Shown here: piece after piece, positions 1-27,801 of the stretch | Position numbering within the stretch: position 1 is the stretch's first letter | Layout of the letters: every line of letters begins with the position of its first letter | Source: a virus | Lineage: Duplodnaviria > Heunggongvirae > Uroviricota > Caudoviricetes | DNA length: 27,801 bases | IMG/VR virus record: IMGVR_UViG_2802429218_000003 | Coordinates: 1 to 27,801 of that record | Strand: one strand, 5' to 3' | Made by a program: the position numbers and the translations under genes | The notes under the pieces: generated by a model | The model's database searches: none | Seen by the model: only the letters and a program-made list of their open reading frames with translations | What the model was told of the DNA's origin: nothing

Positions 1-45
1 ACATCGCCGGGCGTGCGCCAGAATCGCTGATTCAGTTTCTGTCAT
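1..45 (-). CDS. K: Tail assembly protein K, N-terminal fragment (runs off window edge)
   Basis: Minus-strand ATG at 43-45 followed by codons reading MTETESAILAHARRC, which matches the recalled start of lambda gpK; lies directly downstream of L as in lambda. Only 15 codons are in the window. Confidence 0.5.
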   Translation of the reverse strand, partial: MTETESAILAHARRC

Positions 46-49
46 GGAT

Positions 50-748
50 TTACTGCGAAAGTTTGTTAATGGAAAGGTAACCGCCAAAGTTGCCGAGGTT
101 ATTGCGAAACTTACAACCGCTCAGGCATTTGCTGCACTTATCCTTCGTGATATCGGACGTCGGCTGATCATATTCATCCGCGACCGCCGGACCGTGATAA
201 CCGCACTCATCGCCGCGATAGGTCCAGGTGCAGGTATTAGCCAGCATGATGCGCCCCGGAAAAACGGCACCATCCGTTTCCGTCGGTGTGGACAACACAA
301 AGGAGGCACTGACCGCGCTCAGTTCGCTGCACTGCTCGATGCGCCAGCGGCTGAGCACCTCCTGCTCCGGATCGGCGTCACTGTTTCCGTTGACGAAGTT
401 CACCGCATCCAGAAAACGGGCGTAAACCTTACGCCTGACCACCGTTCCGCCGACCAGACTCTGCAGATCTTCCGCCATACCGGTGACCATACCGTGCAGG
501 TTAGAAACCGTCAGTGTCGGACGGGCAGCACTGCCCTTGCCGTTCAGTTCAAATCCTGTCCCCTGAATGGGGTATGCCTGATACTGCCGCCCCTGCCAGG
601 TGACCGGCTCACCTTTTTCGTTCTGCTCATTACAGAAAAAATAACGTTCTCCACCGACCTCTGTCAGGTCGATTTCCCAGAGCACCACGCTGGCCGACTG
701 CTCCGCACGGGTGCATTCATTCAGTGTTTCCTGCCGGATATCCTGCAT
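50..748 (-). CDS. L: Minor tail protein L
   Basis: 232-aa ORF in the track; length and sequence match recalled lambda gpL; synteny M-L-K. Confidence 0.9.
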   Translation of the reverse strand: MQDIRQETLNECTRAEQSASVVLWEIDLTEVGGERYFFCNEQNEKGEPVTWQGRQYQAYPIQGTGFELNGKGSAARPTLTVSNLHGMVTGMAEDLQSLVGGTVVRRKVYARFLDAVNFVNGNSDADPEQEVLSRWRIEQCSELSAVSASFVLSTPTETDGAVFPGRIMLANTCTWTYRGDECGYHGPAVADEYDQPTSDITKDKCSKCLSGCKFRNNLGNFGGYLSINKLSQ

Positions 749-1077
749 CAGTTCACCACCTGTTCAAACTCTGCGCTGAACTCAACACGCAACATACTGA
801 CCCGCGACGACCATTTTGCGCAGGTCACCTTTATCTGCCGGTAGCCATAAGGCGGCGTCCACAGAAAGGCCTTCCAGCCCCCGTGCTCTGCCAGAAACGA
901 TTCCAGTGCCGTGGCCTCCTCGCGGGGAACAGAAAGCGTCACGCTGTACGTTTTCAGGTCGGCGTTCAGCCCGGCAGGCGCACGCTGAGAATAGCCATCA
1001 CCAAAGCGCACCTTTCTTACAGAAGGGGCCGAAGCCACATCCATACCGGGTTTCACTTTCCAGCGGAAGGTTTTCAT
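748..1077 (-). CDS. M: Minor tail protein M
   Basis: 109-aa ORF; matches recalled lambda gpM in length and sequence; overlaps the H stop and L start as in lambda. Confidence 0.9.
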   Translation of the reverse strand: MKTFRWKVKPGMDVASAPSVRKVRFGDGYSQRAPAGLNADLKTYSVTLSVPREEATALESFLAEHGGWKAFLWTPPYGYRQIKVTCAKWSSRVSMLRVEFSAEFEQVVN

Positions 1078-3653
1078 CGTCCACCTCCGGAGAACAGACC
1101 ACCATCGCGCATCTGCCCGGTCACAACATCCATTGCCGCCTTACGGGCTACGTCATAAACAGCTTTCAGTGCCTGTGGCCCTATCTGACCGTTCGTGCCG
1201 TCGTTGTTAATCACCACATGGTTATTCTGCTCAAACGTCCCGGACGCCTGCGAGCGGCTGTCCGCCATGCTGCCAGGTGTACCGACATAACCGCCGGTGG
1301 CATAGCCGCGCATCAGCCGGTAGAGATTTCCCACGCCAATCCGGCTGGTTGCCTCCTTCGTGAAGACAAACTCACCACGGTGAACAATCCCCGCTGGCTC
1401 ATATTTGCCGCCGGTTCCCGTAAATCCCCCGGTCGCAAAATAGAATTTCGCCGCAGCTGCCTGAATGGCTGTACCGCCTGACGCTGATGCGCCGCCACCA
1501 ACAGCCCCGCCAATGGCGCTGCCGATACTCCCGACAATCCCCACCATTGCCTGCTTAAGCAGAATTTCTGTCATCATGGACAGCACGGAACGGGTGAAGC
1601 TGCGCCAGTTCTGTTCACTGCCGGTCAGCATCGCCGCCATATTCTGCGCAATACCATCAAAGGTCTGCGTGGCTGCACTTTTAACCTGCGACATACTGTC
1701 CGTGGCGCTCTCTTCCCACTCACTCCAGCCGGACTTGAGGCCTGCCATCCAGCTCCCGCGAAGCTGGTCTTCAGCCGCCCAGGTCTTTTTCTGCTCTGAC
1801 ATGACGTTATTCAGCGCCAGCGAATTATCGCCATACTGTTCCTTCAGGCGCTGTTCTGTGGCTTCCCGCGCTGCCTGCCGGTCAGTAAGCCCCCGGTTTT
1901 TCGCCTCAATGGCTGCCCGTTTTGCCCGTTGTTGCTGTGCGAACTTATCCGCCTGCTGCGCCAGCGCATTCAGGTGCTCCTGATACGTGACCTTATCGCC
2001 AAGTACAGCCAGCTGGCGTTTGTACTCCAGCGTCTCATCTTTATGCGCCAGCAGGGATTTCTCCTGTGCGGACAGCTGGCGACGTTGTGCCGCCTCCTCC
2101 AGTACAGCGAACTGACTCTCCGCCTTCCACAAATCCCGGCGCTGCTGGCTGATTTTCTCATTCGCTCCGGCATGCTTCTCCAGCATCCGGAGTTCTGCCT
2201 GAAGCGTCAGCAGGGCAGCATGAGCACTGTCTTCCTGGCGATCGCCTGCAGACACTTTCACGCCGGACTGCTTCGGCTTTTTCAGCGTCGCTTCATAATC
2301 CTTTTTCGCTGCCGCCATCAGCGTGTTGTAATCTGCCTGCAGGATTTTCCCGTCTTTCAGTGCCTTATTCAGTTCTTCCTGACGGGCGGTATATTTCTCC
2401 AGCGGCGTCTGCAGGCGTTCGTAAGCCTTCTGCGCCTCTTCGGTATATTTCAGCCGTGATGCCTCAGACTCGGCCCAGTCCTTTGCTGCCATCTCTCTGG
2501 CCTTTTCAAGATCGGCCTGCAACGTGGCGGCTGAAAGCCCAAGTTGCGCATTCGCTCTGTCCTCCCATGCTCCCCGGAGATTGGCAAGAAATGCTGAGGT
2601 TTTACCGCGCCGGTGGCTCCGGCTCTGATACCACTGCCATTTTTTGTCCGCCTCATCAAAAGCCTTTTCTGCTTTCTCCAGCATTCCCTGGGCAGTGTCC
2701 GGGCGACCAATATCCAGCACCGAATCCCACATGGATTTGAATGCCCGTGCTGTCCTGTCTGCCCAGGTCTCCAGCGTGCCCATGTTCTCTTTCAGGCGGC
2801 GGGTCTGGTCATCAAACCCTTTCGTTGCGGCCTCGTTCGCCGCCTGCAATGCCCCGGCTTCATCTCCGGAACGCTGCAACTGAGCAACATACGCAATCTG
2901 CTCCGCCGTCACGTTATGGAACTGACGTGCCATCGCTGTCAGTCCCGACGTCGGGTCTGTGGTCAGCTTCCCGAAGGCTTCAGCGACCTTGTCCACCTCC
3001 ACGCCGGATGCAGAGGAGAAACGCGCCACACTCTGGCTGATCGCCTCAAACTGCTCACCACCACGCACACCGGCATTCACCAGCGCCGTCAGTGACTCGC
3101 TGGTCTGGTTAAACGTCAGCCCTGCCGCCTGCCCGGCTCTGGACAGGACCAGCATGCGATCTGCCGTCAGACCCGACTGATTGCCGGAAAGGACCAGCGT
3201 TTTGTTGAAATCGGACAGGGTTGAGTTGCCCTGATACCAGGCATACGCCAGCGCACCGGTCGCCACCGCCAGCGAGGTGGCCCCCACCATCGGCAGGGTG
3301 ATCGCACCGGCAAGCCCCCTGAACATGGGGATCATCCCGCCGAAGGAGTCCTTCACCTGACCACCCTGTTGCAGCAGGATCAGCCACGGACTTTGCCCGC
3401 CTGCAAGCTGCGTGGCCACGTCGGTGAACTGTGCAGGCAGCATACGCATGGCGGCTTTATACTGCCCGACGGAAATCCCCGCTTTCTGTGCAGCCAGCGC
3501 CTGTCGGCTCAGCGACTGTTCAACGACTGCCGCTGTTTTTTTCGCATCACTTTCCGTACCGGAAAAATGACGCCTGACTCTGGCCATCTGCTCGTCAAAT
3601 CTGGCCGCATCCAGACTTAAATCAACGACCAGATCGCCTACCGGTTCAGCCAT
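1074..3653 (-). CDS. H: Tail tape measure protein H
   Basis: 859-aa ORF with the lambda gpH N-terminus (MAEPVGDLVVDLSLDAARFDEQ), coiled-coil-rich middle and glycine-rich C-terminal region; lambda gpH is 853 aa. Confidence 0.95.
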   Translation of the reverse strand: MAEPVGDLVVDLSLDAARFDEQMARVRRHFSGTESDAKKTAAVVEQSLSRQALAAQKAGISVGQYKAAMRMLPAQFTDVATQLAGGQSPWLILLQQGGQVKDSFGGMIPMFRGLAGAITLPMVGATSLAVATGALAYAWYQGNSTLSDFNKTLVLSGNQSGLTADRMLVLSRAGQAAGLTFNQTSESLTALVNAGVRGGEQFEAISQSVARFSSASGVEVDKVAEAFGKLTTDPTSGLTAMARQFHNVTAEQIAYVAQLQRSGDEAGALQAANEAATKGFDDQTRRLKENMGTLETWADRTARAFKSMWDSVLDIGRPDTAQGMLEKAEKAFDEADKKWQWYQSRSHRRGKTSAFLANLRGAWEDRANAQLGLSAATLQADLEKAREMAAKDWAESEASRLKYTEEAQKAYERLQTPLEKYTARQEELNKALKDGKILQADYNTLMAAAKKDYEATLKKPKQSGVKVSAGDRQEDSAHAALLTLQAELRMLEKHAGANEKISQQRRDLWKAESQFAVLEEAAQRRQLSAQEKSLLAHKDETLEYKRQLAVLGDKVTYQEHLNALAQQADKFAQQQRAKRAAIEAKNRGLTDRQAAREATEQRLKEQYGDNSLALNNVMSEQKKTWAAEDQLRGSWMAGLKSGWSEWEESATDSMSQVKSAATQTFDGIAQNMAAMLTGSEQNWRSFTRSVLSMMTEILLKQAMVGIVGSIGSAIGGAVGGGASASGGTAIQAAAAKFYFATGGFTGTGGKYEPAGIVHRGEFVFTKEATSRIGVGNLYRLMRGYATGGYVGTPGSMADSRSQASGTFEQNNHVVINNDGTNGQIGPQALKAVYDVARKAAMDVVTGQMRDGGLFSGGGR

Positions 3654-4080
3654 ACCGGACTCCTCCTGCGATCCCTTCTGATACTGTCATCAGCATTACG
3701 TCATCCTCCGTCATGTCCGCCACATCCGGGGAAGCGGGGATAACTTCTTTCCCGTCCGGGCCAAAACGAACGCCTCCGGCAAGCCCTGCCGCTTTCTGCA
3801 TCAGCACATCATCTTCAGGCTCTTCGTCAGCCTCGCGCCGGTTCAGCAGACTGAAATCCAGCGGATGCATATCCGGATCGCTGAAAAACAGGCTGAGCAC
3901 GGTGTATGTCAGCCCGGAAAAGTGCATATCCAGCAGAACATCATGAAAATAATGGGTACTGTAAAAGCGGTGCCAGTCGGCATACTCCGTGGATGACATC
4001 CCGGCAAGCATGGCGCGCCAGTCGGGTCGCCCCATCTCACGCGCCAGTTTCAGGGCAAAACTCAGCTCACCGTCGAACAC
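3646..4080 (-). CDS. T: Tail assembly chaperone T frame (expressed as G-T fusion by -1 frameshift)
   Basis: 144-aa ORF in the -1 frame relative to G, overlapping the G 3' end; lambda arrangement with slippery heptamer at 4071-4077. Confidence 0.8.
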   Translation of the reverse strand: MFDGELSFALKLAREMGRPDWRAMLAGMSSTEYADWHRFYSTHYFHDVLLDMHFSGLTYTVLSLFFSDPDMHPLDFSLLNRREADEEPEDDVLMQKAAGLAGGVRFGPDGKEVIPASPDVADMTEDDVMLMTVSEGIAGGVRYG

Positions 4081-4484
4081 TTTCCCGCAGAAACAGGCTC
4101 TGCAGGCCCGGCGTCATCTGCCTGTTCAGGTGCATCATTCACAACAAACTCAGACATACCGGACAGACGCATTACCACATTTTCAGCCTGAGCAATTGCC
4201 TCTGTGGGCCAGGTGGTAAGCACTTCCTGCTCAATTTGTTTAACGGCTTCATTCATGGATGGCATCTTTGTCTTCTGCGGATGGTTATGCCACAGGGACA
4301 TCGCCACCAGAAAAGCACCGGTTCTGACGAGATCTTCCACGCTCACCTGTCGATTGACACTGGAGCCCGCCTGTTCTGCCTGTCGTTTCAGCAGGGCGAG
4401 ATGCTCAATACGCTGCAGGGCTGACAGTTCAGAAAGCGTGACGCTCACACCGTTATATTCAAATGATTCGGTTTTCAGGAACAT
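4062..4484 (-). CDS. G: Tail assembly chaperone G
   Basis: 140-aa ORF, same length as lambda gpG, located between V and T. Confidence 0.9.
   Translation of the reverse strand: MFLKTESFEYNGVSVTLSELSALQRIEHLALLKRQAEQAGSSVNRQVSVEDLVRTGAFLVAMSLWHNHPQKTKMPSMNEAVKQIEQEVLTTWPTEAIAQAENVVMRLSGMSEFVVNDAPEQADDAGPAEPVSAGKCSTVS
4071..4077 (-). other. Programmed -1 ribosomal frameshift slippery heptamer GGGAAAG (G to G-T fusion)
   Basis: Minus-strand sequence GGGAAAG sits near the end of the G reading frame where the T frame opens, as in lambda. Confidence 0.7.
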
Positions 4485-4499
4485 CGCTGACTCTCCGGA

Positions 4500-5240
4500 T
4501 TAACTGTCGGTGACGGTGATTTCTGCAACCGCAGCAAGTTCACCATTACCGGATACAACCGGAATGTTGACCTTGCCTGCAGCAACGCCGTTCACGGTGA
4601 TGGTCATACCGCTGACCGACACGGTGGCTTTTGTTTTATCCGCAGACACCGCACGGAAGCTCTTGTCGGTTGCGCCCTCCGGCTGGAATGCCACGGTCAG
4701 CGTGGTGCTCTGCCCTTTCACCACCGAAGTGCTGGCAGGCGTCACGGTCATGCCGGTTGCCGCTGTTACCGTGCTGCGATCTTCTGCCATCGACGGACGC
4801 CCCACGTTGGTGACTTTCACCGTGCGGGTGATCACTTCCTTCGCCGTCACCGCCTTACCGATACTGCTGACCCAGCCGCGGAACACATCGACCGTGCCGT
4901 TCGGGAAGCGGATTTTATAGGCACGGGTATCCCCTTCATTAAACCACGCCAGCAGCGCCTGCTGCCCCTGCTCTCCGGGCATCCACGCCAGCGTGAAGCT
5001 GGTATCTCCGGCGGATTTCTGACCCTGCCCGGTCGCGGTCCAGTCCGCATCTTCATCATCGAGATAACTGTCGTCACAGGACTCAGCGGTCAGTTCGCCG
5101 GGCGTCAGGTCTTTAACTTTTGCCAGACGCAACCAGTCAACGTCTGAAAGCGGATTCGCATAAGGGTTACCGCTCCCCTTATAAACCCACAGGGTGGTCC
5201 CGGCACCTTTCACCGGCATTGTAGGATTTGGTACAGGCAT
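4500..5240 (-). CDS. V: Major tail tube protein V
   Basis: Track ORF is 256 aa; the internal Met at 5238-5240 gives 246 aa beginning [10 protein letters not shown] (as lambda gpV) and has a GAGGA Shine-Dalgarno upstream. Confidence 0.9.
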
Positions 5241-5247
5241 AGCGTCC

Positions 5248-5643
5248 TCACATTTCATAGGTAATGACATAAGTCAGATCGGCTGAACTCCACAGGCCCG
5301 CATCATCGTCGCGCCGGTAGTCATAGCCACTGGCCACCATACTGGTGATCAAATCTGACAGTGCCGGGACATCGCTCATCACCGGATAAATCCGGGACTC
5401 CATCCACGCATCCAGCTCTGAATCCGGCACCTGAGCAGGCAGGAAAACTTCAATATGCAACTCCGCCTGCCAGGTATCGCTGTCCAGCTCTTCGCCCGTG
5501 TATTCAGCGCCGGTGAGATAAACGGCAATTGCCGGAAAATCCGCCTCATCAAAAACAGCGGGGCGACCATCAAAAAGCGTCGCCCCGGTGTCATGCTTCT
5601 CCAGTGCATCCAGTACGGCTGCACGGAGTTCAGTATGTTTCAT
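5248..5643 (-). CDS. U: Tail terminator protein U
   Basis: 131-aa ORF, same length as lambda gpU; synteny Z-U-V. Confidence 0.9.
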
Positions 5644-6218
5644 CGCTTTATTACCATTCTCAGTTGATGCTGCAGCGCATAGCCCAGCTCTTTCGGAAGA
5701 CGTTCACGCCGTATCCGCTCAATATTCTGTTTAAACGCCGTGGTCAGCGGCACCGCCATCGGGATTTTCACCACATCAATGGGGTAACGGTTTTTCCCGG
5801 CCACACGCTGCATGACATGCCAGCGGCCATTTTTCAGTTGCTGAATAAACGCGCCGGGAATACGACGGTTTCCCACCACAAGCACGCTGCCGCCACCTTT
5901 CAGGGCTGAACGCTGCCCCTTTTTACGACGCCTGCGGCGGGACAGGACAACCCGCGCGTTACCCAGCCTGATGACGGGCAAATCCCCCCTGTTAACCCTG
6001 ATTCTGGCCTGCGGATTTTTAACCGTGGCCCTTTTCAGCCTGGCCCTTTCCTTTACCAGTTTCCGGCGTACCTTTGTCTCACGGGCAACCTGTGCCGCCG
6101 ACTGCGATATCGCGGATGAAGCAACGCGGTTAATGGCCATTGCGGCGGCACCAGGCACCGCCGTTTTGCTGATACGGCTGAGGTTTTCAACGGCCTGCTC
6201 AAGACCTTTTATGGCCAT
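5640..6218 (-). CDS. Z: Tail completion protein Z
   Basis: 192-aa ORF, same length as lambda gpZ, overlapping the U start. Confidence 0.9.
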   Translation of the reverse strand: MAIKGLEQAVENLSRISKTAVPGAAAMAINRVASSAISQSAAQVARETKVRRKLVKERARLKRATVKNPQARIRVNRGDLPVIRLGNARVVLSRRRRRKKGQRSALKGGGSVLVVGNRRIPGAFIQQLKNGRWHVMQRVAGKNRYPIDVVKIPMAVPLTTAFKQNIERIRRERLPKELGYALQHQLRMVIKR

Positions 6219-6229
6219 ACATCCCCCTT

Positions 6230-6583
6230 TCAGCGGCGACGGTTAACGGCAGGCGGTACGCCCCGCCCAAGCCAGAGATGACAGCTTCCACCATCATCCG
6301 GCGAAACCCGGTCTATCCAGAAGTTTTCCTCACCGATGGTCAGCGTGTCTCCACGCCGCAGCTGCCGCACCTCATCAGTCCGGACAAACAGGGACGGGCT
6401 GGAGCCTTCAACGCGCACACCCTGTCCGGCATAGCTGATATTTTCAGGGTCATCAAAAACACCACGTATCACAGCACCGGACTGCTCACCGGATGTCATG
6501 GTGGCTGACGTTCCCATGTACCCGCGTATCGTTTCATCGGCGCAGGCAATGGCAGCATCGAACAGGTTATCGAAATCAGCCAC
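6230..6583 (-). CDS. FII: Head-tail joining protein FII
   Basis: 117-aa ORF, same length as lambda gpFII; synteny. Confidence 0.9.
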   Translation of the reverse strand: MADFDNLFDAAIACADETIRGYMGTSATMTSGEQSGAVIRGVFDDPENISYAGQGVRVEGSSPSLFVRTDEVRQLRRGDTLTIGEENFWIDRVSPDDGGSCHLWLGRGVPPAVNRRR

Positions 6584-6594
6584 AGCGCCTCCCG

Positions 6595-6990
6595 TTATTG
6601 CATTCTGGCCAGGCCACGTTCTGTCATTTCGGCTGCCACACCGGCAGAGACACGAAACGCCGTTCCCGGCAGCACAAATGCCACAGGTTCATCCCGCGAG
6701 GCGTGAAGTGCATCAGTATGCAGCGTCACCAGTGCCACGACCGTGACCAGAGCAGCCGTATCAGTCACAGTACCTGGCTGCGCTGACACCACCTCATTTT
6801 CATGCCCGGTCAGCGCATTTTCCGGGCTGACAGACGTGTCCTGACCGGCAGCGTCATCCGTGTCATCAAGCTCCTCTTCCAGCTCTGCCACACGGAGCGC
6901 CAGTTCTTCTTTCGTCCCCGTCAGGCTGACATCACGGTTCAGTTGCTCACCCAGCACCTGAAGACGGGCAATCAGTTCATCTTTCGTCAT
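6595..6990 (-). CDS. FI: DNA packaging protein FI
   Basis: Internal Met at 6988-6990 with a GGAGGAG Shine-Dalgarno directly upstream gives 131 aa starting MTKDELIARL, matching recalled lambda gpFI; the track ORF (144 aa) extends further upstream. Confidence 0.85.
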   Translation of the reverse strand: MTKDELIARLQVLGEQLNRDVSLTGTKEELALRVAELEEELDDTDDAAGQDTSVSPENALTGHENEVVSAQPGTVTDTAALVTVVALVTLHTDALHASRDEPVAFVLPGTAFRVSAGVAAEMTERGLARMQ

Positions 6991-7031
6991 GGACTCCTCC
7001 ACAGAGAAACAATGGCCCCGAAGGGCCACGA

Positions 7032-8057
7032 TTACGCCAGTTGTACGGACACGAACTCATCAGGGTCAGCCAGCAGCATCAGCGGTGCTGACTGAATCAT
7101 AGTGAACTCACGCGCCGGATCGCCGGATGTCTTCCAGTTTTTCGGATAACGAGGAGACGCATTAATACCCTCACTCAATGCATCCGCATCCTGAATACAA
7201 CCATAGGTGCGCAGACCGCGTGCCTGAGTGTTCCCCAGTACCATCGTGTTGTCCGGCAGAAAGTTCTTTTTGACGCCGTTTTCCACGTACTGTCCGGAAT
7301 ACACGACGATGGCCACATCGCCATACATCCCCTTATAGGACACCGCTTTACCCAGGTCTTTTACCGCTGTCTCCAGCTCGGAATGAGAGCCGCGACGGGT
7401 ATCCAGCTTCTCCCTGACGGCTTTGAAGGAACGGAACAGCGCCCAGCCTTTCGGATCAAACACGATGATATTCACCACACCGCTGGCGTTCAGCGCGTAG
7501 GCTTCGATATCGTCGGTCGGGTCATACGTGGACTTGTCGCGATTGCTCCACTCCGTGCCGCCGGACTGTGTGATGTTATTCGCCTCACTGCGGCCCATAT
7601 CCACCTCAACCGGATCGAAGGCTTCACCGGTCATGGTGTATTTGCCCTTAAGCACGGCAGAAACGGCCTGCATCTCTTCGACCTGAGCAATGGCAAGCTC
7701 CTCGTCTCGCATGTTCTGCATGATGATGCGACGGCGGCGGTAAGCCGGGTCCGCCAGATTCTGTGGATCTTCATCCGGCAGGCGACGCAGGGTCATCTGC
7801 GGATTCACCTCATGCTTGGGCTTGACATATCCCGGTGTAAATTCAGAGGTGGAGCCGCCACGGGAACGGATAACCTCACCGGAAACAATCGGCGAAACGT
7901 ACAGCGCCATGTTTACCAGTCCCGGAATTTGTGAGAGATAGACTTTCTCCGTAGTGAAGGGATAGCTCTCACGGAAAAAGAGACGCAGAAACAGCGGATC
8001 AAACTTAAATTTCTGCTCATTTGCCGCCAGCAGCTGGGCGGTTGTGTACATCGACAT
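7032..8057 (-). CDS. E: Major capsid protein E
   Basis: Internal Met at 8055-8057 gives 341 aa starting MSMYTTAQLLAANEQ, the lambda gpE length and N-terminus. Confidence 0.9.
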   Translation of the reverse strand: MSMYTTAQLLAANEQKFKFDPLFLRLFFRESYPFTTEKVYLSQIPGLVNMALYVSPIVSGEVIRSRGGSTSEFTPGYVKPKHEVNPQMTLRRLPDEDPQNLADPAYRRRRIIMQNMRDEELAIAQVEEMQAVSAVLKGKYTMTGEAFDPVEVDMGRSEANNITQSGGTEWSNRDKSTYDPTDDIEAYALNASGVVNIIVFDPKGWALFRSFKAVREKLDTRRGSHSELETAVKDLGKAVSYKGMYGDVAIVVYSGQYVENGVKKNFLPDNTMVLGNTQARGLRTYGCIQDADALSEGINASPRYPKNWKTSGDPAREFTMIQSAPLMLLADPDEFVSVQLA

Positions 8058-8112
8058 AAAAAAATCCCGTAAAAAAAGCCGCACATGCGGCCTTTAGTGA
8101 TGAAGGGTAAAG

Positions 8113-8445
8113 TTAAACGATGCTGATTGCCGTTCCGGCAAACGCGGTCCGTTTTTTCGTCTCGTCGCTGGCAGCCTCCGGCCAGAGCACATCCTCATAA
8201 CGGAACGTGCCGGACTTGTAGAACGTCAGTGTGGTGCTGGTCTGGTCAGCAGCAACTGCAAGAATGCCAACGGCAGCACCGTCGGTGGTGCCATCCCACG
8301 CAACCAGCTTACGGGTGGAGGTATCCGGCATCAGCGGGGTCATTGCAGGCGCTTTCGCACTCAATCCGCCGGGCGCGGTTGCGGTATGAGCCGGGTCACT
8401 GTTGCCCAGCGGCTGGTAATGGGTAAAGGTTTCTTTGCTCGTCAT
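8113..8445 (-). CDS. D: Head decoration protein D
   Basis: 110 aa from the third Met ([12 protein letters not shown]...), matching lambda gpD. Confidence 0.9.
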
Positions 8446-8454
8446 AAACATCCC

Positions 8455-9060
8455 TTACACTGGTGTGTTCAGCAAATCGTTAACGGCATCAGATGCCGGG
8501 TTACCTGCAGCCAGCGGTGCCGGTGCCCCCTGCATCAGACGATCCAGCGCAGTGTCACTGCGCGCCTGTGCACTCTGTGGTGCTGCGGCCAGAATACGGC
8601 GGGCCGTTTCCACGGTCATACCGGGGGTTTCGGCCAGCACGCGTGCCTGTTCTTCGCGTCCGTGAGCCTCCTCACAGTTGAGGATCCCCATAATGCGAGT
8701 GTTTTCTGCCGCAACCGCTGCGGTGATCTGCGCGTTCACGTCCGGCTGCGCAGCGCTGGCGTTCTCGCCCTCCGTCGCTGGCACCACGCCAGTAACGTCA
8801 GCCTGCGAAGCAGTGGCTGAAACAGTTGTTGATTGAGTCTCTTTGGTCATTCGCCCTCCTGAGAGACGGGATTTACGTGCATCCAGTGCATCACGCATAA
8901 CGGTGATCGCATCGGTGCTGTTGACAAGTTCATCAGCCAGTCCGGCATCAATGGCCTCCTGACCGCTGTACACTGCAGCCTCGGTATCCAGCACAGCCTG
9001 CACGGACAGGCCGGTATATGCCGACACCTTCTGCGCAAACATCCGGCGGGTTGCGTCCAT
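8455..9060 (-). CDS. Nu3: Scaffolding protein Nu3 (in-frame nested within C)
   Basis: Internal in-frame Met at 9058-9060 (MDATRRMFAQKV...) gives 201 aa sharing the C-terminus of C, as in lambda. Confidence 0.6.
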   Translation of the reverse strand: MDATRRMFAQKVSAYTGLSVQAVLDTEAAVYSGQEAIDAGLADELVNSTDAITVMRDALDARKSRLSGGRMTKETQSTTVSATASQADVTGVVPATEGENASAAQPDVNAQITAAVAAENTRIMGILNCEEAHGREEQARVLAETPGMTVETARRILAAAPQSAQARSDTALDRLMQGAPAPLAAGNPASDAVNDLLNTPV

Positions 9061-9754
9061 CCGGGACTGCAGTGTCTCCCGGACGTCATCCGGAAGATGG
9101 CTGTAGGGATTGCCATCCACCTTATGGCTGCCGCTGTAAATCAGCGTGATTTCCACGCCCTGTTTCTCCAGCGCAGCGCCGTAATTACTGTGAGCCATCA
9201 TGACGCCGATGGAGCCTGTCCGGGCGGTCTGCGTGACCAGACGCCGGGAGGCAGCACTGGCAAGCAGCTGACCTGCGCTGCAGTTCATGTCGTTGGCCAG
9301 CGCCCATACCGGCTTTATGTCACGCACACGGGCGATGATGTCAGCGCAGTCAAATGCCCCCGCCACCATTCCGCCTGGCGTATCCATATCGAGCAGAATG
9401 CCGTCCACCATCGGGTCACTGGCAGCCTGTTGCAGACGGGCGATAATGCCGTTGTAACCGGTCATTCCCGAATACGGCTGCAGCGCCCGCGTCCGGCTGA
9501 CCAGCGTACCGGACACCGGCAGCACGGCGATGCCGTTCATGACCTGATAACTGCGGGCCTGTCGTGGTCCGTCATCATCACCGGATAACGCCAGCGCCGC
9601 GGGTGCCTCTCCGGCAGTCAGGCTGTCGCCGGATACTGCATCCGTCAGGCGGCTGATCCCAAGCTGGCCTGCAAGCGCACAAAAGAAAACCCGCGCATAG
9701 GCGGGTTCAAGCATCAGCGGCTCATTAAAAGCCATGCTGGCAATATGCGGGAGA

Positions 9755-9774
<20 letters not shown>
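8455..9774 (-). CDS. C: Head maturation protease / scaffold protein C (GTG start)
   Basis: The track ORF (484 aa) includes an upstream extension; a GTG at 9772-9774 gives 439 aa (VTAELRNLPHIASMAF...), the lambda gpC length, and overlaps the B 3' end by 20 nt as in lambda. Confidence 0.85.
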
Positions 9775-13455
<3,681 letters not shown>

Positions 13456-13481
<26 letters not shown>

Positions 13482-14001
13482 TCAGCAACCCCGGTATCAG
13501 TTCATCCAGCGCGGCTGCTTTGTTCATGGCTTTGATGATATCCCGTTTCAGGAAATCAACATGTCGGTTTTCCAGTTCCGGAAAACGCCGCTGCACCGAC
13601 AGGGGGATCCCGTCGAGAATACTGGCAATTTCACCTGCGATCCGCGACAGCACGAAAGTACAGAATGCGGTTTCCACCACTTCAGCTGAGTCTCTGGCAT
13701 TCTTCAGTTCCTGTGCGTCGGCCTGCGCACGCGTAAGTCGATGGCGTTCGTACTCAATAGTCCCTGGCTGGAGATCTGCCTCGCTGGCCTGGCGCAGTTC
13801 TTCAACCTCCCGGCGCAGCTTTTCGTTCTCAATTTCAGCATCCCTTTCGGCATACCATTTTATAACGGCGGCAGAGTCATAAAGCACCTCATTACCCTTG
13901 CCACCGCCTCGCAGAACGGGCATTCCCTGTTCCTGCCAGTTCTGAATGGTACGGATACTCGCACCGAAAATGTCAGCCAGCTGCTTTTTGTTGACTTCCA
14001 T
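13456..14001 (-). CDS. Nu1: Terminase small subunit Nu1
   Basis: 181-aa ORF; sequence (MEVNKKQLADIFGASIRTIQNWQEQGMPVLRGGGKGNEVLYD...) matches recalled lambda gpNu1. Confidence 0.95.
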
Positions 14002-14225
14002 TGTTCATTCCACGGCCAAAAACAGAGAAAGGAAACGACAAAGGCCCAAAAGTTCGTTTTCAGCACCTGTCGTTTCCTTTCTTTTCAGGGGGTGTTTTAA
14101 ATAAAAACATTAGGTTACGGCGAAGAAGAACGGAAACGCCTTAAACCGGAAAATTTTCATAAATAGCGAAAACCCGCGCGCCTGACGCCCCGTAGCCTGC
14201 CGGATCGCTGGAAAGGACCCACAAA
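14002..14225 (-). other. cos: cos region (cosB, cosN, cosQ) upstream of Nu1
   Basis: Minus-strand sequence between Nu1 and 14220 aligns with the recalled lambda left-end/right-end junction (TTTTCGCTATTTATGAAAATTTTCCGG...); the position equivalent to the lambda 12-nt cohesive end is 14179-14190. Confidence 0.7.
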
Positions 14226-14240
14226 TGATAATAATTATCA
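14226..14240. promoter_or_regulatory. Perfect 7-1-7 palindrome TGATAAT-A-ATTATCA (Fur-box-like)
   Basis: Sequence read directly; it matches the textbook Fur-box core. It lies about 40 bp from the putative cosN and about 150 bp upstream of the 14389 ORF. Confidence 0.4.
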
Positions 14241-14388
14241 TCTACATGTCACAACGTGCATCTACGCCATCAAACCACGTCAAATAATCAATTATGACGC
14301 AGGTATCGTATTAATTGATCTGCATCAACTTAACGTAAAAACAACTTCAGACAATACAAATCAGCGACACTGAATACGGGACAACCTC

Positions 14389-14583
14389 ATGTCAACGAAG
14401 AACAGAACCCGCAGAACAACAACCCGCAACATCCGCTTTCCTAACCAAATGATTGAACAAATTAACATCGCTCTTGATCAAAAAGGGTCCGGGAATTTCT
14501 CAGCCTTGGTCATTGAAGCCTGCCGTCGGAGACTAACGTCAGAAAAGAGAGCATATACATCAATTAAAAGTGATGAAGAATGA
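14389..14583 (+). CDS. Small ribbon-helix-helix-like protein (lambda right-end ORF; YlcI/DUF3950-like)
   Basis: 64-aa ORF; the pattern RNIRFPNQMIEQINIALDQKG-GNFSALVIEACRRRL fits a beta-strand plus two helices of an RHH fold; an equivalent ORF is recalled at the lambda right end. Confidence 0.6.
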   Translation: MSTKNRTRRTTTRNIRFPNQMIEQINIALDQKGSGNFSALVIEACRRRLTSEKRAYTSIKSDEE

Positions 14584-14747
14584 ACATCCCGCGTTCTTCC
14601 CTCCGAACAGGACGATATTGTAAATTCACTTAATTACGAGGGCATTGCAGTAATTGAGTTGCAGTTTTACCACTTTCCTGACAGTGACAGACTGCGTGTT
14701 GGCTCTGTCACAGGCTAAATAGTTTGAATGATTAGCAGTTATGGTGA

Positions 14748-14954
14748 TCAGTCAACCACCAGGGAATAATCCTTCATATTATTATCGTGCTTCACCAACG
14801 CTGCCTCAATTGCTCTGAATGCTTCCAGAGACACCTTATGTTCTATACATGCAATTACAACATCAGGGTAACTCATAGAAATGGTGCTATTAAGCATATT
14901 TTTTACACGAATCAGATCCACGGAGGGATCATCAGCAGATTGTTCTGTATTCAT
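14748..14954 (-). CDS. Hypothetical 68-aa protein (lambda right-end ORF; YbcW-like)
   Basis: 68-aa ORF convergent with the RHH gene; an equivalent ORF is recalled in lambda and DLP12. Confidence 0.5.
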
Positions 14955-15238
14955 TTTGTCGCTCCATGCGCTTGCTCTTCATCTAGCGGTTAAAATATTA
15001 CTTCAAATCTTTCTGTATGAAGATTTGAGCACGTTGGCCTTACATACATCTGTCGGTTGTATTTCCCTCCAGAATGCCAGCAGGACCGCACTTTGTTACG
15101 CAACCAATACTATTAAGTGAAAACATTCCTAATATTTGACATAAATCATCAACAAAACACAAAGAGGTCAGACCAGATTGAAACGATAAAAACGATCTTG
15201 CAAACTACGCACTCTCATATCATATGGAAGGTTTATCT

Positions 15239-15649
15239 ATGGATCAGGTAGTCATTTTTAAACAAATATTTGATAAAGTTCGAAACGATTTAAACTATCA
15301 ATGGTTTTATTCTGAGCTAAAACGTCACAATGTCTCACATTACATTTACTATTTAGCCACAGAGAATGTTCATATTGTATTAAAAAATGATAATATAGTG
15401 TTATTAAAGGGCCTAAAAAACATTGTGTCTGTCAAATTTTCAAAGGATAGGCATCTTATAGAAACGACCTCTAATAAGCTGAAATCCAGAGAGATCACAT
15501 TTCAGGAATACAGAAGAAACCTTGCTAAAGCAGGAGTTTTTCGGTGGGTTACAAATATCCACGAACAAAAAAGATATTACTATACCTTTGATAAATCATT
15601 ACTCTTTACTGAAAACATACAGAGCACATCACAAATATTTCCACACTAA
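15239..15649 (+). CDS. Hypothetical protein, DUF1398/YbcV-like
   Basis: Track ORF 15224-15649; second Met at 15239 has a GAAGG Shine-Dalgarno and gives 136 aa; AT-rich; a lambda right-end ORF is recalled as similar but not identical. Confidence 0.6.
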
Positions 15650-15968
15650 ACCATAACGTCCGGTTTCTTCTACCCCAGCACCGGACTGGCTGACATGAAG
15701 AGCAACCCCGCGTTCAGTTGACGTGTTAATAACCCGGTGTACATCGTTTTTGATTATTCCCCCACACTTGTGCAGAAGGAGTTCCCCGTCAGGCTACAGT
15801 CATAATTAATGCAAGAGTACAGCGACGATACAGCGCACAGAAATAAATCAGGTATCCATTGACTTCACAAAGACGGTGCATAGCATCGACAGGAGTAATT
15901 GCGTAAATTGAACTCTTGGCACACTTTAGCCACCGGCGAATCTTCAGCGGATTATCCTTGGCCGGTTT

Positions 15969-16433
15969 TTATCTGAGGCATTGCTCTCGAATGTATAGCT
16001 GTGCCCCTTCAAGTTGTTTTTGCATTATTATCAGTCGCTCTCTGAGGGTGAAATAATCCCGTTCAGCGGTGTCTGCCAGTCGGGGGGAGGCTGCATTATC
16101 CACGCCGGAGGCGGTGGTGGCTTCACGCACTGACTGACAGACTGCTTTGATGTGCAACCGACGACGACCAGCGGCAACATCATCACGCAGAGCATCATTT
16201 TCAGCTTTCGCATCAGCTAACTCCTTCGTGTGTTTTGCATCGAGCGCAGCAACATCACGCTGACGCATCTGCATGTCAGTAATTGCCACGTTCGCCAGCT
16301 TCAGTTCTCTGGCATTTTTGTCGCGCTGGGCTTTGTATGTAATGGCGTTATCACGGTAATGATTAACCGCCCATGACAGGCAGACGATGATGCAAATAAC
16401 CAGAGCGGAGATAATCGCGGTTACTCTGCTCAT
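15969..16433 (-). CDS. Rz: Spanin inner-membrane subunit Rz
   Basis: 154-aa ORF matching recalled lambda Rz ([48 protein letters not shown]...). Confidence 0.95.
16031..16213 (-). CDS. Rz1: Spanin outer-membrane lipoprotein Rz1 (embedded in Rz, +1 frame)
   Basis: 60-aa ORF with lipobox (LVVVGC) and proline-rich stretch, nested within Rz exactly as in lambda. Confidence 0.85.
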
Positions 16434-16906
16434 ACCTCAATCTCTCTGACCGTTCCGCCAGCTTCTTTGAATTTTGCAATCAGGCTGTCAGTCTTATGCT
16501 CGAACTGACCATAACCAGCGCCCGGCAGTGAAGCCCAGATATTGCTGCAACGGTCGATTGCCTGACGAATATCACCGCGGTCAATCATCGGTAAAGCGCC
16601 ACGCTCTTTAATCTGCTGCAATGCCACAGCGTCCTGACTTTTGGGAGAGAAGTCTTTCAGGCCAAGCTGCTTACGATAGGCATCCCACCAACGGGAAAGA
16701 AGCTGGTAACGTCCGGCTGCTGTTGATTTGAGTTTTGGGTTTAGCGTGACAAGTTTGCGAGGGTGATCGGAGTAATCAGTGAATAGCTCTCCGCCAACAA
16801 TGACGTCATAACCATGATTTCTGGTTTTCTGTCTTCCGTTATCAGTTCCCTCTGACCACGCCAGCATATCGAGGAACGCCTTACGTTGATTATTGATTTC
16901 CACCAT
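16430..16906 (-). CDS. R: Endolysin R (lytic transglycosylase)
   Basis: 158-aa ORF matching recalled lambda R ([42 protein letters not shown]...). Confidence 0.95.
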
Positions 16907-17213
16907 CTTCTACTCCGGCTTTTTTAGCAGCGAAGCGTTTGATAAGCGAACCAATCGAGTCAGTACCGATGTAGCCGATGAACACGCTCGTTATATAAGC
17001 GAGATTGCTACTTAGTCCGGCGAAGTCGAGAAGGTCACGAATGAACCAGGCGATAATGGCGCACATCGTTGCGTCGATTACTGTTTTTGTAAACGCACCG
17101 CCATTATATCTGCCGCGAAGGTACGCCATTGCAAACGCAAGGAATGCCCCGATGCCTTGTTCCTTTGCCGCGAGAATGGCGGCTAACAGGTCATGTTTTT
17201 CTGGCATCTTCAT
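16890..17213 (-). CDS. S: Holin/antiholin S (dual start MKM)
   Basis: 107-aa ORF matching recalled lambda S including the Met1-Lys2-Met3 dual-start motif. Confidence 0.95.
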
Positions 17214-17454
17214 GTCTTACCCCCAATAAGGGGATTTGCTCTATTTAATTAGGAATAAGGTCGATTACTGATAGAACAAATCCAGGCTACTGTGTTTAGT
17301 AATCAGATTTGTTCGTGACCGATATGCACGGGCAAAACGGCATGAGGTTGTTAGCGCAACCTCCTGCCACCCGCTTTCACGAGGCCATGTGTAGAAGGCC
17401 GCAGCGTAACTATCACTGATGAGTTCAGGATAGCCAGTGGCTACGGCTCAGTTA

Positions 17455-17530
17455 TGGTGCTGGTTAACGGACTTGAACCGCTACCCATTCGCTTACAAGG
17501 CGACTGCTCTACCATTGGAGCTAAACCAGC
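17455..17530 (-). tRNA. tRNA-like gene, anticodon UGU (Thr-like)
   Basis: 76-nt minus-strand sequence folds as a cloverleaf: acceptor stem GCTGGTT/AACCAGC (7 bp), D-stem GCTC/GAGC, anticodon loop CTTGTAA, T-arm AGCGG-TTCAAGT-CCGTT, 3' ACCA. Confidence 0.65.
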
Positions 17531-17535
17531 ATATT

Positions 17536-17610
17536 TGGCGGGACAGCGTGGACTCGAACCACGATAAGAAGGTTAACAGCCTTCCGTAATGACCTTTATA
17601 CGACTGACCC
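17536..17610 (-). tRNA. tRNA-like gene, anticodon GUU (Asn-like); possibly degenerate
   Basis: 75-nt minus-strand sequence: T-arm CGTGG-TTCGAGT-CCACG, anticodon stem GAAGG/CCTTC with loop CTGTTAA, 3' GCCA; acceptor stem has one T-T mismatch and the D-stem is weak. Confidence 0.5.
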
Positions 17611-17611
17611 A

Positions 17612-17670
17612 AATAAAAAATCCCGAAACCGTTGTGCAGGCTCTAACTATTACCTGCGAACTGTTTCGGG
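17612..17670 (-). terminator. tR' late terminator (3' end of the 6S pR' leader RNA)
   Basis: Minus-strand long hairpin CCCGAAAC...GTTTCGGG followed by ATTTTTTAT; aligns with the recalled lambda tR' region. Confidence 0.7.
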
Positions 17671-17806
17671 ATTGCATTTTGCAGACCTCTCAGCCTGCGA
17701 TGGTTGGAGTTCCAGACGATACGTCGAAGTGACCAACTAGGCGGAATCGGTAGTAAGCGCCGCCTCTTTTCATCTCACTACCACAACGAGCGAATTAACC
17801 CATCGT
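17671..17806 (-). ncRNA. pR'-initiated 6S leader RNA body (approximate start; terminates at tR')
   Basis: Region between pR' and tR' aligns with the recalled lambda 6S RNA/qut region; the total leader to the tR' end is about 194 nt. Confidence 0.5.
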
Positions 17807-17813
17807 TGAGTCA

Positions 17814-17842
17814 AATTTACCCAACTTTATTCAATAAGTCAA
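17814..17842 (-). promoter_or_regulatory. Late promoter pR' (-35 TTGACT, 17-bp spacer, -10 TAAATT), overlapping qut
   Basis: Minus-strand hexamers read directly with 17-bp spacing about 45 bp downstream of the Q stop; matches recalled lambda pR'. Confidence 0.65.
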
Positions 17843-17884
17843 TATCATGCCGTTAATATGTTGCCATCCGTGGCAATCATGCTG

Positions 17885-18508
17885 CTAACGTGTGACCGCA
17901 TTCAATATGTTGTCTGCGATTGACTCTTCTTTGTGGCATTGCACCACCAGAGCGTCATACAGCGGCTTAACAGTGCGTGACCAGGTGGGTTGAGTAAGGT
18001 TTGGGATTAGCATCGTTACAGCGCGATATGCGGCGCTTGCTGGCATTCTTGAATAGCCGACACCTTTGCATCTTCCGCATTCTTTCTCAACAACTCTCCC
18101 CCACAGCTCTGTTTTGGCAATATCAACCGCACGGCCTGTACCGTGGCAATCTCTGCATCTTGCGCCCGGCGTCGCAGCACTACGGCAATAATCCGCATAA
18201 GCGAATGTTGCGAGAACTTGCAGTACCTTTGCCTTAGTATTTCCTTCAAGCTTTGCCACACCACGGTATTTCCCCGATACCTTGTGTGCAAATTGCATCA
18301 GATAGTTGATAGCCTTTTGTTTGTCGTTCTGGCTGAGTTCGTGCTTACCACAGAATGCAGCCATTCCGAATCCGGCTTGTGATTGCGCCATCCCCATAGC
18401 AGCCATCACATCAGTACCGGAAAGAGAGTCAGAGGCCGTAGCCCGTGGTGAGTCGCTCATCATCGGGCTTTTTGGCGAATGATATTTAGCTACGCTTTCG
18501 AGTCTCAT
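17885..18508 (-). CDS. Q: Late gene antiterminator Q
   Basis: 207-aa ORF matching recalled lambda Q in length and sequence. Confidence 0.95.
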
Positions 18509-19170
18509 GCGACTTCTCCCTGTACCTGAATCAATGTGAGGTTTCCGCAGAACACTGCGCCGGTATCGATATACATCTGGTTGGCAAATTTGAGTGGTTT
18601 CACTGCTGGCGTATGACCAAAGATGAACGTGTCCGCGCCTTTGATTTCTTTCACGATCCCGTCTTGTGAGTTGCTGATTCGTTCGCGGTTCCAGATTACC
18701 TGCTGATGATCAACTGGCTTTCCAAACTCGTATTCGTCACAAGGATAATCGGCGTGGCAGATGACATATTTTTTATCTTTGCTCACCAGTTCGATGATTA
18801 ACGGAAGTTCATCTTCTTTATGGGCAAGAGCTTTAGCCAGAATTTCTTTGTCGTAATCGAGATTAAAGAACCAGCCACCGCTATTAAGCAGCCAGTGATT
18901 GACGTTTCCACGCTCTGATAAGCCATCAATCATCATTTGCTCATGGTTTCCACGTACAGCTCTGAACCAGGGGAATGTGATTAATTCCAGACATTCGACG
19001 TTCTCTGTACCGCGATCAACCAAATCGCCCACCGAGATAAGCAGGTCTTTTTTGGTGTCGAATCCTATCGTCTCCAGTTTTTTCATCAGGTTCGTGTAGC
19101 ATCCGTGCAGATCGCCAACTACCCAAATATTTCGGTATTTGCTGCCATCAATTTTTTCGTAATAGCGCAT
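18505..19170 (-). CDS. ninI: Ser/Thr protein phosphatase NinI (lambda orf221)
   Basis: Internal Met at 19168-19170 gives 221 aa ([24 protein letters not shown]...) with calcineurin-like phosphoesterase motifs GDLHG, GDLVDRG and GNHE. Confidence 0.9.
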
Positions 19171-19354
19171 CTCTTTCACTCCATCCGCGATGAACCATGA
19201 GAACGTCGTTGACGATGGCGTGCATTTTCCCGTCTTTATCATCAACGTATTTTCTGACCGTACCGCGACTACATTTCAGTCTGCGTGCTACTTCTGTCTG
19301 GTTTCCGTATGCTTCAACGAGCATGTCTGGAATGGTTTTTACTGAGAACGTCAT
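19148..19354 (-). CDS. ninH: NinH
   Basis: 68-aa ORF, lambda NinH length and position. Confidence 0.85.
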
Positions 19355-19962
19355 GCGGCCTCACTTCTGCTATTTCGCAGGTCTTTGAGTTTCTGCTGAT
19401 ACTCCGCCTTGATGGCCCTGCACTCTTCGACAGTCCAGCGATGGCGGTTATGGTTTGATTCGATTTCGTCTACTGCTTCCTGCCCGATGCGATTAATCAG
19501 TTCGACGCGATACGGAACGAGATTTCCGCTTTTGTGCTGGTTGCACACCACGCATTGCTTGTGAATATTGCGTTCATCAAATCGGAGTTGAGGTGCCGCA
19601 GCAGTTGTCCGGTAATGTCCGGCATCCCACTGAGCAGACGTGAGCGTTCCGCACGAGATACATGGTAAGTCGCGGTCTCTTTCTCTGATGAAGGCGTTTA
19701 CGGCTTGTTGGGCTTGTTTAATCCAGTAACTGCGGGGCTTTAAGGCGAGTTTTCGAATCTTAAGTTTATCTTTCTGTCTCTGATCCTCTCGTCGTCGTTT
19801 CTTCTCTGCTGCTTTTTCCGCTTTTTCGCGTTCTTTACTTCGTCGTTCGAGTGCTATCTTGGTTCCACACTCTGGAGAGCACCACCACTGATTAGCGAAT
19901 GCAGGGTGAAACCATTCCCGACATTCATCGTTTTTACATCGTCTTCGCGCTGGTTTAGCCAT
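19351..19962 (-). CDS. ninG: NinG (Rap) recombination-promoting nuclease
   Basis: 203-aa ORF with cysteine clusters; matches recalled lambda NinG (204 aa). Confidence 0.9.
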
Positions 19963-20131
19963 CGTCTTCTTCCTCGTACATTGAGCTATTCGGATCGCTC
20001 ATCAGTTCTGCGCAGCAGTGCTCACACACATGAACTTCCAGCACATGCAGCTTCTGACTGCAGTTAGCGCACGTTAAAGCCCGCTCGACGCTTTCTTTCT
20101 GGTATTGAAGGGATTGGGATGGGCTAAGCAT
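19955..20131 (-). CDS. ninF: NinF
   Basis: Track ORF is 76 aa; Met at 20129-20131 gives 58 aa ([24 protein letters not shown]...) equal to lambda NinF; the start could also be Met at 20141-20143. Confidence 0.75.
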
Positions 20132-20531
20132 GGCTTTCACCATTAAAAAGTCGCTTGTAAGCATCAATGTCTCGTTTTGCTTCACCGAGCTTTCGTCTTA
20201 ATTCCATGTTTTCTGATTCAAGCTTTTCCATGTCTTGTTGGTATCGATCGCGGTGTTCTTTCCATGCTTTTCGATACGCCTTCATGTATGTCGTATTGGC
20301 CTTTCTCTTTGCCTGACGAACCGCATGGTGGTTTTTCACAAACCAGTCAGGGTCGTTAAATGCTGCTCTGGCGCATGTATACCAATAATTTGTTGCCTCC
20401 CTGTTTAGCCAATAAATACTGATAAATGGCAACCGGATAGACACCATTTTTCGTTGTGACTCTTTCTCGCCAAACATGTGTCCTTTTTTGATGCTAAGGC
20501 CAAATCCAGGTTGAATTAAAAGCATTGTCAT
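20124..20531 (-). CDS. Hypothetical protein (135 aa) inserted between ninE and ninF
   Basis: Track ORF is 147 aa; ATG at 20529-20531 overlaps the ninE stop (ATGA coupling) giving 135 aa; basic region and C-terminal heptad-like stretch; no recognisable lambda counterpart. Confidence 0.6.
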
Positions 20532-20704
20532 TTCCTCGCACGATGTCTTAGCCACCGGATATCCCACAGGTGAGCCGTGTAGTTGAAGGTTTTTACGTCA
20601 GATTCTTTTGGGATTGGCTTGCGTTTATTTCTGGAGCGTTTCGTTGGAAGGTATTTGCAGTTTTCACAGATTATGTCGGTGATGCTTCGTCGCTGTCGCC
20701 TCAT
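20528..20704 (-). CDS. ninE: NinE
   Basis: Met at 20702-20704 gives 58 aa ([30 protein letters not shown]...) matching recalled lambda NinE; start overlaps the stop of the methyltransferase gene. Confidence 0.8.
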
Positions 20705-21228
20705 GCCGCCCTCCTGACGCCCCGCCCGATCGCCATCAATGCCGCTTTGGATACGGTAGTAAACATCCGTCGAGGACTGATGAGCGGTCGCCAAATCAGC
20801 AGCATGGAGCCTTTGCTGTTTCCCTTCTTCTCCAGCCCTGTCGATGGTTCGATAAAATTAATCCGTCCATCAGTGATAATGCGAACTTCGTCGACACTCT
20901 CCAGAGCCTTGCTGAACCATCCGACTGACATATCCTCTGGCACAAGCATAACTACCGTCTGTCGCTGTTGTATGCACTGCTCAGCGGCTTTTTCCACCCA
21001 CGGCCTGATATTGCTGTACGGTGGGTTATTCCAGATTGCACCGTGGCTTATCCACTCAGAATTTAGCGCGTCGTCGGCCTCAGTTAGCCAGTGAGCGCAC
21101 AGAGCGTTTTTGTCGCTCGCAGCTGAATCCAGCCAGAATCCAAACTCAATATCCAGCGCATCAAAAAGCCAAAGCGGCGTTTGCCAGCAGTCCTTGTCGT
21201 GTGCTGGCGTATTTGATTTGATAGTCAT
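20701..21228 (-). CDS. Phage DNA N6-adenine methyltransferase (Dam-like)
   Basis: 175 aa from the Met at 21226-21228, which overlaps the ninB stop (ATGA); contains the NPPY catalytic motif of N6-adenine methyltransferases; sits where lambda has ninC/ninD. Confidence 0.85.
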
Positions 21229-21671
21229 GCAGCCTTCCCTTTTCGTTGTGACCATTCATACTCTCGCCGGGAGTCATCACTCCACCGCACGTTGCGCTCT
21301 GAGCCGAACCAGAACATGATTTCGATAAGCTCAGTCATGCTGGCCTTTCGCATTTTGCTGGTACGCACGCCAAGCATAACAACGCCACCGTCGATACCAG
21401 GCGCACTTCGTTGCTCCAGTTTTTTGGTCTTAAGCCACAGGGCAGTGAACAGGTCTTTCCAGTCCTCCGGCGCAAGTCTCTCTCCATGCCAAAGCACCTG
21501 ACGCGATACGTCCTGCAATAACGCCCACATAAGGCGGTTTTGAGGATTGCTCCGCTTTGGTTCTTTAATGTGGACTTCGTGAGGTGACTTGTCGTCGATC
21601 GGAAGTGAGAGTATTGCGTCTATGGCGTTGTTTCTGATTGCTTCGTTGCGAAGCATGTATATTTGCTTCAT
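21225..21671 (-). CDS. ninB: NinB recombination protein
   Basis: 148-aa ORF; matches recalled lambda NinB (146 aa) in sequence and position. Confidence 0.9.
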   Translation of the reverse strand: MKQIYMLRNEAIRNNAIDAILSLPIDDKSPHEVHIKEPKRSNPQNRLMWALLQDVSRQVLWHGERLAPEDWKDLFTALWLKTKKLEQRSAPGIDGGVVMLGVRTSKMRKASMTELIEIMFWFGSERNVRWSDDSRREYEWSQRKGKAA

Positions 21672-21678
21672 CGTTACC

Positions 21679-21885
21679 TCAACTCACAAAACGCCACGCC
21701 ACTTTTGCTACGACAACAGGCATAACACCGATAATCACCCACAGGAAAATGCTACCGAAAAGCACACCCACCAGGTCTTTACCTTCGCCTACCAACCGGA
21801 CAAAACTGCTGGCAACAACAATGAACGTCGCCACCATCCACATAGCACCGAGAATCCTCAATGCAGAGAAAATTAACTCAGCCAC
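21679..21885 (-). CDS. Small predicted membrane protein (68 aa, two hydrophobic helices), GTG start
   Basis: Track ORF; GTG at 21883-21885 preceded by GGGGGAGGG 8 nt upstream; the two hydrophobic segments are FIVVASSFVRLV and VLFGSIFLWVIIGVMPVVV; absent from lambda between ren and ninB. Confidence 0.55.
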   Translation of the reverse strand: MAELIFSALRILGAMWMVATFIVVASSFVRLVGEGKDLVGVLFGSIFLWVIIGVMPVVVAKVAWRFVS

Positions 21886-21900
21886 GATTTACCCTCCCCC

Positions 21901-21932
21901 AAATAAAAAGGCCTGCGATTACCAGCAGGCCT
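21901..21932 (-). terminator. tR2-like intrinsic terminator downstream of ren
   Basis: Minus-strand 8-bp perfect stem AGGCCTGC/GCAGGCCT with 8-nt loop followed by TTTTATTT. Confidence 0.6.
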
Positions 21933-21957
21933 GTTATTAGCTCAGTAATGTAGATGG

Positions 21958-22248
21958 TCATCTTTTAACTCCATATACCGCCAATACCCGTTTCATCGCG
22001 GCACTCTGGCGACACTCCTTAAAAATCAGGTTCGTGCTCATCTTTCCTTCCCGTTCTTCCCTGGTAGCAAACCGGTAATACACCGTTCGCCAGACCTTAC
22101 CTTCGATAACCAGAAGACCTGCCCGTGCCATTTTAGCCGCGGCCTGATTTATGCTGGTTACTGTTGCGCCTGTTAGCGCGGCAACGTCCGGCGCACAGAA
22201 GCTATTATGCGTCCCCAGGTAATGAATAATTGCCTCTTTGCCCGTCAT
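21958..22248 (-). CDS. ren: Ren (Rex exclusion-resistance protein)
   Basis: 96-aa ORF matching recalled lambda Ren. Confidence 0.9.
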   Translation of the reverse strand: MTGKEAIIHYLGTHNSFCAPDVAALTGATVTSINQAAAKMARAGLLVIEGKVWRTVYYRFATREEREGKMSTNLIFKECRQSAAMKRVLAVYGVKR

Positions 22249-22946
22249 ACACTTGCTCCTTTCAGTCCGAACTTAGCTTTAATTTCTGCGATCTTCGCCA
22301 GAGCCTGTGCACGATTTAGAGGTCTACCGCCCATAACAGGAAGTTGTTTTACTGGTTCAGGTATCGTCTCACCACGGTTAATTCGCGCTGTCATACAGGT
22401 CAGTTCATCGGCAGCCTTGCGCCGTAATTCCGCATCAGTAAGCGCATTGGCCCGCATGTTCTGATACAGGTTGGTAACCAGCCAGTAGTGCGCGTTTGAT
22501 TTCCACGGATAAGACTCCGCATCCGGATACAGGCCTCGCTTCCGGCAATACTCGTAAACCATATCAACCAGCTCGCTGACGTTTGGCAGTCCGGCGATAA
22601 CGGATGCTTCTTCCCGGCACCATGCAACAAACTGCCCGGGTGATGGCAGAAATGGTCGATTCTGCCGACGGGCTACGCGCATTCCTGCGTTAACCTGTTC
22701 CATTGTGGTGATCCCGTTTTCCCGGAAAGCCAGCACCCACTGGCGGCGGATTTCGTTCAGTTCGTTCTGGTCCCGGTTAGCCAGGCTCGCCGGGAAAGTT
22801 GCCAGTAACTGGCTGAACACACCATTGATGATCTGCGCTACCTGTTGTACCTGCGGCTTTTCGTCGTACTGTTCCGGCATGTTGTTGGCGATCCGACGCA
22901 TCTGCTCACGGTCAAAGTTAACCATCTGTGCGGCGATGTTTTTCAT
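22245..22946 (-). CDS. P: Replication protein P (DnaB helicase loader)
   Basis: 233-aa ORF matching recalled lambda P. Confidence 0.95.
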   Translation of the reverse strand: MKNIAAQMVNFDREQMRRIANNMPEQYDEKPQVQQVAQIINGVFSQLLATFPASLANRDQNELNEIRRQWVLAFRENGITTMEQVNAGMRVARRQNRPFLPSPGQFVAWCREEASVIAGLPNVSELVDMVYEYCRKRGLYPDAESYPWKSNAHYWLVTNLYQNMRANALTDAELRRKAADELTCMTARINRGETIPEPVKQLPVMGGRPLNRAQALAKIAEIKAKFGLKGASV

Positions 22947-23842
22947 AAATCCACCCCGTAAATCCAGTCAGTGTTTGTCAGGTCGAGTTTTGGTTTGCTG
23001 GCTGTCACGCCTGCCTGTTGCTTGTTACGGTTGATTTCGAGCTGGGTCCACTTGTCGCGGAGTTTGGCCGGACTCAGCACGTTACCGGACCAGAAGTTGT
23101 CCTGGCAGGCCCAGCGGAAAAGCACACACATATCGCGGTGGTTACGTCCGTCACGTTCACGCATCAGGCGGATATCGTTAGCCCACCCAGCAAAATTCGG
23201 TTTTCTGGCTGATGGCGCGATGGTCTTCACCATGTCAAACATCCACTCTGCGGCGGTCAGGTCTTCTGCTGTTCCCCACTTGCTGCCGCTCTGAATTGCA
23301 GCATCCGGTTTAACCACAGAAAGATCATTTTCTGGCTGGTCAGAGGATTCGCCAGAATTCTCTGACGAATAATCTTTTCTTTTTTCTTTTGTAATAGTGT
23401 CTTTTGTGTCCCCCTGTTTTGAGGGATAGCAATCCCCCAATTTGAGGGATGTTTTATCCCTCGTTTTAGGGGATTTTCCCTCGTTTTGAGGGATACACCA
23501 TTCTGAGATGTTTTTATTTGGTCCAAACATGCCGCCTTGCTGCTTGATAATATTCATTCTGACGAGTTCTAACTTGGCTTCATTGCACCGTTTGACAGGT
23601 AACTTTGTAATCTCGCTAAGTTGAGAATCGGTGATTCTGTCCATTGGTTTATTCCACCCATAGGTTTTACGCAGAATGGCAAGCAGCACTTTAAACTGTC
23701 GCTTGGTCAGATCTGCGCCCGAATAAGCCTCAAGCAGCATATTTGATAGTCTGGCGTAACCATCATCGAGATCTGCCACATTACGCTCCTGTCCGGCAAA
23801 GTTACCTCTGCCGAAGTTGAGTATTTTTGCTGTATTTGTCAT
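22943..23842 (-). CDS. O: Replication initiator protein O
   Basis: 299-aa ORF matching recalled lambda O; contains the ori iterons. Confidence 0.95.
   Translation of the reverse strand: MTNTAKILNFGRGNFAGQERNVADLDDGYARLSNMLLEAYSGADLTKRQFKVLLAILRKTYGWNKPMDRITDSQLSEITKLPVKRCNEAKLELVRMNIIKQQGGMFGPNKNISEWCIPQNEGKSPKTRDKTSLKLGDCYPSKQGDTKDTITKEKRKDYSSENSGESSDQPENDLSVVKPDAAIQSGSKWGTAEDLTAAEWMFDMVKTIAPSARKPNFAGWANDIRLMRERDGRNHRDMCVLFRWACQDNFWSGNVLSPAKLRDKWTQLEINRNKQQAGVTASKPKLDLTNTDWIYGVDL
23410..23495. repeat. ori: ori-lambda iterons: four ~19-bp repeats with TCCCTC...GAGGGA inverted symmetry, adjacent AT-rich stretch at 23375-23400
   Basis: Read directly: CCCCTGTTTTGAGGGATA / ATCCCCCAATTTGAGGGATG / ATCCCTCGTTTTAGGGGAT / TTCCCTCGTTTTGAGGGATA inside the O coding region. 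Confidence 0.8.
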
Positions 23843-23874
23843 AATGACTCCTGTTGATAGATCCAGTAATGACC

Positions 23875-24171
23875 TCAGAACTCCATCTGGATTTGTTCAG
23901 AACGCTCGGTTGCCGCCGGGCGTTTTTTATTGGTGAGTCCATCAAGCGCATACTTAAAAGCCCTGCTAATCGGACTGATGTCTGATGCCATTCCGAAAGC
24001 ACACAAGACCGAAGCAATAAATCTCCAGTCAGTTCTGCTTATCTTCGATTCATGACAGCCAATCATCTTTGCCAGACCGCGCTGGGTAAGCGTTGACAGG
24101 TTGATGAGTAAATCTGTTTCTGCGCGATCAACGTCGCGCTGTGATAGTTTGCTGTAACTTGTTTGTTCCAT
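23875..24171 (-). CDS. cII: CII-like transcriptional activator (mosaic: divergent N-terminal and HTH region, lambda-like C-terminus)
   Basis: 98-aa ORF between cro and O; HTH-like segment QRGLAKMIGCHESKISR; the last ~19 residues (TNKKRPAATERSEQIQMEF) match recalled lambda CII. Confidence 0.8.
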   Translation of the reverse strand: MEQTSYSKLSQRDVDRAETDLLINLSTLTQRGLAKMIGCHESKISRTDWRFIASVLCAFGMASDISPISRAFKYALDGLTNKKRPAATERSEQIQMEF

Positions 24172-24269
24172 TTCTTAAGATTTCCAATAGTGAATAGTTA
24201 GTTGAAAGGTATAGTTGAAAGGTATGCGTGGAAACGCATATGGCCTTAGTTAGTCAGATATCTTGGGAC

Positions 24270-24315
24270 TCGCTTTTCAGCGACGTAGGACGAATGTCCG
24301 TTGTTACAAAGAGCG
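24270..24315 (-). promoter_or_regulatory. nutR: nutR: boxA CGCTCTTTGTAACAA (24301-24315) and boxB hairpin TCGCT-GAAA-AGCGA (24270-24283)
   Basis: Read directly on the minus strand just downstream of the cro stop; the boxB stem-loop has the same GAAA loop as the nutL candidate. Confidence 0.6.
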
Positions 24316-24322
24316 GGGTTAC

Positions 24323-24550
24323 TTATGCTGCCAGAAGGTTCTTTTTGCTTATTTCAAGCAATTCGCTTGCTTGATATTTGCCACCAGAAATCTCTTCGAT
24401 TTTTGAGGCGTATTTCGTTTTCCCAAAAAACTCAGTCTTAGGGAGGAAGCCGTTTTTGAGCCACTTATAGACAGCCCTTTCGCTAACTCCACAAGCCTTC
24501 GCAACTTCAGGGATGCCGACACTCTTAATCGGCTCATCAAGATTTTGCAT
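24323..24550 (-). CDS. cro: Cro-like HTH repressor
   Basis: 75-aa ORF divergent from cI, first gene of the rightward early operon; HTH-like segment VAKACGVSERAVYKWLKNG; not lambda Cro. Confidence 0.75.
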   Translation of the reverse strand: MQNLDEPIKSVGIPEVAKACGVSERAVYKWLKNGFLPKTEFFGKTKYASKIEEISGGKYQASELLEISKKNLLAA

Positions 24551-24627
24551 AGGAATACCTCTTTCGTACTTTCAGTACGTATTATGGTTGAACTGAAAGT
24601 TTTTGCAAGTGCTTTAGTATCGTACTC
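24551..24627. promoter_or_regulatory. oR/pR/pRM divergent promoter-operator region
   Basis: 77-bp cI-cro intergenic region containing palindrome CGTAC-TTTCA-GTACG (24555-24569), inverted repeat partner AACTGAAAGTT (24581-24591) and a further CGTACT (24611-24616). Confidence 0.6.
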
Positions 24628-25335
24628 ATGGTTCAGAATGAAAAAGTGCGCAAAGAATTCGCCCAGCGGCTAGCGCAAGCCTGTAAAGAAGCTGGTCTTG
24701 ATGAACATGGTAGGGGAATGGCCATAGCCCGTGCCCTTTCTCTTTCGTCCAAAGGCGTTAGCAAATGGTTTAATGCTGAGTCTTTACCGCGTCAGGAAAA
24801 AATGAATGCGCTTGCGAAATTTCTAAACGTTGATGTTGTTTGGCTTCAGCACGGCACTTCGTTAAATGGAGCGAATGATGAAGATACTCTTTCATTTGTT
24901 GGCAAATTTAAAAAAGGGTTAGTGCGCGTGGTTGGTGAGGCAATTCTTGGTGTTGATGGTGCCATCGAGATGACCGAAGAGCGCGATGGGTGGCTCAAAA
25001 TTTATAGCGATGATCCAGATGCCTTTGGCCTTCGTGTGAAAGGAGACAGCATGTGGCCCAGAATAAAATCAGGAGAATATGTACTCATTGAGCCTAACAC
25101 CAAAGTATTCCCGGGTGATGAGGTGTTTGTCAGAACCATCGAAGGACACAACATGATCAAGGTTCTTGGCTATGACAGAGATGGAGAATACCAATTTACA
25201 AGCATCAACCAGGACCACAGGCCAATAACGTTGCCTTATCATCAAGTAGCAAAGGTGGAGTATGTGGCTGGTATTCTGAAGCAATCTCGCCATCTGGATG
25301 ACATTGAGGCAAGGGAATGGCTGAAAAGTTCGTGA
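24628..25335 (+). CDS. cI: CI-type prophage repressor (N-terminal HTH, C-terminal LexA-like S24 peptidase domain)
   Basis: 235-aa ORF divergent from cro; HTH-like N-terminus; C-terminal domain with the GDSM serine motif (VKGDSMWPRI) typical of LexA/CI autocleaving repressors; sequence is not lambda CI. Confidence 0.9.
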   Translation: MVQNEKVRKEFAQRLAQACKEAGLDEHGRGMAIARALSLSSKGVSKWFNAESLPRQEKMNALAKFLNVDVVWLQHGTSLNGANDEDTLSFVGKFKKGLVRVVGEAILGVDGAIEMTEERDGWLKIYSDDPDAFGLRVKGDSMWPRIKSGEYVLIEPNTKVFPGDEVFVRTIEGHNMIKVLGYDRDGEYQFTSINQDHRPITLPYHQVAKVEYVAGILKQSRHLDDIEAREWLKSS

Positions 25336-25440
25336 CTTCATCGTCACATAGCTGATAGTCAGTGGCCTAAAAAGACGTTTGGGTCGTGAATTAGTTTTCA
25401 AACATCTATGTTTGGTGCCTATATCTAGGAAAAATAGGTT

Positions 25441-26178
25441 TTGCAAAATAACTATCTACAGGTTATAGCCTATACTAGGCGCATGAATGATGGTATGACC
25501 AAGCCATTCCTTTGTACTTGCCAAGATGGGCTGGCTTACATAGTTAAAGGAAGGCCAAAACTTCGCCAAAAAGAGCTTGTAGCAGAATTTATTGCCGCCC
25601 ATCTAGCAAAACAGATAGGTCTGCCATGTCCTGATTTTTGCATTGTTGATGTTGATTGTGGGTTAATCGAGTTCATGCCTGACTTGCGTGGTGAGCTTTT
25701 GCCTGGACCTGCATTTGCTACCCGCTTTATTGAAAATGCATCAATCATAAATATTCAACAAGCAAGGAGTGCTGTAACCATTCAGGAACAAAAGAAAATA
25801 TTCTTCTTTGACCGCTGGATAAACAACGCAGACAGATCATTGACTGACATTGGTGGTAATGTAAACATAATTTACGATGCATTTAACAATAGGTATTACC
25901 TGATTGACCATAATCTGGCGTTCGCGCAGGATACAAGATCTCATGAGTATGATGTCCATGTGTATTCGCCGAATGGAAGACCGTGGGTTTTCGACATGCT
26001 CGACGAACCCGAACTGATGGATCTTGCAAATGATGCTATTAGTTCAGTAGAGGAGAAATTTAATCAGCTTCCGGATGAGTGGTTTTCAACCGATGAAGAA
26101 CGAAGGCTAATGCTGAATGAGATAATGAACTGCCTGAACAGAGTGCACGACAGAGAGTTTTGGAGTAACATCAAATGA
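25441..26178 (+). CDS. HipA-like kinase-domain protein (standalone C-terminal-domain type; start codon uncertain)
   Basis: 245-aa track ORF starting at TTG 25441 (AGGA 10-13 nt upstream); alternative ATG starts at 25483 and 25495. Segment ELVAEFIAAHLAKQIGLPCPDFCIV resembles recalled E. coli HipA (EYYCLLLAKELGLNVPDAEII); FFFDRWINNADRS aligns with the HipA catalytic loop VFQWLIGATDGHAKN but has Ser in place of His. Confidence 0.7.
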   Translation: MQNNYLQVIAYTRRMNDGMTKPFLCTCQDGLAYIVKGRPKLRQKELVAEFIAAHLAKQIGLPCPDFCIVDVDCGLIEFMPDLRGELLPGPAFATRFIENASIINIQQARSAVTIQEQKKIFFFDRWINNADRSLTDIGGNVNIIYDAFNNRYYLIDHNLAFAQDTRSHEYDVHVYSPNGRPWVFDMLDEPELMDLANDAISSVEEKFNQLPDEWFSTDEERRLMLNEIMNCLNRVHDREFWSNIK

Positions 26179-26993
26179 CCACACCATGCCTGTATAGCAT
26201 TATTAGATATGCTCCATATGCAGAAACCGAAGAGTTTGCTAATGTCGGTGTGGTTCTTTGTGCCCCGAAATTAGGTCAGTTTTGCTTTAAACTGACCCAA
26301 AGCAACAATGCCAGAGTAAAAAACTTTTTTCAGGATGAAATCATTTTCCCTCACGCGAGGGATGCAATTGCAAGAGAGCTAAAATTTGCTCAAGAGCAAA
26401 GTTATAAATTCAATTCTCCTGAAAAATTAGCAAATTTTTTCAACTACTTAATTGGCAGGAAAGAGTCAATCATTCATTTTAGCTCTGCAAGAGTTGCAAT
26501 GTCTGCTTGTCCACAAGACATGATGCACATACTTTTTAATAAGTTTGTACATCATTCAGAAATAACAAAAGAATCTCGTGAGACCATCCTGACGAGAGAG
26601 CTTAAGCATCGTTTCTCTCATTATAACGAACTCAGGAACGCCTTTAAAAAGGAAATGCTTGGTGGTGAACTAACGCGGTTTTCTGTACCATTTGTTGCCC
26701 GTCACGATGGAGAGATTTTATGTGCTATCAAACCCCTAACATTCACTCAGGACAAGCCTGAGAAAATGTTGGAGCACTGCGACTCTTGGACGGCCAAAAT
26801 TCTGCGCGCCGCCAGTGAAAAAATTTTATCTGTCTCAAATGTGTTATTTACGATAGATGCACCTCGCCAGCCAAGTGAGCTTGAGGTAAAAGCGATGAGT
26901 GAGATTCGTAAGACATTCGATGAGAAAGGTATAAATCACGTAGAGCATCAGGATGAAGCATCAATAGTAAAGTTTGCTAAGCAAGCAATTTAA
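26175..26993 (+). CDS. Hypothetical protein, partner of the HipA-like gene (possibly DUF3037-like)
   Basis: 272-aa ORF whose ATG (26175-26177) overlaps the upstream TGA (ATGA coupling); the N-terminal motif YSIIRYAPYAETEEFANVGVVL is tentatively recalled as characteristic of DUF3037; no catalytic motif recognised. Confidence 0.7.
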   Translation: MTTPCLYSIIRYAPYAETEEFANVGVVLCAPKLGQFCFKLTQSNNARVKNFFQDEIIFPHARDAIARELKFAQEQSYKFNSPEKLANFFNYLIGRKESIIHFSSARVAMSACPQDMMHILFNKFVHHSEITKESRETILTRELKHRFSHYNELRNAFKKEMLGGELTRFSVPFVARHDGEILCAIKPLTFTQDKPEKMLEHCDSWTAKILRAASEKILSVSNVLFTIDAPRQPSELEVKAMSEIRKTFDEKGINHVEHQDEASIVKFAKQAI

Positions 26994-27019
26994 CCCGGCC
27001 ACCGAGCCGGGTTTTCTTT
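26992..27019 (+). terminator. Intrinsic terminator ending the cI-cassette transcript (tImm-like)
   Basis: 7-bp stem ACCCGGC/GCCGGGT with 6-nt loop followed by TTTTCTTTT, immediately after the 26993 stop. Confidence 0.7.
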
Positions 27020-27194
27020 TCCTCTCGATCGCCCACCTAAAAATACATAATCGATTGTATTTGTTGAAAAATAAATAGATACAACTTGCTAAACAGTGCA
27101 ACCCTGATCCCTGCCCTATCACCTTCACCCTCAACATTTACAAAAATAAAATACCTTATATATCAAAACCATATCTCGAGAAAACGAATGAACA

Positions 27195-27260
27195 ATAAAA
27201 TTTCGTACTTATGGTTATTGATTATATCGAACCAATAGTTCATTATTATCACCATCAGCA
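27195..27260 (+). promoter_or_regulatory. Putative oL/pL region
   Basis: Contains TTTCGTACTT-ATGGTT (27201-27216), shared with oR, and candidate -35 TTGATT (27218-27223) and -10 CATTAT (27241-27246) hexamers oriented toward N; exact sites not determined. Confidence 0.35.
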
Positions 27261-27293
27261 GGACGCTGGAAGCCAAACGGAACAGACTGGCAG

Positions 27294-27339
27294 GCTCTTT
27301 AAACAACGTCGAACTCTCGACTACGTGGCTGAAAAGCCA
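27294..27339 (+). promoter_or_regulatory. nutL: nutL: boxA-like GCTCTTTAAACAA (27294-27306) and boxB hairpin TGGCT-GAAA-AGCCA (27326-27339)
   Basis: Read directly upstream of N; boxB has a 5-bp stem and GAAA loop, the same architecture as nutR. Confidence 0.6.
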
Positions 27340-27437
27340 GATCACCCAACCACATGAGCTGTGGGATGCAATGCCGAAGCAACCGTCTCAGGAGGAGCTT
27401 CGAGATTGCATCACCAAAGTTTATTCGGGAGGAATCT

Positions 27438-27710
27438 ATGTCCAGAAAAACAGAATTTAAAGGCACCGCAGCTTCTCGCCGTAGAGCTCGTCGCGCAAAC
27501 CTGCAAAGTCAGGAGGCGATTAGCTCCGACAAGCTACACAGGCCAACCACCTCACGAGTGGTCTTGCAATGCAAGCGCAAACCAGCAATGAGAGCAGAAG
27601 TTATAACTCTGACAACGTTGATCAGAAAATATGAAGGTTCAACTTGTCTTCCAAACGTAGCTCTTTACGCGGCAGGCTACCGGAAATCAAAACAACTGAC
27701 GGCGAGATGA
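27438..27710 (+). CDS. N: N-type transcription antiterminator (arginine-rich motif; P22 gp24-like C-terminus)
   Basis: Track ORF 27354-27710; ATG at 27438 has a GGGAGG Shine-Dalgarno and gives 90 aa; N-terminal ARM TAASRRRARRANLQ; C-terminus LPNVALYAAGYRKSKQLTAR matches the recalled P22 N C-terminus. Confidence 0.8.
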   Translation: MSRKTEFKGTAASRRRARRANLQSQEAISSDKLHRPTTSRVVLQCKRKPAMRAEVITLTTLIRKYEGSTCLPNVALYAAGYRKSKQLTAR

Positions 27711-27801
27711 CGATCCCCGCCGTCGGTGATGCTGCCAACTTACTGATTTAGTGTATGATGGTGTTTTTGAGGTGCTCCAGTGGCTTCTGTTTCTATCAGC
27801 T

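Follow-up and report, generated by a model that had tools for sequence, protein, structure and literature searches.

A probably functional cosN allele with five changes in the cohesive end, beside a terminase nearly identical to that of phage lambda

The cosN site of phage lambda is functionally asymmetric, as work from the Feiss laboratory has established (PMC4669245, sections 3, 7, 10, and 14, citing Xu and Feiss 1991). Sites mutated at bp 7-12 are affected minimally, and the C11G mutant not at all, whereas changes in the left half, such as G2C, are harmful (PMC4669245), and the left half is described as being under selection (PMC4669245, section 14). The asymmetry is explained by the TerS protein bound at R3, which positions TerL for the bottom-strand nick (PMC4669245). 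R3 is defined as bp 50-65 (PMC9026076), and its spacing from cosN is critical for nick placement, with even 3-bp changes being severely defective (PMC9026076, section 1.3). The 7-bp cosQ and the CG dinucleotides that flank the cohesive end are conserved (PMC4669245).

Several natural cosN variants have been described. Relative to lambda, the changed positions are bp 9 and 12 in N15 and phiD326 and bp 8, 9, and 11 in Gifsy-1 (PMC4669245); the cosN of mEp213 and LLS is GGGCGGCGCGCT (PMC12315714). The terminases of lambda and N15 show no specificity for one or the other of these two phages' cosN sites (PMC4669245). We checked the N15 cohesive end in its own record, where it is GGGCGGCGTCCG and a 12-base overhang is annotated.

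The stretch of DNA analyzed here (the window) comprises 27,801 nucleotides, positions 1 to 27,801 of IMG/VR record IMGVR_UViG_2802429218_000003. Most of it is approximately 96-97% identical to lambda; the immunity region and some of the nin genes differ. On its minus strand, at 14179-14190, the window carries the 12-mer GGGCGTCAGGCG where lambda has the cohesive end GGGCGGCGACCT. Our analysis supports the view, with a probability of roughly 0.8, that 14177-14192 is a working lambda-type cosN allele, in the lambda register and served by what is essentially the lambda terminase; its function is deduced from homology. The features of the region are as follows.

14214-14220, minus strand: cosQ (GGGTCCT), the packaging-termination subsite; exact match to lambda, and invariant in the multiple alignment described below
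14177-14192, minus strand: cosN, consisting of the 12-bp GGGCGTCAGGCG (14179-14190) and a CG on each side; assigned by homology
14126-14141, minus strand: R3 of cosB (AGGCGTTTCCGTTCTT), the critical binding site for TerS (gpNu1); exact match to lambda
14083-14125, minus strand: spacer between R3 and R2, which in lambda contains the IHF site I1; conserved in the multiple alignment apart from a few substitutions
14067-14082, minus strand: R2 of cosB, an inverted R sequence (AGAAAGGAAACGACAG); exact match to lambda
14026-14041, minus strand: R1 of cosB (TTGTCGTTTCCTTTCT); one mismatch to lambda CTGTCGTTTCCTTTCT
13456-14001, minus strand: Nu1, terminase small subunit, 181 aa; 180/181 residues identical to lambda
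11556-13481, minus strand: A, terminase large subunit (nuclease and motor), 641 aa; 638/641 residues identical to lambda

The register of the site with lambda is exact. BLAST comparison with the lambda genome (NC_001416) aligned window 14191-15838 with lambda 46867-48502, at the right end, and window 2668-14178 with lambda 13-11527; the two alignments end at either side of the 12-mer, which therefore corresponds precisely to lambda bp 1-12. Five of the 12 bases are changed (G6T, G8A, A9G, C10G, and T12G), and bp 1-5, 7, and 11 are the same in both; G2 and C11 are thus retained, and T12G is held in common with N15. The minus-strand context reads ...GGGTCCTTTCCAGCGATCCGGCAGGCTACG / GGGCGTCAGGCG / CGCGGGTTTTCGCTATTTATGAAAATTTTCC..., and the flanks of the site are 91-97% identical to lambda. 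A multiple alignment of the window with DE3 (which bears an annotated "cos site" feature), PhiR26_1, 2H10, Kati, PhiR49_1, mEp332, and Stx1_9793 is gap-free across the site, and all seven comparison phages carry GGGCGGCGACCT. The window holds a single copy of GGGCGTCAGGCG, and a search of the whole window for the lambda GGGCGGCGACCT with up to 2 mismatches found neither this sequence nor a second canonical cos.

The first-pass annotation had reported five mismatches at this place on the minus strand, between flanks that align with the lambda cos junction, and had allowed that its lambda sequence or its alignment might be flawed. Comparison with the lambda reference upheld the sequence, the coordinates, and the count, as well as the alignment of both flanks; the check that it had proposed, an alignment against lambda cos, shows that GGGCGGCGACCT is not intact at cosN. 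The suspected flaw is dispelled by the same reference, which has GGGCGGCGACCT in the register used. An artefact of sequencing or assembly, or a mistaken lambda sequence, can be regarded as already refuted, given this confirmation and the fact that unrelated projects have recovered the variant 12-mer from isolate genomes, from IMG/VR contigs, and from metagenomes.

Within a 13.2-kb alignment to lambda that is 3.8% divergent, the cohesive end is the sole 12-base stretch with at least five differences between window positions 15422 and 7184. About 20 patches with at least five differences per 12 bases occur across the whole mosaic alignment (13 kb), so mismatch density alone is not exceptional, and the weight of the argument falls on the position of the changes at the cohesive end and on their recurrence elsewhere. 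The proposal that the mismatch cluster is statistically exceptional by itself was rejected on these grounds.

The surroundings of the 12-mer have the architecture and spacing of lambda cos. CosQ is placed 30 to 24 bases before the cohesive end, the lambda spacing, and corresponds in position to lambda 48473-48479. CosB has all of R3, I1, R2, and R1, and Nu1/A-type terminase genes are adjacent. The single mismatch in R1 is a variant also present in phages PhiR26_1 and 2H10, and the I1 assignment is made purely by homology (PMC9026076, Figure 1 legend). Both nick-flanking dinucleotides are kept, the stretch at 14177-14192 reading CG-GGGCGTCAGGCG-CG without any indel relative to lambda; two-fold symmetry, counted from the sequence, falls from 10 of 16 bp in lambda to 8 of 16 bp in the window allele. 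R3 occupies bp 50-65 from the first cohesive-end base, as in lambda. From homology and this conserved spacing, the top strand is predicted to be nicked between 14191 and 14190 and the bottom strand between 14179 and 14178.

Counted from the first cohesive-end base, the start codon of Nu1 lies at bp 190 in the window and at bp 191 in NC_001416 (window 14001-14066). This 1-bp difference is common to DE3 and most related loci; it falls between R2 and R1 and leaves the R3 spacing unaffected.

It is conceivable that the site is cut off the lambda register, since AGGCGCGCGGG offers alternative CG steps that could shift the bottom-strand nick and so alter the length or sequence of the overhang. The right flank reads GGCGCGCG, with repeated CG steps, and the TerL nuclease is low in intrinsic sequence specificity (PMC9026076, section 1.3). 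In lambda, however, the R3-to-cosN spacing determines where the nicks fall (PMC9026076, section 1.3), and this spacing is unchanged here (R3 at bp 50-65); N15, like the window, carries G at bp 12 and has an annotated overhang of 12 bases; a shifted register is therefore very unlikely.

The terminase is 99.5% identical to that of lambda, the identities of both subunits bearing out the earlier description of Nu1 and A as lambda-like. Three substitutions distinguish gpA in the window from its lambda counterpart (D185E, S268A, and I459V), and all are common polymorphisms found beside every cosN allele. Comparison of 39 unique gpA proteins from loci with the lambda allele and 36 from loci with AGGCG-type alleles identified no residue that is fixed and different between the two classes. 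Compensating changes in gpA for the altered site are thus ruled out, all three substitutions being polymorphic in both allele classes. The window allele coexists with a terminase indistinguishable from that found beside the lambda allele. The expectation that a lambda-like Nu1 and A should be accompanied by an unaltered cosN does not hold: dozens of loci pair a gpA at least 99% identical to lambda's with a non-lambda cosN, including the related allele GGGCGGAAGGCG.

The rest of the prophage appears sound. Of the lambda late, lysis, and replication genes, 22 were tested (Nu1, A, W, B, C, D, E, FI, FII, Z, U, V, G, H, M, L, S, R, Rz, Q, O, and P); each is full length, with 86-100% amino-acid identity to lambda, and no sign of decay was seen within the window, which covers 27.8 kb of a prophage that may have defects beyond it.

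The window allele is one of the known kind of natural cosN variant. As in N15 and phiD326, Gifsy-1, and mEp213 and LLS, change is concentrated in the cosB-proximal right half, and GGGCG at bp 1-5 and the CG dinucleotides are kept; those phages differ from lambda at two or three positions within bp 8-12, whereas the window allele differs at five, four of them at bp 8, 9, 10, and 12 and the fifth at bp 6, outside the segment bp 7-12. The closest relative is GGGCGGAAGGCG, which occurs in Escherichia lambda-like prophages and N15-like plasmid prophages and has the same AGGCG right half (bp 8-12), often together with the left-flank changes of the window (G at -11 and C at -5), a lambda-type cosB, and a gpA at least 99% identical to lambda's. 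It differs from the window allele in having GA in place of TC at bp 6-7, is about ten times commoner, and is represented in deposited phage genomes.

Exact copies of GGGCGTCAGGCG were found in approximately 25 contigs or loci with many different flanks, a count which, like the others given here for IMG/VR and the genome collections, includes related strains and does not represent independent events. A generic scan of IMG/VR for cos flanks gave almost solely the lambda 12-mer among the matches listed. A targeted scan for GGGCG-NN-AGGCG identified 96 viral contigs, with GGGCGGAAGGCG in 78, GGGCGTCAGGCG in 14, and GGGCGGCAGGCG in 4. When bp 1-11 were left free and a base other than T was required at bp 12, the cos-like contexts recovered always had GGGCG at bp 1-5, with variation at bp 6-12, and included only one derivative of the window allele (GGGCGTCAGACG). 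In metagenomes, the exact window allele was found on nine contigs.

Among 5,426 complete E. coli genomes, with alleles read from bands of identity to the window allele plus lambda-type cosB, about 10 records match at 99% or more; about 132 fall at 95-99%, mostly the GGAA relative GGGCGGAAGGCG, and about 3,200 at 90-95%, the lambda allele. Taking the best match in each complete E. coli genome record, the identity bands correspond very roughly to 0.2% of records for GGGCGTCAGGCG and 2-3% for GGGCGGAAGGCG. A scan of one genome per species for the variant pattern found it in Escherichia sp. E1V33 only, which carries GGGCGGAAGGCG.

The exact allele is absent from all 50,697 phage records searched, and hence from any record there with defined ends; only the GGAA relative GGGCGGAAGGCG is present among them, in two records, neither of which has its ends at cos. 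In the deposited genomes of PhiR46_1 (host recorded as ECOR13) and YDC107_1, GGGCGGAAGGCG is accompanied by lambda-like Nu1 and A; our literature search found no paper describing the PhiR phages or plaque formation by PhiR46_1.

Alleles and flanks reassort freely: the window allele was seen beside eight or more left-flank haplotypes and three or more cosB types, and the same flanks were found with all three main alleles (lambda, GGAA, and TC). One independent lambda-like phage region (L201) has different upstream sequence, the same 12-mer, and full-length genes from Nu1 through V; three more loci (L220, L236, and L237) place the exact allele in further lambda-cosB contexts. Recurrence of T at bp 6 in approximately 25 loci indicates a stable allele. 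The change in the window looks like an allele replacement, accompanied by the linked G at -11 and C at -5 that are common to other AGGCG-type loci.

Some loci carry more than one cos site. One IMG/VR locus (L151) has two, one reading GGGCGGAAGGCG beside lambda cosB and the other GGGCGGCGACCT beside a different cosB, and is probably a phage plus a satellite; two others (L160 and L170) are two cos sites on the same 56-kb contig. The window allele with lambda-type cosB was also found in a heavily degraded prophage of E. coli ETEC1730 (L243, NZ_CP122832 3953671-3965743), which has a truncated Nu1, lacks A, and retains portal, decoration, and tail-fibre genes in partial form.

Most occurrences of the exact allele belong to a second genomic setting, a small satellite element, and not to autonomous phages. 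In 10 of the 16 loci of a first tabulation, and in 6 of the 9 metagenome contigs (plus one hybrid), it does not adjoin lambda Nu1 and A. The order there is an E-like capsid gene, a D-like decoration gene, AlpA, cosQ and cosN, a different cosB, and a TerS of the Nu1 family with 35% identity to lambda Nu1; the element has no large terminase gene. Such satellite loci include those of E. coli KE47 (L223, NZ_CP141089 697448-704489) and E. coli 95-3322 (L242, NZ_CP027461 1456589-1468660), as well as L112, L163, L233-L235, and L239-L241. In several contigs the satellite interrupts the capsid gene E of its helper, homology to the window breaking at approximately 7813-7828. The annotation of E. coli 95-3322 places an integrase, a primase, capsid and decoration proteins, an HTH protein, cos, and TerS within the split major capsid gene. 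This element matches the "helper-embedded satellites" of bioRxiv 10.1101/2022.07.18.500453.

The cos of these satellites (PICI or helper-embedded elements of the 11capE type, situated in capsid gene E) has the identical GGGCGTCAGGCG and a near-identical stretch from cosQ to cosN. Unlike them, the window has the site in the phage's own cos position, upstream of Nu1 and A and with lambda cosB. No satellite genes (int, alpA, or primase) were found near the window cos; Nu1 and A lie immediately downstream, the lysis genes lie upstream, and gene E (7035-8057) is uninterrupted.

In E. coli 95-3322 the helper cos (L246, 13398-13409) has the lambda allele and the embedded satellite (L242, approximately 6010-6021) has GGGCGTCAGGCG. 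Packaging of this satellite by its helper would require a single TerL to cut both alleles; helper gene C is annotated with an internal stop, so the pair may be inactive. Four loci (L155, L206, L238, and L242) have a hybrid cos, in which a satellite-type left flank (the AlpA side) is joined at cosN to a lambda-type cosB with the R3 sequence. These hybrid sites show that the cos regions of phages and satellites have recombined with each other at the nick site or adjacent to it.

With the distribution in hand, the possibility that cosN is crippled can be weighed. By this account, which the first-pass annotation had raised as a defective cos in a decaying prophage, the prophage was recently inactivated or is decaying, and the five changes, G6T especially, prevent efficient nicking. 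The absence of the exact allele from all 50,697 phage records, its presence in the degraded ETEC1730 prophage, the location of bp 6 in the half reported to be under selection (PMC4669245), and the failure of the embedded satellite of bioRxiv 10.1101/2022.07.18.500453 to yield detectable plaque-forming virions all fit such a site. However, none of the 22 genes tested is shortened, and cosQ, R3, and R2 match lambda exactly; the same 12-mer is kept over at least eight flank haplotypes, several cosB types, and both phage and satellite contexts; and drift in dead DNA would scatter changes, whereas here they are confined to the tolerated segment and bp 6, with both CG dinucleotides kept. The five-change pattern resembles an allele swap rather than decay, and we consider a crippled site unlikely.

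A working allele in the lambda register is consistent with a simple sequence of events. gpNu1 would bind the intact cosB (R3, I1, R2, and R1) and anchor gpA, which would nick the two strands 12 bp apart, beside the conserved CG dinucleotides and at the lambda positions. The 5′ overhangs of the virion DNA would then be GGGCGTCAGGCG (left) and CGCCTGACGCCC (right) instead of the lambda GGGCGGCGACCT and AGGTCGCCGCCC, and no change in the terminase would be needed. Because the bottom-strand nick would be placed by the cosB anchor, bp 7-12 would be largely free to vary. Most likely the allele would have entered this otherwise lambda-like genome through recombination, or through the joining of ends at cos; its source would be the pool of cosN alleles circulating among Escherichia lambda-like prophages and their embedded satellites. 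Of the three readings that the annotation had offered, a different cohesive end is the best supported; nicking at the predicted positions, and with it a viable prophage, are what the sequence comparisons lead us to expect.

The ends so produced are predicted to be as cohesive among themselves as those of lambda, with a self-annealing energy of -18.7 kcal/mol for the window allele and -19.0 for lambda. Annealing between window and lambda ends is predicted to be poor, at approximately -9 kcal/mol, compared with approximately -15 for the tolerated mismatch between lambda and N15; the DNA of phages with such ends would thus be expected not to anneal to lambda cohesive ends. As cross-annealing is about half as stable as self-annealing and far weaker than the tolerated lambda/N15 mismatch, AGGCG-type and lambda-type ends could form two mutually incompatible sticky-end groups, a speculative idea to which we give little credence. 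If it were true, the difference in ends could stop hybrid chromosomes of helper and satellite, or of two phages, from circularizing, and the satellite-type end of the window phage would have come to it through recombination or cos-to-cos packaging.

With this allele, the natural variation documented for cosN reaches five changes, one of them at bp 6, and the same sticky-end allele is seen to be common to phages and their embedded satellites. A mismatch between its cos and the lambda 12-mer is no reason to score a prophage of this kind as packaging-defective, and tools that locate cos or genome termini by the exact GGGCGGCGACCT would miss both GGGCGTCAGGCG and the commoner GGGCGGAAGGCG. A literature search for the 12-mers and their complements returned unrelated hits only. 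A 2017 survey by Vahanian et al. is said to cover natural cosN variants and may list the allele; relative to the variants described above, its novelty is modest: it has five changes, of which one falls in the "conserved" left half, and it is enriched in satellites that are embedded in lambda-like prophages.

Outside the cos region, the window departs from lambda at several places. In the position of lambda rexA and rexB, a gene for a HipA_2-family kinase is followed by a DUF3037 gene (25441-26993, plus strand); the pair adjoins a gene for a cI-like repressor (24628-25335) and may constitute a defence or toxin module. The nin region includes a gene for a Dam-family N6-adenine methyltransferase (20701-21255, minus strand) that does not align to lambda. 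At 15838-15978, lambda 46421-46867 (bor) is without a counterpart; as only about 140 bp separate Rz from a DUF1398 gene, bor is apparently absent.

Follow-up and report, generated by a model that had tools for sequence, protein, structure and literature searches.

The interval between cos and Rz in this lambda-like prophage DNA raises two questions: whether the small genes found there belong to one functional unit, and how the region came to be without bor, which lies at this end of the lambda genome. The window, by which we mean the whole stretch of 27.8 kb that was analysed, is 96.4% identical to lambda across 87% of its length. Its late genes run along the minus strand, with Rz, Rz1, R and S on one side of the interval and Nu1 and A on the other. 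We find that the interval (14389-15968) contains three genuine small genes and no bor (Table 1), and that it is the usual three-gene accessory set of lambda relatives, placed between the lysis genes and the DNA-packaging site.

Table 1. Features of the cos-to-Rz region in window coordinates.
Feature	Position	Strand	Remarks
cosN 12-nt cohesive-end segment	14179..14190	.	lambda alignment stops at lambda 48502 = window 14191
Presumed cosQ heptamer GGGTCCT	14214..14220	-	lambda 48473-48479 by coordinate mapping; sequence intact
Perfect 8-1-8 palindrome ATGATAAT-A-ATTATCAT	14225..14241	.	adjoins cosQ
Candidate YlcI operator array	14269..14328	.	four ATCAA/TTGAT pentamers (14269, 14287, 14315, 14324); putative binding
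ylcI-like gene, 64 aa	14389..14583	+	DUF3950, predicted ribbon-helix-helix DNA-binding protein; against late operon
Convergent ylcI/ybcW spacer	14584..14747	.	without strong terminator
ybcW-like gene, 68 aa	14748..14954	-	PHROG 657; lambdap79 orthologue; GGAG Shine-Dalgarno 7 nt upstream
PdhR box AAGAGGTCAGACCAGAT	15162..15178	.	divergent ybcW/DUF1398 promoter region; identical to K-12 DLP12 ybcV/ybcW site
Recombinant patch	15180..16040	.	approximate ends, from sliding identity profiles
DUF1398 gene (ybcV/ydfO type), 136 aa	15239..15649	+	against late operon; alternative start 15224 = 141 aa
Spacer part 1, ~190 bp	15650..15838	.	diverged homologue of lambda p78-bor intergenic DNA
Spacer part 2, 130 bp	15839..15968	.	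without detectable homology to the 439-bp bor cassette of lambda
Weak hairpin with T5 run	15932..15970	+	abuts Rz stop codon; stem 15932-15937/15961-15966, T5 at 15966-15970
Rz (i-spanin)	15969..16433	-	Rz1 embedded at 16031-16213

Three small genes between the packaging site and Rz

Three ORFs of 64, 68 and 136 aa had been called here from the sequence and their coordinates and sizes hold, as does their AT-richness (31-39% GC at 14750-15650, with 52-55% GC in the genes on either side). Profile searches place the first product in DUF3950 (PF13132, E=3.8e-17, 62.3 bits against a cut-off of 25) and the third in DUF1398 (PF07166, E=2.1e-45, 154 bits, profile positions 1-119 of 119), as the preliminary description had proposed. 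Its mention of equivalent ORFs in lambda and DLP12 is likewise correct: the DNA of the interval is 90.9% identical to lambda 46867-48502, and the region is matched in 4,770 of 5,426 complete E. coli genomes, where RefSeq labels the genes ylcI, ybcW and ybcV.

The window YlcI shares 62 of 64 residues with an ORF of lambda, complement(48109..48303), that is absent from the reference lambda annotation, the differences being E30D and W40L. It also matches NCBIfam YlcI_YnfO_N (NF041551, 33.2 bits against a cut-off of 30) and PHROG 949 (E=3.3e-33). YbcW is identical to lambdap79 at 67 of 68 positions (K3T is the one difference) and matches PHROG 657 over its entire length (E=6.8e-47, positions 1-68 of 68), while neither Pfam nor NCBIfam holds a model for it; its dN/dS is 0.41-0.46. 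Single-sequence AlphaFold gives YbcW three helices at a low pLDDT of 60, and the Foldseek matches of this model are meaningless. The third protein, which completes the PHROG set of 949, 657 and 413, is about 96% identical to YdfO (PDB 2HH8, E=1e-83), 97% to the E. coli 55989 prophage allele and 77% to lambdap78, with a dN/dS of 0.19 against the latter. Its 136-aa start at 15239 is preceded by a GGAAGG Shine-Dalgarno sequence 7 nt upstream, and the annotated 177-aa form of lambda is blocked here by a stop codon. Two large protein searches returned mainly error-laden copies of the final ~3.5 kb of lambda and yielded no deep alignments.

The right end of lambda (bor, lambdap78, lambdap79 and the unannotated ORF) matches the window in gene order and in how the genes are oriented with respect to Rz and cos, and its DNA is at least 99% identical over window positions 14250-15150. 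The window differs from it in having no bor, in its diverged DUF1398 gene, in a degraded bor promoter and 130 unrelated bases in place of the bor cassette, in the last ~70 nt of Rz and in the cosN overhang. In the late orientation the latter reads GGGCGTCAGGCG against GGGCGGCGACCT in lambda, 5 of the 12 positions being different, and this variant is absent from the 167 loci fetched. The nearby GGGTCCT heptamer corresponds to cosQ of lambda. The palindrome beside it is also largely kept in PhiR5_1, which is without ylcI.

The bor-less allele probably came by recombination

A tblastn search with lambda Bor gave no match anywhere in the 27.8-kb window, so that the absence of the gene first noted from the sequence is real. 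It had been thought to be replaced by some 320 bp of non-coding sequence. The gap between the DUF1398 and Rz stop codons is indeed 319 bp (15650-15968) and holds no small ORF conserved in PhiR5_1, but about 190 bp of it are still homologous to lambda and only 130 bp are unrelated. In the homologous part the annotated bor promoter TGGACA-N15-TACAAT is degraded to CAGTCA...TACAGC. Seven ORFs of 20-30 aa occur in 15640-16000; six of them are interrupted in PhiR5_1 by stop codons or frameshifts, and no signal supports the seventh (15737-15805, GTG start, 22 aa). The 130 bp align locally to the bor cassette with a score of 17, and a hidden bor remnant was rejected since this equals the mean for shuffled sequences (17.1).

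The identity profiles set this gap in a larger context. The sequences at 14250-15150 and 16050-16900 are at least 96-99% lambda, while the patch between them is only 54-90% identical to lambda as against 95-100% to a bor-less prophage of E. coli 55989 type (NC_011748.1, 1781785-1782155). The match to this prophage holds over 15200-16300 and includes the DUF1398 gene, the whole 319-bp spacer with its hairpin and the final ~70 nt of Rz. Elsewhere the 55989-type prophage is unlike the window: it has a DUF1441-type small terminase and a different lysis cassette, its YbcW is 76% identical, and ylcI is neither annotated nor found by tblastn. In 71 complete E. coli genomes there is a match of about 98% over the full length of the bor-less junction (15640-16010). 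The unrelated 130 bp are 98-100% conserved in prophages of the 55989 type, and PhiR5_1 retains part of them. Identity of at least 97% across the left breakpoint is found in one complete E. coli genome only, and this one carries bor. O157 TR01 has the left breakpoint of the window but retains bor. Because the exact mosaic is rare, the donor lineage of the patch is a putative one.

These alignments indicate that an allele of about 860 bp, comprising the DUF1398 gene, the spacer and the end of Rz, came from a lambdoid lineage that would never have borne bor at this site, and that it replaced the lambda allele, most likely by homologous recombination between conserved flanks. Decay in place, with bor lost by a local deletion and the 320-bp gap as its scar, is in our judgement very unlikely. 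Its appeal is that bor is present in 79 of the 80 best IMG/VR loci with a lambda-type ybcW, and a forced global alignment does show a few short similarities facing the leader and the 3' end of bor. However, a local deletion would not account for a divergence from lambda that starts at ~15180, about 650 bp before the bor site, and runs ~70 nt into Rz along a stretch that is 95-100% the bor-less lineage. The same junction in 71 genomes, and at 76% identity in PhiR5_1, speaks against a scar as well, and the 130 bp resemble the bor cassette no better than shuffled sequence does.

The plus-strand hairpin and T-run noted at the Rz end of the spacer are present, although the structure is weak: it folds at -11.6 kcal/mol (z = -0.9), 42 of 200 shuffled sequences fold equally well, and the terminator scan did not report it. 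The structure hardly differs between the window and PhiR5_1, and it could act as a leaky terminator for anti-late transcripts. A bolder suggestion would be that the spacer encodes a small RNA or cis element, an RNA of ~75 nt running from an orphan promoter TTGACT-N16-TAGCAT (15859-15886) to the hairpin and ending at the Rz stop. We give this very little credence. The promoter-like sequence matches at 9 of 12 positions, the hairpin does have its T5 run, and the block 15925-15990 is nearly identical in PhiR5_1 while the spacer overall is at 76%; yet the hexamers are not kept in PhiR5_1, promoter-like sites occur in the region at chance (7 observed, 4.8 +/- 2.6 expected), and neither the fold of 15890-15975 (z = -0.88) nor the hairpin alone (z = -0.89) stands out from shuffles. 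Rfam at its gathering threshold finds two tRNAs elsewhere in the window and nothing else, and between 14000 and 16100 with E up to 10 it gives chance-level matches only. The conservation beside Rz is explicable by a recombination boundary within Rz.

Independent assortment of the three genes

The interval had been presented as one module. This does not survive comparison with relatives, which carry ylcI, ybcW, the DUF1398 gene and bor in a wide variety of sets. In PhiR5_1 the spacer is present and all three genes are missing; they appear against it as a clean 1.4-kb indel with ends at about 14246 and 15655. K-12 itself has members of the same three families in DLP12 (ylcI-ybcW-ybcV-borD) and in Qin (ynfO-ydfO). 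DLP12 shares the PdhR box of the window but, unlike the window, has borD. In Qin and loci of its type ybcW is absent; the DUF1398 gene of the window is a ydfO-type allele, and the C-terminal tail of ynfO is longer and different. ETEC1721 has ylcI and ybcW without DUF1398, and distant DUF3950 homologues lie in integrase/AlpA islands that lack all of the others. With such independent assortment in relatives, the three are distinct accessory genes and do not form one system. Their presence/absence polymorphism in collinear phages, together with their atypical composition, is what is expected of morons.

YlcI as a candidate autorepressor

The reading of the 64-aa product as a ribbon-helix-helix (RHH) protein is supported from several sides. 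The DUF3950 family profile has a single match in the PDB, the CopG-family RHH protein 9kkd (E=0.036), and there is a weak match of YlcI to a HicB-like PHROG over the RHH part of the latter (E=0.0057). The AlphaFold model, of moderate confidence (pLDDT 66.7), has an extended N-terminal segment followed by helices H19-32 and H37-63, and Foldseek, with no significant match for this model (best E-value 0.7), lists nearly all RHH proteins. YlcI thus looks like an RHH protein, the indications being in agreement though none is individually significant. By hand alignment it has the small size and N-terminal basic arm of Arc and Mnt of phage P22 and of CopG repressors; the R-aromatic-P motif at the strand end (NIRFP, NLRWP in Arc) and the two helices joined by a loop with an N-capping Ser (NFSA) are Arc-like. 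Unlike Arc, for which it has no significant sequence or fold match, YlcI is a dimer and DNA-binding protein by prediction only, and unlike arc and mnt its gene stands alone beside cos rather than within an immunity region. The DUF3950 core IRFP...NFSAWV is kept down to 36% identity in other Enterobacterales (the species-genome scan used an 8-sequence alignment, a 15-sequence alignment having no conserved stretch), and the C-terminal tail beyond residue 50 is variable. The window copy has L for the near-invariant W of this core, and may be impaired by this W40L change.

For such a protein the preliminary description had considered an antitoxin-like regulator or a small repressor. As an antitoxin, YlcI would form a toxin-antitoxin-like pair with the DUF1398 protein or YbcW, neutralising it, and would repress the operon. 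RHH domains are common in type II antitoxins, and the HicB-like match, the ParD, MazE, VapB and HicB entries in the non-significant top list of Foldseek and the variable tail of YlcI would fit; in Qin-type loci, moreover, the DUF1398 gene follows ynfO on the same strand at a distance of about 60-125 bp, which is the antitoxin-then-toxin order. The gene order of the window is nevertheless not that of a toxin-antitoxin operon, as ybcW is convergent with ylcI and the DUF1398 gene lies 650 bp off behind ybcW with its own PdhR-box promoter region. Neither candidate partner belongs to a toxin family in Pfam, NCBIfam or PADLOC, and YdfO overexpression is reported to be protective (oxidative stress), not toxic. 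Neither partner is found near some 40 distant DUF3950 genes, and ylcI is kept without DUF1398 in ETEC1721 and without ybcW in Qin. An antitoxin role therefore appears highly improbable.

Operator-like repeats point to the second possibility. Upstream of ylcI lies the only 70-bp stretch in the 27.8-kb window with four ATCAA/TTGAT pentamers (0.04% of windows), including an inverted repeat ATCAATTA-N17-TAATTGAT at 14287-14319 as well as near-palindromic decamers, which lie at -104 and -79 relative to the ylcI ATG. Among 50 distinct satellite-borne homologues we found two to four 12-bp GTG-N6-CAC palindromes at about -123, -100, -76 and -30, located exclusively upstream of the gene in the GTDB-derived loci scanned over +/-4 kb. 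The spacing in the window resembles that of the homologues' sites at about -100 and -76, but its putative sites do not take the GTG-N6-CAC form. The palindrome centres covary with residues 11-14, directly before the IRFP strand, which by hand alignment are the positions of Arc Q9 and N11; this covariation comes from a distant subfamily with 36-45% identity to the window YlcI, and common descent, or a different island protein that binds the sites, might account for part of it. Because the palindromes upstream of the satellite-borne homologues repeat, as they do for Arc, Mnt and CopG, and covary with the protein, we favour YlcI as a small autoregulating repressor and not an antitoxin.

Host control and strand-set timing

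The two anti-late genes, ylcI and the DUF1398 gene, are oriented like lambda bor and would be lysogen-phase genes with promoters of their own. A sigma-70 consensus scan found no promoter upstream of ylcI, ybcW or the DUF1398 gene, and only weak hairpins occur around them; in the ylcI/ybcW spacer a modest one has a z of about -1.1 to -1.5. In K-12 ybcW and ylcI are listed as a convergent pair with overlapping transcripts. Regulatory data have been published for K-12 ybcV, ybcW and ydfO. In a pdhR mutant ybcV mRNA is down 10-fold and ybcW 8.9-fold, Hha binds and induces ybcW, and MotB, which alters H-NS repression, raises both ybcV and ybcW more than 1000-fold. The PdhR box taken together with these K-12 expression data argues, by analogy, for autonomous transcription. 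Host control of ylcI and the DUF1398 gene would be exerted through the exact PdhR box and through AT-rich DNA of the kind bound by H-NS and Hha. As to the products, YdfO overexpression is reported to raise oxidative-stress resistance. The names "head protein" and "envelope protein" given to the DUF1398 gene seem to have no basis, since lambdap78, like bor, is non-essential by CRISPRi.

The ybcW-like gene is alone among the three in sharing the orientation of the late operon; it would therefore be expressed in the lytic phase, from the Q-antiterminated late transcript. Its lambda orthologue was scored essential by CRISPRi only, contrary to earlier literature, and this is read as polarity on the late transcript. 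The statement that none of the genes has an assigned function was nearly true, but is outdated for ybcW: according to a 2026 preprint, lambdap79 activates the Vulcan NADase defence (NIR-domain), its co-expression with Vulcan is toxic, and Lambda-vir escapers of Vulcan delete lambdap79, likely via recombination with Qin. Since the window YbcW differs from lambdap79 by K3T alone, Vulcan activation is expected to carry over to it.

This raises the possibility that at least one of the three proteins serves specifically in anti-defence or superinfection exclusion and that the region is a counter-defence locus. We consider it unlikely. The functional interaction of the lambdap79 orthologue with a defence system is suggestive, and a position at the end of the late operon, AT-richness and frequent gene turnover are typical of such loci. 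On the other hand, being sensed by a defence system does not demonstrate an anti-defence function, none of the three proteins has a significant match in PADLOC (anti-phage defence), and for ylcI and lambdap78 no experimental phenotype beyond non-essentiality is reported.

Discussion

We have brought these data together in a model which, taken as a whole, we regard as probable: the usual lambda-like right-end accessory region, made bor-less by recombination, with gene timing set by strand and with autorepression by YlcI. The gene identities, the mosaic structure and the independent assortment were observed directly. The three genes would act as independent units, each with its timing set by its strand. 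YlcI, as an Arc-like RHH dimer, most likely represses its own promoter via the ATCAA/TTGAT cluster at 14269-14328. The strand and phase assignments and the autoregulation are what we infer from this arrangement, while the effects of PdhR, Hha and MotB/H-NS, the activation of Vulcan and the dispensability of the genes for plaque formation come from the literature on the orthologues.

For the window itself the significance is small. Lambda-like prophages routinely carry this non-essential region, which is made up of well-catalogued genes, and lack of bor is common among its alleles and recombinant forms. If the 2026 preprint holds, the phage produced by this prophage is predicted to be sensed by the Vulcan NADase, and the Qin-type arrangement without ybcW represents an escape route from Vulcan. 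The candidate operator cluster lies 80-200 bp from cosN and, if YlcI does bind there, this binding could also tie the prophage state to cos events.

The wider interest lies in the DUF3950 (YlcI/YnfO) family, so far uncharacterised in the papers searched. We tentatively propose, as a possibility somewhat short of even, that it is an Arc-like RHH autorepressor family of lambdoid phages and of integrase/AlpA satellite islands in Enterobacterales, with specificity set by residues 11-14 and matched to palindrome arrays (in the lambda type, the ATCAA/TTGAT cluster). If this reading of residues 11-14 is true, an xYKG to TKKG change would switch the preferred operator of a satellite homologue from GTGTTTAAACAC to GTGTGCGCACAC. 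The covariation seen in the satellite-borne DUF3950 genes thus offers a cheap and testable route to a function for this domain.

The genes between cos and Rz

The window is a lambda-like prophage whose first 25 kb align with phage lambda over 87% of their length at 96.4% identity. Its late genes lie on the minus strand in the order S, R, Rz/Rz1, followed by the accessory interval, cos, Nu1 and A. The three small ORFs of the preliminary description are all present and AT-rich as stated, the GC content being 31-39% across 14750-15650 versus 52-55% in the flanking genes. The equivalents named in lambda and DLP12 are indeed orthologues, found in lambda (90.9% identity to lambda 46867-48502) and in cryptic prophages. 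Matches to the region occur in 4,770 of 5,426 complete E. coli genomes, and the RefSeq names of the matching genes are ylcI, ybcW and ybcV.

Features of the window around the cos-Rz interval and in neighbouring regions
Feature	Position	Strand	Remark
A	11556-13481	-	beyond cos
Nu1	13456-14001	-	beyond cos
cosN	14179-14190		12-nt cohesive-end segment
Presumed cosQ	14214-14220		heptamer GGGTCCT
Pentamer cluster	14269-14328		four ATCAA/TTGAT, directly upstream of ylcI
ylcI-like	14389-14583	+	DUF3950, 64 aa
Convergent spacer	14584-14747
ybcW-like	14748-14954	-	68 aa
PdhR box	15162-15178
ybcV/ydfO-like	15239-15649	+	DUF1398, 136 aa
Conserved block	15733-15770		GGTGTACATCGTTTTTGATTATTCCCCCACACT, Rz-distal spacer
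Rz	15969-16433	-	late gene
Rz1	16031-16213
R	16430-16906	-	late gene
S	16890-17213	-	late gene (holin)
tRNA-Thr(TGT), tRNA-Asn(GTT)	17455-17610	-	between Q and S
Q	17885-18508		antiterminator
Dam-family N6-adenine methyltransferase	20701-21255	-	nin region, between ninB and ninG
cI-like	24628-25335		repressor
HipA_2-like kinase, then DUF3037 protein	25441-26993	+	245 aa and 272 aa, 3′ of cI-like gene

Pfam profiles recognize DUF3950 in the 64-aa protein (E=3.8e-17) and DUF1398 in the 136/141-aa protein (E=2.1e-45). The 68-aa YbcW-like protein has no Pfam match; it matches PHROG 657 end to end and shares 67 of 68 residues with lambdap79 of lambda. E30D and W40L are the sole differences between the 64-aa protein and an unannotated lambda ORF, complement(48109..48303). 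The DUF1398 protein is ~96% identical to YdfO (NMR structure PDB 2HH8) and 77% identical to lambdap78; the start codon of its 136-aa form has a Shine-Dalgarno sequence, GGAAGG, 7 nt upstream, and the 177-aa frame annotated in lambda is not open in the window. That these are real genes is supported by dN/dS values of 0.19 for the DUF1398 gene and 0.41-0.46 for YbcW, in which nearly all changes fall within the first 17 residues. The labels "head protein" and "putative envelope protein" given to DUF1398 in phage records are unsupported; lambdap78 is non-essential by CRISPRi.

Protein searches were dominated by error-laden copies of the last ~3.5 kb of lambda, in thousands of variants on contigs of ~3.5 kb. 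The species-genome scan likewise picked up lambda right-end DNA, in ~30 assemblies whose taxa are unrelated (such as Streptomyces, Cohnella, Pedobacter and Chromatiales); roughly half of these matches lie on contigs of at most 3.5 kb and the others at the ends of longer contigs. This DNA is most likely sequencing spike-in or control DNA, which makes the DUF3950, YbcW and DUF1398 families look more diverse and wider in host range than they are.

The cohesive-end segment could be placed because the lambda alignment stops exactly at lambda base 48502, window position 14191; by coordinate mapping, we take the heptamer at 14214-14220 to be cosQ. The cosN differs from that of lambda at 5 of 12 positions (GGGCGTCAGGCG versus GGGCGGCGACCT), as do four nearby bases, and this variant was found in none of the 167 loci compared. 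No complete E. coli genome matches the cos region exactly, the best being ETEC1721 (97.3% over 221 bp), which carries a third cosN variant, GGGCGGAAGGCG. Proteins with the same sequences as Nu1 and terminase A (100% identity) are encoded in loci with a lambda-type cosN.

Elsewhere in the prophage, two tRNA genes lie between Q and S, where lambda has none, and the nin region contains a Dam-family methyltransferase gene (Pfam Dam, E=5.8e-64). The HipA_2-like and DUF3037 genes occupy the position of rexA/rexB in lambda. In PADLOC they hit PDC-M66A/B, a candidate defence pair (E=9e-19 and 9e-15), and they probably form a lysogen-expressed defence cassette.

Independent assortment of the three genes

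The interval had been described as one accessory module. This did not hold, since the three genes assort independently. None of them is present in the related phage PhiR5_1, which does contain cos, Rz and the Rz-distal spacer; a 1.4-kb indel, cleanly bounded at about 14246 and 15655, accounts for the difference. Qin-type loci lack ybcW and have the DUF1398 gene immediately after ynfO, and in ETEC1721 ylcI and a ybcW-like gene are followed by gnsB, ynfN and cspI, without DUF1398. The species-genome scan also detected DUF3950 genes of 36-58% identity in other Enterobacterales (~40 species representatives), and their neighbourhoods contain no terminase, Rz, ybcW or DUF1398 gene. At least 14 of these adjoin a P4-type integrase gene, several with AlpA, and the contigs are mostly 13-20 kb, the size of satellites; these loci are satellite or PICI-like islands. 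YlcI/YnfO proteins are also listed in capsid-forming PICIs (2026 survey). The interval is thus a cluster of separate accessory genes rather than one functional system.

Probable exchange of the bor region

As previously described, bor is missing: a search of the whole window gave no Bor homologue, and the non-coding gap put at about 320 bp measures 319 bp from the DUF1398 stop to the Rz stop. None of the small ORFs within it is conserved in a relative of 76% identity. Sliding identity profiles against lambda and the prophage of E. coli 55989, which also lacks bor, reveal a mosaic.

Identity of the window to lambda and to the E. coli 55989 prophage
Segment	Lambda	55989 prophage
14250-15150	>=99%	63-92% (measured from 14600)
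~15180-16040	54-90%	95-100%
16050-16900	>=96%	97-100% up to ~16350, 34-47% beyond

Within the middle segment, positions 15650-15838 are a diverged homologue of the lambda p78-bor intergenic DNA; here CAGTCA...TACAGC stands in place of TGGACA-N15-TACAAT, the bor promoter as annotated in phage HK630. The following 130 bp (15839-15968) take the place of lambda's 439-bp bor cassette and have no homology to it (local alignment score 17, shuffle mean 17.1). Local decay of bor was rejected because 71 complete E. coli genomes contain the same bor-less junction over its full length at ~98% identity; on this comparison, the bor-less state is best read as an allele exchange. All components belong to known families and the bor-less arrangement already exists in dozens of sequenced genomes. 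In E. coli genomes bor is matched at 4,812 places versus 11,228 for the module region, O157:H7 TR01 combines the left breakpoint of the window with a bor gene, and in lambda-vir escapers of the NADase defence system Vulcan, lambdap79 has been lost, likely through recombination with prophage Qin (2026 report). Together these observations indicate that the site is often reshuffled.

The plus-strand hairpin and T-run noted near Rz exist (stems 15932-15937/15961-15966, T5 15966-15970), but the structure is weak (−11.6 kcal/mol, z = −0.9) and was not reported by a terminator scan; the corresponding lambda hairpin between bor and Rz is much stronger (−21.8 kcal/mol, z = −5.2). The conserved block in the spacer is shared by lambda, the 55989-type prophage and PhiR5_1, while the surrounding spacer diverges.

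Expression of the accessory genes

The simplest expression model follows from orientation: ybcW is the sole gene pointing with the late operon, and ylcI and the DUF1398 gene are directed against late transcription like bor, which is expressed from the prophage. The lambda ybcW orthologue is evidently made in lytic infection since lambdap79 triggers Vulcan, and it is dispensable since Vulcan escapers lack it. A CRISPRi block at lambdap79 lowers plating ~10^4-fold although the gene is non-essential; we infer a polar effect on the late transcript, which continues into the head genes. On the opposite strand, bor and lambdap78 were both rated non-essential.

The PdhR box matches without mismatch the box between K-12 ybcV and ybcW, which was found by genomic SELEX. 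In a K-12 pdhR mutant, mRNA falls 10-fold for ybcV and 8.9-fold for ybcW. Hha binds and induces K-12 ybcW, and expression of ybcV and ybcW rises more than 1000-fold with T4 MotB, a protein that alters H-NS repression. The ydfO gene responds to ionic-liquid stress. K-12 ybcW-ylcI is listed as a convergent overlapping-transcript pair, which fits with the lack of a strong terminator in the convergent spacer. These data on K-12 orthologues fit an autonomous, host-controlled expression.

The view that none of the genes has an assigned function still applies to the cellular roles of DUF3950, YbcW and DUF1398, but no longer without exception, as lambdap79 is reported to activate Vulcan (2026 report), the only function-like result found for these genes. 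Since YbcW of the window differs from lambdap79 by a single residue (K3T), it is predicted to confer the same Vulcan sensitivity.

YlcI as a candidate autorepressor

Several individually weak items are consistent with an RHH fold of YlcI. A 15-member family profile has a sole PDB match, the CopG-family RHH protein 9kkd (E=0.036), and a HicB-like PHROG is weakly matched in its RHH part (E=0.0057). In an AlphaFold model of modest confidence (pLDDT 66.7), the N-terminal segment is extended and residues 19-32 and 37-63 form helices; the Foldseek list, non-significant, consists mostly of StnY/CopG, NikR, Arc, ParD, HicB, MazE and VapB. Aligned by eye, the core NIRFPNQMIEQI...GNFSA resembles NLRWPREVLDLV...RSVNS of Arc. 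As a caution for this copy, codon 40 encodes Leu where lambda and nearly all of the family have Trp (NFSAWV to NFSALV); constraint on the gene may have been relaxed, or the protein core may tolerate the change.

A lone RHH protein had been proposed to be either antitoxin-like or a small repressor. Firmer support for an RHH repressor comes from the satellite subfamily, of which 50 distinct protein/upstream combinations were compared. The DUF3950 gene is preceded there by a conserved GC-rich hairpin and T-run ~130 bp upstream and then, at fixed positions (about -123, -100, -76 and -30 relative to the start codon), by two to four 12-bp GTG-N6-CAC palindromes. In those GTDB-derived loci that were scanned to ±4 kb, such sites occur only upstream of the DUF3950 gene. 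The palindrome centres and residues 11-14 of the protein vary together; these residues directly precede the IRFP strand and, in a hand alignment, correspond to the base-contacting Q9 and N11 of Arc.

DUF3950 residues and upstream palindromes in the satellite subfamily
Residues 11-14	Palindrome
xYKG	GTGTTTAAACAC
TTKG	GTG(C/T)ATA(T/A)ACAC
ATKK	GTGCGGCCACAC
TKKG	GTGTGCGCACAC
AKKH	GTGTG(T/C)ACCCAC

Such covariation would be expected of an RHH repressor that regulates its own gene, even though common descent might exaggerate the association and the sites might be bound by a different island protein. The window contains no GTG-N6-CAC site. Its pentamer cluster, the only such 70-bp stretch in the window (0.04% of windows), includes ATCAATTA-N17-TAATTGAT and near-palindromic decamers at -104 and -79, and closer homologues with the same KNIRF strand, in Salmonella and Citrobacter, also have TTGAT/ATCAA repeats upstream. 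Together with the satellite covariation, these operator-like repeats favour the small repressor, and we give autoregulation of YlcI at the candidate ATCAA/TTGAT sites slightly less than an even chance. That YlcI is an antitoxin seems very improbable: the co-directional ynfO-ydfO pair of Qin is the only feature in its favour, whereas the neighbour of ylcI in the window is convergent, the partners of DUF3950 genes are not conserved among relatives and no toxin family was detected. Read as a repressor, DUF3950 may represent an Arc-like autorepressor family with switchable specificity, whose lambda-type binding sites may lie 80-200 bp from cosN.

What the first reader, a model, noticed from the sequence alone, without database searches (positions are those of the whole stretch)
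17455..17610. Two tandem tRNA-like genes immediately downstream of tR' in the late-operon leader
Between the tR' terminator and the conserved S upstream region there are two cloverleaf-forming sequences 5 nt apart, with canonical T-arms (GGTTCGAGTCC and GGTTCAAGTCC) and CCA ends. Anticodons read UGU (Thr-like) and GUU (Asn-like). Lambda itself has no tRNAs here, whereas Stx-type lambdoid phages carry tRNA genes at this position that are expressed by Q-dependent readthrough. The Asn-like copy has an acceptor mismatch and a weak D-stem, so it may be degenerate.
Basis: seen in the sequence. Interest (0 to 1): 0.55.

Follow-up and report, generated by a model that had tools for sequence, protein, structure and literature searches.

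The report
Known phage tRNA-Asn/tRNA-Thr pair
A lambda-like prophage carries two genuine tRNA genes, Asn(GUU) and Thr(UGU), directly after its late terminator; the pair is already annotated in many phages, and published experiments show the identical Thr tRNA replaces the host tRNA that the P2 OLD defence nuclease destroys.

Summary
ARAGORN and Rfam both call tRNA-Asn(GUU) at 17536-17610(-) and tRNA-Thr(UGU) at 17455-17530(-). They are 5 nt apart, both encode CCA, and they lie between lambda-type tR' and the S holin.

The pair is not new. The same 156 bp occurs in phages 21, HK446, Sf6, SfI, Kapi1 and mEp506 and in 369 of 5,426 complete E. coli genomes, usually annotated. Relative to lambda it is a precise replacement of about 160 bp.

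The tRNA-Thr is 76/76 identical to phage 21 tRNA-Thr21 and matches HK446's. Two 2025-26 studies show this tRNA resists the P2 OLD nuclease and substitutes for cleaved host tRNA-ThrU. Its conserved G27·A43 mismatch and lost CNG motif are the published resistance determinants.

The tRNA-Asn is not degenerate. It scores 55 bits, six of its base pairs covary, and it is identical across distant phages. Its function is untested. It lacks the OLD and PARIS-AriB recognition features that host tRNA-Asn carries, so a parallel replacement role is plausible but inferred.

Codon supplementation is not supported for the late genes. Q-dependent expression is inferred from anatomy only.

Verdict: already known, modest interest.

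The parts
17885..18508 (-). Lambda-type late antiterminator gene Q (207 aa)
   Evidence: ORF. The region is 97-98% identical to lambda, HK446 and Kapi1, where it is annotated as Q.
17814..17842 (-). pR'-like late promoter (TTGACT, 17-nt spacer, TAAATT)
   Evidence: Promoter scan. The segment is identical to lambda in alignment A1. It is the only promoter-like site on this strand in 17150-17950.
17611..17672 (-). tR' terminator: long hairpin (17620-17672) plus the run UUUUUUAUUU ending at 17611, one base before tRNA-Asn +1
   Evidence: Fold at -28.3 kcal/mol, z -5.0, 0 of 200 shuffles as stable. Matches lambda tR' up to ...GGGATTTTTTAT apart from one base in the hairpin. The simple terminator scan did not flag it because its loop is longer than the scan allows.
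17536..17610 (-). tRNA-Asn(GUU), 75 nt with encoded CCA and discriminator G
   Evidence: ARAGORN. Rfam 55.3 bits. Identical to the phage 21 and phage L copies. Covariation in 6 pairs. Cloverleaf-like minimum-energy fold, -21.6 kcal/mol.
17531..17535 (-). 5-nt spacer AAUAU between the two tRNAs
   Evidence: Sequence. In the family survey the spacer is AATAT in 50 loci and AACAT in 45.
17455..17530 (-). tRNA-Thr(UGU), 76 nt with encoded CCA. Identical to phage 21 tRNA-Thr21, and HK446 matches 100% over the pair
   Evidence: ARAGORN. Rfam 61.5 bits. 76/76 identical to phage 21. HK446 100% over the 156 bp. G27·A43 mismatch invariant in 18 variants, and 4 covarying pairs.
17454..17612 (-). The 159-bp segment that replaces lambda 44782-44944 (163 bp): 2 nt, then the two tRNAs, then 1 nt
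   Evidence: Breakpoints taken from exact flanking matches GGGATTTTTTAT and AACTGAGCCGTAGCC.
17214..17453 (-). Lambda-homologous leader upstream of S, where homology to lambda resumes
   Evidence: Alignment A1.
16890..17213 (-). Holin gene S (107 aa), first gene of the late operon downstream of the tRNAs
   Evidence: ORF. Annotated as holin in matching records.

Best explanation
These are two functional, phage-borne elongator tRNA genes, tRNA-Asn(GUU) followed by tRNA-Thr(UGU). They form the cassette already known from phages 21, HK446, Sf6, SfI, Kapi1 and mEp506, here sitting in an otherwise lambda-like prophage.

Expression (inferred from anatomy): the cassette lies exactly between the U-tract of tR' and the leader of S. 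It should therefore be transcribed as the first part of the pR' late transcript, and only when Q-modified RNA polymerase reads through tR', apart from any basal leak.

Processing and charging (inferred from standard E. coli tRNA biology): RNase P and 3' trimming would release two CCA-ended tRNAs. ThrRS and AsnRS would charge them, since their identity elements are present.

Function of the Thr (shown by others for the identical sequence): it is a nuclease-resistant replacement for host tRNA-ThrU. ThrU is a single-gene tRNA in K-12 that decodes ACA and is the prime target of the P2 prophage OLD Toprim nuclease. It is also a main target of PARIS AriB. The phage copy has a shortened anticodon stem (G27·A43) and has lost the paired CNG motif (C28U/G42A), so it survives and keeps ACA decoding going during late protein synthesis.

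Function of the Asn (inferred, untested): it is most likely a second replacement tRNA of the same kind. Host tRNA-Asn(GUU) is a secondary AriB target and carries the paired CNG motif that OLD recognises. The phage copy lacks that motif and also lacks U39 of the AriB UAAU motif.
For: Real tRNAs.

Same cassette elsewhere: searches (369 of 5,426 E. coli genomes, PGAP-annotated; phage 21, HK446, Sf6, SfI, Salmonella P22-like phages; Kapi1 annotation), PMC3636060 (SfI paper).

Precise placement after tR'. In 125 related loci tRNA-Asn almost always starts right after a terminator T-run, in at least three different terminator contexts. In phage 21 the annotated terminated RNA ends at 4701 and tRNA-Asn starts at 4702.

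Selection on structure: Asn has 6 pairs changed on both sides (0 of 500 shuffles), and Thr has 4 (5 of 500). G1-C72 and C2-G71 are invariant in Thr.

Identity with tested tRNAs: Thr is 76/76 identical to phage 21 and HK446 matches 100% over the pair.

Published function: PMC12445682 shows that P2-OLD kills by cleaving tRNA-ThrU at paired CNG motifs, that tRNA-Thr21 protects and resists cleavage, and that a shorter stem plus C28U/G42A explain this. Preprint 10.64898/2026.07.10.737580 shows that HK446 Thr(UGU) restores plating of HK97, HK542 and Bas34 on OLD+ cells.

Determinants read directly from sequence:
- host thrU: CUG/CAG, 5-bp stem, UAAUCA
- phage Thr: UCG/CGA, G·A mismatch, UAAGCG
- host asnT: CGG/CCG, UAAUCC
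- phage Asn: AAG/CUU, UAACCU

AriB targets Lys(UUU), Thr(UGU) and Asn(GUU) and cuts between 40 and 41; a U39A change abolishes cleavage of tRNA-Lys (PMC12409363).

Array variants at the same locus carry Gly(UCC), another tRNA depleted by OLD.
Against: No expression, processing or charging data were found for this pair in a lambda context, so Q-dependence is inferred.

The preprint reports that viral Thr(UGU) alone did not rescue lambda itself from OLD, nor OLD toxicity in recB cells. The benefit may therefore be partial or depend on the phage.

HK446 also carries a protein inhibitor of OLD (Oad2). The preprint's authors themselves suggest the tRNA may instead be an adaptation to temperate life.

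For Asn there is no experiment at all. Asn(GUU) is not in the preprint's list of tRNAs most depleted by OLD. The cassette has no Lys(UUU), and the resistant T5 Lys(UUU) is required to bypass the B185 PARIS system. Klebsiella-type Asn variants regain a paired CNG motif. P1's independent Asn-Thr pair keeps CNG in Thr and UAAUCA in Asn.

The invariance of Asn positions 15-57 in my survey is partly forced by the search pattern.
Confidence: 0.75

Rival explanations
1. Codon supplementation: the tRNAs are carried to raise the supply of tRNAs for codons (ACA, AAC/AAU) that the phage uses more than its host does, which would speed late protein synthesis.
For: The SfI paper reports an ACA bias in the phage compared with its host (17.3% against 7.1%). 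In this window ACA is 17.7% of Thr codons overall and 27% in the early, nin and immunity ORFs, against 10-19% in two MG1655 samples. thrU is a single-copy gene in the K-12 region examined, and the OLD paper describes ThrU as a low-abundance tRNA.
Against: The genes co-transcribed with the tRNAs show no enrichment. In the late operon ACA is 8.2 per 1000 codons (12.6% of Thr), against a pooled host value of 8.6 per 1000 (14.8%). Asn codons are 33 per 1000, against 37-46 in the host. The ACA-rich early genes would be expressed before a Q-dependent tRNA could help. The SfI authors found no bias for Asn and called its significance unclear. Both phage tRNAs differ from the host copies specifically in the anticodon stem, where nucleases act; a pure dosage role would not require that.
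Confidence: 0.15
2. Compensation for integration: prophages carry tRNAs to replace host tRNA genes that they disrupt on integration. The OLD preprint suggests this for HK446.
For: Suggested in the discussion of preprint 10.64898/2026.07.10.737580. Many of these phages do integrate into tRNA genes (SfI at thrW; Kapi1 at argW).
Against: The isoacceptors do not match. Kapi1 integrates at argW and leaves it intact. SfI integrates at thrW, which to my knowledge encodes the CGU isoacceptor, not UGU. The same cassette occurs with at least three Q and terminator types and in both siphovirus and podovirus backbones. From established knowledge, lambda-type integrases target a non-tRNA site and phage 21 targets icd. 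The cassette sits in the late leader, not near att.
Confidence: 0.03
3. The Asn copy, or both copies, are decaying pseudogenes or hitch-hiking remnants with no present function.
For: Asn has U4·U69 and U13·U22 mismatches. In phage L and ST64T the second tRNA has clearly been altered and ARAGORN no longer calls it, so decay does happen at this locus.
Against: Asn scores 55.3 bits against a gathering score of 29. 90 of about 117 sampled loci carry the identical Asn sequence, in different flanking contexts. Compensatory double changes occur in the acceptor and anticodon stems, reached by 0 of 500 shuffles. The mismatch at 4:69 is retained rather than random. The minimum-energy fold is cloverleaf-like and about as stable as host asnT. 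G73 and the GUU anticodon are kept. The Thr is functional in published rescue assays.
Confidence: 0.04
4. RNA-processing role: the tRNAs serve mainly as RNase P and RNase E cleavage signals. These would sever the 6S-like leader from the late mRNA and set the 5' end and stability of the roughly 25-kb late transcript. Any decoding function would be secondary. This does not exclude the main explanation.
For: tRNA-Asn abuts the terminator U-tract with only 0-4 nt between them, in several unrelated terminator contexts. tRNAs embedded in operons are known processing sites (general knowledge).
Against: Lambda and many relatives work well without the cassette. The specific isoacceptors and aminoacylation identity elements are conserved, which a pure processing signal would not need. 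No data support this idea.
Confidence: 0.05

Closest known systems
Phage 21 tRNA-Thr21 and HK446 tRNA-Thr(UGU), the OLD-resistant lambdoid phage tRNAs (Govande et al. 2025, PMC12445682; preprint 10.64898/2026.07.10.737580)
   Same: The tRNA-Thr sequence is 76/76 identical to phage 21, and HK446 matches 100% over the 156-bp pair. It occupies the same position after the late terminator and has the same upstream tRNA-Asn neighbour.
   Different: The host phage backbone differs. Here Q, tR', the lysis genes and the head and tail genes are lambda-type (96% identity over 87% of 25 kb), whereas phage 21 has Q21 and its own terminator. Neither paper mentions the adjacent tRNA-Asn, and the preprint describes HK446 as encoding a single tRNA.
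The Asn(GUU)-Thr(UGU) cassette annotated in Sf6, SfI, Kapi1, mEp506, Salmonella P22-like phages and E. coli prophages
   Same: The same two genes at 97-100% identity, in the same order, with the same 5-nt spacer, between Q and the holin.
   Different: Nothing in the cassette itself. Flanking modules differ because lambdoid phages are mosaics. About 15 of the sampled loci have the lambda-type tR' context seen here, and 80 or more have the phage 21/P22 type.
Phage T5 tRNA-Lys(UUU), Thr(UGU) and Asn(GUU) variants that neutralise PARIS AriB (PMC11464382, PMC12409363)
   Same: The concept is the same: virus-encoded isoacceptors with substitutions at or beside the cleavage site replace cleaved host tRNAs. 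Two of the three isoacceptors are the same. The window's tRNAs also change positions 39 and 41, which are the positions changed in the resistant T5 tRNA-Lys.
   Different: They do not share descent. T5 is a virulent phage with a large tRNA array. This cassette has no Lys(UUU), and the resistant T5 Lys(UUU) is required to bypass the B185 PARIS system. Resistance of these two tRNAs to AriB has not been tested.
Stx phage 933W ileZ-argN-argO
   Same: tRNA genes located between Q, pR' and the late terminators on one side and the first late genes on the other. Readthrough of the late terminators would transcribe them.
   Different: The isoacceptors differ (Ile and Arg, for rare codons). The 933W record annotates a putative dedicated promoter pT and additional terminators. 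Here there is no room for a promoter between tR' and tRNA-Asn, and none was detected.
Phage P1 tRNA-Asn and tRNA-Thr tandem
   Same: The same two anticodons, adjacent, in the same order, in a temperate coliphage.
   Different: Independent descent: Asn is 45/76 identical and Thr 63/76. The genomic context differs. P1's Thr keeps the paired CNG motif and a 5-bp stem, and its Asn keeps UAAUCA, so the predicted nuclease-resistance features are not shared.

Membership tests
Bacterial-type elongator tRNA (Rfam RF00005) | Cloverleaf with 7-bp acceptor stem, D, anticodon and T arms, scoring above the family's gathering threshold | tested here: met
   61.5 bits (Thr) and 55.3 bits (Asn) against a gathering score of 29, full-length matches to model positions 1-71. 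ARAGORN calls both.
Bacterial-type elongator tRNA (Rfam RF00005) | Conserved tertiary and loop nucleotides: U8, A14, G18G19, U33, purine 37, T-loop GTTCRA, 3' CCA | tested here: met
   Read from the sequence and the cmscan alignment. Both have U8, A14, GG in the D-loop, U33, A37, GGTTCGA or GGTTCAA, and encoded CCA.
Bacterial-type elongator tRNA (Rfam RF00005) | Base pairs maintained by compensatory change among relatives | tested here: met
   Asn: 6 pairs changed on both sides, 0 of 500 shuffles. Thr: 4 pairs, 5 of 500 shuffles. Versions of the structure with the 3' partners slid by 1-3 columns pair in only 22-55% of cells. Caveat: the variants are close relatives, and part of the Asn sequence was fixed by the search pattern.
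tRNA-Thr accepted by E. coli ThrRS | Identity set G1-C72, C2-G71, G35, U36 (established knowledge, recalled from memory) | tested here: met
   All are present, and 1-72 and 2-71 are invariant in 18 variants. Charging itself was not testable here, but the identical tRNA rescues OLD toxicity in published assays.
tRNA-Asn accepted by E. coli AsnRS | Identity set G34, U35, U36 plus discriminator G73 (established knowledge, recalled from memory) | tested here: met
   Anticodon GUU and discriminator G are present. The discriminator is G in 11 of 12 variants. Aminoacylation is not testable with these tools.
Phage 21/HK446-type OLD-resistant tRNA-Thr(UGU) | Sequence identity with the experimentally tested tRNA | tested here: met
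   76/76 identical to the phage 21 copy in AJ237660. HK446 matches 100% over the 156-bp pair.
Phage 21/HK446-type OLD-resistant tRNA-Thr(UGU) | Shortened anticodon stem together with an altered paired CNG motif (28-30 and 40-42) | tested here: met
   G27·A43 mismatch. UCG/CGA in the phage against host CUG/CAG, that is C28U/G42A as described for Thr21. The mismatch is invariant in 18 variants.
Phage 21/HK446-type OLD-resistant tRNA-Thr(UGU) | Resistance to OLD cleavage and rescue of OLD-restricted growth | not testable with these tools
   Shown in the literature for the identical sequence. Not shown for this prophage, and lambda itself was not rescued by the Thr alone.
Nuclease-evading viral replacement tRNA (T5 anti-PARIS type), applied to the tRNA-Asn | Same anticodon as a host tRNA that a defence nuclease cleaves | tested here: met
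   The anticodon is GUU. Host tRNA-Asn(GUU) is a secondary but biologically relevant AriB target, and it carries the paired CNG motif (CGG/CCG) that OLD substrates share.
Nuclease-evading viral replacement tRNA (T5 anti-PARIS type), applied to the tRNA-Asn | Substitutions at or beside the cleavage site relative to the host tRNA | tested here: met
   Positions 36-41 are UAAUCC in the host and UAACCU in the phage. Positions 28-30/40-42 are CGG/CCG in the host and AAG/CUU in the phage. Klebsiella-type variants restore a paired CNG (CAG/CUG).
Nuclease-evading viral replacement tRNA (T5 anti-PARIS type), applied to the tRNA-Asn | Demonstrated resistance to cleavage and rescue of infection | not testable with these tools
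   No experiment on this tRNA-Asn was found in the literature searched.
Stx-phage late-leader tRNA cluster (ileZ-argN-argO) | Ile and Arg isoacceptors upstream of stx, with their own putative promoter | tested here: not met
   The isoacceptors differ, there is no stx, and no separate promoter was found. Only the position is analogous.

The most novel reading that the evidence does not exclude
The invariant partner, tRNA-Asn(GUU), is a second nuclease-resistant replacement tRNA that the OLD and PARIS literature has overlooked. On this reading the post-tR' slot of lambdoid phages is a small, Q-timed counter-defence tRNA island. Its contents (Thr UGU, Asn GUU, and in variants Gly UCC, Arg UCU and Phe GAA) would track the target lists of Toprim and other tRNases carried by competing P2- and P4-type elements. 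Variant arrays would be rebuilt by recombination with the host thrU-glyT operon and then mutated toward resistance, for example the chimeric Thr with a 3-bp anticodon stem in the Asn-Thr*-Gly(UCC) arrays.
Probability: 0.4. Interest if true: 0.5.

Novelty: already known. Interest (0 to 1): 0.28.

Why it matters
The pair links a textbook puzzle, P2 interference with lambda, to a natural countermeasure. A lambda-type phage that carries an OLD-resistant tRNA-Thr is the natural counterpart of the plasmid rescue experiments published in 2025-26.

The useful residue of this analysis is narrow. The tRNA-Asn that always accompanies the Thr has never been tested, and one paper missed it altogether. Yet it shows the same kind of anticodon-stem changes relative to its host counterpart. 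Testing it against OLD, PARIS and other tRNases is cheap. It could also explain why the Thr alone rescues some lambdoid phages but not lambda.

For genome annotation, the finding is routine.

Tried and rejected
1. Is lambda's replaced 163 bp (44782-44944) a decayed copy of the tRNA pair? Local and global alignment scores against the cassette are within the shuffle distribution (64 and 52 of 500 shuffles score as high). Rejected: this is a replacement by unrelated sequence.

2. A generic viral tRNA-Asn pattern returned 120 loci of mostly unrelated tRNA-Asn genes, at most 73% identical. It was no use for covariation and was replaced by a family-specific pattern.

3. Source genome and recombination module. 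A search with the immunity region found a different mosaic prophage that shares only cI, the HipA-like gene, the DUF3037 gene and N. Whether this prophage encodes Gam or another OLD trigger could not be determined, because the window ends in IS1 just past N.

4. Supplementary tables of the OLD paper (for the tRNA library sequences) are not held. Guo, Kainz and Roberts 1991 on the phage 21 late region is not held.

5. Expression evidence. The P22 OMV sRNA paper and the Sf101 paper had nothing relevant. The Kapi1 and BTP1 transcriptome papers mention the tRNAs only in passing.

Folding showed the hairpin.

7. A co-occurrence test of the cassette with old or ariAB across the 5,426 genomes was considered. 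It is not feasible because the search tool lists at most 60 records.
Full report
**1. The observation**

ARAGORN finds exactly two tRNA genes in the window, both on the minus strand: tRNA-Asn(GUU) at 17536-17610 and tRNA-Thr(UGU) at 17455-17530. Rfam's tRNA model matches both full length at 55.3 and 61.5 bits against a gathering score of 29, and nothing else in the window reaches any Rfam threshold. On the transcribed strand the order is Q (17885-18508), a pR'-like promoter (TTGACT-17-TAAATT), a 6S-like leader, the tR' hairpin (-28.3 kcal/mol, z -5.0), tRNA-Asn, tRNA-Thr, a 240-nt leader and S (16890-17213).

**2. What the locus is**

The window is a close relative of lambda itself, with 96% identity over 87% of 25 kb, including head, tail, lysis and Q genes. 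Aligned with lambda, the two sequences match through tR' up to ...GGGATTTTTTAT (one base differs in the hairpin) and run homologous again from AACTGAGCCGTAGCC onward. Between these points, 163 bp of lambda (44782-44944) are replaced by 159 bp consisting of 2 nt, the two tRNAs and 1 nt. Lambda's segment shows no significant similarity to the cassette, so this is a module swap. It is neither an insertion nor a decayed copy.

The same 156 bp is found at 99-100% identity in phages 21, HK446, Sf6, SfI, CurroJimenez and several Salmonella phages. It is annotated as tRNA-Asn and tRNA-Thr in Kapi1 and mEp506. It is present in 369 of 5,426 complete E. coli genomes, where PGAP annotates it. The SfI genome paper already describes the tandem pair downstream of Q and lists Sf6, ST64T, PS3 and phage 21 as sharing one or both genes (PMC3636060). 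The feature is therefore already known.

**3. Family survey**

In most of these loci the array is Asn-Thr (97 loci). Variants are Asn-Gly(UCC) (8 loci), Asn-Phe-Thr-Arg(UCU) with or without Gly (Klebsiella-type phages such as Mulock), and Asn alone (the L/ST64T type). tRNA-Asn nearly always begins right after a terminator T-run, in at least three unrelated terminator contexts: the phage 21/P22 type in 80 or more loci, the lambda tR' type in about 15, and a Klebsiella type without an adjacent T-run in about 7. In phage 21 the annotated terminated RNA ends at 4701 and tRNA-Asn starts at 4702.

**4. Are both genes functional?**

Covariation says yes.
- Among 12 distinct Asn variants, 6 pairs change on both sides, a level reached by 0 of 500 shuffles. 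Versions of the structure with the 3' partners slid sideways pair in only 33-55% of cells, against 90% for the real one.
- Among 18 Thr variants, 4 pairs change on both sides (5 of 500 shuffles), and the acceptor and T stems are 100% paired.

The two apparent defects are conserved features. The U4·U mismatch in Asn is kept in 10 of 12 variants, and G27·A43 in Thr is kept in all 18. The identity elements recalled from the literature are present: G1-C72, C2-G71, G35 and U36 for ThrRS, and G34, U35, U36 and G73 for AsnRS. Each tRNA folds on its own into a cloverleaf-like minimum-energy structure about as stable as its host counterpart. The Asn sequence is identical in phage 21 and phage L, although in L the neighbouring Thr has been altered beyond ARAGORN's recognition. 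One caveat applies: positions 15-57 of Asn were largely fixed by my search pattern, so their invariance carries no weight.

**5. Mechanism**

*Expression (inferred).* Only 0-4 nt separate the tR' U-tract from tRNA-Asn +1, and no other promoter-like site lies on this strand. The tRNAs should therefore be made only when RNA polymerase reads through tR', that is, after Q acts, apart from basal leak. I found no direct data. The BTP1 paper sets aside two tRNA genes at the equivalent position when it lists highly expressed prophage genes, which implies they are highly expressed in lysogen cultures. I did not verify that they are this pair, and BTP1 induces spontaneously at a high rate.

*Function of the Thr (shown by others).* Govande et al. 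2025 (PMC12445682) showed three things. [quoted passage not shown] Phage Thr(UGU) tRNAs rescue by replacing it. Phage 21's tRNA-Thr21 protects and resists cleavage because of a shorter anticodon stem and C28U/G42A. The window's Thr is 76/76 identical to that tRNA and shows exactly those features. A 2026 preprint (10.64898/2026.07.10.737580) found independently that HK446's Thr(UGU), which matches 100% over the pair, restores plating of HK97, HK542 and Bas34 on OLD+ cells. It does not rescue lambda itself, and it does not relieve OLD toxicity in recB cells.

*Function of the Asn (inferred).* PARIS AriB cleaves Lys(UUU), Thr(UGU) and, secondarily, Asn(GUU) between positions 40 and 41 within U36AAUC. 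A U39A change abolishes cleavage of tRNA-Lys (PMC12409363). Host asnT has UAAUCC and a paired CNG motif (CGG/CCG). The phage Asn has UAACCU and AAG/CUU. This fits a second replacement tRNA, but it is untested and several observations cut against it:
- Asn(GUU) is not among the tRNAs the preprint lists as most depleted by OLD.
- The cassette lacks Lys(UUU), and the resistant T5 Lys(UUU) is required to bypass the B185 PARIS system.
- Klebsiella-type Asn variants restore a paired CNG.
- P1's independent Asn-Thr tandem keeps the sensitive motifs.

**6. Rivals**

*Codon supplementation.* The late operon, which is what the tRNAs are transcribed with, uses ACA at 8.2 per 1000 codons (12.6% of Thr codons) and Asn codons at 33 per 1000. 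Two MG1655 samples give 5.5-12.3 per 1000 (pooled 8.6) and 37-46 per 1000. So there is no enrichment. ACA is enriched only in the early, nin and immunity ORFs (27% of Thr codons), which would be expressed earlier. The late genes still contain 35 ACA codons, 5 of them in the major capsid gene, so they do need a Thr(UGU) tRNA if the host's is destroyed.

*Compensation for a tRNA gene disrupted at integration.* Kapi1 integrates at argW and leaves it intact, SfI integrates at thrW, and the cassette occurs with many backbones. This is not supported.

*Pseudogene.* Rejected, as set out in section 4.

*A pure RNA-processing role.* This cannot be excluded as an extra function, but it does not explain the conserved identity elements.

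**7. Comparison and novelty**

The closest known items are:
- the identical phage 21/HK446 tRNA-Thr and the Sf6/SfI/Kapi1 cassette, of which this is a member;
- the T5 anti-PARIS tRNAs, which work on the same principle but are of unrelated descent;
- 933W's ileZ-argN-argO, which share the position but have different isoacceptors and a putative promoter of their own;
- P1's Asn-Thr tandem, which has the same anticodons but independent descent.

The finding is already known. What remains open is the role of the Asn. The SfI paper calls its significance unclear, and the OLD preprint overlooks it, describing HK446 as encoding a single tRNA.

**8. Verdict**

The function of one member is established in the recent literature, and the other offers a cheap, testable hypothesis. 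Interest is 0.28. The most novel reading that the evidence leaves open is that the Asn is a second counter-defence tRNA and that the slot after tR' is a small counter-defence tRNA island. I give that a probability of about 0.4, and it would be of moderate interest if true.

Noticed in passing
window 25483-26993 (+): Directly downstream of the cI-like repressor (24628-25335), where lambda has rexA-rexB, sit a HipA_2-family kinase-like ORF (231 aa, PF20613, E 1e-73) and a DUF3037 ORF (272 aa). They match PADLOC candidate system PDC-M66 A and B (E 1.6e-17 and 9e-15). This looks like a two-gene candidate defence or toxin module expressed with the repressor.
   Followed up: partly
window 27727-27801 (+): The window ends in the left inverted repeat of IS1 (GGTGATGCTGCCAACTTACTGATTTAGTGTATGATGG..., recognised from memory). 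It starts 17 bp after the stop codon of N (27354-27710). A query that included it matched 9,501 E. coli records, with a median of 10 places per genome. An IS1 here could separate N from the rest of the pL operon, so the prophage may be defective.
   Followed up: partly
L132, L140, L160, L205, L207, L216, L225, L236 (positions about 231-384 of the extracted regions); L234: The arrays that ARAGORN reports as 'Asn-Gly(UCC)' contain an uncalled middle tRNA-Thr-like gene in the one read in full (L132); the other seven have the same tRNA coordinates. Its 5' part is phage-type and its 3' part resembles host thrU. Its anticodon stem is mutated to ACUGA/UCAUC, leaving 3 bp and breaking the 3' CNG. It is followed by a Gly(UCC) that is 69-71/75 identical to host glyT. 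L234 has the unmutated chimera and a 74/75 glyT-like Gly. This suggests recombination with the host thrU-tyrU-glyT operon. Gly(UCC) is one of the five tRNAs the 2026 preprint reports as depleted by OLD.
   Followed up: partly
L003 1281-1352 (phage L; ST64T-type phages match at the same 88.6% identity): The tRNA-Asn is identical to the window's, but the second gene has diverged into a 72-nt sequence that the depositors annotated as tRNA-Leu(TAA). ARAGORN does not call it. By my reading it has C33 and lacks the long variable arm of a bacterial tRNA-Leu, so it is probably a decayed or repurposed tRNA-Thr.
   Followed up: partly
L004 1501-1820 (Klebsiella phage Mulock) and about 7 IMG/VR loci: Klebsiella-type versions of the slot hold Asn(GUU)-Phe(GAA)-Thr(UGU)-Arg(UCU), sometimes with Gly(UCC). 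Their Asn has compensatory changes, restores a paired CNG motif in its anticodon stem, and does not directly abut a terminator T-run.
   Followed up: partly
L255 1125-1278 (phage P1): P1 carries an adjacent tRNA-Asn(GUU)-tRNA-Thr(UGU) pair of independent descent (45/76 and 63/76 identity to the window's). The same two isoacceptors therefore recur together in unrelated temperate coliphages.
   Followed up: partly
HK446 record NC_019714.1 35097-35252 (hit H62): The HK446 GenBank and RefSeq records do not annotate either tRNA, and the 2026 OLD preprint says HK446 encodes a single Thr(UGU) tRNA. The record matches the window's full Asn+Thr pair at 100% identity.
   Followed up: yes
lambda NC_001416 44782-44944 (L002 789-951): The 163 bp of lambda that occupy the slot taken by the tRNA cassette have no detectable similarity to it, and I know of no assigned function for them apart from the end of orf-64. 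What lambda carries here is unexplained.
   Followed up: partly
window 15224-15649 (+); 3906-4424 (+); 44-844 (+): There are opposite-strand ORFs within or beside the late region. One is a DUF1398 protein (141 aa) between the lysis genes and the packaging genes. Two others (172 and 266 aa) have no Pfam or PADLOC match. They may be moron-type cargo.
   Followed up: partly
L129 (MAG labelled Segatella copri) and L133 (MAG labelled Collinsella sp.): Exact matches to the enterobacterial phage tRNA-Asn pattern occur on short contigs (3.9 and 6.9 kb) binned into gut anaerobe MAGs. These are most likely mis-binned enterobacterial phage contigs.
   Followed up: no
Kapi1 (L001 3491-3646), literature only: The Kapi1 lysogen transcriptome paper reports a clear transcript antisense to the two tRNAs, and notes a similar signal between the tRNAs and the holin gene in Salmonella prophage BTP1 (PMC12922286). 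No promoter-like site was found on the opposite strand of the window in 17150-17950.
   Followed up: no

What the first reader, a model, noticed from the sequence alone, without database searches (positions are those of the whole stretch)
20701..21228. Dam-like N6-adenine methyltransferase replaces ninC/ninD in the nin region
An orphan methyltransferase with the NPPY motif sits between ninB and ninE with ATGA-type coupling at both ends. No restriction partner is visible in the window. Orphan phage Dam-like enzymes are generally thought to protect phage DNA from host restriction or to modulate host gene expression. Its target sequence is unknown.
Basis: partly seen in the sequence, partly recalled or inferred. 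Interest (0 to 1): 0.4.

Follow-up and report, generated by a model that had tools for sequence, protein, structure and literature searches.

The report
Known phage Dam methylase in nin region
This is an ordinary, already well-catalogued gene: the small GATC-specific DNA adenine methylase (M.EcoVT2Dam type) that many lambda-like and Shiga-toxin phages carry just after ninB, found at 95% or higher nucleotide identity in about 29% of complete E. coli genomes.

Summary
A 175-codon ORF lies on the minus strand at 20701-21228. It has NPPY at residues 68-71 and ATGA stop/start overlaps with ninB upstream and ninE downstream. It matches Pfam PF05869 (Dam, 4.8e-64) and the NCBIfam equivalog TIGR01712 'phage N-6-adenine-methyltransferase' (7.5e-79) over its full length. 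It is 172/175 identical to orf32 of phage VT2-Sakai, the only methyltransferase annotated in that phage. That enzyme is M.EcoVT2Dam, listed in the literature as GATC-specific. Phage T1 Dam, of the same Pfam family, has been shown by experiment to methylate GATC. The gene occurs at 95% or higher identity in 1566 of 5426 complete E. coli genomes, annotated between NinB and NinE in all listed records, and in 416 phage records. No restriction enzyme is present in the window, so 'orphan' stands. Compared with lambda, a 1.2-kb non-lambda block replaces ninB-ninC-ninD. The block carries a 68-aa ORF, a divergent ninB allele and dam. Salmonella phage Oslo has ninB-dam-ninC-ninD-ninE, so dam is a cassette in the slot after ninB, not a strict substitute for ninC/ninD. 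ATGA coupling is generic in nin regions, with six cases in this operon. The most likely role is topping up GATC methylation of fast-replicating phage DNA during lytic growth. Verdict: already known, low interest.

The parts
20701..21228 (-). dam: 175-aa phage N6-adenine DNA methyltransferase (M.EcoVT2Dam ortholog)
   Evidence: ORF and translation; PF05869 4.8e-64 full length; TIGR01712 equivalog 7.5e-79; phrog_111; PADLOC oMTase; 172/175 identical to VT2-Sakai orf32
21016..21027 (-). codons for N68-P69-P70-Y71, the catalytic motif IV (NPPY)
   Evidence: Read directly from the sequence; N68, P70 and Y71 are invariant in an alignment of 9 diverse phage homologs
21115..21132 (-). codons for L33-D34-S35-A36-A37-S38, a conserved hD-x-AA segment; putative AdoMet-binding element (inferred)
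   Evidence: D34 is invariant across the 9 homologs, and W15, T17 and P18 upstream are also invariant. The role is inferred from general knowledge of methyltransferases and was not tested.
21233..21240 (-). Shine-Dalgarno-like AGGGAAGG for dam, embedded in the 3' end of ninB
   Evidence: Sequence read on the minus strand
21225..21671 (-). ninB (orf) allele, 148 aa; its stop overlaps the dam start (ATGA)
   Evidence: PF05772 1.5e-48; 44% identical to lambda NinB; junction
20528..20704 (-). ninE, 58 aa; its start overlaps the dam stop (ATGA); lambda homology resumes at 20697
   Evidence: PF05322 7e-44; blastn to lambda; junction
20698..21893 (.). non-lambda mosaic block (68-aa ORF + ninB allele + dam) in place of lambda 40635-42096 (ninB, ninC, ninD)
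   Evidence: blastn of the window against lambda
21899..21932 (-). intrinsic terminator hairpin plus T-run, identical to lambda 40596-40627 between ren and ninB (lambda tR2 by my own knowledge); it places dam in the N-antitermination-dependent part of the pR transcript
   Evidence: Terminator scan; exact match in lambda. The tR2 name and N dependence are from established lambda biology and were not tested here.

Best explanation
The ORF encodes a small, stand-alone, AdoMet-dependent DNA N6-adenine methyltransferase of the phage T1 Dam / HP1 Dam / VT2 Dam family (PF05869, TIGR01712). It is an allele of M.EcoVT2Dam and therefore most likely converts GATC to G(m6A)TC. It lies in the nin region downstream of the tR2 terminator. 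It should therefore be silent in the repressed prophage and made as a delayed-early protein, after N antitermination, during induction or infection. It is translationally coupled to ninB and ninE. Its likely job is to top up GATC methylation of rapidly replicating phage DNA, which host Dam cannot keep pace with. Packaged genomes are then fully methylated. In T1 this improves phage yield. It should also protect against restriction enzymes that cut unmethylated GATC (MboI/DpnII type) in the next host. Shown here: the ORF, the motifs, family membership, 98% identity to VT2-Sa orf32, the orphan context and the position relative to the terminator. Taken from the literature: GATC specificity, lytic-linked expression, partial methylation by host Dam, and the burst-size effect in T1. 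Inferred: that these properties transfer to this allele, and which benefit is under selection.
For: Family: full-length PF05869 (4.8e-64), TIGR01712 equivalog (263 bits against a cut-off of 97), phrog_111 'DNA methyltransferase', and PADLOC best hit 'orphan methyltransferase'. All 12 columns that are invariant across 9 diverse homologs (W15 T17 P18 D34 L55 W59 N68 P70 Y71 L95 R122 F125) are present, and all 9 homologs hit PF05869. Identity: 172/175 to VT2-Sakai orf32 (NP_050531). The differences are I60V, L149F and R168Q, all outside the invariant columns. orf32 is the only MTase annotated in VT2-Sakai. Specificity: M.EcoVT2Dam is listed as a GATC orphan MTase of prophage VT2-Sa (PMC6602927). 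T1 Dam is 33% identical and in the same Pfam family. It methylates GATC in a dam- host, and deleting it removes that methylation (PMC10470545). Role: T1 lacking dam is only partly methylated by host Dam, and its burst falls from about 52 to about 32. Lambda and P22 virion DNA is under-methylated by host Dam (PMC8022706). Timing: a hairpin identical to the one in lambda lies between ren and the block. The Phi24B gene, 100% identical to NP_050531, follows the lytic-cycle expression pattern. Substrate: there are 77 GATC sites in the window. Orphan status: no nuclease was found in the window.
Against: No activity was measured for this allele. The primary VT2 Dam paper (PMID 11720311) is not held, so its GATC assignment reaches me second-hand. 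That orf32 is M.EcoVT2Dam is deduced from its being the only annotated MTase in VT2-Sakai. The burst-size and partial-methylation data come from a virulent phage whose enzyme is only 33% identical. No fitness or anti-restriction effect has been shown for the lambdoid enzyme. Most E. coli strains are Dam+ and GATC-cutting R-M systems are not known to be common in E. coli, so the anti-restriction benefit is uncertain. The structural class and the way a 175-aa protein reads GATC are unresolved: there is no solved homolog and the single-sequence model was unusable.
Confidence: 0.85

Rival explanations
1. It is an active adenine methyltransferase, but with a target other than GATC, or with relaxed specificity, as in some other prophage orphan MTases.
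For: Specificity was not measured here. The family has no recognisable target-recognition domain and no solved structure. Other prophage-encoded orphan MTases are non-specific or relaxed: the M.EcoGI/GII homologs and the Serratia OS31 MTase.
Against: It is 98% identical to M.EcoVT2Dam, listed as GATC. The three substitutions are conservative or fall outside the invariant columns. The distant family member T1 Dam is also GATC-specific, which suggests specificity is conserved across the family. The non-specific enzymes named above were not compared with this ORF here; the OS31 enzyme is described in a paper about MT-A70-type MTases.
Confidence: 0.05
2. It acts in the lysogen as an epigenetic regulator of host or prophage genes, for example supplementing host Dam to stabilise lysogeny.
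For: The Phi24B dam product was picked up in lysogen cultures, and the authors speculated that it might supplement host Dam, which is needed for stable 933W lysogeny (PMC3342100).
Against: The same study classed its qPCR profile with genes linked to the lytic cycle, consistent with signal from spontaneously induced cells. The gene lies downstream of the tR2 hairpin in the pR operon, which is repressed in a lysogen (lambda biology from my own knowledge). Chromosomal GATC is already 99.9% methylated by host Dam in the one STEC strain measured, so an extra GATC methylase has almost nothing left to change.
Confidence: 0.05
3. The selected benefit is not anti-restriction. Instead it is control of host GATC-reading machinery during phage replication and recombination. 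Full methylation would deny MutH its hemi- or unmethylated GATC nicking sites and deny SeqA its binding sites. This would protect Red/Orf/Rap-mediated recombination between diverged lambdoid genomes. The enzymatic activity is the same as in the best explanation; only the selected benefit differs.
For: dam sits directly after the recombination mediator ninB with overlapping codons in E. coli, Salmonella and Erwinia lambdoid phages, even at 44% identity. T1 dam lies next to a Holliday-junction resolvase. T1 lacking dam loses burst size in a host with no relevant restriction system, so there is a benefit unrelated to restriction.
Against: The linkage may simply reflect the conserved nin gene order. 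Many phage records share homology with the window that ends about 6 nt from the ninB/dam junction (query position 1135 = window 21234), so the two genes reassort freely. In non-lambdoid phages the neighbours vary: an HNH endonuclease, a small hypothetical ORF next to a primase, another MTase, a terminase. No experiment links this Dam to MutH, SeqA or recombination.
Confidence: 0.1
4. It is an inactive remnant carried along in the nin mosaic.
For: nin genes are non-essential. SMRT studies of lysogens cannot separate its activity from that of host Dam.
Against: The ORF is intact, every family-invariant residue is retained, there is a good ribosome-binding site, and full-length copies at 95% or higher identity are kept in 1540 E. 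coli genomes.
Confidence: 0.02

Closest known systems
M.EcoVT2Dam (orf32, NP_050531, of Stx2 phage VT2-Sakai; also in Phi24B, HK97, Stx1/Stx2 phages, HK140, mEp213)
   Same: Length 175 aa, 172/175 identical, the same ninB-dam-ninE position with overlapping codons, and orphan status. Reported specificity is GATC.
   Different: Three substitutions (I60V, L149F, R168Q). Here the gene sits in a lambda-backbone prophage with lambda O, P, ren, Q and head/tail genes, not in a Stx phage.
Phage T1 Dam (AAP49979, 237 aa)
   Same: Same Pfam family PF05869; shared NPPY, W-x-TP and D-x-AA invariants; orphan. Shown by experiment to methylate GATC and to raise burst size.
   Different: Only 33% identical. 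T1 Dam has an N-terminal extension of about 45 aa and an internal insertion of about 14 aa. It comes from a virulent phage and lies next to a helicase and a resolvase, not in a nin region.
E. coli Dam / T4 Dam (alpha-class GATC methyltransferases)
   Same: Same reaction and same target (GATC to G-m6A-TC), so it works like host Dam.
   Different: There is no detectable sequence relationship. Only PF05869 was hit in Pfam, and neither the sequence nor the profile search of the PDB found any methyltransferase. The literature treats the shared specificity as convergence. The protein here is much smaller than host Dam (my own knowledge) and has no separate target-recognition domain.
Lambda ninC (PAPS-reductase-like) and ninD, the occupants of this slot in lambda
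   Same: Same position between ninB and ninE, and the same ATGA-coupled packing.
   Different: Unrelated proteins. Phage Oslo carries dam together with ninC and ninD, so these are independent cassettes.
MT-A70-type (beta-class) phage GATC methylases, e.g. Serratia PhiBZS1_p32 and its Escherichia phage HK639 homolog
   Same: Phage-borne orphan enzymes that mimic host Dam specificity.
   Different: A different Pfam family; the window protein hits only PF05869.

Membership tests
Phage N-6-adenine-methyltransferase (PF05869 Dam / TIGR01712; T1 Dam, HP1 Dam, VT2 Dam) | Full-length profile match above the curated cut-off | tested here: met
   PF05869: 215.5 bits against a cut-off of 28.1, residues 4-169 on profile positions 1-167 of 169. 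TIGR01712 equivalog: 263 bits against 97.05, residues 2-168 on positions 1-165 of 165.
Phage N-6-adenine-methyltransferase (PF05869 Dam / TIGR01712; T1 Dam, HP1 Dam, VT2 Dam) | Catalytic (D/N)PPY motif IV | tested here: met
   N68-P69-P70-Y71; N68, P70 and Y71 are invariant across 9 diverse homologs.
Phage N-6-adenine-methyltransferase (PF05869 Dam / TIGR01712; T1 Dam, HP1 Dam, VT2 Dam) | Family-invariant N-terminal W-x-TP and hD-x-AA elements, and C-terminal GR-x-x-F | tested here: met
   W15, T17, P18, D34, R122 and F125 are all present.
Phage N-6-adenine-methyltransferase (PF05869 Dam / TIGR01712; T1 Dam, HP1 Dam, VT2 Dam) | Small single-domain protein (about 140-240 aa) with no separate target-recognition domain | tested here: met
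   175 aa, with the Pfam model covering residues 4-169. The aligned homologs have coding regions of about 140-237 aa.
Phage N-6-adenine-methyltransferase (PF05869 Dam / TIGR01712; T1 Dam, HP1 Dam, VT2 Dam) | m6A methylation of GATC | not testable with these tools
   Inferred from 98% identity to M.EcoVT2Dam and from T1 Dam experiments.
Phage N-6-adenine-methyltransferase (PF05869 Dam / TIGR01712; T1 Dam, HP1 Dam, VT2 Dam) | Class I (Rossmann-like) AdoMet-dependent methyltransferase fold | tested here: inconclusive
   No solved homolog by sequence or profile. The single-sequence AlphaFold2 model had mean pLDDT 44 and was not used.
Orphan (solitary) methyltransferase | No cognate restriction endonuclease adjacent or nearby | tested here: met
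   The neighbours are NinB and NinE. The rest of the window is lambda-homologous, or encodes CII, a repressor, a HipA-like kinase, DUF3037, N, and unknown small phage proteins; three short non-lambda segments and the cro-position ORF were not scanned. No endonuclease is annotated in the complete VT2-Sakai genome. The best PADLOC hit is oMTase.
Type II restriction-modification system | Methyltransferase paired with a restriction endonuclease of the same specificity | tested here: not met
   No nuclease gene in the window. The PADLOC MTase_II hits are weaker (4.8e-07) than the oMTase hit (2e-19).
EcoDam/T4Dam-type (alpha-class) Dam | Sequence homology to the EcoDam/T4Dam family | tested here: not met
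   Pfam returned only PF05869. PDB sequence and profile searches returned no methyltransferase chain even at E up to 10. That solved EcoDam and T4Dam structures exist is from my own knowledge and the title of PMC4417163.

The most novel reading that the evidence does not exclude
The nin-region Dam may be functionally tied to the neighbouring recombination genes (ninB/orf, ninG/rap). By fully methylating GATC on replicating phage DNA, it would remove the hemi- or unmethylated sites that MutH needs and that SeqA binds. Host mismatch repair could then not abort recombination between diverged lambdoid genomes. A methylase would thereby promote the mosaicism of these phages. Separately, this family has no solved structure and no recognisable target-recognition domain, so how it reads GATC may be structurally new.
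Probability: 0.07. Interest if true: 0.5.

Novelty: already known. Interest (0 to 1): 0.07.

Why it matters
It matters little as a discovery. The gene is routinely named by RefSeq ('phage N-6-adenine-methyltransferase'), has a dedicated equivalog model, and a near-identical copy has a REBASE-style enzyme name and an assigned GATC specificity. Two open points remain and are modest: why lambdoid phages of Dam+ hosts keep a second, unrelated GATC methylase, and how a 175-residue enzyme with no separate recognition domain and no solved structure achieves GATC specificity. Practically, correct annotation matters for reading methylomes of E. coli lysogens and for predicting phage sensitivity to GATC-dependent restriction (MboI/DpnII type versus DpnI type).

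Tried and rejected
1. Solved structures: a sequence search and a profile search from 9 diverse homologs gave only chance-level hits (SdiA, Mediator Med31). No structural anchor was obtained.
2. Single-sequence AlphaFold2: mean pLDDT 44, so the model was unusable and I ran no fold search.
4. Primary papers were not held: VT2 Dam (PMID 11720311), Murphy et al. 2008 (PMC2223730), the phage orphan MTase review (PMC3837797) and Cheng et al. 1995 on nin terminators (PMC1206672). The GATC assignment for VT2 Dam and the tR2 naming therefore rest on secondary citation and my own knowledge.
5. Alternative start at 21255 (184 aa): rejected. It has no good ribosome-binding site, it would overlap ninB by 31 nt, the profiles begin at residue 2-4 of the 175-aa form, and RefSeq uses the 528-nt form.
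6. The 174-aa plus-strand ORF 20570-21094, antisense to dam: treated as a shadow ORF, although one GenBank-derived record annotates its equivalent as hypothetical.
7. Strict 'replacement of ninC/ninD': rejected because phage Oslo has dam plus ninC plus ninD.
8. A restriction partner among the non-lambda ORFs in the rexAB position: rejected. They are a HipA-like kinase and a DUF3037 protein.

Full report
OBSERVATION. The finding's coordinates hold a real gene on the minus strand. The ORF runs from ATG at 21228 to TGA at 20703-20701 and encodes 175 aa. The NPPY motif is at residues 68-71, window 21027-21016. At the 5' end, the ninB stop and dam start share GCTGC-ATGA (21228-21225). At the 3' end, the dam stop and ninE start share GCGGC-ATGA (20704-20701). 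A Shine-Dalgarno-like AGGGAAGG lies 4 nt upstream of the 21228 ATG, and AGGAGG lies 6 nt upstream of the ninE ATG. An in-frame ATG at 21255 would give 184 aa, but it lacks a comparable ribosome-binding site. The family profiles begin at residue 2-4 of the 175-aa form, and RefSeq annotates the 528-nt form. The neighbours are NinB (PF05772, 1.5e-48) and NinE (PF05322, 7e-44).

WHAT IT IS. The protein matches Pfam PF05869 'DNA N-6-adenine-methyltransferase (Dam)' over its whole length: 4.8e-64, 215.5 bits against a cut-off of 28.1. It matches the NCBIfam equivalog TIGR01712 'phage N-6-adenine-methyltransferase': 7.5e-79, 263 bits against 97. It also matches PHROG 111 'DNA methyltransferase', and its best PADLOC hit is 'orphan methyltransferase'. 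It is 172/175 identical to orf32 (NP_050531) of Stx2 phage VT2-Sakai, differing at I60V, L149F and R168Q. That orf32 lies in the same ninB-MTase-ninE arrangement and is the only methyltransferase annotated in that 60.9-kb genome. The literature names the VT2-Sa orphan enzyme M.EcoVT2Dam and lists its specificity as GATC (PMC6602927, table 3 and text, citing Radlinska & Bujnicki 2001). I aligned the window protein with eight diverse phage homologs from Erwinia, Aeromonas, Vibrio, Shewanella, Lactococcus, Gordonia, an E. coli Dhillonvirus and T1. Twelve columns are invariant, including W15, T17, P18, D34, N68, P70, Y71, R122 and F125, and the window protein has all of them. All nine sequences hit PF05869.

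HOW COMMON. The 528-nt gene is found at 95% or higher identity in 1566 of 5426 complete E. coli genomes, with 1540 holding a near-full-length copy and up to five copies per genome. All ten listed records annotate it as 'phage N-6-adenine-methyltransferase' flanked by NinB and NinE. One genome, strain RM10740, has a 100% identical copy in a prophage with a different backbone. The local region matches 416 phage records by megablast, including VT1-Sakai, Stx1- and Stx2-converting phages, mEp213 and ECP1; HK140 appeared in the protein search at 98.3%. By tblastn, 1902 phage records encode a homolog, including T1-like phages and many Klebsiella, Vibrio and Lactococcus phages.

CONTEXT. The window is a lambda-type prophage, 91-98% identical to lambda across L, M, H through Nu1, cos, the lysis genes, Q, ninI to ninF, ninE, ren, P, O and part of cII. 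Seven segments are not lambda-like. One of them, 20698-21893, replaces lambda 40635-42096 (ninB, ninC, ninD). It carries a 68-aa ORF (phrog_1165), a ninB allele only 44% identical in protein to lambda NinB, and dam. A second segment, 20098-20530, inserts a 133-aa ORF of unknown function (phrog_1511) between ninE and ninF, where lambda has 33 bp. So 'dam replaces ninC/ninD' is a fair description of gene order relative to lambda. It is not a rule, however: Salmonella phage vB_SosS_Oslo has ninB-dam-ninC-ninD-ninE. Many phage records share homology with the window that ends about 6 nt from the ninB/dam junction (query position 1135 = window 21234), so dam is an independently reassorting cassette. 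The ninB-dam adjacency with overlapping codons also holds in Erwinia phage phiEt88, where the enzyme is only about 44% identical. ATGA coupling is generic. This operon has six such junctions: O/P, P/ren, ninB/dam, dam/ninE, ninG/ninH and ninI/Q. The literature describes this as a feature of all lambdoid nin regions (PMC8022706).

ORPHAN STATUS. No restriction endonuclease is in the window. The lambda-homologous parts encode no R-M genes. The non-lambda ORFs that I scanned are CII, an S24/HTH repressor, a HipA-like kinase, a DUF3037 protein, an N-like antiterminator and two small unknown phage proteins. The cro-position ORF and three short non-lambda segments were not scanned. No endonuclease is annotated in VT2-Sakai either.

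HOW IT MOST LIKELY WORKS. The enzyme most likely transfers a methyl group from AdoMet to N6 of the adenine in GATC. The NPPY motif would hold the flipped adenine; this mechanism is inferred from general knowledge of N6-adenine methyltransferases. An intrinsic terminator hairpin at 21932-21909 is identical to lambda 40596-40627, which lies between ren and ninB. By my own knowledge this is lambda tR2. The gene should therefore be transcribed from pR only after N antitermination, that is, during lytic growth. This agrees with Phi24B. Its dam product is 100% identical to NP_050531, and its qPCR profile was grouped with genes linked to the lytic cycle (PMC3342100). For the biological role, the best data come from T1 Dam, which is in the same Pfam family and 33% identical. 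T1 DNA grown in a dam- host is DpnI-sensitive, and a dam deletion removes this. In a Dam+ host the deletion mutant's DNA is only partly methylated, and its burst falls from 52.3 to 31.9 (PMC10470545). [quoted passage not shown] The most likely function is therefore to top up GATC methylation on fast-replicating phage DNA. The window alone has 77 GATC sites. The benefit could be protection from enzymes that cut unmethylated GATC, or a restriction-independent gain in yield. Which of these is selected in lambdoid phages has not been shown.

RIVALS. (a) A different or relaxed specificity is unlikely, given 98% identity to an enzyme listed as GATC-specific and a GATC-specific relative at 33% identity. 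(b) A lysogen-expressed regulator of host genes is unlikely. The gene's position and the Phi24B expression pattern argue against it. Chromosomal GATC is also already 99.9% methylated in the one STEC strain measured. (c) Evasion of MutH or SeqA linked to the neighbouring recombination genes is not excluded. It is hinted at by the conserved ninB-dam adjacency and by the restriction-independent burst effect in T1, but it is untested. (d) An inactive remnant is very unlikely, because all invariant residues are present and the gene is widely conserved.

COMPARISON AND NOVELTY. The gene is a member of the T1/HP1/VT2 phage Dam family, and within it an allele of M.EcoVT2Dam. It works like E. coli Dam (same target) but is not a member of that family. 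Pfam returned only PF05869, and PDB searches returned no methyltransferase. The literature treats the shared specificity as convergence. One real gap surfaced: the family has no solved structure detectable by sequence or profile, and the single-sequence AlphaFold model was unusable (pLDDT 44). The fold class and the way so small a protein reads GATC therefore remain open. None of this makes the finding novel. It is a correctly recognised, routinely annotated gene. Verdict: already known, interest about 0.07.

Noticed in passing
window 25441-26993 (+): ORFs 25441-26178 and 26175-26993: Directly downstream of the non-lambda cI-like repressor (24628-25335), in the place of lambda rexA/rexB, sits an overlapping gene pair. 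It comprises a HipA-like kinase (PF20613, 2.6e-75) and a DUF3037 protein (PF11236, 4.5e-19). The pair matches both components of the PADLOC candidate defence system PDC-M66 (9.4e-19 and 8.9e-15). It is probably a lysogen-expressed exclusion or defence module.
   Followed up: partly
window 20124-20567 (-): A 133-147-aa ORF of unknown function (phrog_1511, 2.3e-86; no Pfam or NCBIfam family) is inserted between ninE and ninF, where lambda has only 33 bp. It is tightly packed against both neighbours and is also present in Stx1 phage and E. coli RM10740 prophage records as 'hypothetical protein'.
   Followed up: partly
window 21679-21885 (-): A 68-aa hydrophobic ORF with a GTG start (phrog_1165, 6.5e-36; no Pfam hit) lies between the tR2-like terminator and ninB. 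It is absent from lambda and annotated as hypothetical in E. coli RM10740.
   Followed up: no
window 20570-21094 (+): A 174-aa ORF runs antisense to dam and ninE. Its equivalent is annotated as a hypothetical protein (ORF b67) in the Stx1-converting phage record. It is most likely a shadow ORF and not a gene.
   Followed up: no
window 21225-21671 (-) and the junction at 21225-21234: The ninB allele is only 44% identical in protein to lambda NinB and is not detected by blastn. Many phage records share homology with the window that stops about 6 nt from the ninB/dam junction. The ninB/dam and dam/ninE junctions have near-identical sequence (GCTGCATGA and GCGGCATGA), which could serve as microhomology for cassette exchange.
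   Followed up: partly
window 14178-14191: Lambda coordinate 13 and lambda coordinate 48502 are joined here, so the window runs straight across the cos site. This is the arrangement expected for an integrated prophage or a circular or concatemeric form.
   Followed up: no
alignment A1 (the window protein plus L004 and L007-L013): The PF05869 phage Dam family has no experimentally solved relative detectable by sequence or profile search of the PDB, even though it occurs in about 1900 phage records.
   Followed up: partly

Follow-up and report, generated by a model that had tools for sequence, protein, structure and literature searches.

A 68-codon gene for a predicted two-helix membrane protein lies directly behind the terminator tR2 in a lambdoid phage

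We analyzed a 27,801-nucleotide stretch of DNA from a virus of the Caudoviricetes (positions 1 to 27,801 of IMG/VR record IMGVR_UViG_2802429218_000003), referred to here in its full length as the window. A 68-codon ORF between the terminator tR2 and ninB is a genuine accessory gene of the lambdoid phages of Enterobacterales and belongs to the family phrog_1165. Judged by analogy with lambda, it is most likely a delayed-early lytic gene that stays silent in the repressed prophage, and its product is predicted to form a helical hairpin in the membrane. With low confidence, we prefer a role as a non-lytic modulator of membrane function in lytic growth over a role as a pore-forming toxin. The explanation taken as a whole, which combines a phrog_1165 gene, delayed-early expression gated by tR2 and N, a membrane hairpin, and a modulator that packs against a partner, is in our judgment probable, with ample room for error.

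Besides structural genes, the window has cI, cro, cII, O, P, ren, nin genes, Q, S, R, and Rz. Its early-right operon runs on the minus strand in the order O, P, ren, a 27-codon ORF, the 68-codon GTG ORF, and ninB, with the following features.

23842..22943, minus strand: O
22946..22245, minus strand: P
21958..22248, minus strand: ren, the last gene before tR2 (96-aa ORF; phrog_142 Ren-like exclusion protein, E=5e-42)
21878..21961, minus strand: ninA, a 27-codon ORF (MTIYITELITGLLVIAGLFIWGRVNRG) spanning the tR2 hairpin (phrog_5907, E=1.3e-18)
21901..21932, minus strand: tR2 intrinsic terminator (terminator scan, RNA fold, and identity to lambda tR2)
21932..21909, minus strand: tR2 stem-loop, with stem AGGCCTGC/GCAGGCCT of 8 bp (6 G-C) and a loop of 8
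21908..21901, minus strand: tR2 T-tract TTTTATTT, directly after the stem-loop
21900..21892, minus strand: Shine-Dalgarno GGGGGAGGG (sequence and lambda alignment), its GGAGG core 7 nt upstream of the GTG
21679..21885, minus strand: the 68-codon gene, with a GTG start (phrog_1165; predicted two-helix membrane hairpin)
21225..21671, minus strand: ninB (PF05772 NinB, E=1.5e-48), starting 7 nt after the 68-codon ORF

The product of the 68-codon ORF has 68 residues (MAELIFSALRILGAMWMVATFIVVASSFVRLVGEGKDLVGVLFGSIFLWVIIGVMPVVVAKVAWRFVS). The gene preceding tR2 is named “protein ren” by RefSeq in the ETEC4085 prophage, which is 100% identical. In the minimum-free-energy RNA fold of this region, the tR2 hairpin forms the core, and the HK620 annotation names the terminator as tR2. 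At the other end of the gene, the GAGG Shine-Dalgarno of ninB overlaps the TGA stop of the 68-codon ORF (TGAGGTAACGATG).

Alignment with lambda shows the same bases through tR2 and the motif GGGGGAG, with divergence thereafter. Lambda continues with AGGGAAGTC into the ATG of ninB, and the window with GGTAAATC into the GTG of the 68-codon ORF, so that the Shine-Dalgarno of the ORF is the element that serves ninB in lambda. The gap between ren and ninB measures 286 bp in the window versus 73 bp in lambda (40571-40643). The earlier note had put these distances at about 290 and 70 bp and proposed that the window has an extra gene between tR2 and ninB; both hold, the second by the lambda alignment. 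The same is true of the tR2-like terminator it placed at 21901-21932, whose stem-loop and T-tract are identical to lambda tR2, and of its GTG-initiated 68-codon ORF with a strong Shine-Dalgarno (21885..21679).

The tR2 hairpin is itself crossed by ninA, whose ATG overlaps the ren stop as ATGA and whose TGA is found 5 nt beyond the GTG of the 68-codon ORF. The ORF over tR2 is annotated as ninA or NinA protein in HK620 and HK630. A tblastn search attached this label to the 68-codon gene in the same two phages, an identity that we rejected because the label belongs to the separate 27-codon ORF (21961..21878). The 68-codon gene is unannotated in HK620 and is annotated as a truncated 52-aa version in HK630. 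Like it, ninA (26-27 codons in lambda, P22, and HK620) is short and hydrophobic and sits within the tightly interlinked ren/ninA/ninB chain; unlike it, ninA belongs to phrog_5907 and is a separate ORF that lies upstream. An ATGA or TGATG junction at ninA is kept behind five different upstream genes, three of four ninA substitutions are synonymous, and the ninA frame in lambda would end in an ATGA overlap with ninB. Reporter work has shown that ribosomes near tR2 repress termination there (PMC4824070), and therefore translation of ninA could tune tR2 and couple to the downstream gene. In HK022 (L008, about 1445-1450), the 5' part of ninA is missing and the stop of HK022_57 falls 1-2 nt before the tR2 stem, so that a ribosome terminating at this stop would be expected to cover the hairpin. 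An Rfam search of the ninA/tR2 region gave Trp_leader at a sub-threshold 19.7 bits, against a gathering score of 41.

Dozens of spurious ORFs longer than 60 aa occur in the window, and for this reason the length of the 68-codon ORF is by itself no evidence for a gene. A homology search, suggested in the earlier note, gave a full-length match to the phrog_1165 HMM (E=6.5e-36), with residues 1-68 aligned to profile positions 1-68 of 68. All 20 diverse relatives that we compared match phrog_1165 and no other PHROG family. Homologues were found by tblastn in about 107 phage records, including Stx2a and Stx1a phages, HK022, HK75, HK630, HK620, mEpX1, mEp213, mEp235, Kapi1, and P22-like Salmonella phages. 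By blastn, the gene is present in 539 of 5426 complete E. coli genomes, annotated as “hypothetical protein” every time, and the exact window protein occurs on 802 contigs. An HMM profile search of 1.84 billion representative proteins returned only 27 matches. The distant relatives among them are 60-66 aa long and 25-35% identical, also belong to phrog_1165, and keep K10, W16, G35, D37-P38, W49, G53, P56, K61, and W64. One phrog_1165 relative lies in an apparent prophage in the genome of Erwinia endophytica.

The gene exists as two alleles, the window type and the HK620/Salmonella type, which are 41-60% identical. Each is exactly 68 codons long, with no indels; E. coli copies start with GTG, and Salmonella copies have ATG at that position. 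Substitutions between the alleles number 22, 16, and 30 at codon positions 1, 2, and 3, with a dN/dS of ~0.3, and the 68-codon frame is the sole frame open in all eight intact alleles tested. We rejected an internal ATG start at codon 15, as annotated in HK630, since that ATG is missing in the other allele; it is also disfavored by the conservation of residues 6-14 in distant relatives. Two copies, each at about 1500-1815 of its locus, are disrupted. One (L010, Stx1a_11KH263) has a TGA at codon 15, and the other (L011, Salmonella phage 146851_sal5) has a 1-nt deletion near the 3' end that leads to an annotated 104-aa fusion ORF. Therefore, the 68-codon gene is dispensable.

Divergence between the alleles is unevenly spread. 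The middle of the gene is ~50% diverged, while the last 63 nt of the ORF (21679..21741, minus strand) and the region of tR2, the Shine-Dalgarno, and the start are near-identical. Some E. coli genomes match only query bases 145-207 by blastn, and in a natural chimera, P0147, TM1 comes from one allele and TM2 from the other. The conserved ends, the partial matches, and the chimera together indicate that mosaic junctions fall inside the gene, and we count P0147 as a sign that the two helices may be interchangeable.

We then compared the position of the gene among its relatives. It is the first gene after the replication module in 10 of 10 close copies and in five distant loci (L012-L015 and L017), and the last replication gene ahead of it is lambda P, a DnaC-like gene, or a DnaB-like gene. 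All ten close copies have it directly behind tR2, irrespective of the genes on either side: upstream of tR2 lie ren, a ren-like gene, Stx2-86 orf69, a DnaB-type helicase, or HK022 gene 57, and downstream of the gene lie ninB or other small genes. In the five distant loci no terminator precedes the gene, which either adjoins the final replication gene or shares bases with it (ATGA or GTGA). Only the Escherichia/Salmonella branch therefore shows the link to tR2, and since the distant loci keep the position and not the terminator, the conserved feature is the slot itself, that of the first gene after the replication module. A NinB-like ORF, recognized by sequence resemblance only, is found further downstream in L014, L015, and L017.

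Two further observations concern these neighborhoods. Stx2-converting phage 86 (L003, about 2290-2320) retains only the first ~14 nt of ninB (ATGAAGCAAATATC...), followed by unrelated sequence, and the mobile unit therefore appears to consist of tR2, the gene, and the start of ninB. The distant loci L013 (4631..4783) and L017 (4385..4666) have further small hydrophobic ORFs, a few genes downstream from the phrog_1165 homologue; nin regions seem to collect several tiny membrane proteins.

Expression of the gene can be predicted from its place in the operon. A scan of 21000-22600 on both strands found no sigma-70-like promoter site; as the scan used the sigma-70 consensus only, a weak or activator-dependent promoter is possible. 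Lambda pR transcription halts completely at tR2 when N is missing (PMC7084815). An N-like antiterminator is encoded in the window:

27354..27710, plus strand: N-like antiterminator gene (phrog_271 anti-termination protein N-like, E=4e-24)

By analogy, this protein is expected to carry pR transcription through tR2 in the window phage. Given transcription from pR and a position right behind tR2, the product would be expected only when N-modified RNA polymerase reads through, a timing that follows from lambda biology. Translation would start from the strong Shine-Dalgarno described above, and coupling to translation of the tiny ninA ORF across the terminator may contribute as well. The earlier note had treated the gene as one of a prophage. 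Its position stands, but this framing is doubtful, as a gene behind tR2 in the pR operon is predicted to be expressed only lytically and in dependence on N antitermination.

Next, we considered the protein itself, which the earlier note had described as a very hydrophobic peptide of two segments. Kyte-Doolittle means over 19 residues peak at 2.15 (residues 11-29) and at about 2.6 (residues 41-59; maximum 2.62), with the loop RLVGEGKDL between the two hydrophobic segments. From an alignment of 14 sequences, AlphaFold predicts a helical hairpin (mean pLDDT 89.9) whose helices span residues 2-33 and 38-67. The description in the note fits, and the predicted parts are as follows:

21799..21855, minus strand: predicted transmembrane helix 1, codons 11-29 (Kyte-Doolittle 2.15; within AlphaFold helix 2-33)
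21772..21798, minus strand: loop RLVGEGKDL, codons 30-38 (conserved V32, G35, D37, and (P38); AlphaFold helix break 34-37)
21706..21771, minus strand: predicted transmembrane helix 2, codons 39-60 (Kyte-Doolittle up to 2.62; most conserved W49, G53, and P56)

By the positive-inside rule, the termini (R/K10, K61, and R65) are probably cytoplasmic and the turn of 8-9 residues periplasmic. The C-terminal tail, KVAWRFVS, has eight residues with two basic charges. Conservation is strongest on the TM2 side (W49, G53, P56, V57, K61, and W64) and in the turn (V32, G35, and D37). Helical periodicity of this conservation is only suggestive for TM2, where 5.7% of shuffles attain a moment as high as the observed one, and for TM1 (14%) there is none. 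A signal-peptide reading of the window allele (V23-x-A25|S26) was rejected, as the other allele (IVLHS) does not conserve the site. Foldseek searches with the AlphaFold hairpin against PDB and BFVD gave no match at E<1, and a profile search against PDB sequences gave a chance match only (E=0.64). Structure searching is uninformative here because a two-helix hairpin is too generic for it.

Phrog_1165 is already cataloged, in the unknown-function category of PHROGs v4. Its members include WP_000818842.1, mEpX1 gp49 (YP_007111686), Stx2-converting phage 86 orf70 (BAF34102), and HK022_58 (AUM59826). These entries have the same length and occupy the same genomic slot, and the window protein is 100% identical to database entries; across hundreds of genomes it is entered as a hypothetical protein. 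We found no functional study of any phrog_1165 member (transcription, translation, localization, or phenotype) in the searchable literature, and the 68-aa protein has no match at E<=1 in Pfam (including all holin families), NCBIfam, or PADLOC.

In the reading that we prefer, the product would insert into the inner membrane as a helical hairpin with almost nothing outside the bilayer. With so few residues outside, it would most likely act within the membrane, packing against another membrane protein of host or phage, or against itself. The conserved contact elements would be W49, G53, P56, A60, and W64 of TM2, the turn V-x-x-G-x-D-P, and the tail K61-x-x-W64. Such a modulator may, for example, block the entry of superinfecting DNA or neutralize a host response that acts on the membrane. 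We infer this partner-binding mechanism with low confidence, and the conserved face may be no more than the surface along which the two helices of the hairpin meet.

The earlier note had raised the possibility of a toxin, a holin-like modulator, or an exclusion factor, none of which is supported by a family match at E<=1, by the layout of a phage that has its own lysis cassette, or by a promoter or antisense arrangement. As a pore-forming or depolarizing small toxin, or as a holin- or antiholin-like modulator of lysis timing, the protein would oligomerize in the inner membrane and dissipate the proton-motive force. We regard this as unlikely. Class II holins and pinholins, of which phage 21 S68 is an example, do resemble it in having ~68 residues, two TM helices (two within ~65-95 aa, as hydropathy and AlphaFold also give here), and probably N-in and C-in termini, and the gene is expected to belong to the lytic programme. 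They differ in sequence, in their location in the lysis cassette, in their charged C-terminal tail, and in their late expression. The window phage has a complete lysis cassette of its own (15969..17213), ~4.5 kb away from the 68-codon gene, which sits in the early nin region:

16890..17213: S holin (PF05106), a class I holin separate from the 68-codon gene
16430..16906: endolysin (R)
15969..16433: Rz

Against a holin also speak the tail KVAWRFVS in place of a highly charged hydrophilic C-terminal domain, the lack of a dual-start motif, and the lack of any holin or toxin family in Pfam even at E<=1, or any family in NCBIfam. Very few polar residues lie inside the helices, and a lethal pore made delayed-early, along with the products of the recombination and nin genes, would come too soon. 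The motif G40-x3-G44 and other small TM2 residues of the window allele could support helix-helix oligomerization, but neither the other allele nor distant relatives conserve G40-x3-G44. The type I toxins (Hok/Gef, TisB, Ldr, and Ibs) are likewise small hydrophobic membrane peptides and are sometimes prophage-borne. However, they have one helix, a promoter of their own, and an antisense RNA, and the 68-codon gene shows none of these: it encodes two helices, has no promoter-like site on the opposite strand, and has no Rfam match in the ORF.

Somewhat less likely still is a lysogen-expressed moron for superinfection exclusion or defense, like HK97 gp15 or T4 Imm, by which the prophage would protect its host. 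Among temperate phages, small inner-membrane proteins that have been characterized often turn out to be exclusion factors, and the gene occurs widely in prophages, with copies in 10% of complete E. coli genomes. T4 Imm and HK97 gp15 are comparable as tiny phage proteins that are buried almost entirely in the membrane and plausibly have a host membrane complex as their target, and no homology of the 68-aa protein to either was detected. HK97 gp15 is a lysogen-expressed moron with its own promoter, and T4 Imm is an immediate-early gene of a virulent phage. The 68-codon gene, in contrast, has no promoter of its own and sits behind tR2. Just 15 nt separate the T-tract from the GTG, taken up entirely by the Shine-Dalgarno and spacer, and no promoter-like site occurs there or anywhere in 21000-22600. 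The upstream hairpin is the operon's tR2, and downstream the gene has no terminator of its own before ninB begins 7 nt on. Its GC of 0.488 is like that of its neighbors (0.512 for both ren and ninB), with no compositional anomaly, and no defense or exclusion family of PADLOC-DB matches at E<=1. The overlap with the preceding replication gene in distant relatives places the gene in the repressed early operon.

Finally, it is very improbable that the ORF encodes no functional protein and is either a side effect of a conserved element in the DNA or RNA (additional signals for termination or antitermination) or a decaying remnant: the near-identical DNA of its first bases and last 63 nt, a weak terminator-like hairpin at 21836..21810, and the two disrupted copies would fit, but frame, length, and hydrophobic pattern are kept at 25-35% protein identity where the DNA has diverged past recognition, dN/dS is ~0.3, Rfam has no family inside the ORF, and the internal hairpin, which we rejected as a signal, is missing in the other allele.

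Two other loci of the window drew our attention. A 245-aa ORF (25441..26178, plus strand; phrog_3162) and a 272-aa ORF (26175..26993, plus strand; phrog_5137) form an overlapping pair between cI and the N-like gene. Lambda rexA and rexB occupy the slot between cI and N, and the pair is a candidate for lysogen-expressed exclusion or defense. Between ninE and ninG, a 147-aa ORF (20124..20567, minus strand) has no Pfam match and matches unknown-function PHROGs only (phrog_1511).

For the lambdoid phages, the 68-codon gene is an ordinary member of the nin region, where small uncharacterized genes are the norm, and our understanding of these phages is unchanged by it. A bolder reading, which we hold to be improbable, is that phrog_1165 represents a new class of effector, almost wholly intramembrane and co-expressed with the replication genes, that would dock on a host inner-membrane complex through the conserved TM2 face and the periplasmic turn and so protect lytic development. 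It might, for example, close the DNA-entry route to superinfecting phages or disarm a membrane-acting abortive-infection channel. Ren is the anti-Rex gene, and if this reading were true, the adjacency to ren in lambda-type phages would be meaningful and not coincidental. About one in ten complete E. coli genomes have the gene, as do many Stx2a-converting phages, HK022, HK620, mEpX1, and P22-like Salmonella phages; the Stx phages among these are clinically relevant. With its fixed slot after the replication genes and its expected control by tR2 and N, it is a tractable subject for the study of small membrane proteins.

Follow-up and report, generated by a model that had tools for sequence, protein, structure and literature searches.

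Do the two genes that lie directly behind the cI-type repressor of this lambdoid prophage form a phage exclusion system and, if they do, is that system of a new kind? A sequence-only reading of the window (by which we mean the whole 27,801-nt stretch of DNA that was analysed) had proposed that both may be so, describing a candidate repressor-linked exclusion cassette whose pairing of genes was not recognized as an experimentally characterised one. We examined the layout of the locus, the relationships of the two proteins, and the cargo that other phages carry at the same position.

Organization of the Immunity Region

The two genes, hipA and hipD, are co-oriented with cI and follow it directly, and both the ORFs and the sequence agree with the ATGA overlap that had been claimed for them (Table 1). 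Through this overlap hipA and hipD are translationally coupled. The repressor upstream is 233/235 identical (99%) to the cI protein of phage 933W, and the region containing pRM, pR, and oR between the cro-like gene and cI (24551-24627) is 95% identical to 933W; cI is of 933W immunity specificity. The GC content is 0.404 in the cassette, 0.458 in cI, 0.486 in the early genes, and 0.571 in the structural genes, so that the cassette is AT-richer than the structural genes, as had been stated, and differs only modestly in GC from its neighbours within the immunity region. Strain CFSAN018748, which supplied PGAP annotations for this region, is a different genome from the window outside the immunity region and carries an IS66 element in its terminase gene that is absent from the window.

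Table 1. Features of the immunity region, numbered from the first nucleotide of the window
Feature	Coordinates	Strand	Description
cro-like gene	24323..24550	-	Divergent from cI; PGAP label 'DNA-binding protein' (CFSAN018748)
cI-type repressor	24628..25335	+	Pfam HTH_3 1.2e-5, Peptidase_S24 3.8e-16; first gene of predicted operon
Conserved flank after cI stop	25336..25384	+	49 nt; left edge of swap site
Weak hairpin	25362-25387	+	-15.8 kcal/mol, z -1.8, not significant
Exchangeable hipA-hipD cargo module	25385..26992	+	Bounds are breaks in homology to other phages
hipA	25441..26178	+	HipA_2-family kinase, 245 aa from TTG start; predicted toxin/effector
Promoter-like site within hipA	25844..25871	+	CTGACA-16-CATAAT; consensus score 10/12
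ATGA start/stop overlap	26175..26178	+	ATG of hipD and TGA of hipA, read from sequence
hipD	26175..26993	+	Two-domain DUF3037 partner, 272 aa; predicted antitoxin or sensor
Intrinsic terminator, 933W tM homolog	26992..27022	+	Right edge of swap site; ends predicted cI-hipA-hipD transcript
Antiterminator N	27438..27710	+	PF25694 N_peptide 5.6e-31; PGAP annotation in CFSAN018748; first pL-operon gene after cassette

We infer that the pair is co-transcribed with cI from pRM because of how the genes are ordered, because no promoter-like site lies in the 105-nt gap that separates cI from hipA, and because of the terminator. The gap also contains no ORF. The terminator had been described as a clean intrinsic one ahead of N, and this description holds: its stem-loop (26992-27013) is composed of 8 pairs, 6 of them GC, followed by TTTTCTTTT, and has a predicted folding energy of -14.4 kcal/mol (z -3.5), which none of the shuffled sequences equals (0/200). 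The element aligns with one annotated in 933W as 'tM, terminator for pM transcript', and the same terminator sequence lies directly after hipD in phage PhiR5_1. Whether the weak hairpin in the gap could attenuate transcription from cI into hipA was considered and rejected, as its z of -1.8 is indistinguishable from that of shuffled sequence; its counterparts have z values of -0.45 in Salmonella phage SW-37 and -0.22 in Escherichia coli 10034940-2. The promoter-like site within hipA is at most a weak candidate for a promoter of a hipD-only transcript, by analogy to lambda pLIT. This candidate was likewise rejected: only the close clade preserves the site (10-11/12, including a rare ATA codon), the DS-6 clade lacks it, and a consensus scan finds promoter-like sites in the region at chance level (7 found vs 6.2 expected). 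No Rfam RNA family was detected in or near the cassette.

Both Proteins Are Homologs of a Validated Defence Pair

The HipA protein matches the Pfam family HipA_2 (PF20613, 2.6e-75) across residues 11-244 of 245, as well as the PADLOC model PDC-M66A (9.4e-19) and PHROG 3162; Pfam searches with HipA returned no classical HipA domains and no Pkinase match. Its alignment with DS-6A spans 240 aa at 44% identity (E 4e-73). Residue D131 of HipA aligns with the catalytic D139 of DS-6A and is invariant across 35 homologs, and the remaining kinase motifs are likewise conserved, the key residues overall being K36, E49, D124, N129, D131, R132, G139-N140-x-N142, and D156-H157-N158. In Foldseek comparisons, the AF2 model of HipA (pLDDT 88.8, pTM 0.88) has a fold like those of PI4KIIalpha, CtkA, HipT, and HipA, and a profile search of PDB sequences yielded no relatives of HipA_2 or DUF3037 family proteins. 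The TTG start of hipA is supported by the conservation of residues 8-18 in homologs and by a comparison with SW-37, from which the stretch ahead of the first in-frame ATG (25483) differs by three synonymous changes and one non-synonymous change. The start that PGAP assigns to hipA in CFSAN018748 corresponds to the ATG at 25495.

The partner protein, HipD, matches DUF3037 (PF11236, 4.5e-19), PDC-M66B (8.9e-15), and PHROG 5137 (6e-99), and its entire 272 aa align with DS-6B at 49% identity (E 8e-103). It is composed of a DUF3037 domain (residues 1-125) and a C-terminal region with a restriction-endonuclease-like fold (residues 132-272), for which the Foldseek support is not significant. In an alignment with 134 distant relatives, the invariant residues all fall within the N-terminal domain and form a DUF3037 motif of Y7, P14, E17, T18, E20, F21, N23, G25, R47, F51, and F52. 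Pfam identifies no HTH domain in HipD, and at E <= 0.1 neither HipA nor HipD matches families beyond HipA_2 and DUF3037. Because no Rex family is matched at this threshold, neither protein resembles RexA or RexB, in agreement with the sequence-only reading.

DS-6, which has been renamed HipAD, is experimentally validated in E. coli, where it lowered the plating of Bas1 by 10^3.9 to 10^5.2; defence is lost in the DS-6A kinase mutant D139A, and AlphaFold3 predicts a complex of DS-6A and DS-6B with an ipTM of 0.76-0.79 (PMC13092281). Since both cassette proteins are full-length homologs of DS-6A and DS-6B, and also match PDC-M66A and PDC-M66B, the claim that the pairing is an uncharacterised system falls. 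What remains of the original proposal is its functional part: the guess of a repressor-linked exclusion cassette that contains a kinase, is expressed in the lysogen, and sits in the rexAB/stk slot is supported by homology to validated DS-6, and the confident match to a named, characterised system, which had been offered in advance as grounds for dismissal, removes the novelty of the pairing and leaves its function untouched. We consider it very likely that the cassette is a diverged HipAD (DS-6/PDC-M66) anti-phage system that a lambdoid prophage with 933W immunity carries between repressor and terminator as exchangeable cargo. The cassette is real, probably defensive, and not a new kind of system. 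The practical result is a reclassification, from a suspected new defence system to a diverged HipAD/DS-6 allele of a system validated in 2025-2026. For DS-6, PMC13092281 cites Brenes & Laub 2025 (pmid 40409266), the primary HipAD paper. In phage PhiR5_1 the validated system likewise lies next to cI: in GenBank PV340545.1, which already annotates the homologous pair, cI is followed by genes labelled 'HipA toxin' and 'HipD antitoxin' and then by the pL operon. The cassette allele itself is rare, with occurrences in 2/5426 complete E. coli genomes.

Cargo Exchange behind the Repressor

In blastn comparisons with the window, the homology of 933W and of E. coli 10034940-2 stops at 25384 and resumes at 26987/26993, and SW-37 shares 25393-27015 only, at 85% identity. 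Based on these breakpoints, the cassette proper is 25385-26992, and the first 49 nt after cI are a conserved cI flank. The slot carries stk in 933W and hipAD in the window; in E. coli 10034940-2 it holds three genes, one of them a higB-like toxin gene. In the GenBank record of 933W, stk follows cI and precedes tM/nutL/N, confirming the equivalent position given in the sequence-only reading. The hipAD cassette also occurs behind unrelated repressors. The swap site is defined to within a few bases behind one repressor allele, and the slot provides a clean example of the turnover of defence genes in an immunity region, with two unrelated kinases found in one slot.

These observations invite a broader speculation, which we advance tentatively and regard as possible rather than probable: the cI-to-tM stretch may be a defined recombination slot (the 49-nt flank plus the terminator) that independently captured two unrelated kinase exclusion modules, Stk and HipAD, and a HigB-like toxin module, and the diverged HipAD clade may recognize a phage trigger other than that of DS-6; sensing could use the invariant DUF3037 motif, and the target of the kinase could be new. 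If this is true, both the specificity for the trigger and the substrate of this kinase defence could be tested directly by comparing the clades.

Distribution and Decay of the Pair

A survey of pair co-occurrence, which had been suggested when the locus was first described, shows that the 4-nt overlap geometry is kept in 78/80 related IMG/VR viral loci. The nearest upstream same-strand ORF encodes an HTH_3 domain in 68/79 cases and a Peptidase_S24 domain in 50/79, the 79 scanned ORFs including that of SW-37 from the phage collection. The identities of the A and B proteins to those of the window rise and fall together (Spearman 0.94 for 27 listed loci spanning the identity range). SW-37 has a frameshift in hipA, in locus L049 an IS splits the gene, and locus L026 lacks it, and hipD is intact each time; decay of hipD beside an intact hipA was never seen among the related loci. 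This asymmetric decay, in which hipA is lost and hipD is kept, is as expected for a toxin-antitoxin pair.

Alternative Functions

The loss of the toxin gene from loci where its partner stays would also suit a pair that serves primarily as an addiction or stabilization toxin-antitoxin module, penalizing cells when the prophage is lost or excised, any phage defence being incidental. The invariable location of the pair on prophages, beside a maintenance gene, is in line with such a function, as is the toxicity that results from deletion of the DUF3037 gene in a homolog (PMC12548924). However, plasmid-cloned DS-6 protects up to 10^5-fold away from any prophage and in a kinase-dependent manner (PMC13092281), and exclusion genes unrelated to the pair, stk of 933W among them, sit in the same slot. 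We therefore think it unlikely that addiction is the primary function of the pair, although the addiction and defence roles are not mutually exclusive. The strict physical linkage to cI, seen with very different families of repressor, might instead point to a kinase that tunes the lysis-lysogeny switch or induction of its own prophage, for instance with a regulator of the host or phage as its substrate, and with no exclusion of other phages. We find this highly improbable given that one and the same cI allele is followed by unrelated cargo (the higB-like module in 10034940-2, stk in 933W), that the cassette is found behind unrelated repressors, and that DS-6 defends without any prophage context (PMC13092281).

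A further alternative is that HipD is the effector, a PD-(D/E)xK nuclease cutting phage or host DNA, and that HipA is a regulatory or sensing kinase. Against this assignment, the beta-2 strand of HipD has no acidic residue, no catalytic acidic residue in the C-terminal domain is conserved among the 134 distant relatives, whose invariant positions all lie in the other domain, and the structural match falls short of significance. In addition, deletion of the DUF3037 gene is toxic and not harmless, and deletion or inactivation of the kinase abolishes defence (PMC12548924, PMC13092281). As the family as a whole does not conserve the candidate catalytic residues, we rejected HipD as an active nuclease as the main reading and give this exchange of roles very little chance of being correct.

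Proposed Mechanism

Returning to the cassette as a diverged HipAD system, we posit that in the lysogen the maintenance promoter would give rise to a single cI-hipA-hipD mRNA ending at the tM-like terminator. HipA would act as a HipA_2-family protein kinase, the activity of which, as shown for homologs, would arrest or kill the cell, and HipD, made by coupled translation, would bind HipA and keep it inactive, again as its homologs do. We hypothesize that infection by another phage lifts the inhibition of HipA by HipD, and that the freed HipA phosphorylates an essential host or phage target, leading to abortive infection, an outcome that is hypothetical even for DS-6. For DS-6, kinase activity is required for defence (PMC13092281). 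Within HipD, the strictly conserved motif of the N-terminal DUF3037 domain is the leading candidate for the surface that binds the kinase or senses infection. The nuclease-like domain at the C terminus probably serves for binding, possibly of DNA, and not for catalysis.

Comparison with Known Systems

In lambda, the position after cI is occupied by RexAB, a two-gene exclusion pair that is part of the maintenance transcript, is terminated before pL/N, and is expressed in the lysogen; RexA and RexB are a sensor and membrane ion-channel pair. The cassette shares this position with RexAB and has no homology to it. In 933W, the same slot, behind a cI that is 99% identical to that of the window and before the same tM terminator, contains a four-gene module (L0084, L0083, stk, and L0081) without a DUF3037 partner. 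The Stk protein is a eukaryote-like prophage kinase that excludes HK97 (PMC3681748). HipA and Stk belong to unrelated kinase families, with no similarity detectable by BLASTP (E 0.49).

HipBA and HipBST resemble the cassette in that a kinase toxin with a HipA/PI3-4-kinase-like fold is neutralized by a partner from the same operon; HipA of HipBA targets GltX, and HipT targets TrpS. The cassette HipA (HipA_2, PF20613) is ~200 aa shorter than that HipA (438 aa chain, PDB 4pu5). In contrast to HipBA, the cassette lacks a HipB-type HTH antitoxin, its toxin gene comes first, and the partner is a 272-aa DUF3037 protein encoded downstream; neither the classical HipA domains nor the preceding HipB HTH gene that mark HipBA as a type II system is found in it. 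The Retron-Sda1 operon includes the same two-family pairing, and there too the kinase is needed for defence: defence against Bas51 was lost when the HipA gene was deleted but did not need the retron parts, and deletion of the DUF3037 gene was toxic (PMC12548924). Unlike the cassette, the Retron-Sda1 pair comes from a non-enteric host, has the reverse transcriptase and ncRNA of a type III retron as its neighbours, and does not follow a phage repressor; the likeness drawn here is one of protein families. Both adjacent genes of the cassette match the two PADLOC models of PDC-M66, a computational candidate class without validation of its own, with which pairs of HipA-like and DUF3037 proteins have been equated (PMC12548924); the moderate scores suggest that these models were apparently built from other clades.

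DS-6 (DS-6A, WP_000389051.1; DS-6B, WP_000210934.1) originates from an E. coli ECOR prophage and shares with the cassette the protein families, the gene order, the 4-nt start/stop overlap, the protein lengths (249/275 aa in DS-6 and 245/272 aa in the cassette), and full-length collinear homology of both proteins. The catalytic Asp is conserved, and both pairs lie directly after cI and ahead of the pL operon. The hipD gene is of the same type as the second gene of DS-6, encoding DUF3037 and a C-terminal DUF1829-like/nuclease-like domain, immediately downstream of the kinase gene and coupled to it. The two systems differ in their repressors, that of the cassette being of the 933W type, and they fall into separate clades of viral loci, L003-L022 for the cassette and L041-L083 for DS-6. 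At 44-49% identity, the phage range of the allele, and even its activity, could differ from those of DS-6. An allele at this distance is a natural comparison to DS-6 for specificity.

Identity of the Cassette

The two genes downstream of the cI-type repressor, hipA and hipD, form a new, diverged member of the HipAD (DS-6, PDC-M66) family, and the pairing of a HipA-like kinase with a DUF3037 protein is an already validated defence system. HipA aligns over its whole length with DS-6A at 44% identity (E = 4e-73), as does HipD with DS-6B at 49% (E = 8e-103), and both match the PADLOC candidate system PDC-M66 (HipA, 9.4e-19; HipD, 8.9e-15). The sequence-only reading had proposed an uncharacterised phage-exclusion cassette. 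The claim that the system is uncharacterised is superseded by the end-to-end homology to DS-6 and by the named matches that were found (PF20613, PF11236, and PDC-M66A/B); its functional part, phage exclusion, is supported by homology to the validated DS-6.

DS-6A is a HipA-related kinase, DS-6B contains DUF3037 and DUF1829, and the system was independently found and renamed HipAD by Brenes and Laub in 2025, according to the DefensePredictor paper (PMC13092281), from whose supplementary tables we took the DS-6 protein sequences and the identity of the mutant. DS-6 reduced plating of Bas1 by 10^3.9 to 10^5.2 (PMC13092281, supplementary tables), and defence was lost in the catalytic mutant D139A (PMC13092281). 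This residue is the aspartate of the NADR motif and corresponds to D131 of HipA in the window. AlphaFold3 predicts a complex of DS-6A and DS-6B (ipTM 0.76–0.79) and a weaker contact with DNA (ipTM 0.67), and the authors offer a toxin–antitoxin or abortive model as a hypothesis only (PMC13092281). A HipA-like and DUF3037 pair, noted to bear the PADLOC name PDC-M66, also lies inside a retron operon, where deletion of the kinase gene abolished defence against Bas51, deletion of the DUF3037 gene was toxic, and the retron parts were dispensable (PMC12548924). Escherichia phage PhiR5_1 (GenBank PV340545.1) is annotated with cI, "HipA toxin," "HipD antitoxin," and then kil, gam, and bet; this is the DS-6 pair, because the IMG/VR loci L062–L071, which have DS-6 at 100%, share the gene coordinates and upstream ORF of PhiR5_1.

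Locus and Source Prophage

The arrangement that had been read after cI, with two co-oriented ORFs, an ATGA overlap, a terminator, and N, is confirmed by ORFs, domains, and fold, as is the claim that the cassette is AT-richer than the structural genes (GC 0.404 vs. 0.571; cI, 0.458; early genes, 0.486). The terminator stem-loop (−14.4 kcal/mol, z −3.5) is followed by TTTTCTTTT, and none of 200 shuffled sequences gave an equally good fold.

Features of the cassette and its flanks in the window
Feature	Positions	Strand	Description
cI-type repressor	24628-25335	+	HTH_3 and Peptidase_S24 domains
hipA	25441-26178	+	Co-oriented with cI, 105 nt after it
hipD	26175-26993	+	Co-oriented with cI and hipA
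ATGA overlap	26175-26178	+	hipD start shares bases with hipA stop
Terminator stem-loop	26992-27013		hipD stop codon runs into stem; 8 pairs, 6 GC
N antiterminator gene	27438-27710		PF25694, E = 5.6e-31

The window is a lambdoid Escherichia coli prophage whose repressor is identical to phage 933W cI at 233 of 235 positions. The cassette is present in 2 of 5426 complete E. coli genomes: it is 100% identical in a prophage of E. coli CFSAN018748 (swine, Denmark), which differs from the window outside the immunity region, and one further complete genome has it at 99.3% identity. An IS66-family element (ISCro1) lies inside the terminase small-subunit gene of the related CFSAN018748 prophage (NZ_CP028192.1, 2563-5262), a gene that is uninterrupted in the window (13544-13552); a defect is therefore probable in the CFSAN018748 prophage but not in the window. 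The window carries two tRNA genes, Thr-TGT and Asn-GTT, in the late-regulatory region (17455-17610, − strand), where the sequence of CFSAN018748 is different. The lowest-GC part of the window (15001-15600, GC 0.335) may be another moron; sequence close to it matches, at 80% identity, the region of CFSAN018748 that holds the YlcI/YnfO and DUF1398 genes. Over the N leader (window 27235-27460), within the pL/nutL region, the PGAP annotations of both CFSAN018748 and E. coli 10034940-2 have a pseudogene, "frameshifted hypothetical protein"; this is probably not a real gene.

The Kinase HipA

HipA is a HipA_2-family kinase (PF20613, E = 2.6e-75, residues 11–244; PHROG 3162). Its confident AlphaFold2 model (pLDDT 88.8, pTM 0.88) resembles PI4KIIalpha, CtkA, HipT, HipA, and RIO kinases. 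An alignment of 35 homologues shows E49, D124, N129, D131, R132, G139, N140, N142, and I155-D156-H157-N158 to be invariant and K36 near-invariant.

PGAP starts the identical gene of CFSAN018748 at the equivalent of ATG 25495, giving 227 aa. TTG 25441, with a product of 245 aa, is favoured instead on several grounds: residues 8–18 are conserved in DS-6A and 34 other homologues, all of which begin at one alignment column; 5′ of the first in-frame ATG (25483), three of the four differences from Salmonella phage SW-37 fall on third positions and are synonymous; and AGGA sits 10 nt 5′ of the TTG. The RefSeq start lies 54 nt too far downstream, with loss of 18 conserved N-terminal residues.

Within hipA we also observed a promoter-like site (25844-25871, + strand), with 10–11 of 12 matches in five distinct close-clade sequence variants. 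It uses the rare ATA isoleucine codon, and four of the variants, SW-37 among them, read TATAAT; the DS-6 clade lacks the site. Such a site could drive hipD alone.

The DUF3037 Protein HipD

HipD is a DUF3037 protein (PF11236, E = 4.5e-19, residues 7–125; PHROG 5137, 6e-99) modeled as two domains, residues 1–125 and 132–272 (pLDDT 88.5). A Foldseek search against the PDB returned nothing significant, the weak matches again being nucleases, and PDB sequence profile searches with the HipA and HipD families found no solved structure. Among 134 distant relatives (25–35% identity), the invariant positions (P14, E20, F21, G25, and F51) all lie in the N domain, as do near-invariant Y7, E17, T18, N23, R47, and F52; in the C domain only structural positions are retained (P172, I185, P187, and W205), and conservation of K186, E200, H201, and D203 is limited to Enterobacterales. 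Given this placement of the invariant positions, we infer that the nuclease-like domain is probably non-catalytic and that the DUF3037 motif would be the functional surface.

Co-occurrence and Asymmetric Decay

A scan of IMG/VR for hipD relatives yielded 80 loci, in 78 of which hipA lies directly upstream with the same 4-nt overlap. Homologues were found across Enterobacterales. The nearest same-strand ORF upstream, scanned in 79 loci including SW-37 from a phage collection, carries HTH_3 in 68 and Peptidase_S24 in 50, and these repressors are very diverse (mean column identity, 22%). By HipD identity the loci form three clades: window (73–100%), intermediate (57–61%), and DS-6 (48–51%). Over 27 listed loci spanning the identity range, HipA and HipD identities to the window proteins are correlated (Spearman 0.94), HipA diverging faster by ~9 percentage points on average. 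Three loci (L018, L021, and L022) have HipD 73–82% identical to the window and HipA at only 57–59%, and in other loci where HipD is about as similar, HipA identity is 75–84%; this mismatch suggests recombination within the cassette or faster evolution of the kinase. A HipD profile run against 1.84 billion cluster representatives gave 1536 relatives at E ≤ 0.001 and 267 at E ≤ 1e-30; the best 150 matches listed are nearly all full-length, two-domain proteins.

Three loci have a disrupted or absent hipA and an intact hipD. In SW-37 (L003, 3549-4285), an A-run in hipA has lost 1 nt (CGCCAAAAAGAG to CGGC-AAAAGAG), which shifts the reading frame of the kinase, and hipD is intact (87% identity). The resulting 167-aa product (P0100) also occurs on 14 other Salmonella contigs, so the lesion is probably real decay of a toxin gene and not a sequencing error. 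In a DS-6-clade locus (L049, 1991-4004; IMG/VR UViG_2880324937_000002), a 1.26-kb IS3-family element (orfA, 102 aa; orfB, 288 aa) interrupts hipA at codon 196, and hipD is again intact. A third locus (L026, 3986-4819) has an intact hipD without any hipA, which may be an orphan antitoxin-like copy; the sequence upstream is not phage-like and includes an efflux-pump-like ORF. An intact hipA beside a damaged hipD was never observed.

Based on the homologue experiments, the conserved coupling, and this asymmetric decay, we propose that HipA would be a toxic kinase neutralised by HipD. A single transcript would run from pRM through cI, hipA, and hipD to the terminator, as suggested by the gene order, the terminator, and a cI–hipA gap in which a promoter scan found no promoter-like site.

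Cargo Exchange behind cI

The slot between cI and the terminator is a swap site. The window is homologous to 933W (95%) and to the E. coli 10034940-2 prophage (96.5%) from the replication genes through cI as far as 25384, and again from 26987/26993, at the terminator (boundaries by blastn, placed within a few bases); the 933W counterpart is annotated "tM, putative terminator for pM transcript." SW-37 matches the window only over 25393-27015 (85%), its cassette following an unrelated 188-aa HTH repressor, and PhiR5_1 has the same terminator sequence after hipD. Three cargoes thus lie behind essentially the same 933W-type cI: L0084, L0083, stk, and L0081 in 933W; hipA and hipD in the window; and a HigB-family toxin, a transcriptional regulator, and a hypothetical gene in 10034940-2. 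The position given for stk in the sequence-only reading agrees with the 933W annotation, which places it behind cI and before tM. Infection by HK97 activates Stk, which is an exclusion kinase (PMC3681748). Stk and HipA occupy the same slot behind the same type of cI and have no sequence similarity (E = 0.49). Filled by two unrelated kinases, the cI-to-tM slot neatly illustrates the turnover of cargo.

What the first reader, a model, noticed from the sequence alone, without database searches (positions are those of the whole stretch)
25441..26178. HipA-like kinase domain with a non-canonical catalytic loop and an ambiguous start codon
The protein resembles the HipA C-terminal kinase core: ELVAEFIAAHLAKQIGLPCPDFCIV against recalled HipA EYYCLLLAKELGLNVPDAEII, and FFFDRWINNADRS against VFQWLIGATDGHAKN. 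It is only about 230-245 aa, so it lacks the HipA N-terminal subdomain, and the loop His is replaced by Ser (DRS rather than DxH), so it may be an atypical kinase or a pseudokinase. The track ORF starts at TTG 25441; ATG starts at 25483 or 25495 are alternatives.
Basis: partly seen in the sequence, partly recalled or inferred. Interest (0 to 1): 0.7.

Follow-up and report, generated by a model that had tools for sequence, protein, structure and literature searches.

The report
Prophage HipAD defence kinase gene
The gene encodes a small HipA-like kinase which, with the gene after it, forms a known two-gene anti-phage defence module (HipAD / DS-6 / PDC-M66) beside the repressor gene of a lambda-like prophage, so it is real but already described.

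Summary
The ORF, both quoted motifs and the three candidate starts are exactly as described. The 245-aa protein is a full-length member of Pfam PF20613 HipA_2 (E 2.6e-75). Its gene overlaps by 4 bp a downstream DUF3037 gene. The pair hits PADLOC PDC-M66A/B and is 44% and 49% identical, end to end, to DS-6A/DS-6B (HipA/HipD), an experimentally validated E. coli prophage defence system.

The "DRS" loop is not a defect. D131, R132 and N142 are invariant in 204 family members, and position 133 is mostly T or S. The loop matches the NxDR...GNxN...IDxxLAF pattern of type II PI4-kinase. The homologous Asp (D139 in DS-6A) is required for defence. The pseudokinase reading is therefore rejected.

The start is almost certainly TTG 25441. 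It is the only start upstream of a conserved first beta-strand, and a Yersinia homologue has ATG at that position. RefSeq's ATG 25495 start is probably truncated.

The module occupies the lambda rexAB slot: cI, hipA, hipD, terminator, then N.

Verdict: real, correctly read as a HipA-like kinase, already known. Substrate and trigger remain unknown here.

The parts
25441..26178 (+). hipA-like kinase gene (HipA_2 family, 245 aa, TTG start); toxin/effector of the HipAD-type module
25427..25432 (+). Shine-Dalgarno-like AGGAAA, 8 nt upstream of TTG 25441
   Evidence: Read from the sequence. The Yersinia homologue has AAGGAAA upstream of an ATG at the homologous position.
25546..25548 (+). codon for Lys36, the predicted ATP-anchoring lysine (YIVK)
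   Evidence: K in 196 of 197 aligned family members. Aligned to HipA K181 by hhalign.
25825..25866 (+). catalytic loop N129-A-D131-R132-S-L-T-D-I-G-G-N140-V-N142
   Evidence: D131, R132 and N142 in 204/204; N129 and N140 in 202/204; position 133 is T 89, S 57, N 15. Same pattern as the PI4KIIalpha loop NTDRGNDN, with a 6-residue insert. D131 corresponds to DS-6A D139.
25903..25914 (+). I155-D156-H157-N158, the predicted metal-binding Asp motif (DFG equivalent)
   Evidence: D156 in 203/204 and H157 in 198/204. It follows the two strands 143-146 and 151-154 in the model. Compare PI4KIIalpha AAIDNGLAF.
26175..26993 (+). hipD-like gene (272 aa: N-terminal DUF3037 plus a C-terminal alpha/beta domain); presumed antitoxin/regulator. 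Its ATG overlaps the kinase stop (ATGA)
   Evidence: Pfam PF11236 E 4.5e-19. PADLOC PDC-M66B E 8.9e-15. 49% identical over the full length to DS-6B, WP_000210934.1. The same 4-bp overlap occurs in Yersinia and in a 33%-identical metagenomic pair.
26992..27013 (+). intrinsic-terminator-like hairpin (8 bp, 6 G-C) followed by TTCTTTTCCT, right after the hipD stop
   Evidence: Pattern scan only. It coincides with the end of the stretch shared with Salmonella phage SW-37.
25393..27015 (+). extent of the exchangeable hipAD cassette, shared at 85.5% with Salmonella phage SW-37 while the flanks differ
   Evidence: blastn of the window against L002, megablast and the alignment.
24628..25335 (+). context: cI-type repressor (HTH_3 + Peptidase_S24) immediately upstream on the same strand; probable source of transcription in the lysogen
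   Evidence: Pfam. RefSeq calls it 'LexA family transcriptional regulator'; cro, cII, O and P lie on the opposite strand and N lies downstream.

Best explanation
Window 25441-26178 encodes the kinase (HipA) of a HipAD-type two-gene anti-phage module, also called DS-6 or PADLOC candidate PDC-M66. The module is carried as a cargo cassette in the immunity region of a lambdoid E. coli prophage, at the place where lambda carries rexAB.

The kinase is a minimal, single-domain atypical Ser/Thr-type kinase of Pfam family HipA_2. It has a complete catalytic set: Lys36, Glu49, Asp131/Arg132 and Asn140/Asn142 in the catalytic loop, and Asp156 for metal binding. Translation most likely starts at TTG 25441. 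The downstream gene hipD (26175-26993, DUF3037) is translationally coupled to it.

Inferred from tested homologues: HipD keeps the kinase inactive in the uninfected lysogen. Infection by another phage relieves this inhibition. The kinase then phosphorylates an unidentified target and stops phage production, probably at the cost of the infected cell.

Inferred from gene order: the pair is transcribed with cI in the lysogen and ends at the hairpin at 26992-27013.

Shown here: family membership, gene architecture, conservation of catalytic residues, fold, and genomic slot. Shown by others on homologues: defence, dependence on the catalytic Asp, and toxicity when the DUF3037 gene is deleted. Not known here: substrate, trigger, and activity of this particular allele.
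For: - Family: Pfam HipA_2 E 2.6e-75 for the kinase and DUF3037 E 4.5e-19 for the partner.
- PADLOC PDC-M66A and PDC-M66B hit the two proteins.
- Full-length 44% and 49% identity to DS-6A and DS-6B; those sequences come from Table S8 of PMC13092281.
- DS-6 lowered Bas1 plating by 5.2 log10; its D139A mutant lowered it by only 0.9 log10 (Table S7). D139 corresponds to D131 here.
- PMC13092281 states that DS-6 was independently found and renamed HipAD (Brenes & Laub 2025), and proposes a TA-like mechanism.
- In the Retron-Sda1 operon, deleting the HipA-like kinase abolished defence and deleting the DUF3037 gene was toxic (PMC12548924).
- Phage PhiR5_1 (PV340545.1) annotates 'HipA toxin' and 'HipD antitoxin' directly after cI.
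- A Yersinia prophage has the same arrangement. A 33%-identical chromosomal pair keeps the 4-bp overlap.
- Catalytic residues are invariant in 204 family members.
- RefSeq labels the identical genes 'HipA family kinase' and 'DUF3037 domain-containing protein'.
- Start codon: the conserved strand beta1 (residues 6-14) lies upstream of both ATGs. Most family representatives begin 0-4 residues before it. The Yersinia homologue has ATG at the TTG position and no Met at positions 15 or 19. SW-37 also has TTG there, with 3 synonymous and 1 non-synonymous change in codons 1-14.
Against: - This allele has not been tested. It is only 44% and 49% identical to the validated pair, and it is rare: 2 of 5426 complete E. 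coli genomes, against 284 for the DS-6 allele.
- The TA-like/abortive mechanism is a hypothesis even for DS-6. The primary HipAD paper (PubMed 40409266) is not in the held library, so its mechanistic data were not seen.
- No promoter-like site was found between cI and the kinase. A weak hairpin (25362-25387) lies there, so co-transcription with cI is only inferred.
- Sequence-only links to canonical HipA are weak. phmmer and hmmsearch against PDB sequences found nothing relevant. hhalign gave 14% probability against one HipA sequence and 46% against a shallow HipA alignment.
- RefSeq chose ATG 25495 as the start.
Confidence: 0.85

Rival explanations
1. It is an ordinary HipA-type persistence or addiction toxin. 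Like HipA, HipT or HipH it phosphorylates an aminoacyl-tRNA synthetase, with HipD as its antitoxin. It stabilises the prophage or causes dormancy and has no real role in phage defence.
For: The kinase fold is related to HipA and HipT. Deleting the DUF3037 gene is toxic in the Sda1 system, which is toxin-antitoxin behaviour. The SW-37 copy has a frameshifted kinase beside an intact hipD, a decay pattern typical of TA pairs.
Against: Two homologous systems gave measured phage defence that depended on the kinase. There is no HipA_C or HipA_N Pfam match and no HipB or HipS partner. The catalytic loop and the nearest structures (CtkA, PI4KII) differ from HipA. The location is the rexAB slot of prophages. 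TA behaviour and defence are not mutually exclusive.
Confidence: 0.08
2. It is a pseudokinase or scaffold. The DRS loop, which lacks the HipA His, and the missing N-terminal subdomain make it catalytically dead.
For: Ser133 replaces HipA His311 in the aligned loop. The loop carries a 6-residue insert with the lowest confidence in the model: the block of residues 131-140 has mean pLDDT 78.
Against: K36, E49, D131, R132, N140, N142 and D156 are invariant or nearly so in 204 members; such conservation is not expected in a dead enzyme. The NxDR, GNxN and IDxxLAF motifs match an active lipid kinase, PI4KIIalpha. D139A in DS-6A, which corresponds to D131, removes defence.
Confidence: 0.02
3. It is an active kinase whose physiological substrate is not a protein. 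The substrate would be a lipid, sugar, nucleotide or nucleic-acid end, as for its structural neighbours PI4KII, MavQ, Fam20B xylosylkinase and CotH-like enzymes. Defence would then come from modifying a small molecule or a phage component.
Confidence: 0.05

Closest known systems
HipAD / DS-6 (E. coli prophage defence system; DS-6A WP_000389051.1 and DS-6B WP_000210934.1; annotated HipA toxin / HipD antitoxin in phage PhiR5_1, PV340545.1) = PADLOC candidate PDC-M66
   Same: Same two Pfam families in the same order, with the same 4-bp gene overlap. The lengths are similar (245/272 aa here, 249/275 aa there). Identity is 44% and 49% over the full length. The catalytic Asp is conserved. The position is the same: immediately after cI in a lambdoid prophage.
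   Different: It is a diverged allele, found in only 2 of 5426 complete E. coli genomes against 284 for DS-6. It starts with TTG instead of ATG, follows a different repressor, and is untested.
Canonical HipA / HipT / HipH toxins (Pfam HipA_C PF07804; HipBA and HipBST systems)
   Different: There is no HipA_C or HipA_N Pfam match and no N-terminal subdomain (245 aa against 440 aa). The loop is NADRS...GNVN rather than DGHAKN. The partner is a downstream DUF3037 protein, not an upstream HTH HipB or a HipS. The substrate is unknown.
Type II phosphatidylinositol 4-kinase (PI4KIIalpha, PDB 4hnd/4pla) and H. pylori CtkA (3akj)
   Different: No sequence-level significance: there is no PF00454 hit and identity in the structural alignments is 10-16%. 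There is a 6-residue insert between DR and GNxN. The protein is much smaller, has no membrane-association elements, and comes from a bacterial prophage.
Lambda RexAB and other cargo genes placed next to cI
   Same: Same genomic slot and presumably the same expression logic: downstream of cI on the same strand, ended by a terminator before the N gene. The presumed role, protecting the lysogen from other phages, is also the same.
   Different: The proteins are unrelated. RexAB is a sensor plus membrane ion channel, not a kinase pair.

Membership tests
Pfam HipA_2 (PF20613) kinases | Full-length match to the family profile above the gathering score | tested here: met
   253.2 bits against a cut-off of 27; E 2.6e-75; residues 11-244 on profile positions 4-240 of 240.
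Pfam HipA_2 (PF20613) kinases | Family-invariant catalytic residues present (K36, E49, D124, N129, D131, R132, N140, N142, D156, H157, H173) | tested here: met
   All are present in the window protein. Each is conserved in at least 196 of the 204 aligned members.
HipAD / DS-6 / PDC-M66 two-gene defence system | HipA_2 kinase gene immediately followed, on the same strand, by a DUF3037 gene | tested here: met
   Kinase 25441-26178 and DUF3037 gene 26175-26993, with an ATGA overlap. Homologues have the same architecture.
HipAD / DS-6 / PDC-M66 two-gene defence system | Both proteins match the PADLOC PDC-M66A/B models and are homologous to the validated DS-6A/B proteins | tested here: met
   PDC-M66A E 9.4e-19 and PDC-M66B E 8.9e-15. 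BLASTP gives 44% (E 4e-73) and 49% (E 8e-103) identity over the full length.
HipAD / DS-6 / PDC-M66 two-gene defence system | Catalytic Asp required for defence (D139 in DS-6A) is conserved | tested here: met
   D139 aligns with D131. Published data: wild type 5.18 log10 and D139A 0.88 log10 reduction of Bas1 plating.
HipAD / DS-6 / PDC-M66 two-gene defence system | Confers protection against phage; the kinase is toxic without HipD | not testable with these tools
   Known only for homologues (PMC13092281, PMC12548924). Testing this allele needs plaque and toxicity assays.
Canonical HipA toxins (HipBA/HipBST) | HipA_C (PF07804) domain match | tested here: not met
   No PF07804 hit at E<=1. A profile of the family finds no PDB HipA sequence at E<=10.
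Canonical HipA toxins (HipBA/HipBST) | N-terminal HipA subdomain (PF13657/PF07805), or a separate HipS | tested here: not met
   The 245-aa protein is covered end to end by the kinase-core profile, and no HipS-like gene is adjacent.
Canonical HipA toxins (HipBA/HipBST) | Catalytic loop D-x-H-x-K-N | tested here: not met
   The loop is N-A-D-R-S-L-T-D-I-G-G-N-V-N. S133 sits at the His position.
Canonical HipA toxins (HipBA/HipBST) | Upstream HTH antitoxin HipB that represses the operon | tested here: not met
   The upstream gene is the phage cI repressor, and the partner is the downstream DUF3037 protein.
Canonical HipA toxins (HipBA/HipBST) | HipA-type atypical kinase fold | tested here: met
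   [not shown]
PI3/PI4-kinase family (PF00454) | Sequence-profile match to the PI3_PI4_kinase domain | tested here: not met
   No hit at E<=1. Only fold and short-motif similarity were found.

The most novel reading that the evidence does not exclude
HipA_2 kinases may be a separate lineage rather than 'small HipAs'. They would be closer to CtkA and type II PI4-kinases, with a PI4KII-type NxDR...GNxN catalytic loop. Their target would not be an aminoacyl-tRNA synthetase and might not be a protein. HipD would not be a passive antitoxin. It would be a sensor that uses a nuclease-dead, restriction-endonuclease-like C-terminal domain to detect phage DNA, or a DNA state, and then release the kinase. 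That would be a new way of coupling nucleic-acid sensing to phosphorylation in bacterial immunity.
Probability: 0.2. Interest if true: 0.6.

Novelty: already known. Interest (0 to 1): 0.25.

Why it matters
The practical value is in annotation. Without the partner gene and the prophage context, this gene would be filed as a hypothetical or HipA-like protein. In fact it marks a defence module carried by a prophage.

Small additions from this work:
- The RefSeq start (ATG 25495) probably removes a conserved beta-strand. TTG 25441 should be used when the gene is cloned.
- The DR[ST] loop is the family signature and is PI4KII-like.
- The cassette boundaries (about 25393-27015) are defined by comparison with a Salmonella phage.
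- HipD's C-terminal domain looks like a degenerate PD-(D/E)xK fold.

The open biology is the substrate, the trigger and how HipD controls the kinase. That applies to the whole HipAD family, and this locus does not raise it newly.

Tried and rejected
- phmmer of the protein and hmmsearch of a 28-sequence family profile against all PDB sequences gave no relevant hit. Sequence alone does not link it to any solved kinase.
- hhalign of the family against a single E. coli HipA sequence recovered only residues 47-72 against 201-226, at 14% probability.
- My third protein search, meant to build a HipA family profile, listed only close HipA relatives (73% identity or more). The resulting profile-profile test was shallow: 46% probability, E 2e-4. 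Its alignment after the catalytic Asp is unreliable: it pairs the non-conserved D146 with HipA D332, whereas strand order in the model points to D156.
- NCBIfam gave only sub-threshold noise.
- A literature search for 'HipAD' returned unrelated hip-adduction and GWAS papers.
- The primary HipAD paper (PubMed 40409266) is not held. Searches for 'HipD' found nothing, and 'PDC-M66' found only the retron paper.
- No sigma-70-like promoter was found in the 105-nt cI-hipA spacer. An alignment of four upstream regions showed no conserved element. I therefore dropped the idea of a dedicated promoter.
- Pfam scans of 30 HipD homologues gave no family for the C-terminal domain.
- Rfam found no RNA family near the locus, so there is no sign of a retron ncRNA.
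- Pseudokinase reading: rejected on conservation and on the published D139A result.
- I first assumed the window was E. coli CFSAN018748. It is 100% identical across the cassette but only 97-98% identical elsewhere, and it lacks that strain's IS66 insertion.

Full report
**1. Observation**

It spans 25441-26178 on the + strand and encodes 245 aa. It starts with TTG, directly after an in-frame TAG (25435-25437) and a GTT codon. In-frame ATGs lie at 25483 (codon 15) and 25495 (codon 19). The two quoted peptides are residues 45-69 and 121-133.

**2. What the protein is**

- It matches Pfam PF20613 'HipA_2, HipA-like kinase' end to end: E 2.6e-75, residues 11-244 on profile positions 4-240 of 240. 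It does not match HipA_C, HipA_N or PI3_PI4_kinase.
- It belongs to PHROG 3162, of unknown function.
- The family is large. A profile search of 1.84 billion cluster representatives found 4243 at E<=1e-3 and 318 at E<=1e-30. Nearly all of the 150 best hits listed are 230-250 aa.
- An AlphaFold2 model built on 28 homologues is confident: pLDDT 90.9, pTM 0.90.
- Foldseek ranks PI4KIIalpha first (E 2e-6), then CtkA, HipT and HipA.

The protein therefore has the atypical kinase fold of the HipA / CtkA / PI4KII group.

Sequence-only links to HipA are weak. phmmer and hmmsearch against PDB sequences gave nothing relevant. A 204-sequence family alignment against a shallow HipA alignment gave 46% probability and E 2e-4, pairing K36 with K181, D131 with D309 and S133 with H311.

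**3. The 'non-canonical' loop**

I aligned 204 family members: the query, 55 hits of the first search and 148 representatives.

| Residue | Conservation |
|---|---|
| D131, R132, N142 | 204/204 |
| N129, N140 | 202/204 |
| K36 | 196/197 |
| E49 | 201/201 |
| D156 | 203/204 |
| Position 133 | T 89, S 57, N 15; His not among the six commonest |

'DR[ST]' is therefore the family signature, not a lesion. It resembles the loop of the top structural hit. I checked the PI4KIIalpha sequence against PDB 4hnd:

- PI4KIIalpha: [21 protein letters not shown] ... AAIDNGLAF
- This protein: FFFDRWINNADRSLTDIGGNVNIIY ... LIDHNLAF

The NxDR, GNxN and IDxxLAF elements are the same. This protein has a 6-residue insert between DR and GNxN. 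That insert lies in the least confident block of the model (residues 131-140, mean pLDDT 78).

The pseudokinase alternative is rejected. The decisive point is in section 5: the homologous Asp is required for defence.

**4. Start codon**

- The model's first strand is residues 6-14. That segment is conserved down to homologues of about 30% identity.
- Most family representatives begin 0-4 residues before it: profile positions 5-7 map to protein residues 1-3.
- TTG 25441 is the only start codon upstream of that strand.
- A 48%-identical Yersinia homologue has ATG at the same position, preceded by AAGGAAA, and has no Met at positions 15 or 19.
- The copy in Salmonella phage SW-37 also has TTG there. 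Codons 1-14 differ from the window by 3 synonymous and 1 non-synonymous change.
- An AGGAAA lies 8 nt upstream of the TTG.
- RefSeq/PGAP starts the identical gene at ATG 25495, giving a 227-aa protein (WP_089631820.1). That product would lack strand beta1 and is probably mis-annotated.

**5. The gene is half of a known system**

The next gene (26175-26993) overlaps the kinase stop by ATGA and encodes a 272-aa DUF3037 protein (E 4.5e-19). The two proteins hit PADLOC candidate models PDC-M66A (E 9.4e-19) and PDC-M66B (E 8.9e-15).

Published evidence on homologues:

- DefensePredictor (PMC13092281) validated 'DS-6', a HipA-family kinase plus a DUF3037 protein. The authors say it was found independently and renamed HipAD (Brenes & Laub 2025, PubMed 40409266). 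A catalytic-residue mutant loses defence, and they propose a HipAB-like toxin-antitoxin mechanism.
- Its Table S8 gives the sequences. The window proteins are 44% (E 4e-73) and 49% (E 8e-103) identical to them over the full length.
- The mutated residue, D139, aligns with D131.
- Table S7 shows Bas1 plating reduced by 5.18 log10 with the wild type and 0.88 log10 with D139A.
- In the Retron-Sda1 operon, deleting the HipA-like kinase abolished defence, deleting the DUF3037 gene was toxic, and the retron parts were dispensable (PMC12548924).

**6. Context**

The window is a lambdoid prophage. It is 100% identical to E. coli CFSAN018748 across the cassette and 97-98% identical elsewhere. The gene order is:

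- ren, P, O, cII and cro on the - strand;
- cI (24628-25335), the kinase, the DUF3037 gene, a terminator-like hairpin (26992-27013), then N, on the + strand.

This is the place where lambda carries rexAB. The same slot is used in three other elements:

- phage PhiR5_1, where the genes are annotated 'HipA toxin' and 'HipD antitoxin';
- a Yersinia prophage;
- Salmonella phage SW-37.

In each case the module follows a different repressor. The stretch shared with SW-37 runs from 48 nt upstream of the TTG to the end of the terminator (25393-27015, 85.5% identity). This fits an exchangeable cassette. A 33%-identical pair in a metagenomic chromosome, next to uvrB, keeps the 4-bp overlap, so the pairing does not depend on phages.

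This allele is in 2 of 5426 complete E. coli genomes. The DS-6 allele is in 284.

**7. Mechanism**

Shown here: family membership, an intact catalytic set, the fold, the coupled partner gene, and the slot.

Shown by others on homologues: defence, dependence on the catalytic Asp, and toxicity without the DUF3037 protein.

Inferred:
- HipD holds the kinase inactive in the lysogen.
- Infection releases the kinase.
- Phosphorylation of an unknown target blocks phage production.
- The pair is transcribed with cI. I found no promoter-like site in the 105-nt spacer.

The primary HipAD paper is not in the held library, so its mechanistic data are not included.

**8. HipD in passing**

The C-terminal domain has the order alpha-beta-beta-beta-alpha-beta. 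Invariant P172 and K186 sit where 'PD' and '(D/E)xK' would be, but the acidic residues are replaced by F173 and A184. This suggests a nuclease-dead DNA-binding module. It fits the weak HHpred DUF1829 hit and the AF3 DNA contact reported for DS-6B. HMMER finds no Pfam family for this domain.

**9. Verdict**

However, the object is already in Pfam, PADLOC, RefSeq and two experimental papers. It is a diverged, untested allele of a known defence system. Interest is low to moderate. The open questions (substrate, trigger, HipD's role) belong to the family as a whole.

Noticed in passing
[not shown]
   Followed up: partly
window 25441-25497: RefSeq/PGAP annotates the identical gene from ATG 25495 (227 aa, WP_089631820.1). 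This omits a conserved first beta-strand, so the annotation is probably truncated.
   Followed up: yes
L002 (Salmonella phage SW-37, CP051275.1), about 2655-2660; corresponds to window gene position 128: The SW-37 kinase gene has a 1-nt deletion in an A-run, which frameshifts it at codon 43, while hipD is intact. Truncated 167-aa kinases also occur as separate clusters in Salmonella and Enterobacter (P0018, P0022, P0023). This is either toxin decay or a homopolymer sequencing error.
   Followed up: partly
window 17455-17610 (- strand): Two tRNA genes, tRNA-Thr (TGT) and tRNA-Asn (GTT), lie between the Q-like antiterminator gene (17885-18508) and the lysis genes. This is common in Stx-type lambdoid phages.
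   Followed up: partly
window 25362-25387: A weak terminator-like hairpin (10 pairs, only 3 G-C, poor T tail) lies between the cI stop and the start of the cassette shared with SW-37 (25393). It could attenuate read-through from cI or mark the recombination boundary.
   Followed up: no
window 13544-13552, compared with NZ_CP028192.1 positions 2563-5262: The closely related prophage in E. coli CFSAN018748 has an IS66-family element (ISCro1) inserted in the small terminase gene and several frameshifted head genes. The window lacks the IS and has an intact 350-aa ORF at 7032-8084, the region that corresponds to that strain's frameshifted major capsid gene. The window therefore comes from a different, probably less decayed copy.
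   Followed up: partly
window 25492-25515 (kinase residues 18-25): The loop between the first two strands, G18-x-T20-x-P22-F-L-C25, is highly conserved: G 180, T/S 177, P 188 and C 191 of 204. It occupies the place of the Gly-rich loop where HipA and HipT autophosphorylate. T20 is a candidate regulatory phosphosite, but this is speculation.
   Followed up: no

Follow-up and report, generated by a model that had tools for sequence, protein, structure and literature searches.

A DUF3037 protein in the rexAB slot of a lambda-like prophage is probably the HipD component of a HipAD anti-phage module

What is the role of a 272-aa protein whose start codon overlaps the stop codon of a HipA-like kinase gene, next to the repressor of a prophage? 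The original prediction for this locus treated the protein as a partner of the kinase and tentatively placed it in the DUF3037 family on the basis of its N-terminal segment. We followed up this prediction across the whole 27,801-nucleotide stretch of DNA (the window), with the features around the gene being as follows.

24628..25335, plus strand: cI-type prophage repressor, 235 aa (Pfam HTH_3 and Peptidase_S24; PGAP "LexA family transcriptional regulator").
25441..26178, plus strand: hipA-like kinase gene, 245 aa from TTG 25441 (Pfam HipA_2; PADLOC PDC-M66A).
26175..26178, plus strand: ATGA start/stop overlap, kinase TGA (26176-26178) and hipD ATG (26175-26177), read directly from the sequence.
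26175..26993, plus strand: hipD-like gene encoding a DUF3037 protein, 272 aa (ORF, Pfam, PADLOC, PHROG, DS-6B alignment and AlphaFold2).
26992..27022, plus strand: intrinsic terminator-like hairpin (26992-27013) and T-run, overlapping the hipD stop codon.
27438..27710, plus strand: N antiterminator gene, the far edge of the cargo slot (PGAP "antitermination protein N" in a 99.9% identical record; arginine-rich N-terminus).

The evidence described below leads us to conclude that the 272-aa protein is probably HipD of a HipAD (DS-6/PDC-M66) anti-phage module, carried as lambda-like prophage cargo in the rexAB slot.

The DUF3037 gene, its kinase partner, and characterized orthologues

The profile HMM search that the original prediction had itself proposed bore out the suggested DUF3037 signature: PF11236 matched residues 7 to 125 of the 272-aa protein (E = 4.5e-19; 69 bits, Pfam cutoff 22.6), and the alignment spanned profile positions 1 to 118 of 118. 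The N-terminal segment cited in that prediction, LYSIIRYAPYAETEEFANVGVVL, corresponds to residues 6 to 28. The protein was also matched by the PADLOC model PDC-M66B (E = 8.9e-15, residues 7 to 258) and by PHROG 5137 (E = 6e-99), with both proteins of the pair falling in PHROG families of unknown function. An NCBIfam search of the pair returned noise only and no meaningful match, and single-sequence and family-profile searches found no solved structure related by sequence to the 272-aa protein or to the kinase. A word-indexed search recovered 82 homologues of the 272-aa protein, and an exhaustive search at E ≤ 1e-3 recovered 547 cluster representatives, nearly all of which are 265 to 290 aa long and align end to end. 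Since these numbers are far beyond chance, sequence conservation indicates that the DUF3037 ORF is clearly a real gene.

The product of the upstream gene has a single Pfam match, to HipA_2 (PF20613; E = 2.6e-75, residues 11 to 244), and is matched by PDC-M66A in PADLOC (E = 9.4e-19). PGAP starts the orthologue at an ATG equivalent to position 25495, which would give a protein of 227 aa. We favor the TTG at 25441 (245 aa) as the better start, given that kinase homologues are 245 to 247 aa long and conserved from about residue 5, that the Pfam alignment supports this start, that the structure model contains a strand at residues 6 to 14, upstream of the PGAP start, and that AGGA lies 10 nt 5' of the TTG. 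The RefSeq PGAP annotation of the kinase is probably shortened by 18 residues (window 25441-25497).

Residues K36, E49, D124, N129, D131, R132, N140, N142, D156, H157, and N158 are invariant in 30 kinase homologues. The structure model of the kinase (pLDDT 88.5, pTM 0.88) matched PI4KII-alpha, Helicobacter pylori CtkA, HipT, and HipA in Foldseek (E = 8e-6 to 1e-3), with HipT (8ezr_B; E = 1e-4) among the best structural matches, while HipA in the PDB gave no match to the kinase by phmmer or family profile at E ≤ 10. Since the matches are at the level of the fold only, with no solved relative at the level of sequence, the kinase is, as modeled, a minimal core of the HipA/PI3-4-kinase-like type, without the N-terminal subdomains of HipA.

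An SD-like GGAG at 26162-26165 lies within the kinase gene, 9 nt 5' of the hipD ATG, and the ATGA overlap between the two genes is consistent with translational coupling. The terminator-like hairpin at the end of hipD has a stem of 8 pairs (6 of them G-C) and a loop of 6, followed by TTCTTTTCCT. In the 25336-25440 interval that separates cI from the kinase gene, no site was flagged as a sigma-70-like promoter, and a weak hairpin lies at 25362-25387. Transcription of the pair in the lysogen probably originates from cI.

Both proteins have experimentally characterized orthologues. The DefensePredictor paper (Science 2026) validated DS-6, which consists of the HipA-family kinase DS-6A and the DUF3037 protein DS-6B; its authors describe DS-6 as an independent discovery of their own and, with reference to Brenes and Laub 2025, now call it HipAD (PMC13092281). 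DS-6 protects E. coli from phage (~3.9 log against Bas1 in the screen), this defense is lost in the DS-6A kinase mutant D139A, and AlphaFold3 predicts contact between the A and B proteins (ipTM 0.76-0.79), with weaker contact to DNA (PMC13092281). When we compared the window proteins with the DS-6A and DS-6B sequences in the supplement of that paper (PMC13092281), the window HipD was 49% identical to DS-6B over 272/272 residues, and the window kinase was 44% identical to DS-6A over residues 8 to 245. D131 of the window kinase aligns with D139 of DS-6A. A HipA-like/DUF3037 pair beside Retron-Sda1 is likewise a stand-alone defense, identified as PADLOC PDC-M66; at this locus, deletion of the kinase abolishes defense and deletion of the DUF3037 gene is toxic (PMC12548924), which argues that the kinase is the toxic component. 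The main text of Payne et al. 2024 makes no mention of HipA or M66. The toxin-antitoxin-like relationship put forward in the original prediction fits the experiments on both sets of orthologues (PMC13092281, PMC12548924). Defense, its requirement for the kinase, and the toxicity seen when HipD is missing are known from orthologues, of which the validated DS-6 is 44 to 49% identical to the window pair, and we attribute them to the window pair by analogy.

The prophage slot and relatives in other genomes

The DNA of the window belongs to a lambda-like prophage, and about 87% of the first 24.9 kb is matched by lambda lysogens (96.4% identity). Its minus strand carries P, O, cII, and cro. The plus-strand order is cI, kinase, DUF3037 gene, terminator-like hairpin, and N, with the kinase gene beginning 105 nt downstream of cI. 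The order in lambda is cI-rexA-rexB-terminator-pL-N, and the kinase/HipD pair occupies the slot where lambda carries rexAB. The GC content of the pair is 0.37 to 0.43, versus 0.50 to 0.56 in the replication genes. In O121 strains, prophages whose cI is near-identical have DUF3024, NYN, and PIN genes between cI and N instead, and only 2 of 5,426 complete E. coli genomes carry the pair. Given that other cargo is found behind the same cI and that the pair is this rare in E. coli, this position in lambda-like prophages, the rexAB slot, is a variable site for swappable defense cargo.

Several other features of these prophages were also observed. In the prophage of E. coli O121 RM8352 (locus L002), the DUF3024 and NYN-domain genes of the cI-N slot span positions 3097-4443, and related strains also have the PIN gene. 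ISCro1, an IS66-family element, interrupts this prophage's gene for the terminase small subunit in the closest complete genome (NZ_CP028192.1; locus L003, 2467-5719). PGAP annotates a frameshifted hypothetical gene just 5' of N (window ~27235-27460) in the 99.9% identical record, and a long ORF (27354..27710) continues in frame into N, the annotated start of which is 27438. Rfam identified two tRNAs only in the window and nothing near the pair; adjacent phage-encoded tRNA-Thr (tgt) and tRNA-Asn (gtt) genes lie on the minus strand at 17455-17610.

A locus scan that took one genome per species yielded 80 loci from other species, distributed among the Gamma-, Beta-, and Alphaproteobacteria, the Verrucomicrobia/Lentisphaerae/Kiritimatiellia, and the Fibrobacterota groups. 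Upstream kinases were called with a profile HMM of the kinase family. A HipA_2 kinase lies immediately upstream on the same strand at 71 of the 80 loci, as expected from the association with HipA-like kinases that the original prediction had put forward, and the 4-nt start/stop overlap that it had pointed out in the window recurs in 46 of these 71 pairs (a further 9 have a 1-nt overlap). Since the remaining 9 of the 80 loci encode DUF3037 without a recognizable kinase, DUF3037 may not act solely as a kinase antitoxin. Full-length DUF3037 genes without a recognizable HipA_2 kinase upstream are present at L044, L046, L053, L055, L057, and L071, where we take the neighbors, from inspection by eye, to be HsdR/HsdM-like type I restriction-modification (R-M) genes, a PIN-like ORF, or a 931-aa MmeI/PglX-like ORF. 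Kinase-less DUF3037 genes may have kinase-independent roles in defense loci, or they may be decayed systems.

Homologues at 86 to 88% identity are common in Salmonella, and one kinase cluster is represented on 731 contigs. A Klebsiella prophage homologue (50% identity) lies directly behind an HTH repressor, divergent from YdaS/YdaT, and shows the same 4-nt overlap. A homologue is encoded in three phage records. One of these, that of Escherichia phage PhiR5_1 (PV340545.1), is annotated by its depositors with cI, "HipA toxin," and "HipD antitoxin," in that order, and its pair again shows a 4-nt overlap. The PhiR5_1 HipD is 100% identical to DS-6B. The pair occupies the same slot as in the window both in PhiR5_1, whose cI is unrelated to the window cI, and in the Klebsiella prophage, also behind an unrelated repressor. 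Across the Enterobacterales loci, we read the best same-strand upstream ORF, by eye, as a cI-type repressor in about 9 to 10 of 14. In Stutzerimonas and Pseudomonas (L029, L030, and L034, ~1790-5243), the pair begins ~25 to 30 nt after what we take by eye to be a type IIG-like methyltransferase/restriction gene of ~1,150 aa, and at several betaproteobacterial loci (L039, L040, and L043), it follows ORFs that are presumably HsdS-like specificity genes, also judged by eye. On this reading, the pair sits inside R-M loci in Stutzerimonas/Pseudomonas and in the Betaproteobacteria.

Anatomy of HipD and alternative readings

In an AlphaFold2 prediction of HipD alone (pLDDT 88), the protein is composed of two domains, of which Pfam covers only the first.

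Residues ~1-125: N-terminal DUF3037 domain.
Residues 126-134: linker.
Residues 135-272: C-terminal domain.

The C-domain is built, in order, of a helix, three strands, a helix, a strand, a helix, a strand, and a helix. Fold matches to the HipD model were weak and mostly to PD-(D/E)xK nucleases (CdiA-CT, PspGI, BstEII, BsoBI, Can2/Card1, SfsA, and the Avs4 nuclease domain); a weak resemblance to STAS anti-sigma antagonists was also seen. At the canonical catalytic D and (D/E) sites of the C-domain, however, 114 diverse members have hydrophobic residues (P172-F173 and A/V/I184-I185-K186): position 173 is F, L, I, or M, position 184 is A, V, I, L, or G (the window protein has A184-I185-K186), and only the Lys is retained. 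Since the catalytic-acid positions are hydrophobic, we rejected an active PD-(D/E)xK nuclease as the identity of the C-domain, which in the model weakly resembles a restriction-endonuclease-like fold minus its catalytic acids. Residues E136, K186, E/D200, H201, and W205 are conserved in this domain. A DUF1829 label was also considered, since the authors of DS-6 assigned DUF1829 to DS-6B with an HHpred probability of 0.78 (PMC13092281). We did not retain this label: PF08862 gave no match here at E ≤ 0.1 and matched 1 of the 114 members (E = 0.0016).

Conservation is slightly higher in the N-domain than in the C-domain (33% versus 26% identity to the reference). Two verrucomicrobial loci (L088 and L090, both at 5998-6408) encode a ~140-aa DUF3037 protein consisting of the N-domain only, directly after a HipA_2-like kinase. 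Given these N-domain-only partners and the higher conservation of the N-domain, we infer that the DUF3037 N-domain is the kinase-associated core and that the more variable C-domain has an accessory role in binding or sensing. A short N-domain-only DUF3037 gene is also found without a kinase (L087, 5968-6405), with neighbors that by eye are presumably Gp37/Gp68-family-like and TcmP-like ORFs. The two-domain structure of HipD, the nuclease-like C-domain without catalytic acids, and the N-domain-only variants in Verrucomicrobia are new in this analysis.

Taken together, the best reading of the pair, by analogy with its orthologues, is a kinase toxin and a HipD antitoxin/sensor that act via abortive infection. 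In a lysogen, the two genes would probably be cotranscribed with cI, and their translation would be coupled. The 245-aa HipA_2 kinase would be the toxic effector, as shown for orthologues, and HipD would bind and neutralize it, as suggested by the toxicity of the orthologous deletion and by the predicted contact, which is an AlphaFold3 result for DS-6 only. A superinfecting phage would relieve this inhibition, whereupon the kinase would phosphorylate an essential host or phage factor and the infection would presumably be aborted. HipA phosphorylates GltX and HipT phosphorylates TrpS, and by analogy the substrate of the window kinase may be a translation factor.

There is a modest chance that HipD is more than a passive antitoxin, being either a sensor-antitoxin or, alternatively, a phosphorylated partner-switch protein. 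Judging from the model, its C-domain could serve as a sensor of nucleic acid or of a phage protein, and occupancy of this domain could free the kinase from the DUF3037 N-domain. STAS anti-sigma antagonists are kinase substrates, and the weak likeness of HipD to these proteins suggests, as the alternative, that HipD may be phosphorylated in a partner-switching manner. The sensor reading would amount to a modular sensor-antitoxin design. If HipD were more than a passive antitoxin, the kinase-less DUF3037 genes in putative type I R-M loci would suggest that DUF3037 serves more widely as an adaptor of defense systems.

We consider it unlikely that the pair is instead an addiction or persistence module with no function in anti-phage defense, which would stabilize the prophage by post-segregational killing or cause HipA-like dormancy of the lysogen. 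Although the toxin-antitoxin-like genetics, the HipA-like fold of the kinase, and the position of the pair in a prophage beside immunity genes would all suit such a module, orthologues cloned outside any prophage protect strongly against phage. Moreover, PADLOC lists the pair as a defense candidate, and in other phyla the pair also lies within what we read as type I R-M and type IIG-like loci, a defense-type context.

Very unlikely, in our view, is a reversed sensor-effector arrangement, in which the kinase senses infection and phosphorylates HipD, and the nuclease-like C-domain of HipD degrades nucleic acid. The predominance of PD-(D/E)xK nucleases among the weak fold matches and the conservation of E136, K186, E/D200, and H201 would favor a nuclease effector, and S8, T18, and S103, which are invariant in the close (Enterobacterales) homologues, could be phospho-acceptors, with only T18 being nearly invariant in the wider family. 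A nuclease effector is nevertheless difficult to reconcile with hydrophobic residues at the catalytic D and (D/E) positions across the 114 members, with Verrucomicrobia partners that lack any C-domain, and with the Retron-Sda1 system, in which deletion of the DUF3037 gene is toxic and it is deletion of the kinase that ends defense (PMC12548924).

That the pair is an inactive remnant, with intact ORFs that have lost their function, is hardly credible despite its rarity among E. coli genomes, given that both ORFs are full length and keep all family-invariant residues, catalytic ones included, that neither the start/stop overlap nor the terminator is disrupted, and that close homologues are common in Salmonella, with a kinase cluster on hundreds of contigs.

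If the pair is a HipAD module, as we favor, the lysogen probably carries a kinase-based abortive-infection module, which bears on superinfection immunity and on host range in phage therapy. The two-domain anatomy of HipD, its nuclease-like but inactivated C-domain, and the naturally occurring variants with the N-domain alone provide experimental handles on this protein.

Comparison with known systems

Beyond the original prediction, our analysis identifies the pair as prophage cargo in the rexAB slot, recognizes the system as one already named and validated, and finds a second, Pfam-unassigned domain in the 272-aa protein. The primary HipAD paper is reportedly that of Brenes and Laub 2025 (Cell Host Microbe). 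The window pair is a new allele of this recently validated system (2025-2026), not a new kind of system, and since it is a known system found in its known slot, its novelty is low.

HipAD (DS-6; PADLOC candidate PDC-M66) resembles the window pair in having the same two Pfam families, the same gene order, the 4-nt overlap, and a place directly after a prophage cI. The likeness extends to full-length homology of both proteins and to conservation of the Asp that was mutated in DS-6A (D131 in the window kinase). The window pair differs from HipAD/DS-6 in being another allele, in which about half of the residues differ and the upstream repressor is unrelated, and its phage specificity may differ as well. 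The Retron-Sda1 pair, which we liken to the window pair by its published description, has the same makeup of kinase and DUF3037 protein, but it adjoins a type III retron reverse transcriptase rather than lying in a prophage immunity region.

Canonical HipBA of E. coli K-12 shares the HipA/PI3-4-kinase-like fold and the toxin-antitoxin logic. The window kinase is, in contrast, 245 aa long, versus about 440 aa for HipA, and is without the HipA N-terminal subdomain. As the original prediction recognized, the order and the partner also depart from hipBA, in that the kinase gene comes first: the antitoxin HipB is a small HTH protein encoded upstream, whereas here the downstream partner is a 272-aa protein that carries DUF3037, and the upstream gene is a cI with an S24 peptidase domain. 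HipBST of E. coli O127 and Legionella is similar in that a shortened kinase, HipT, is neutralized by a separate non-HipB protein, HipS.

The proteins of lambda RexAB are unrelated to those of the window pair, with RexB being a membrane ion channel and RexAB having no kinase. RexAB is expressed in lysogens. Like the window pair, it is a two-gene prophage exclusion system that lies between cI and N, is encoded on the same strand as cI, and ends in a terminator.
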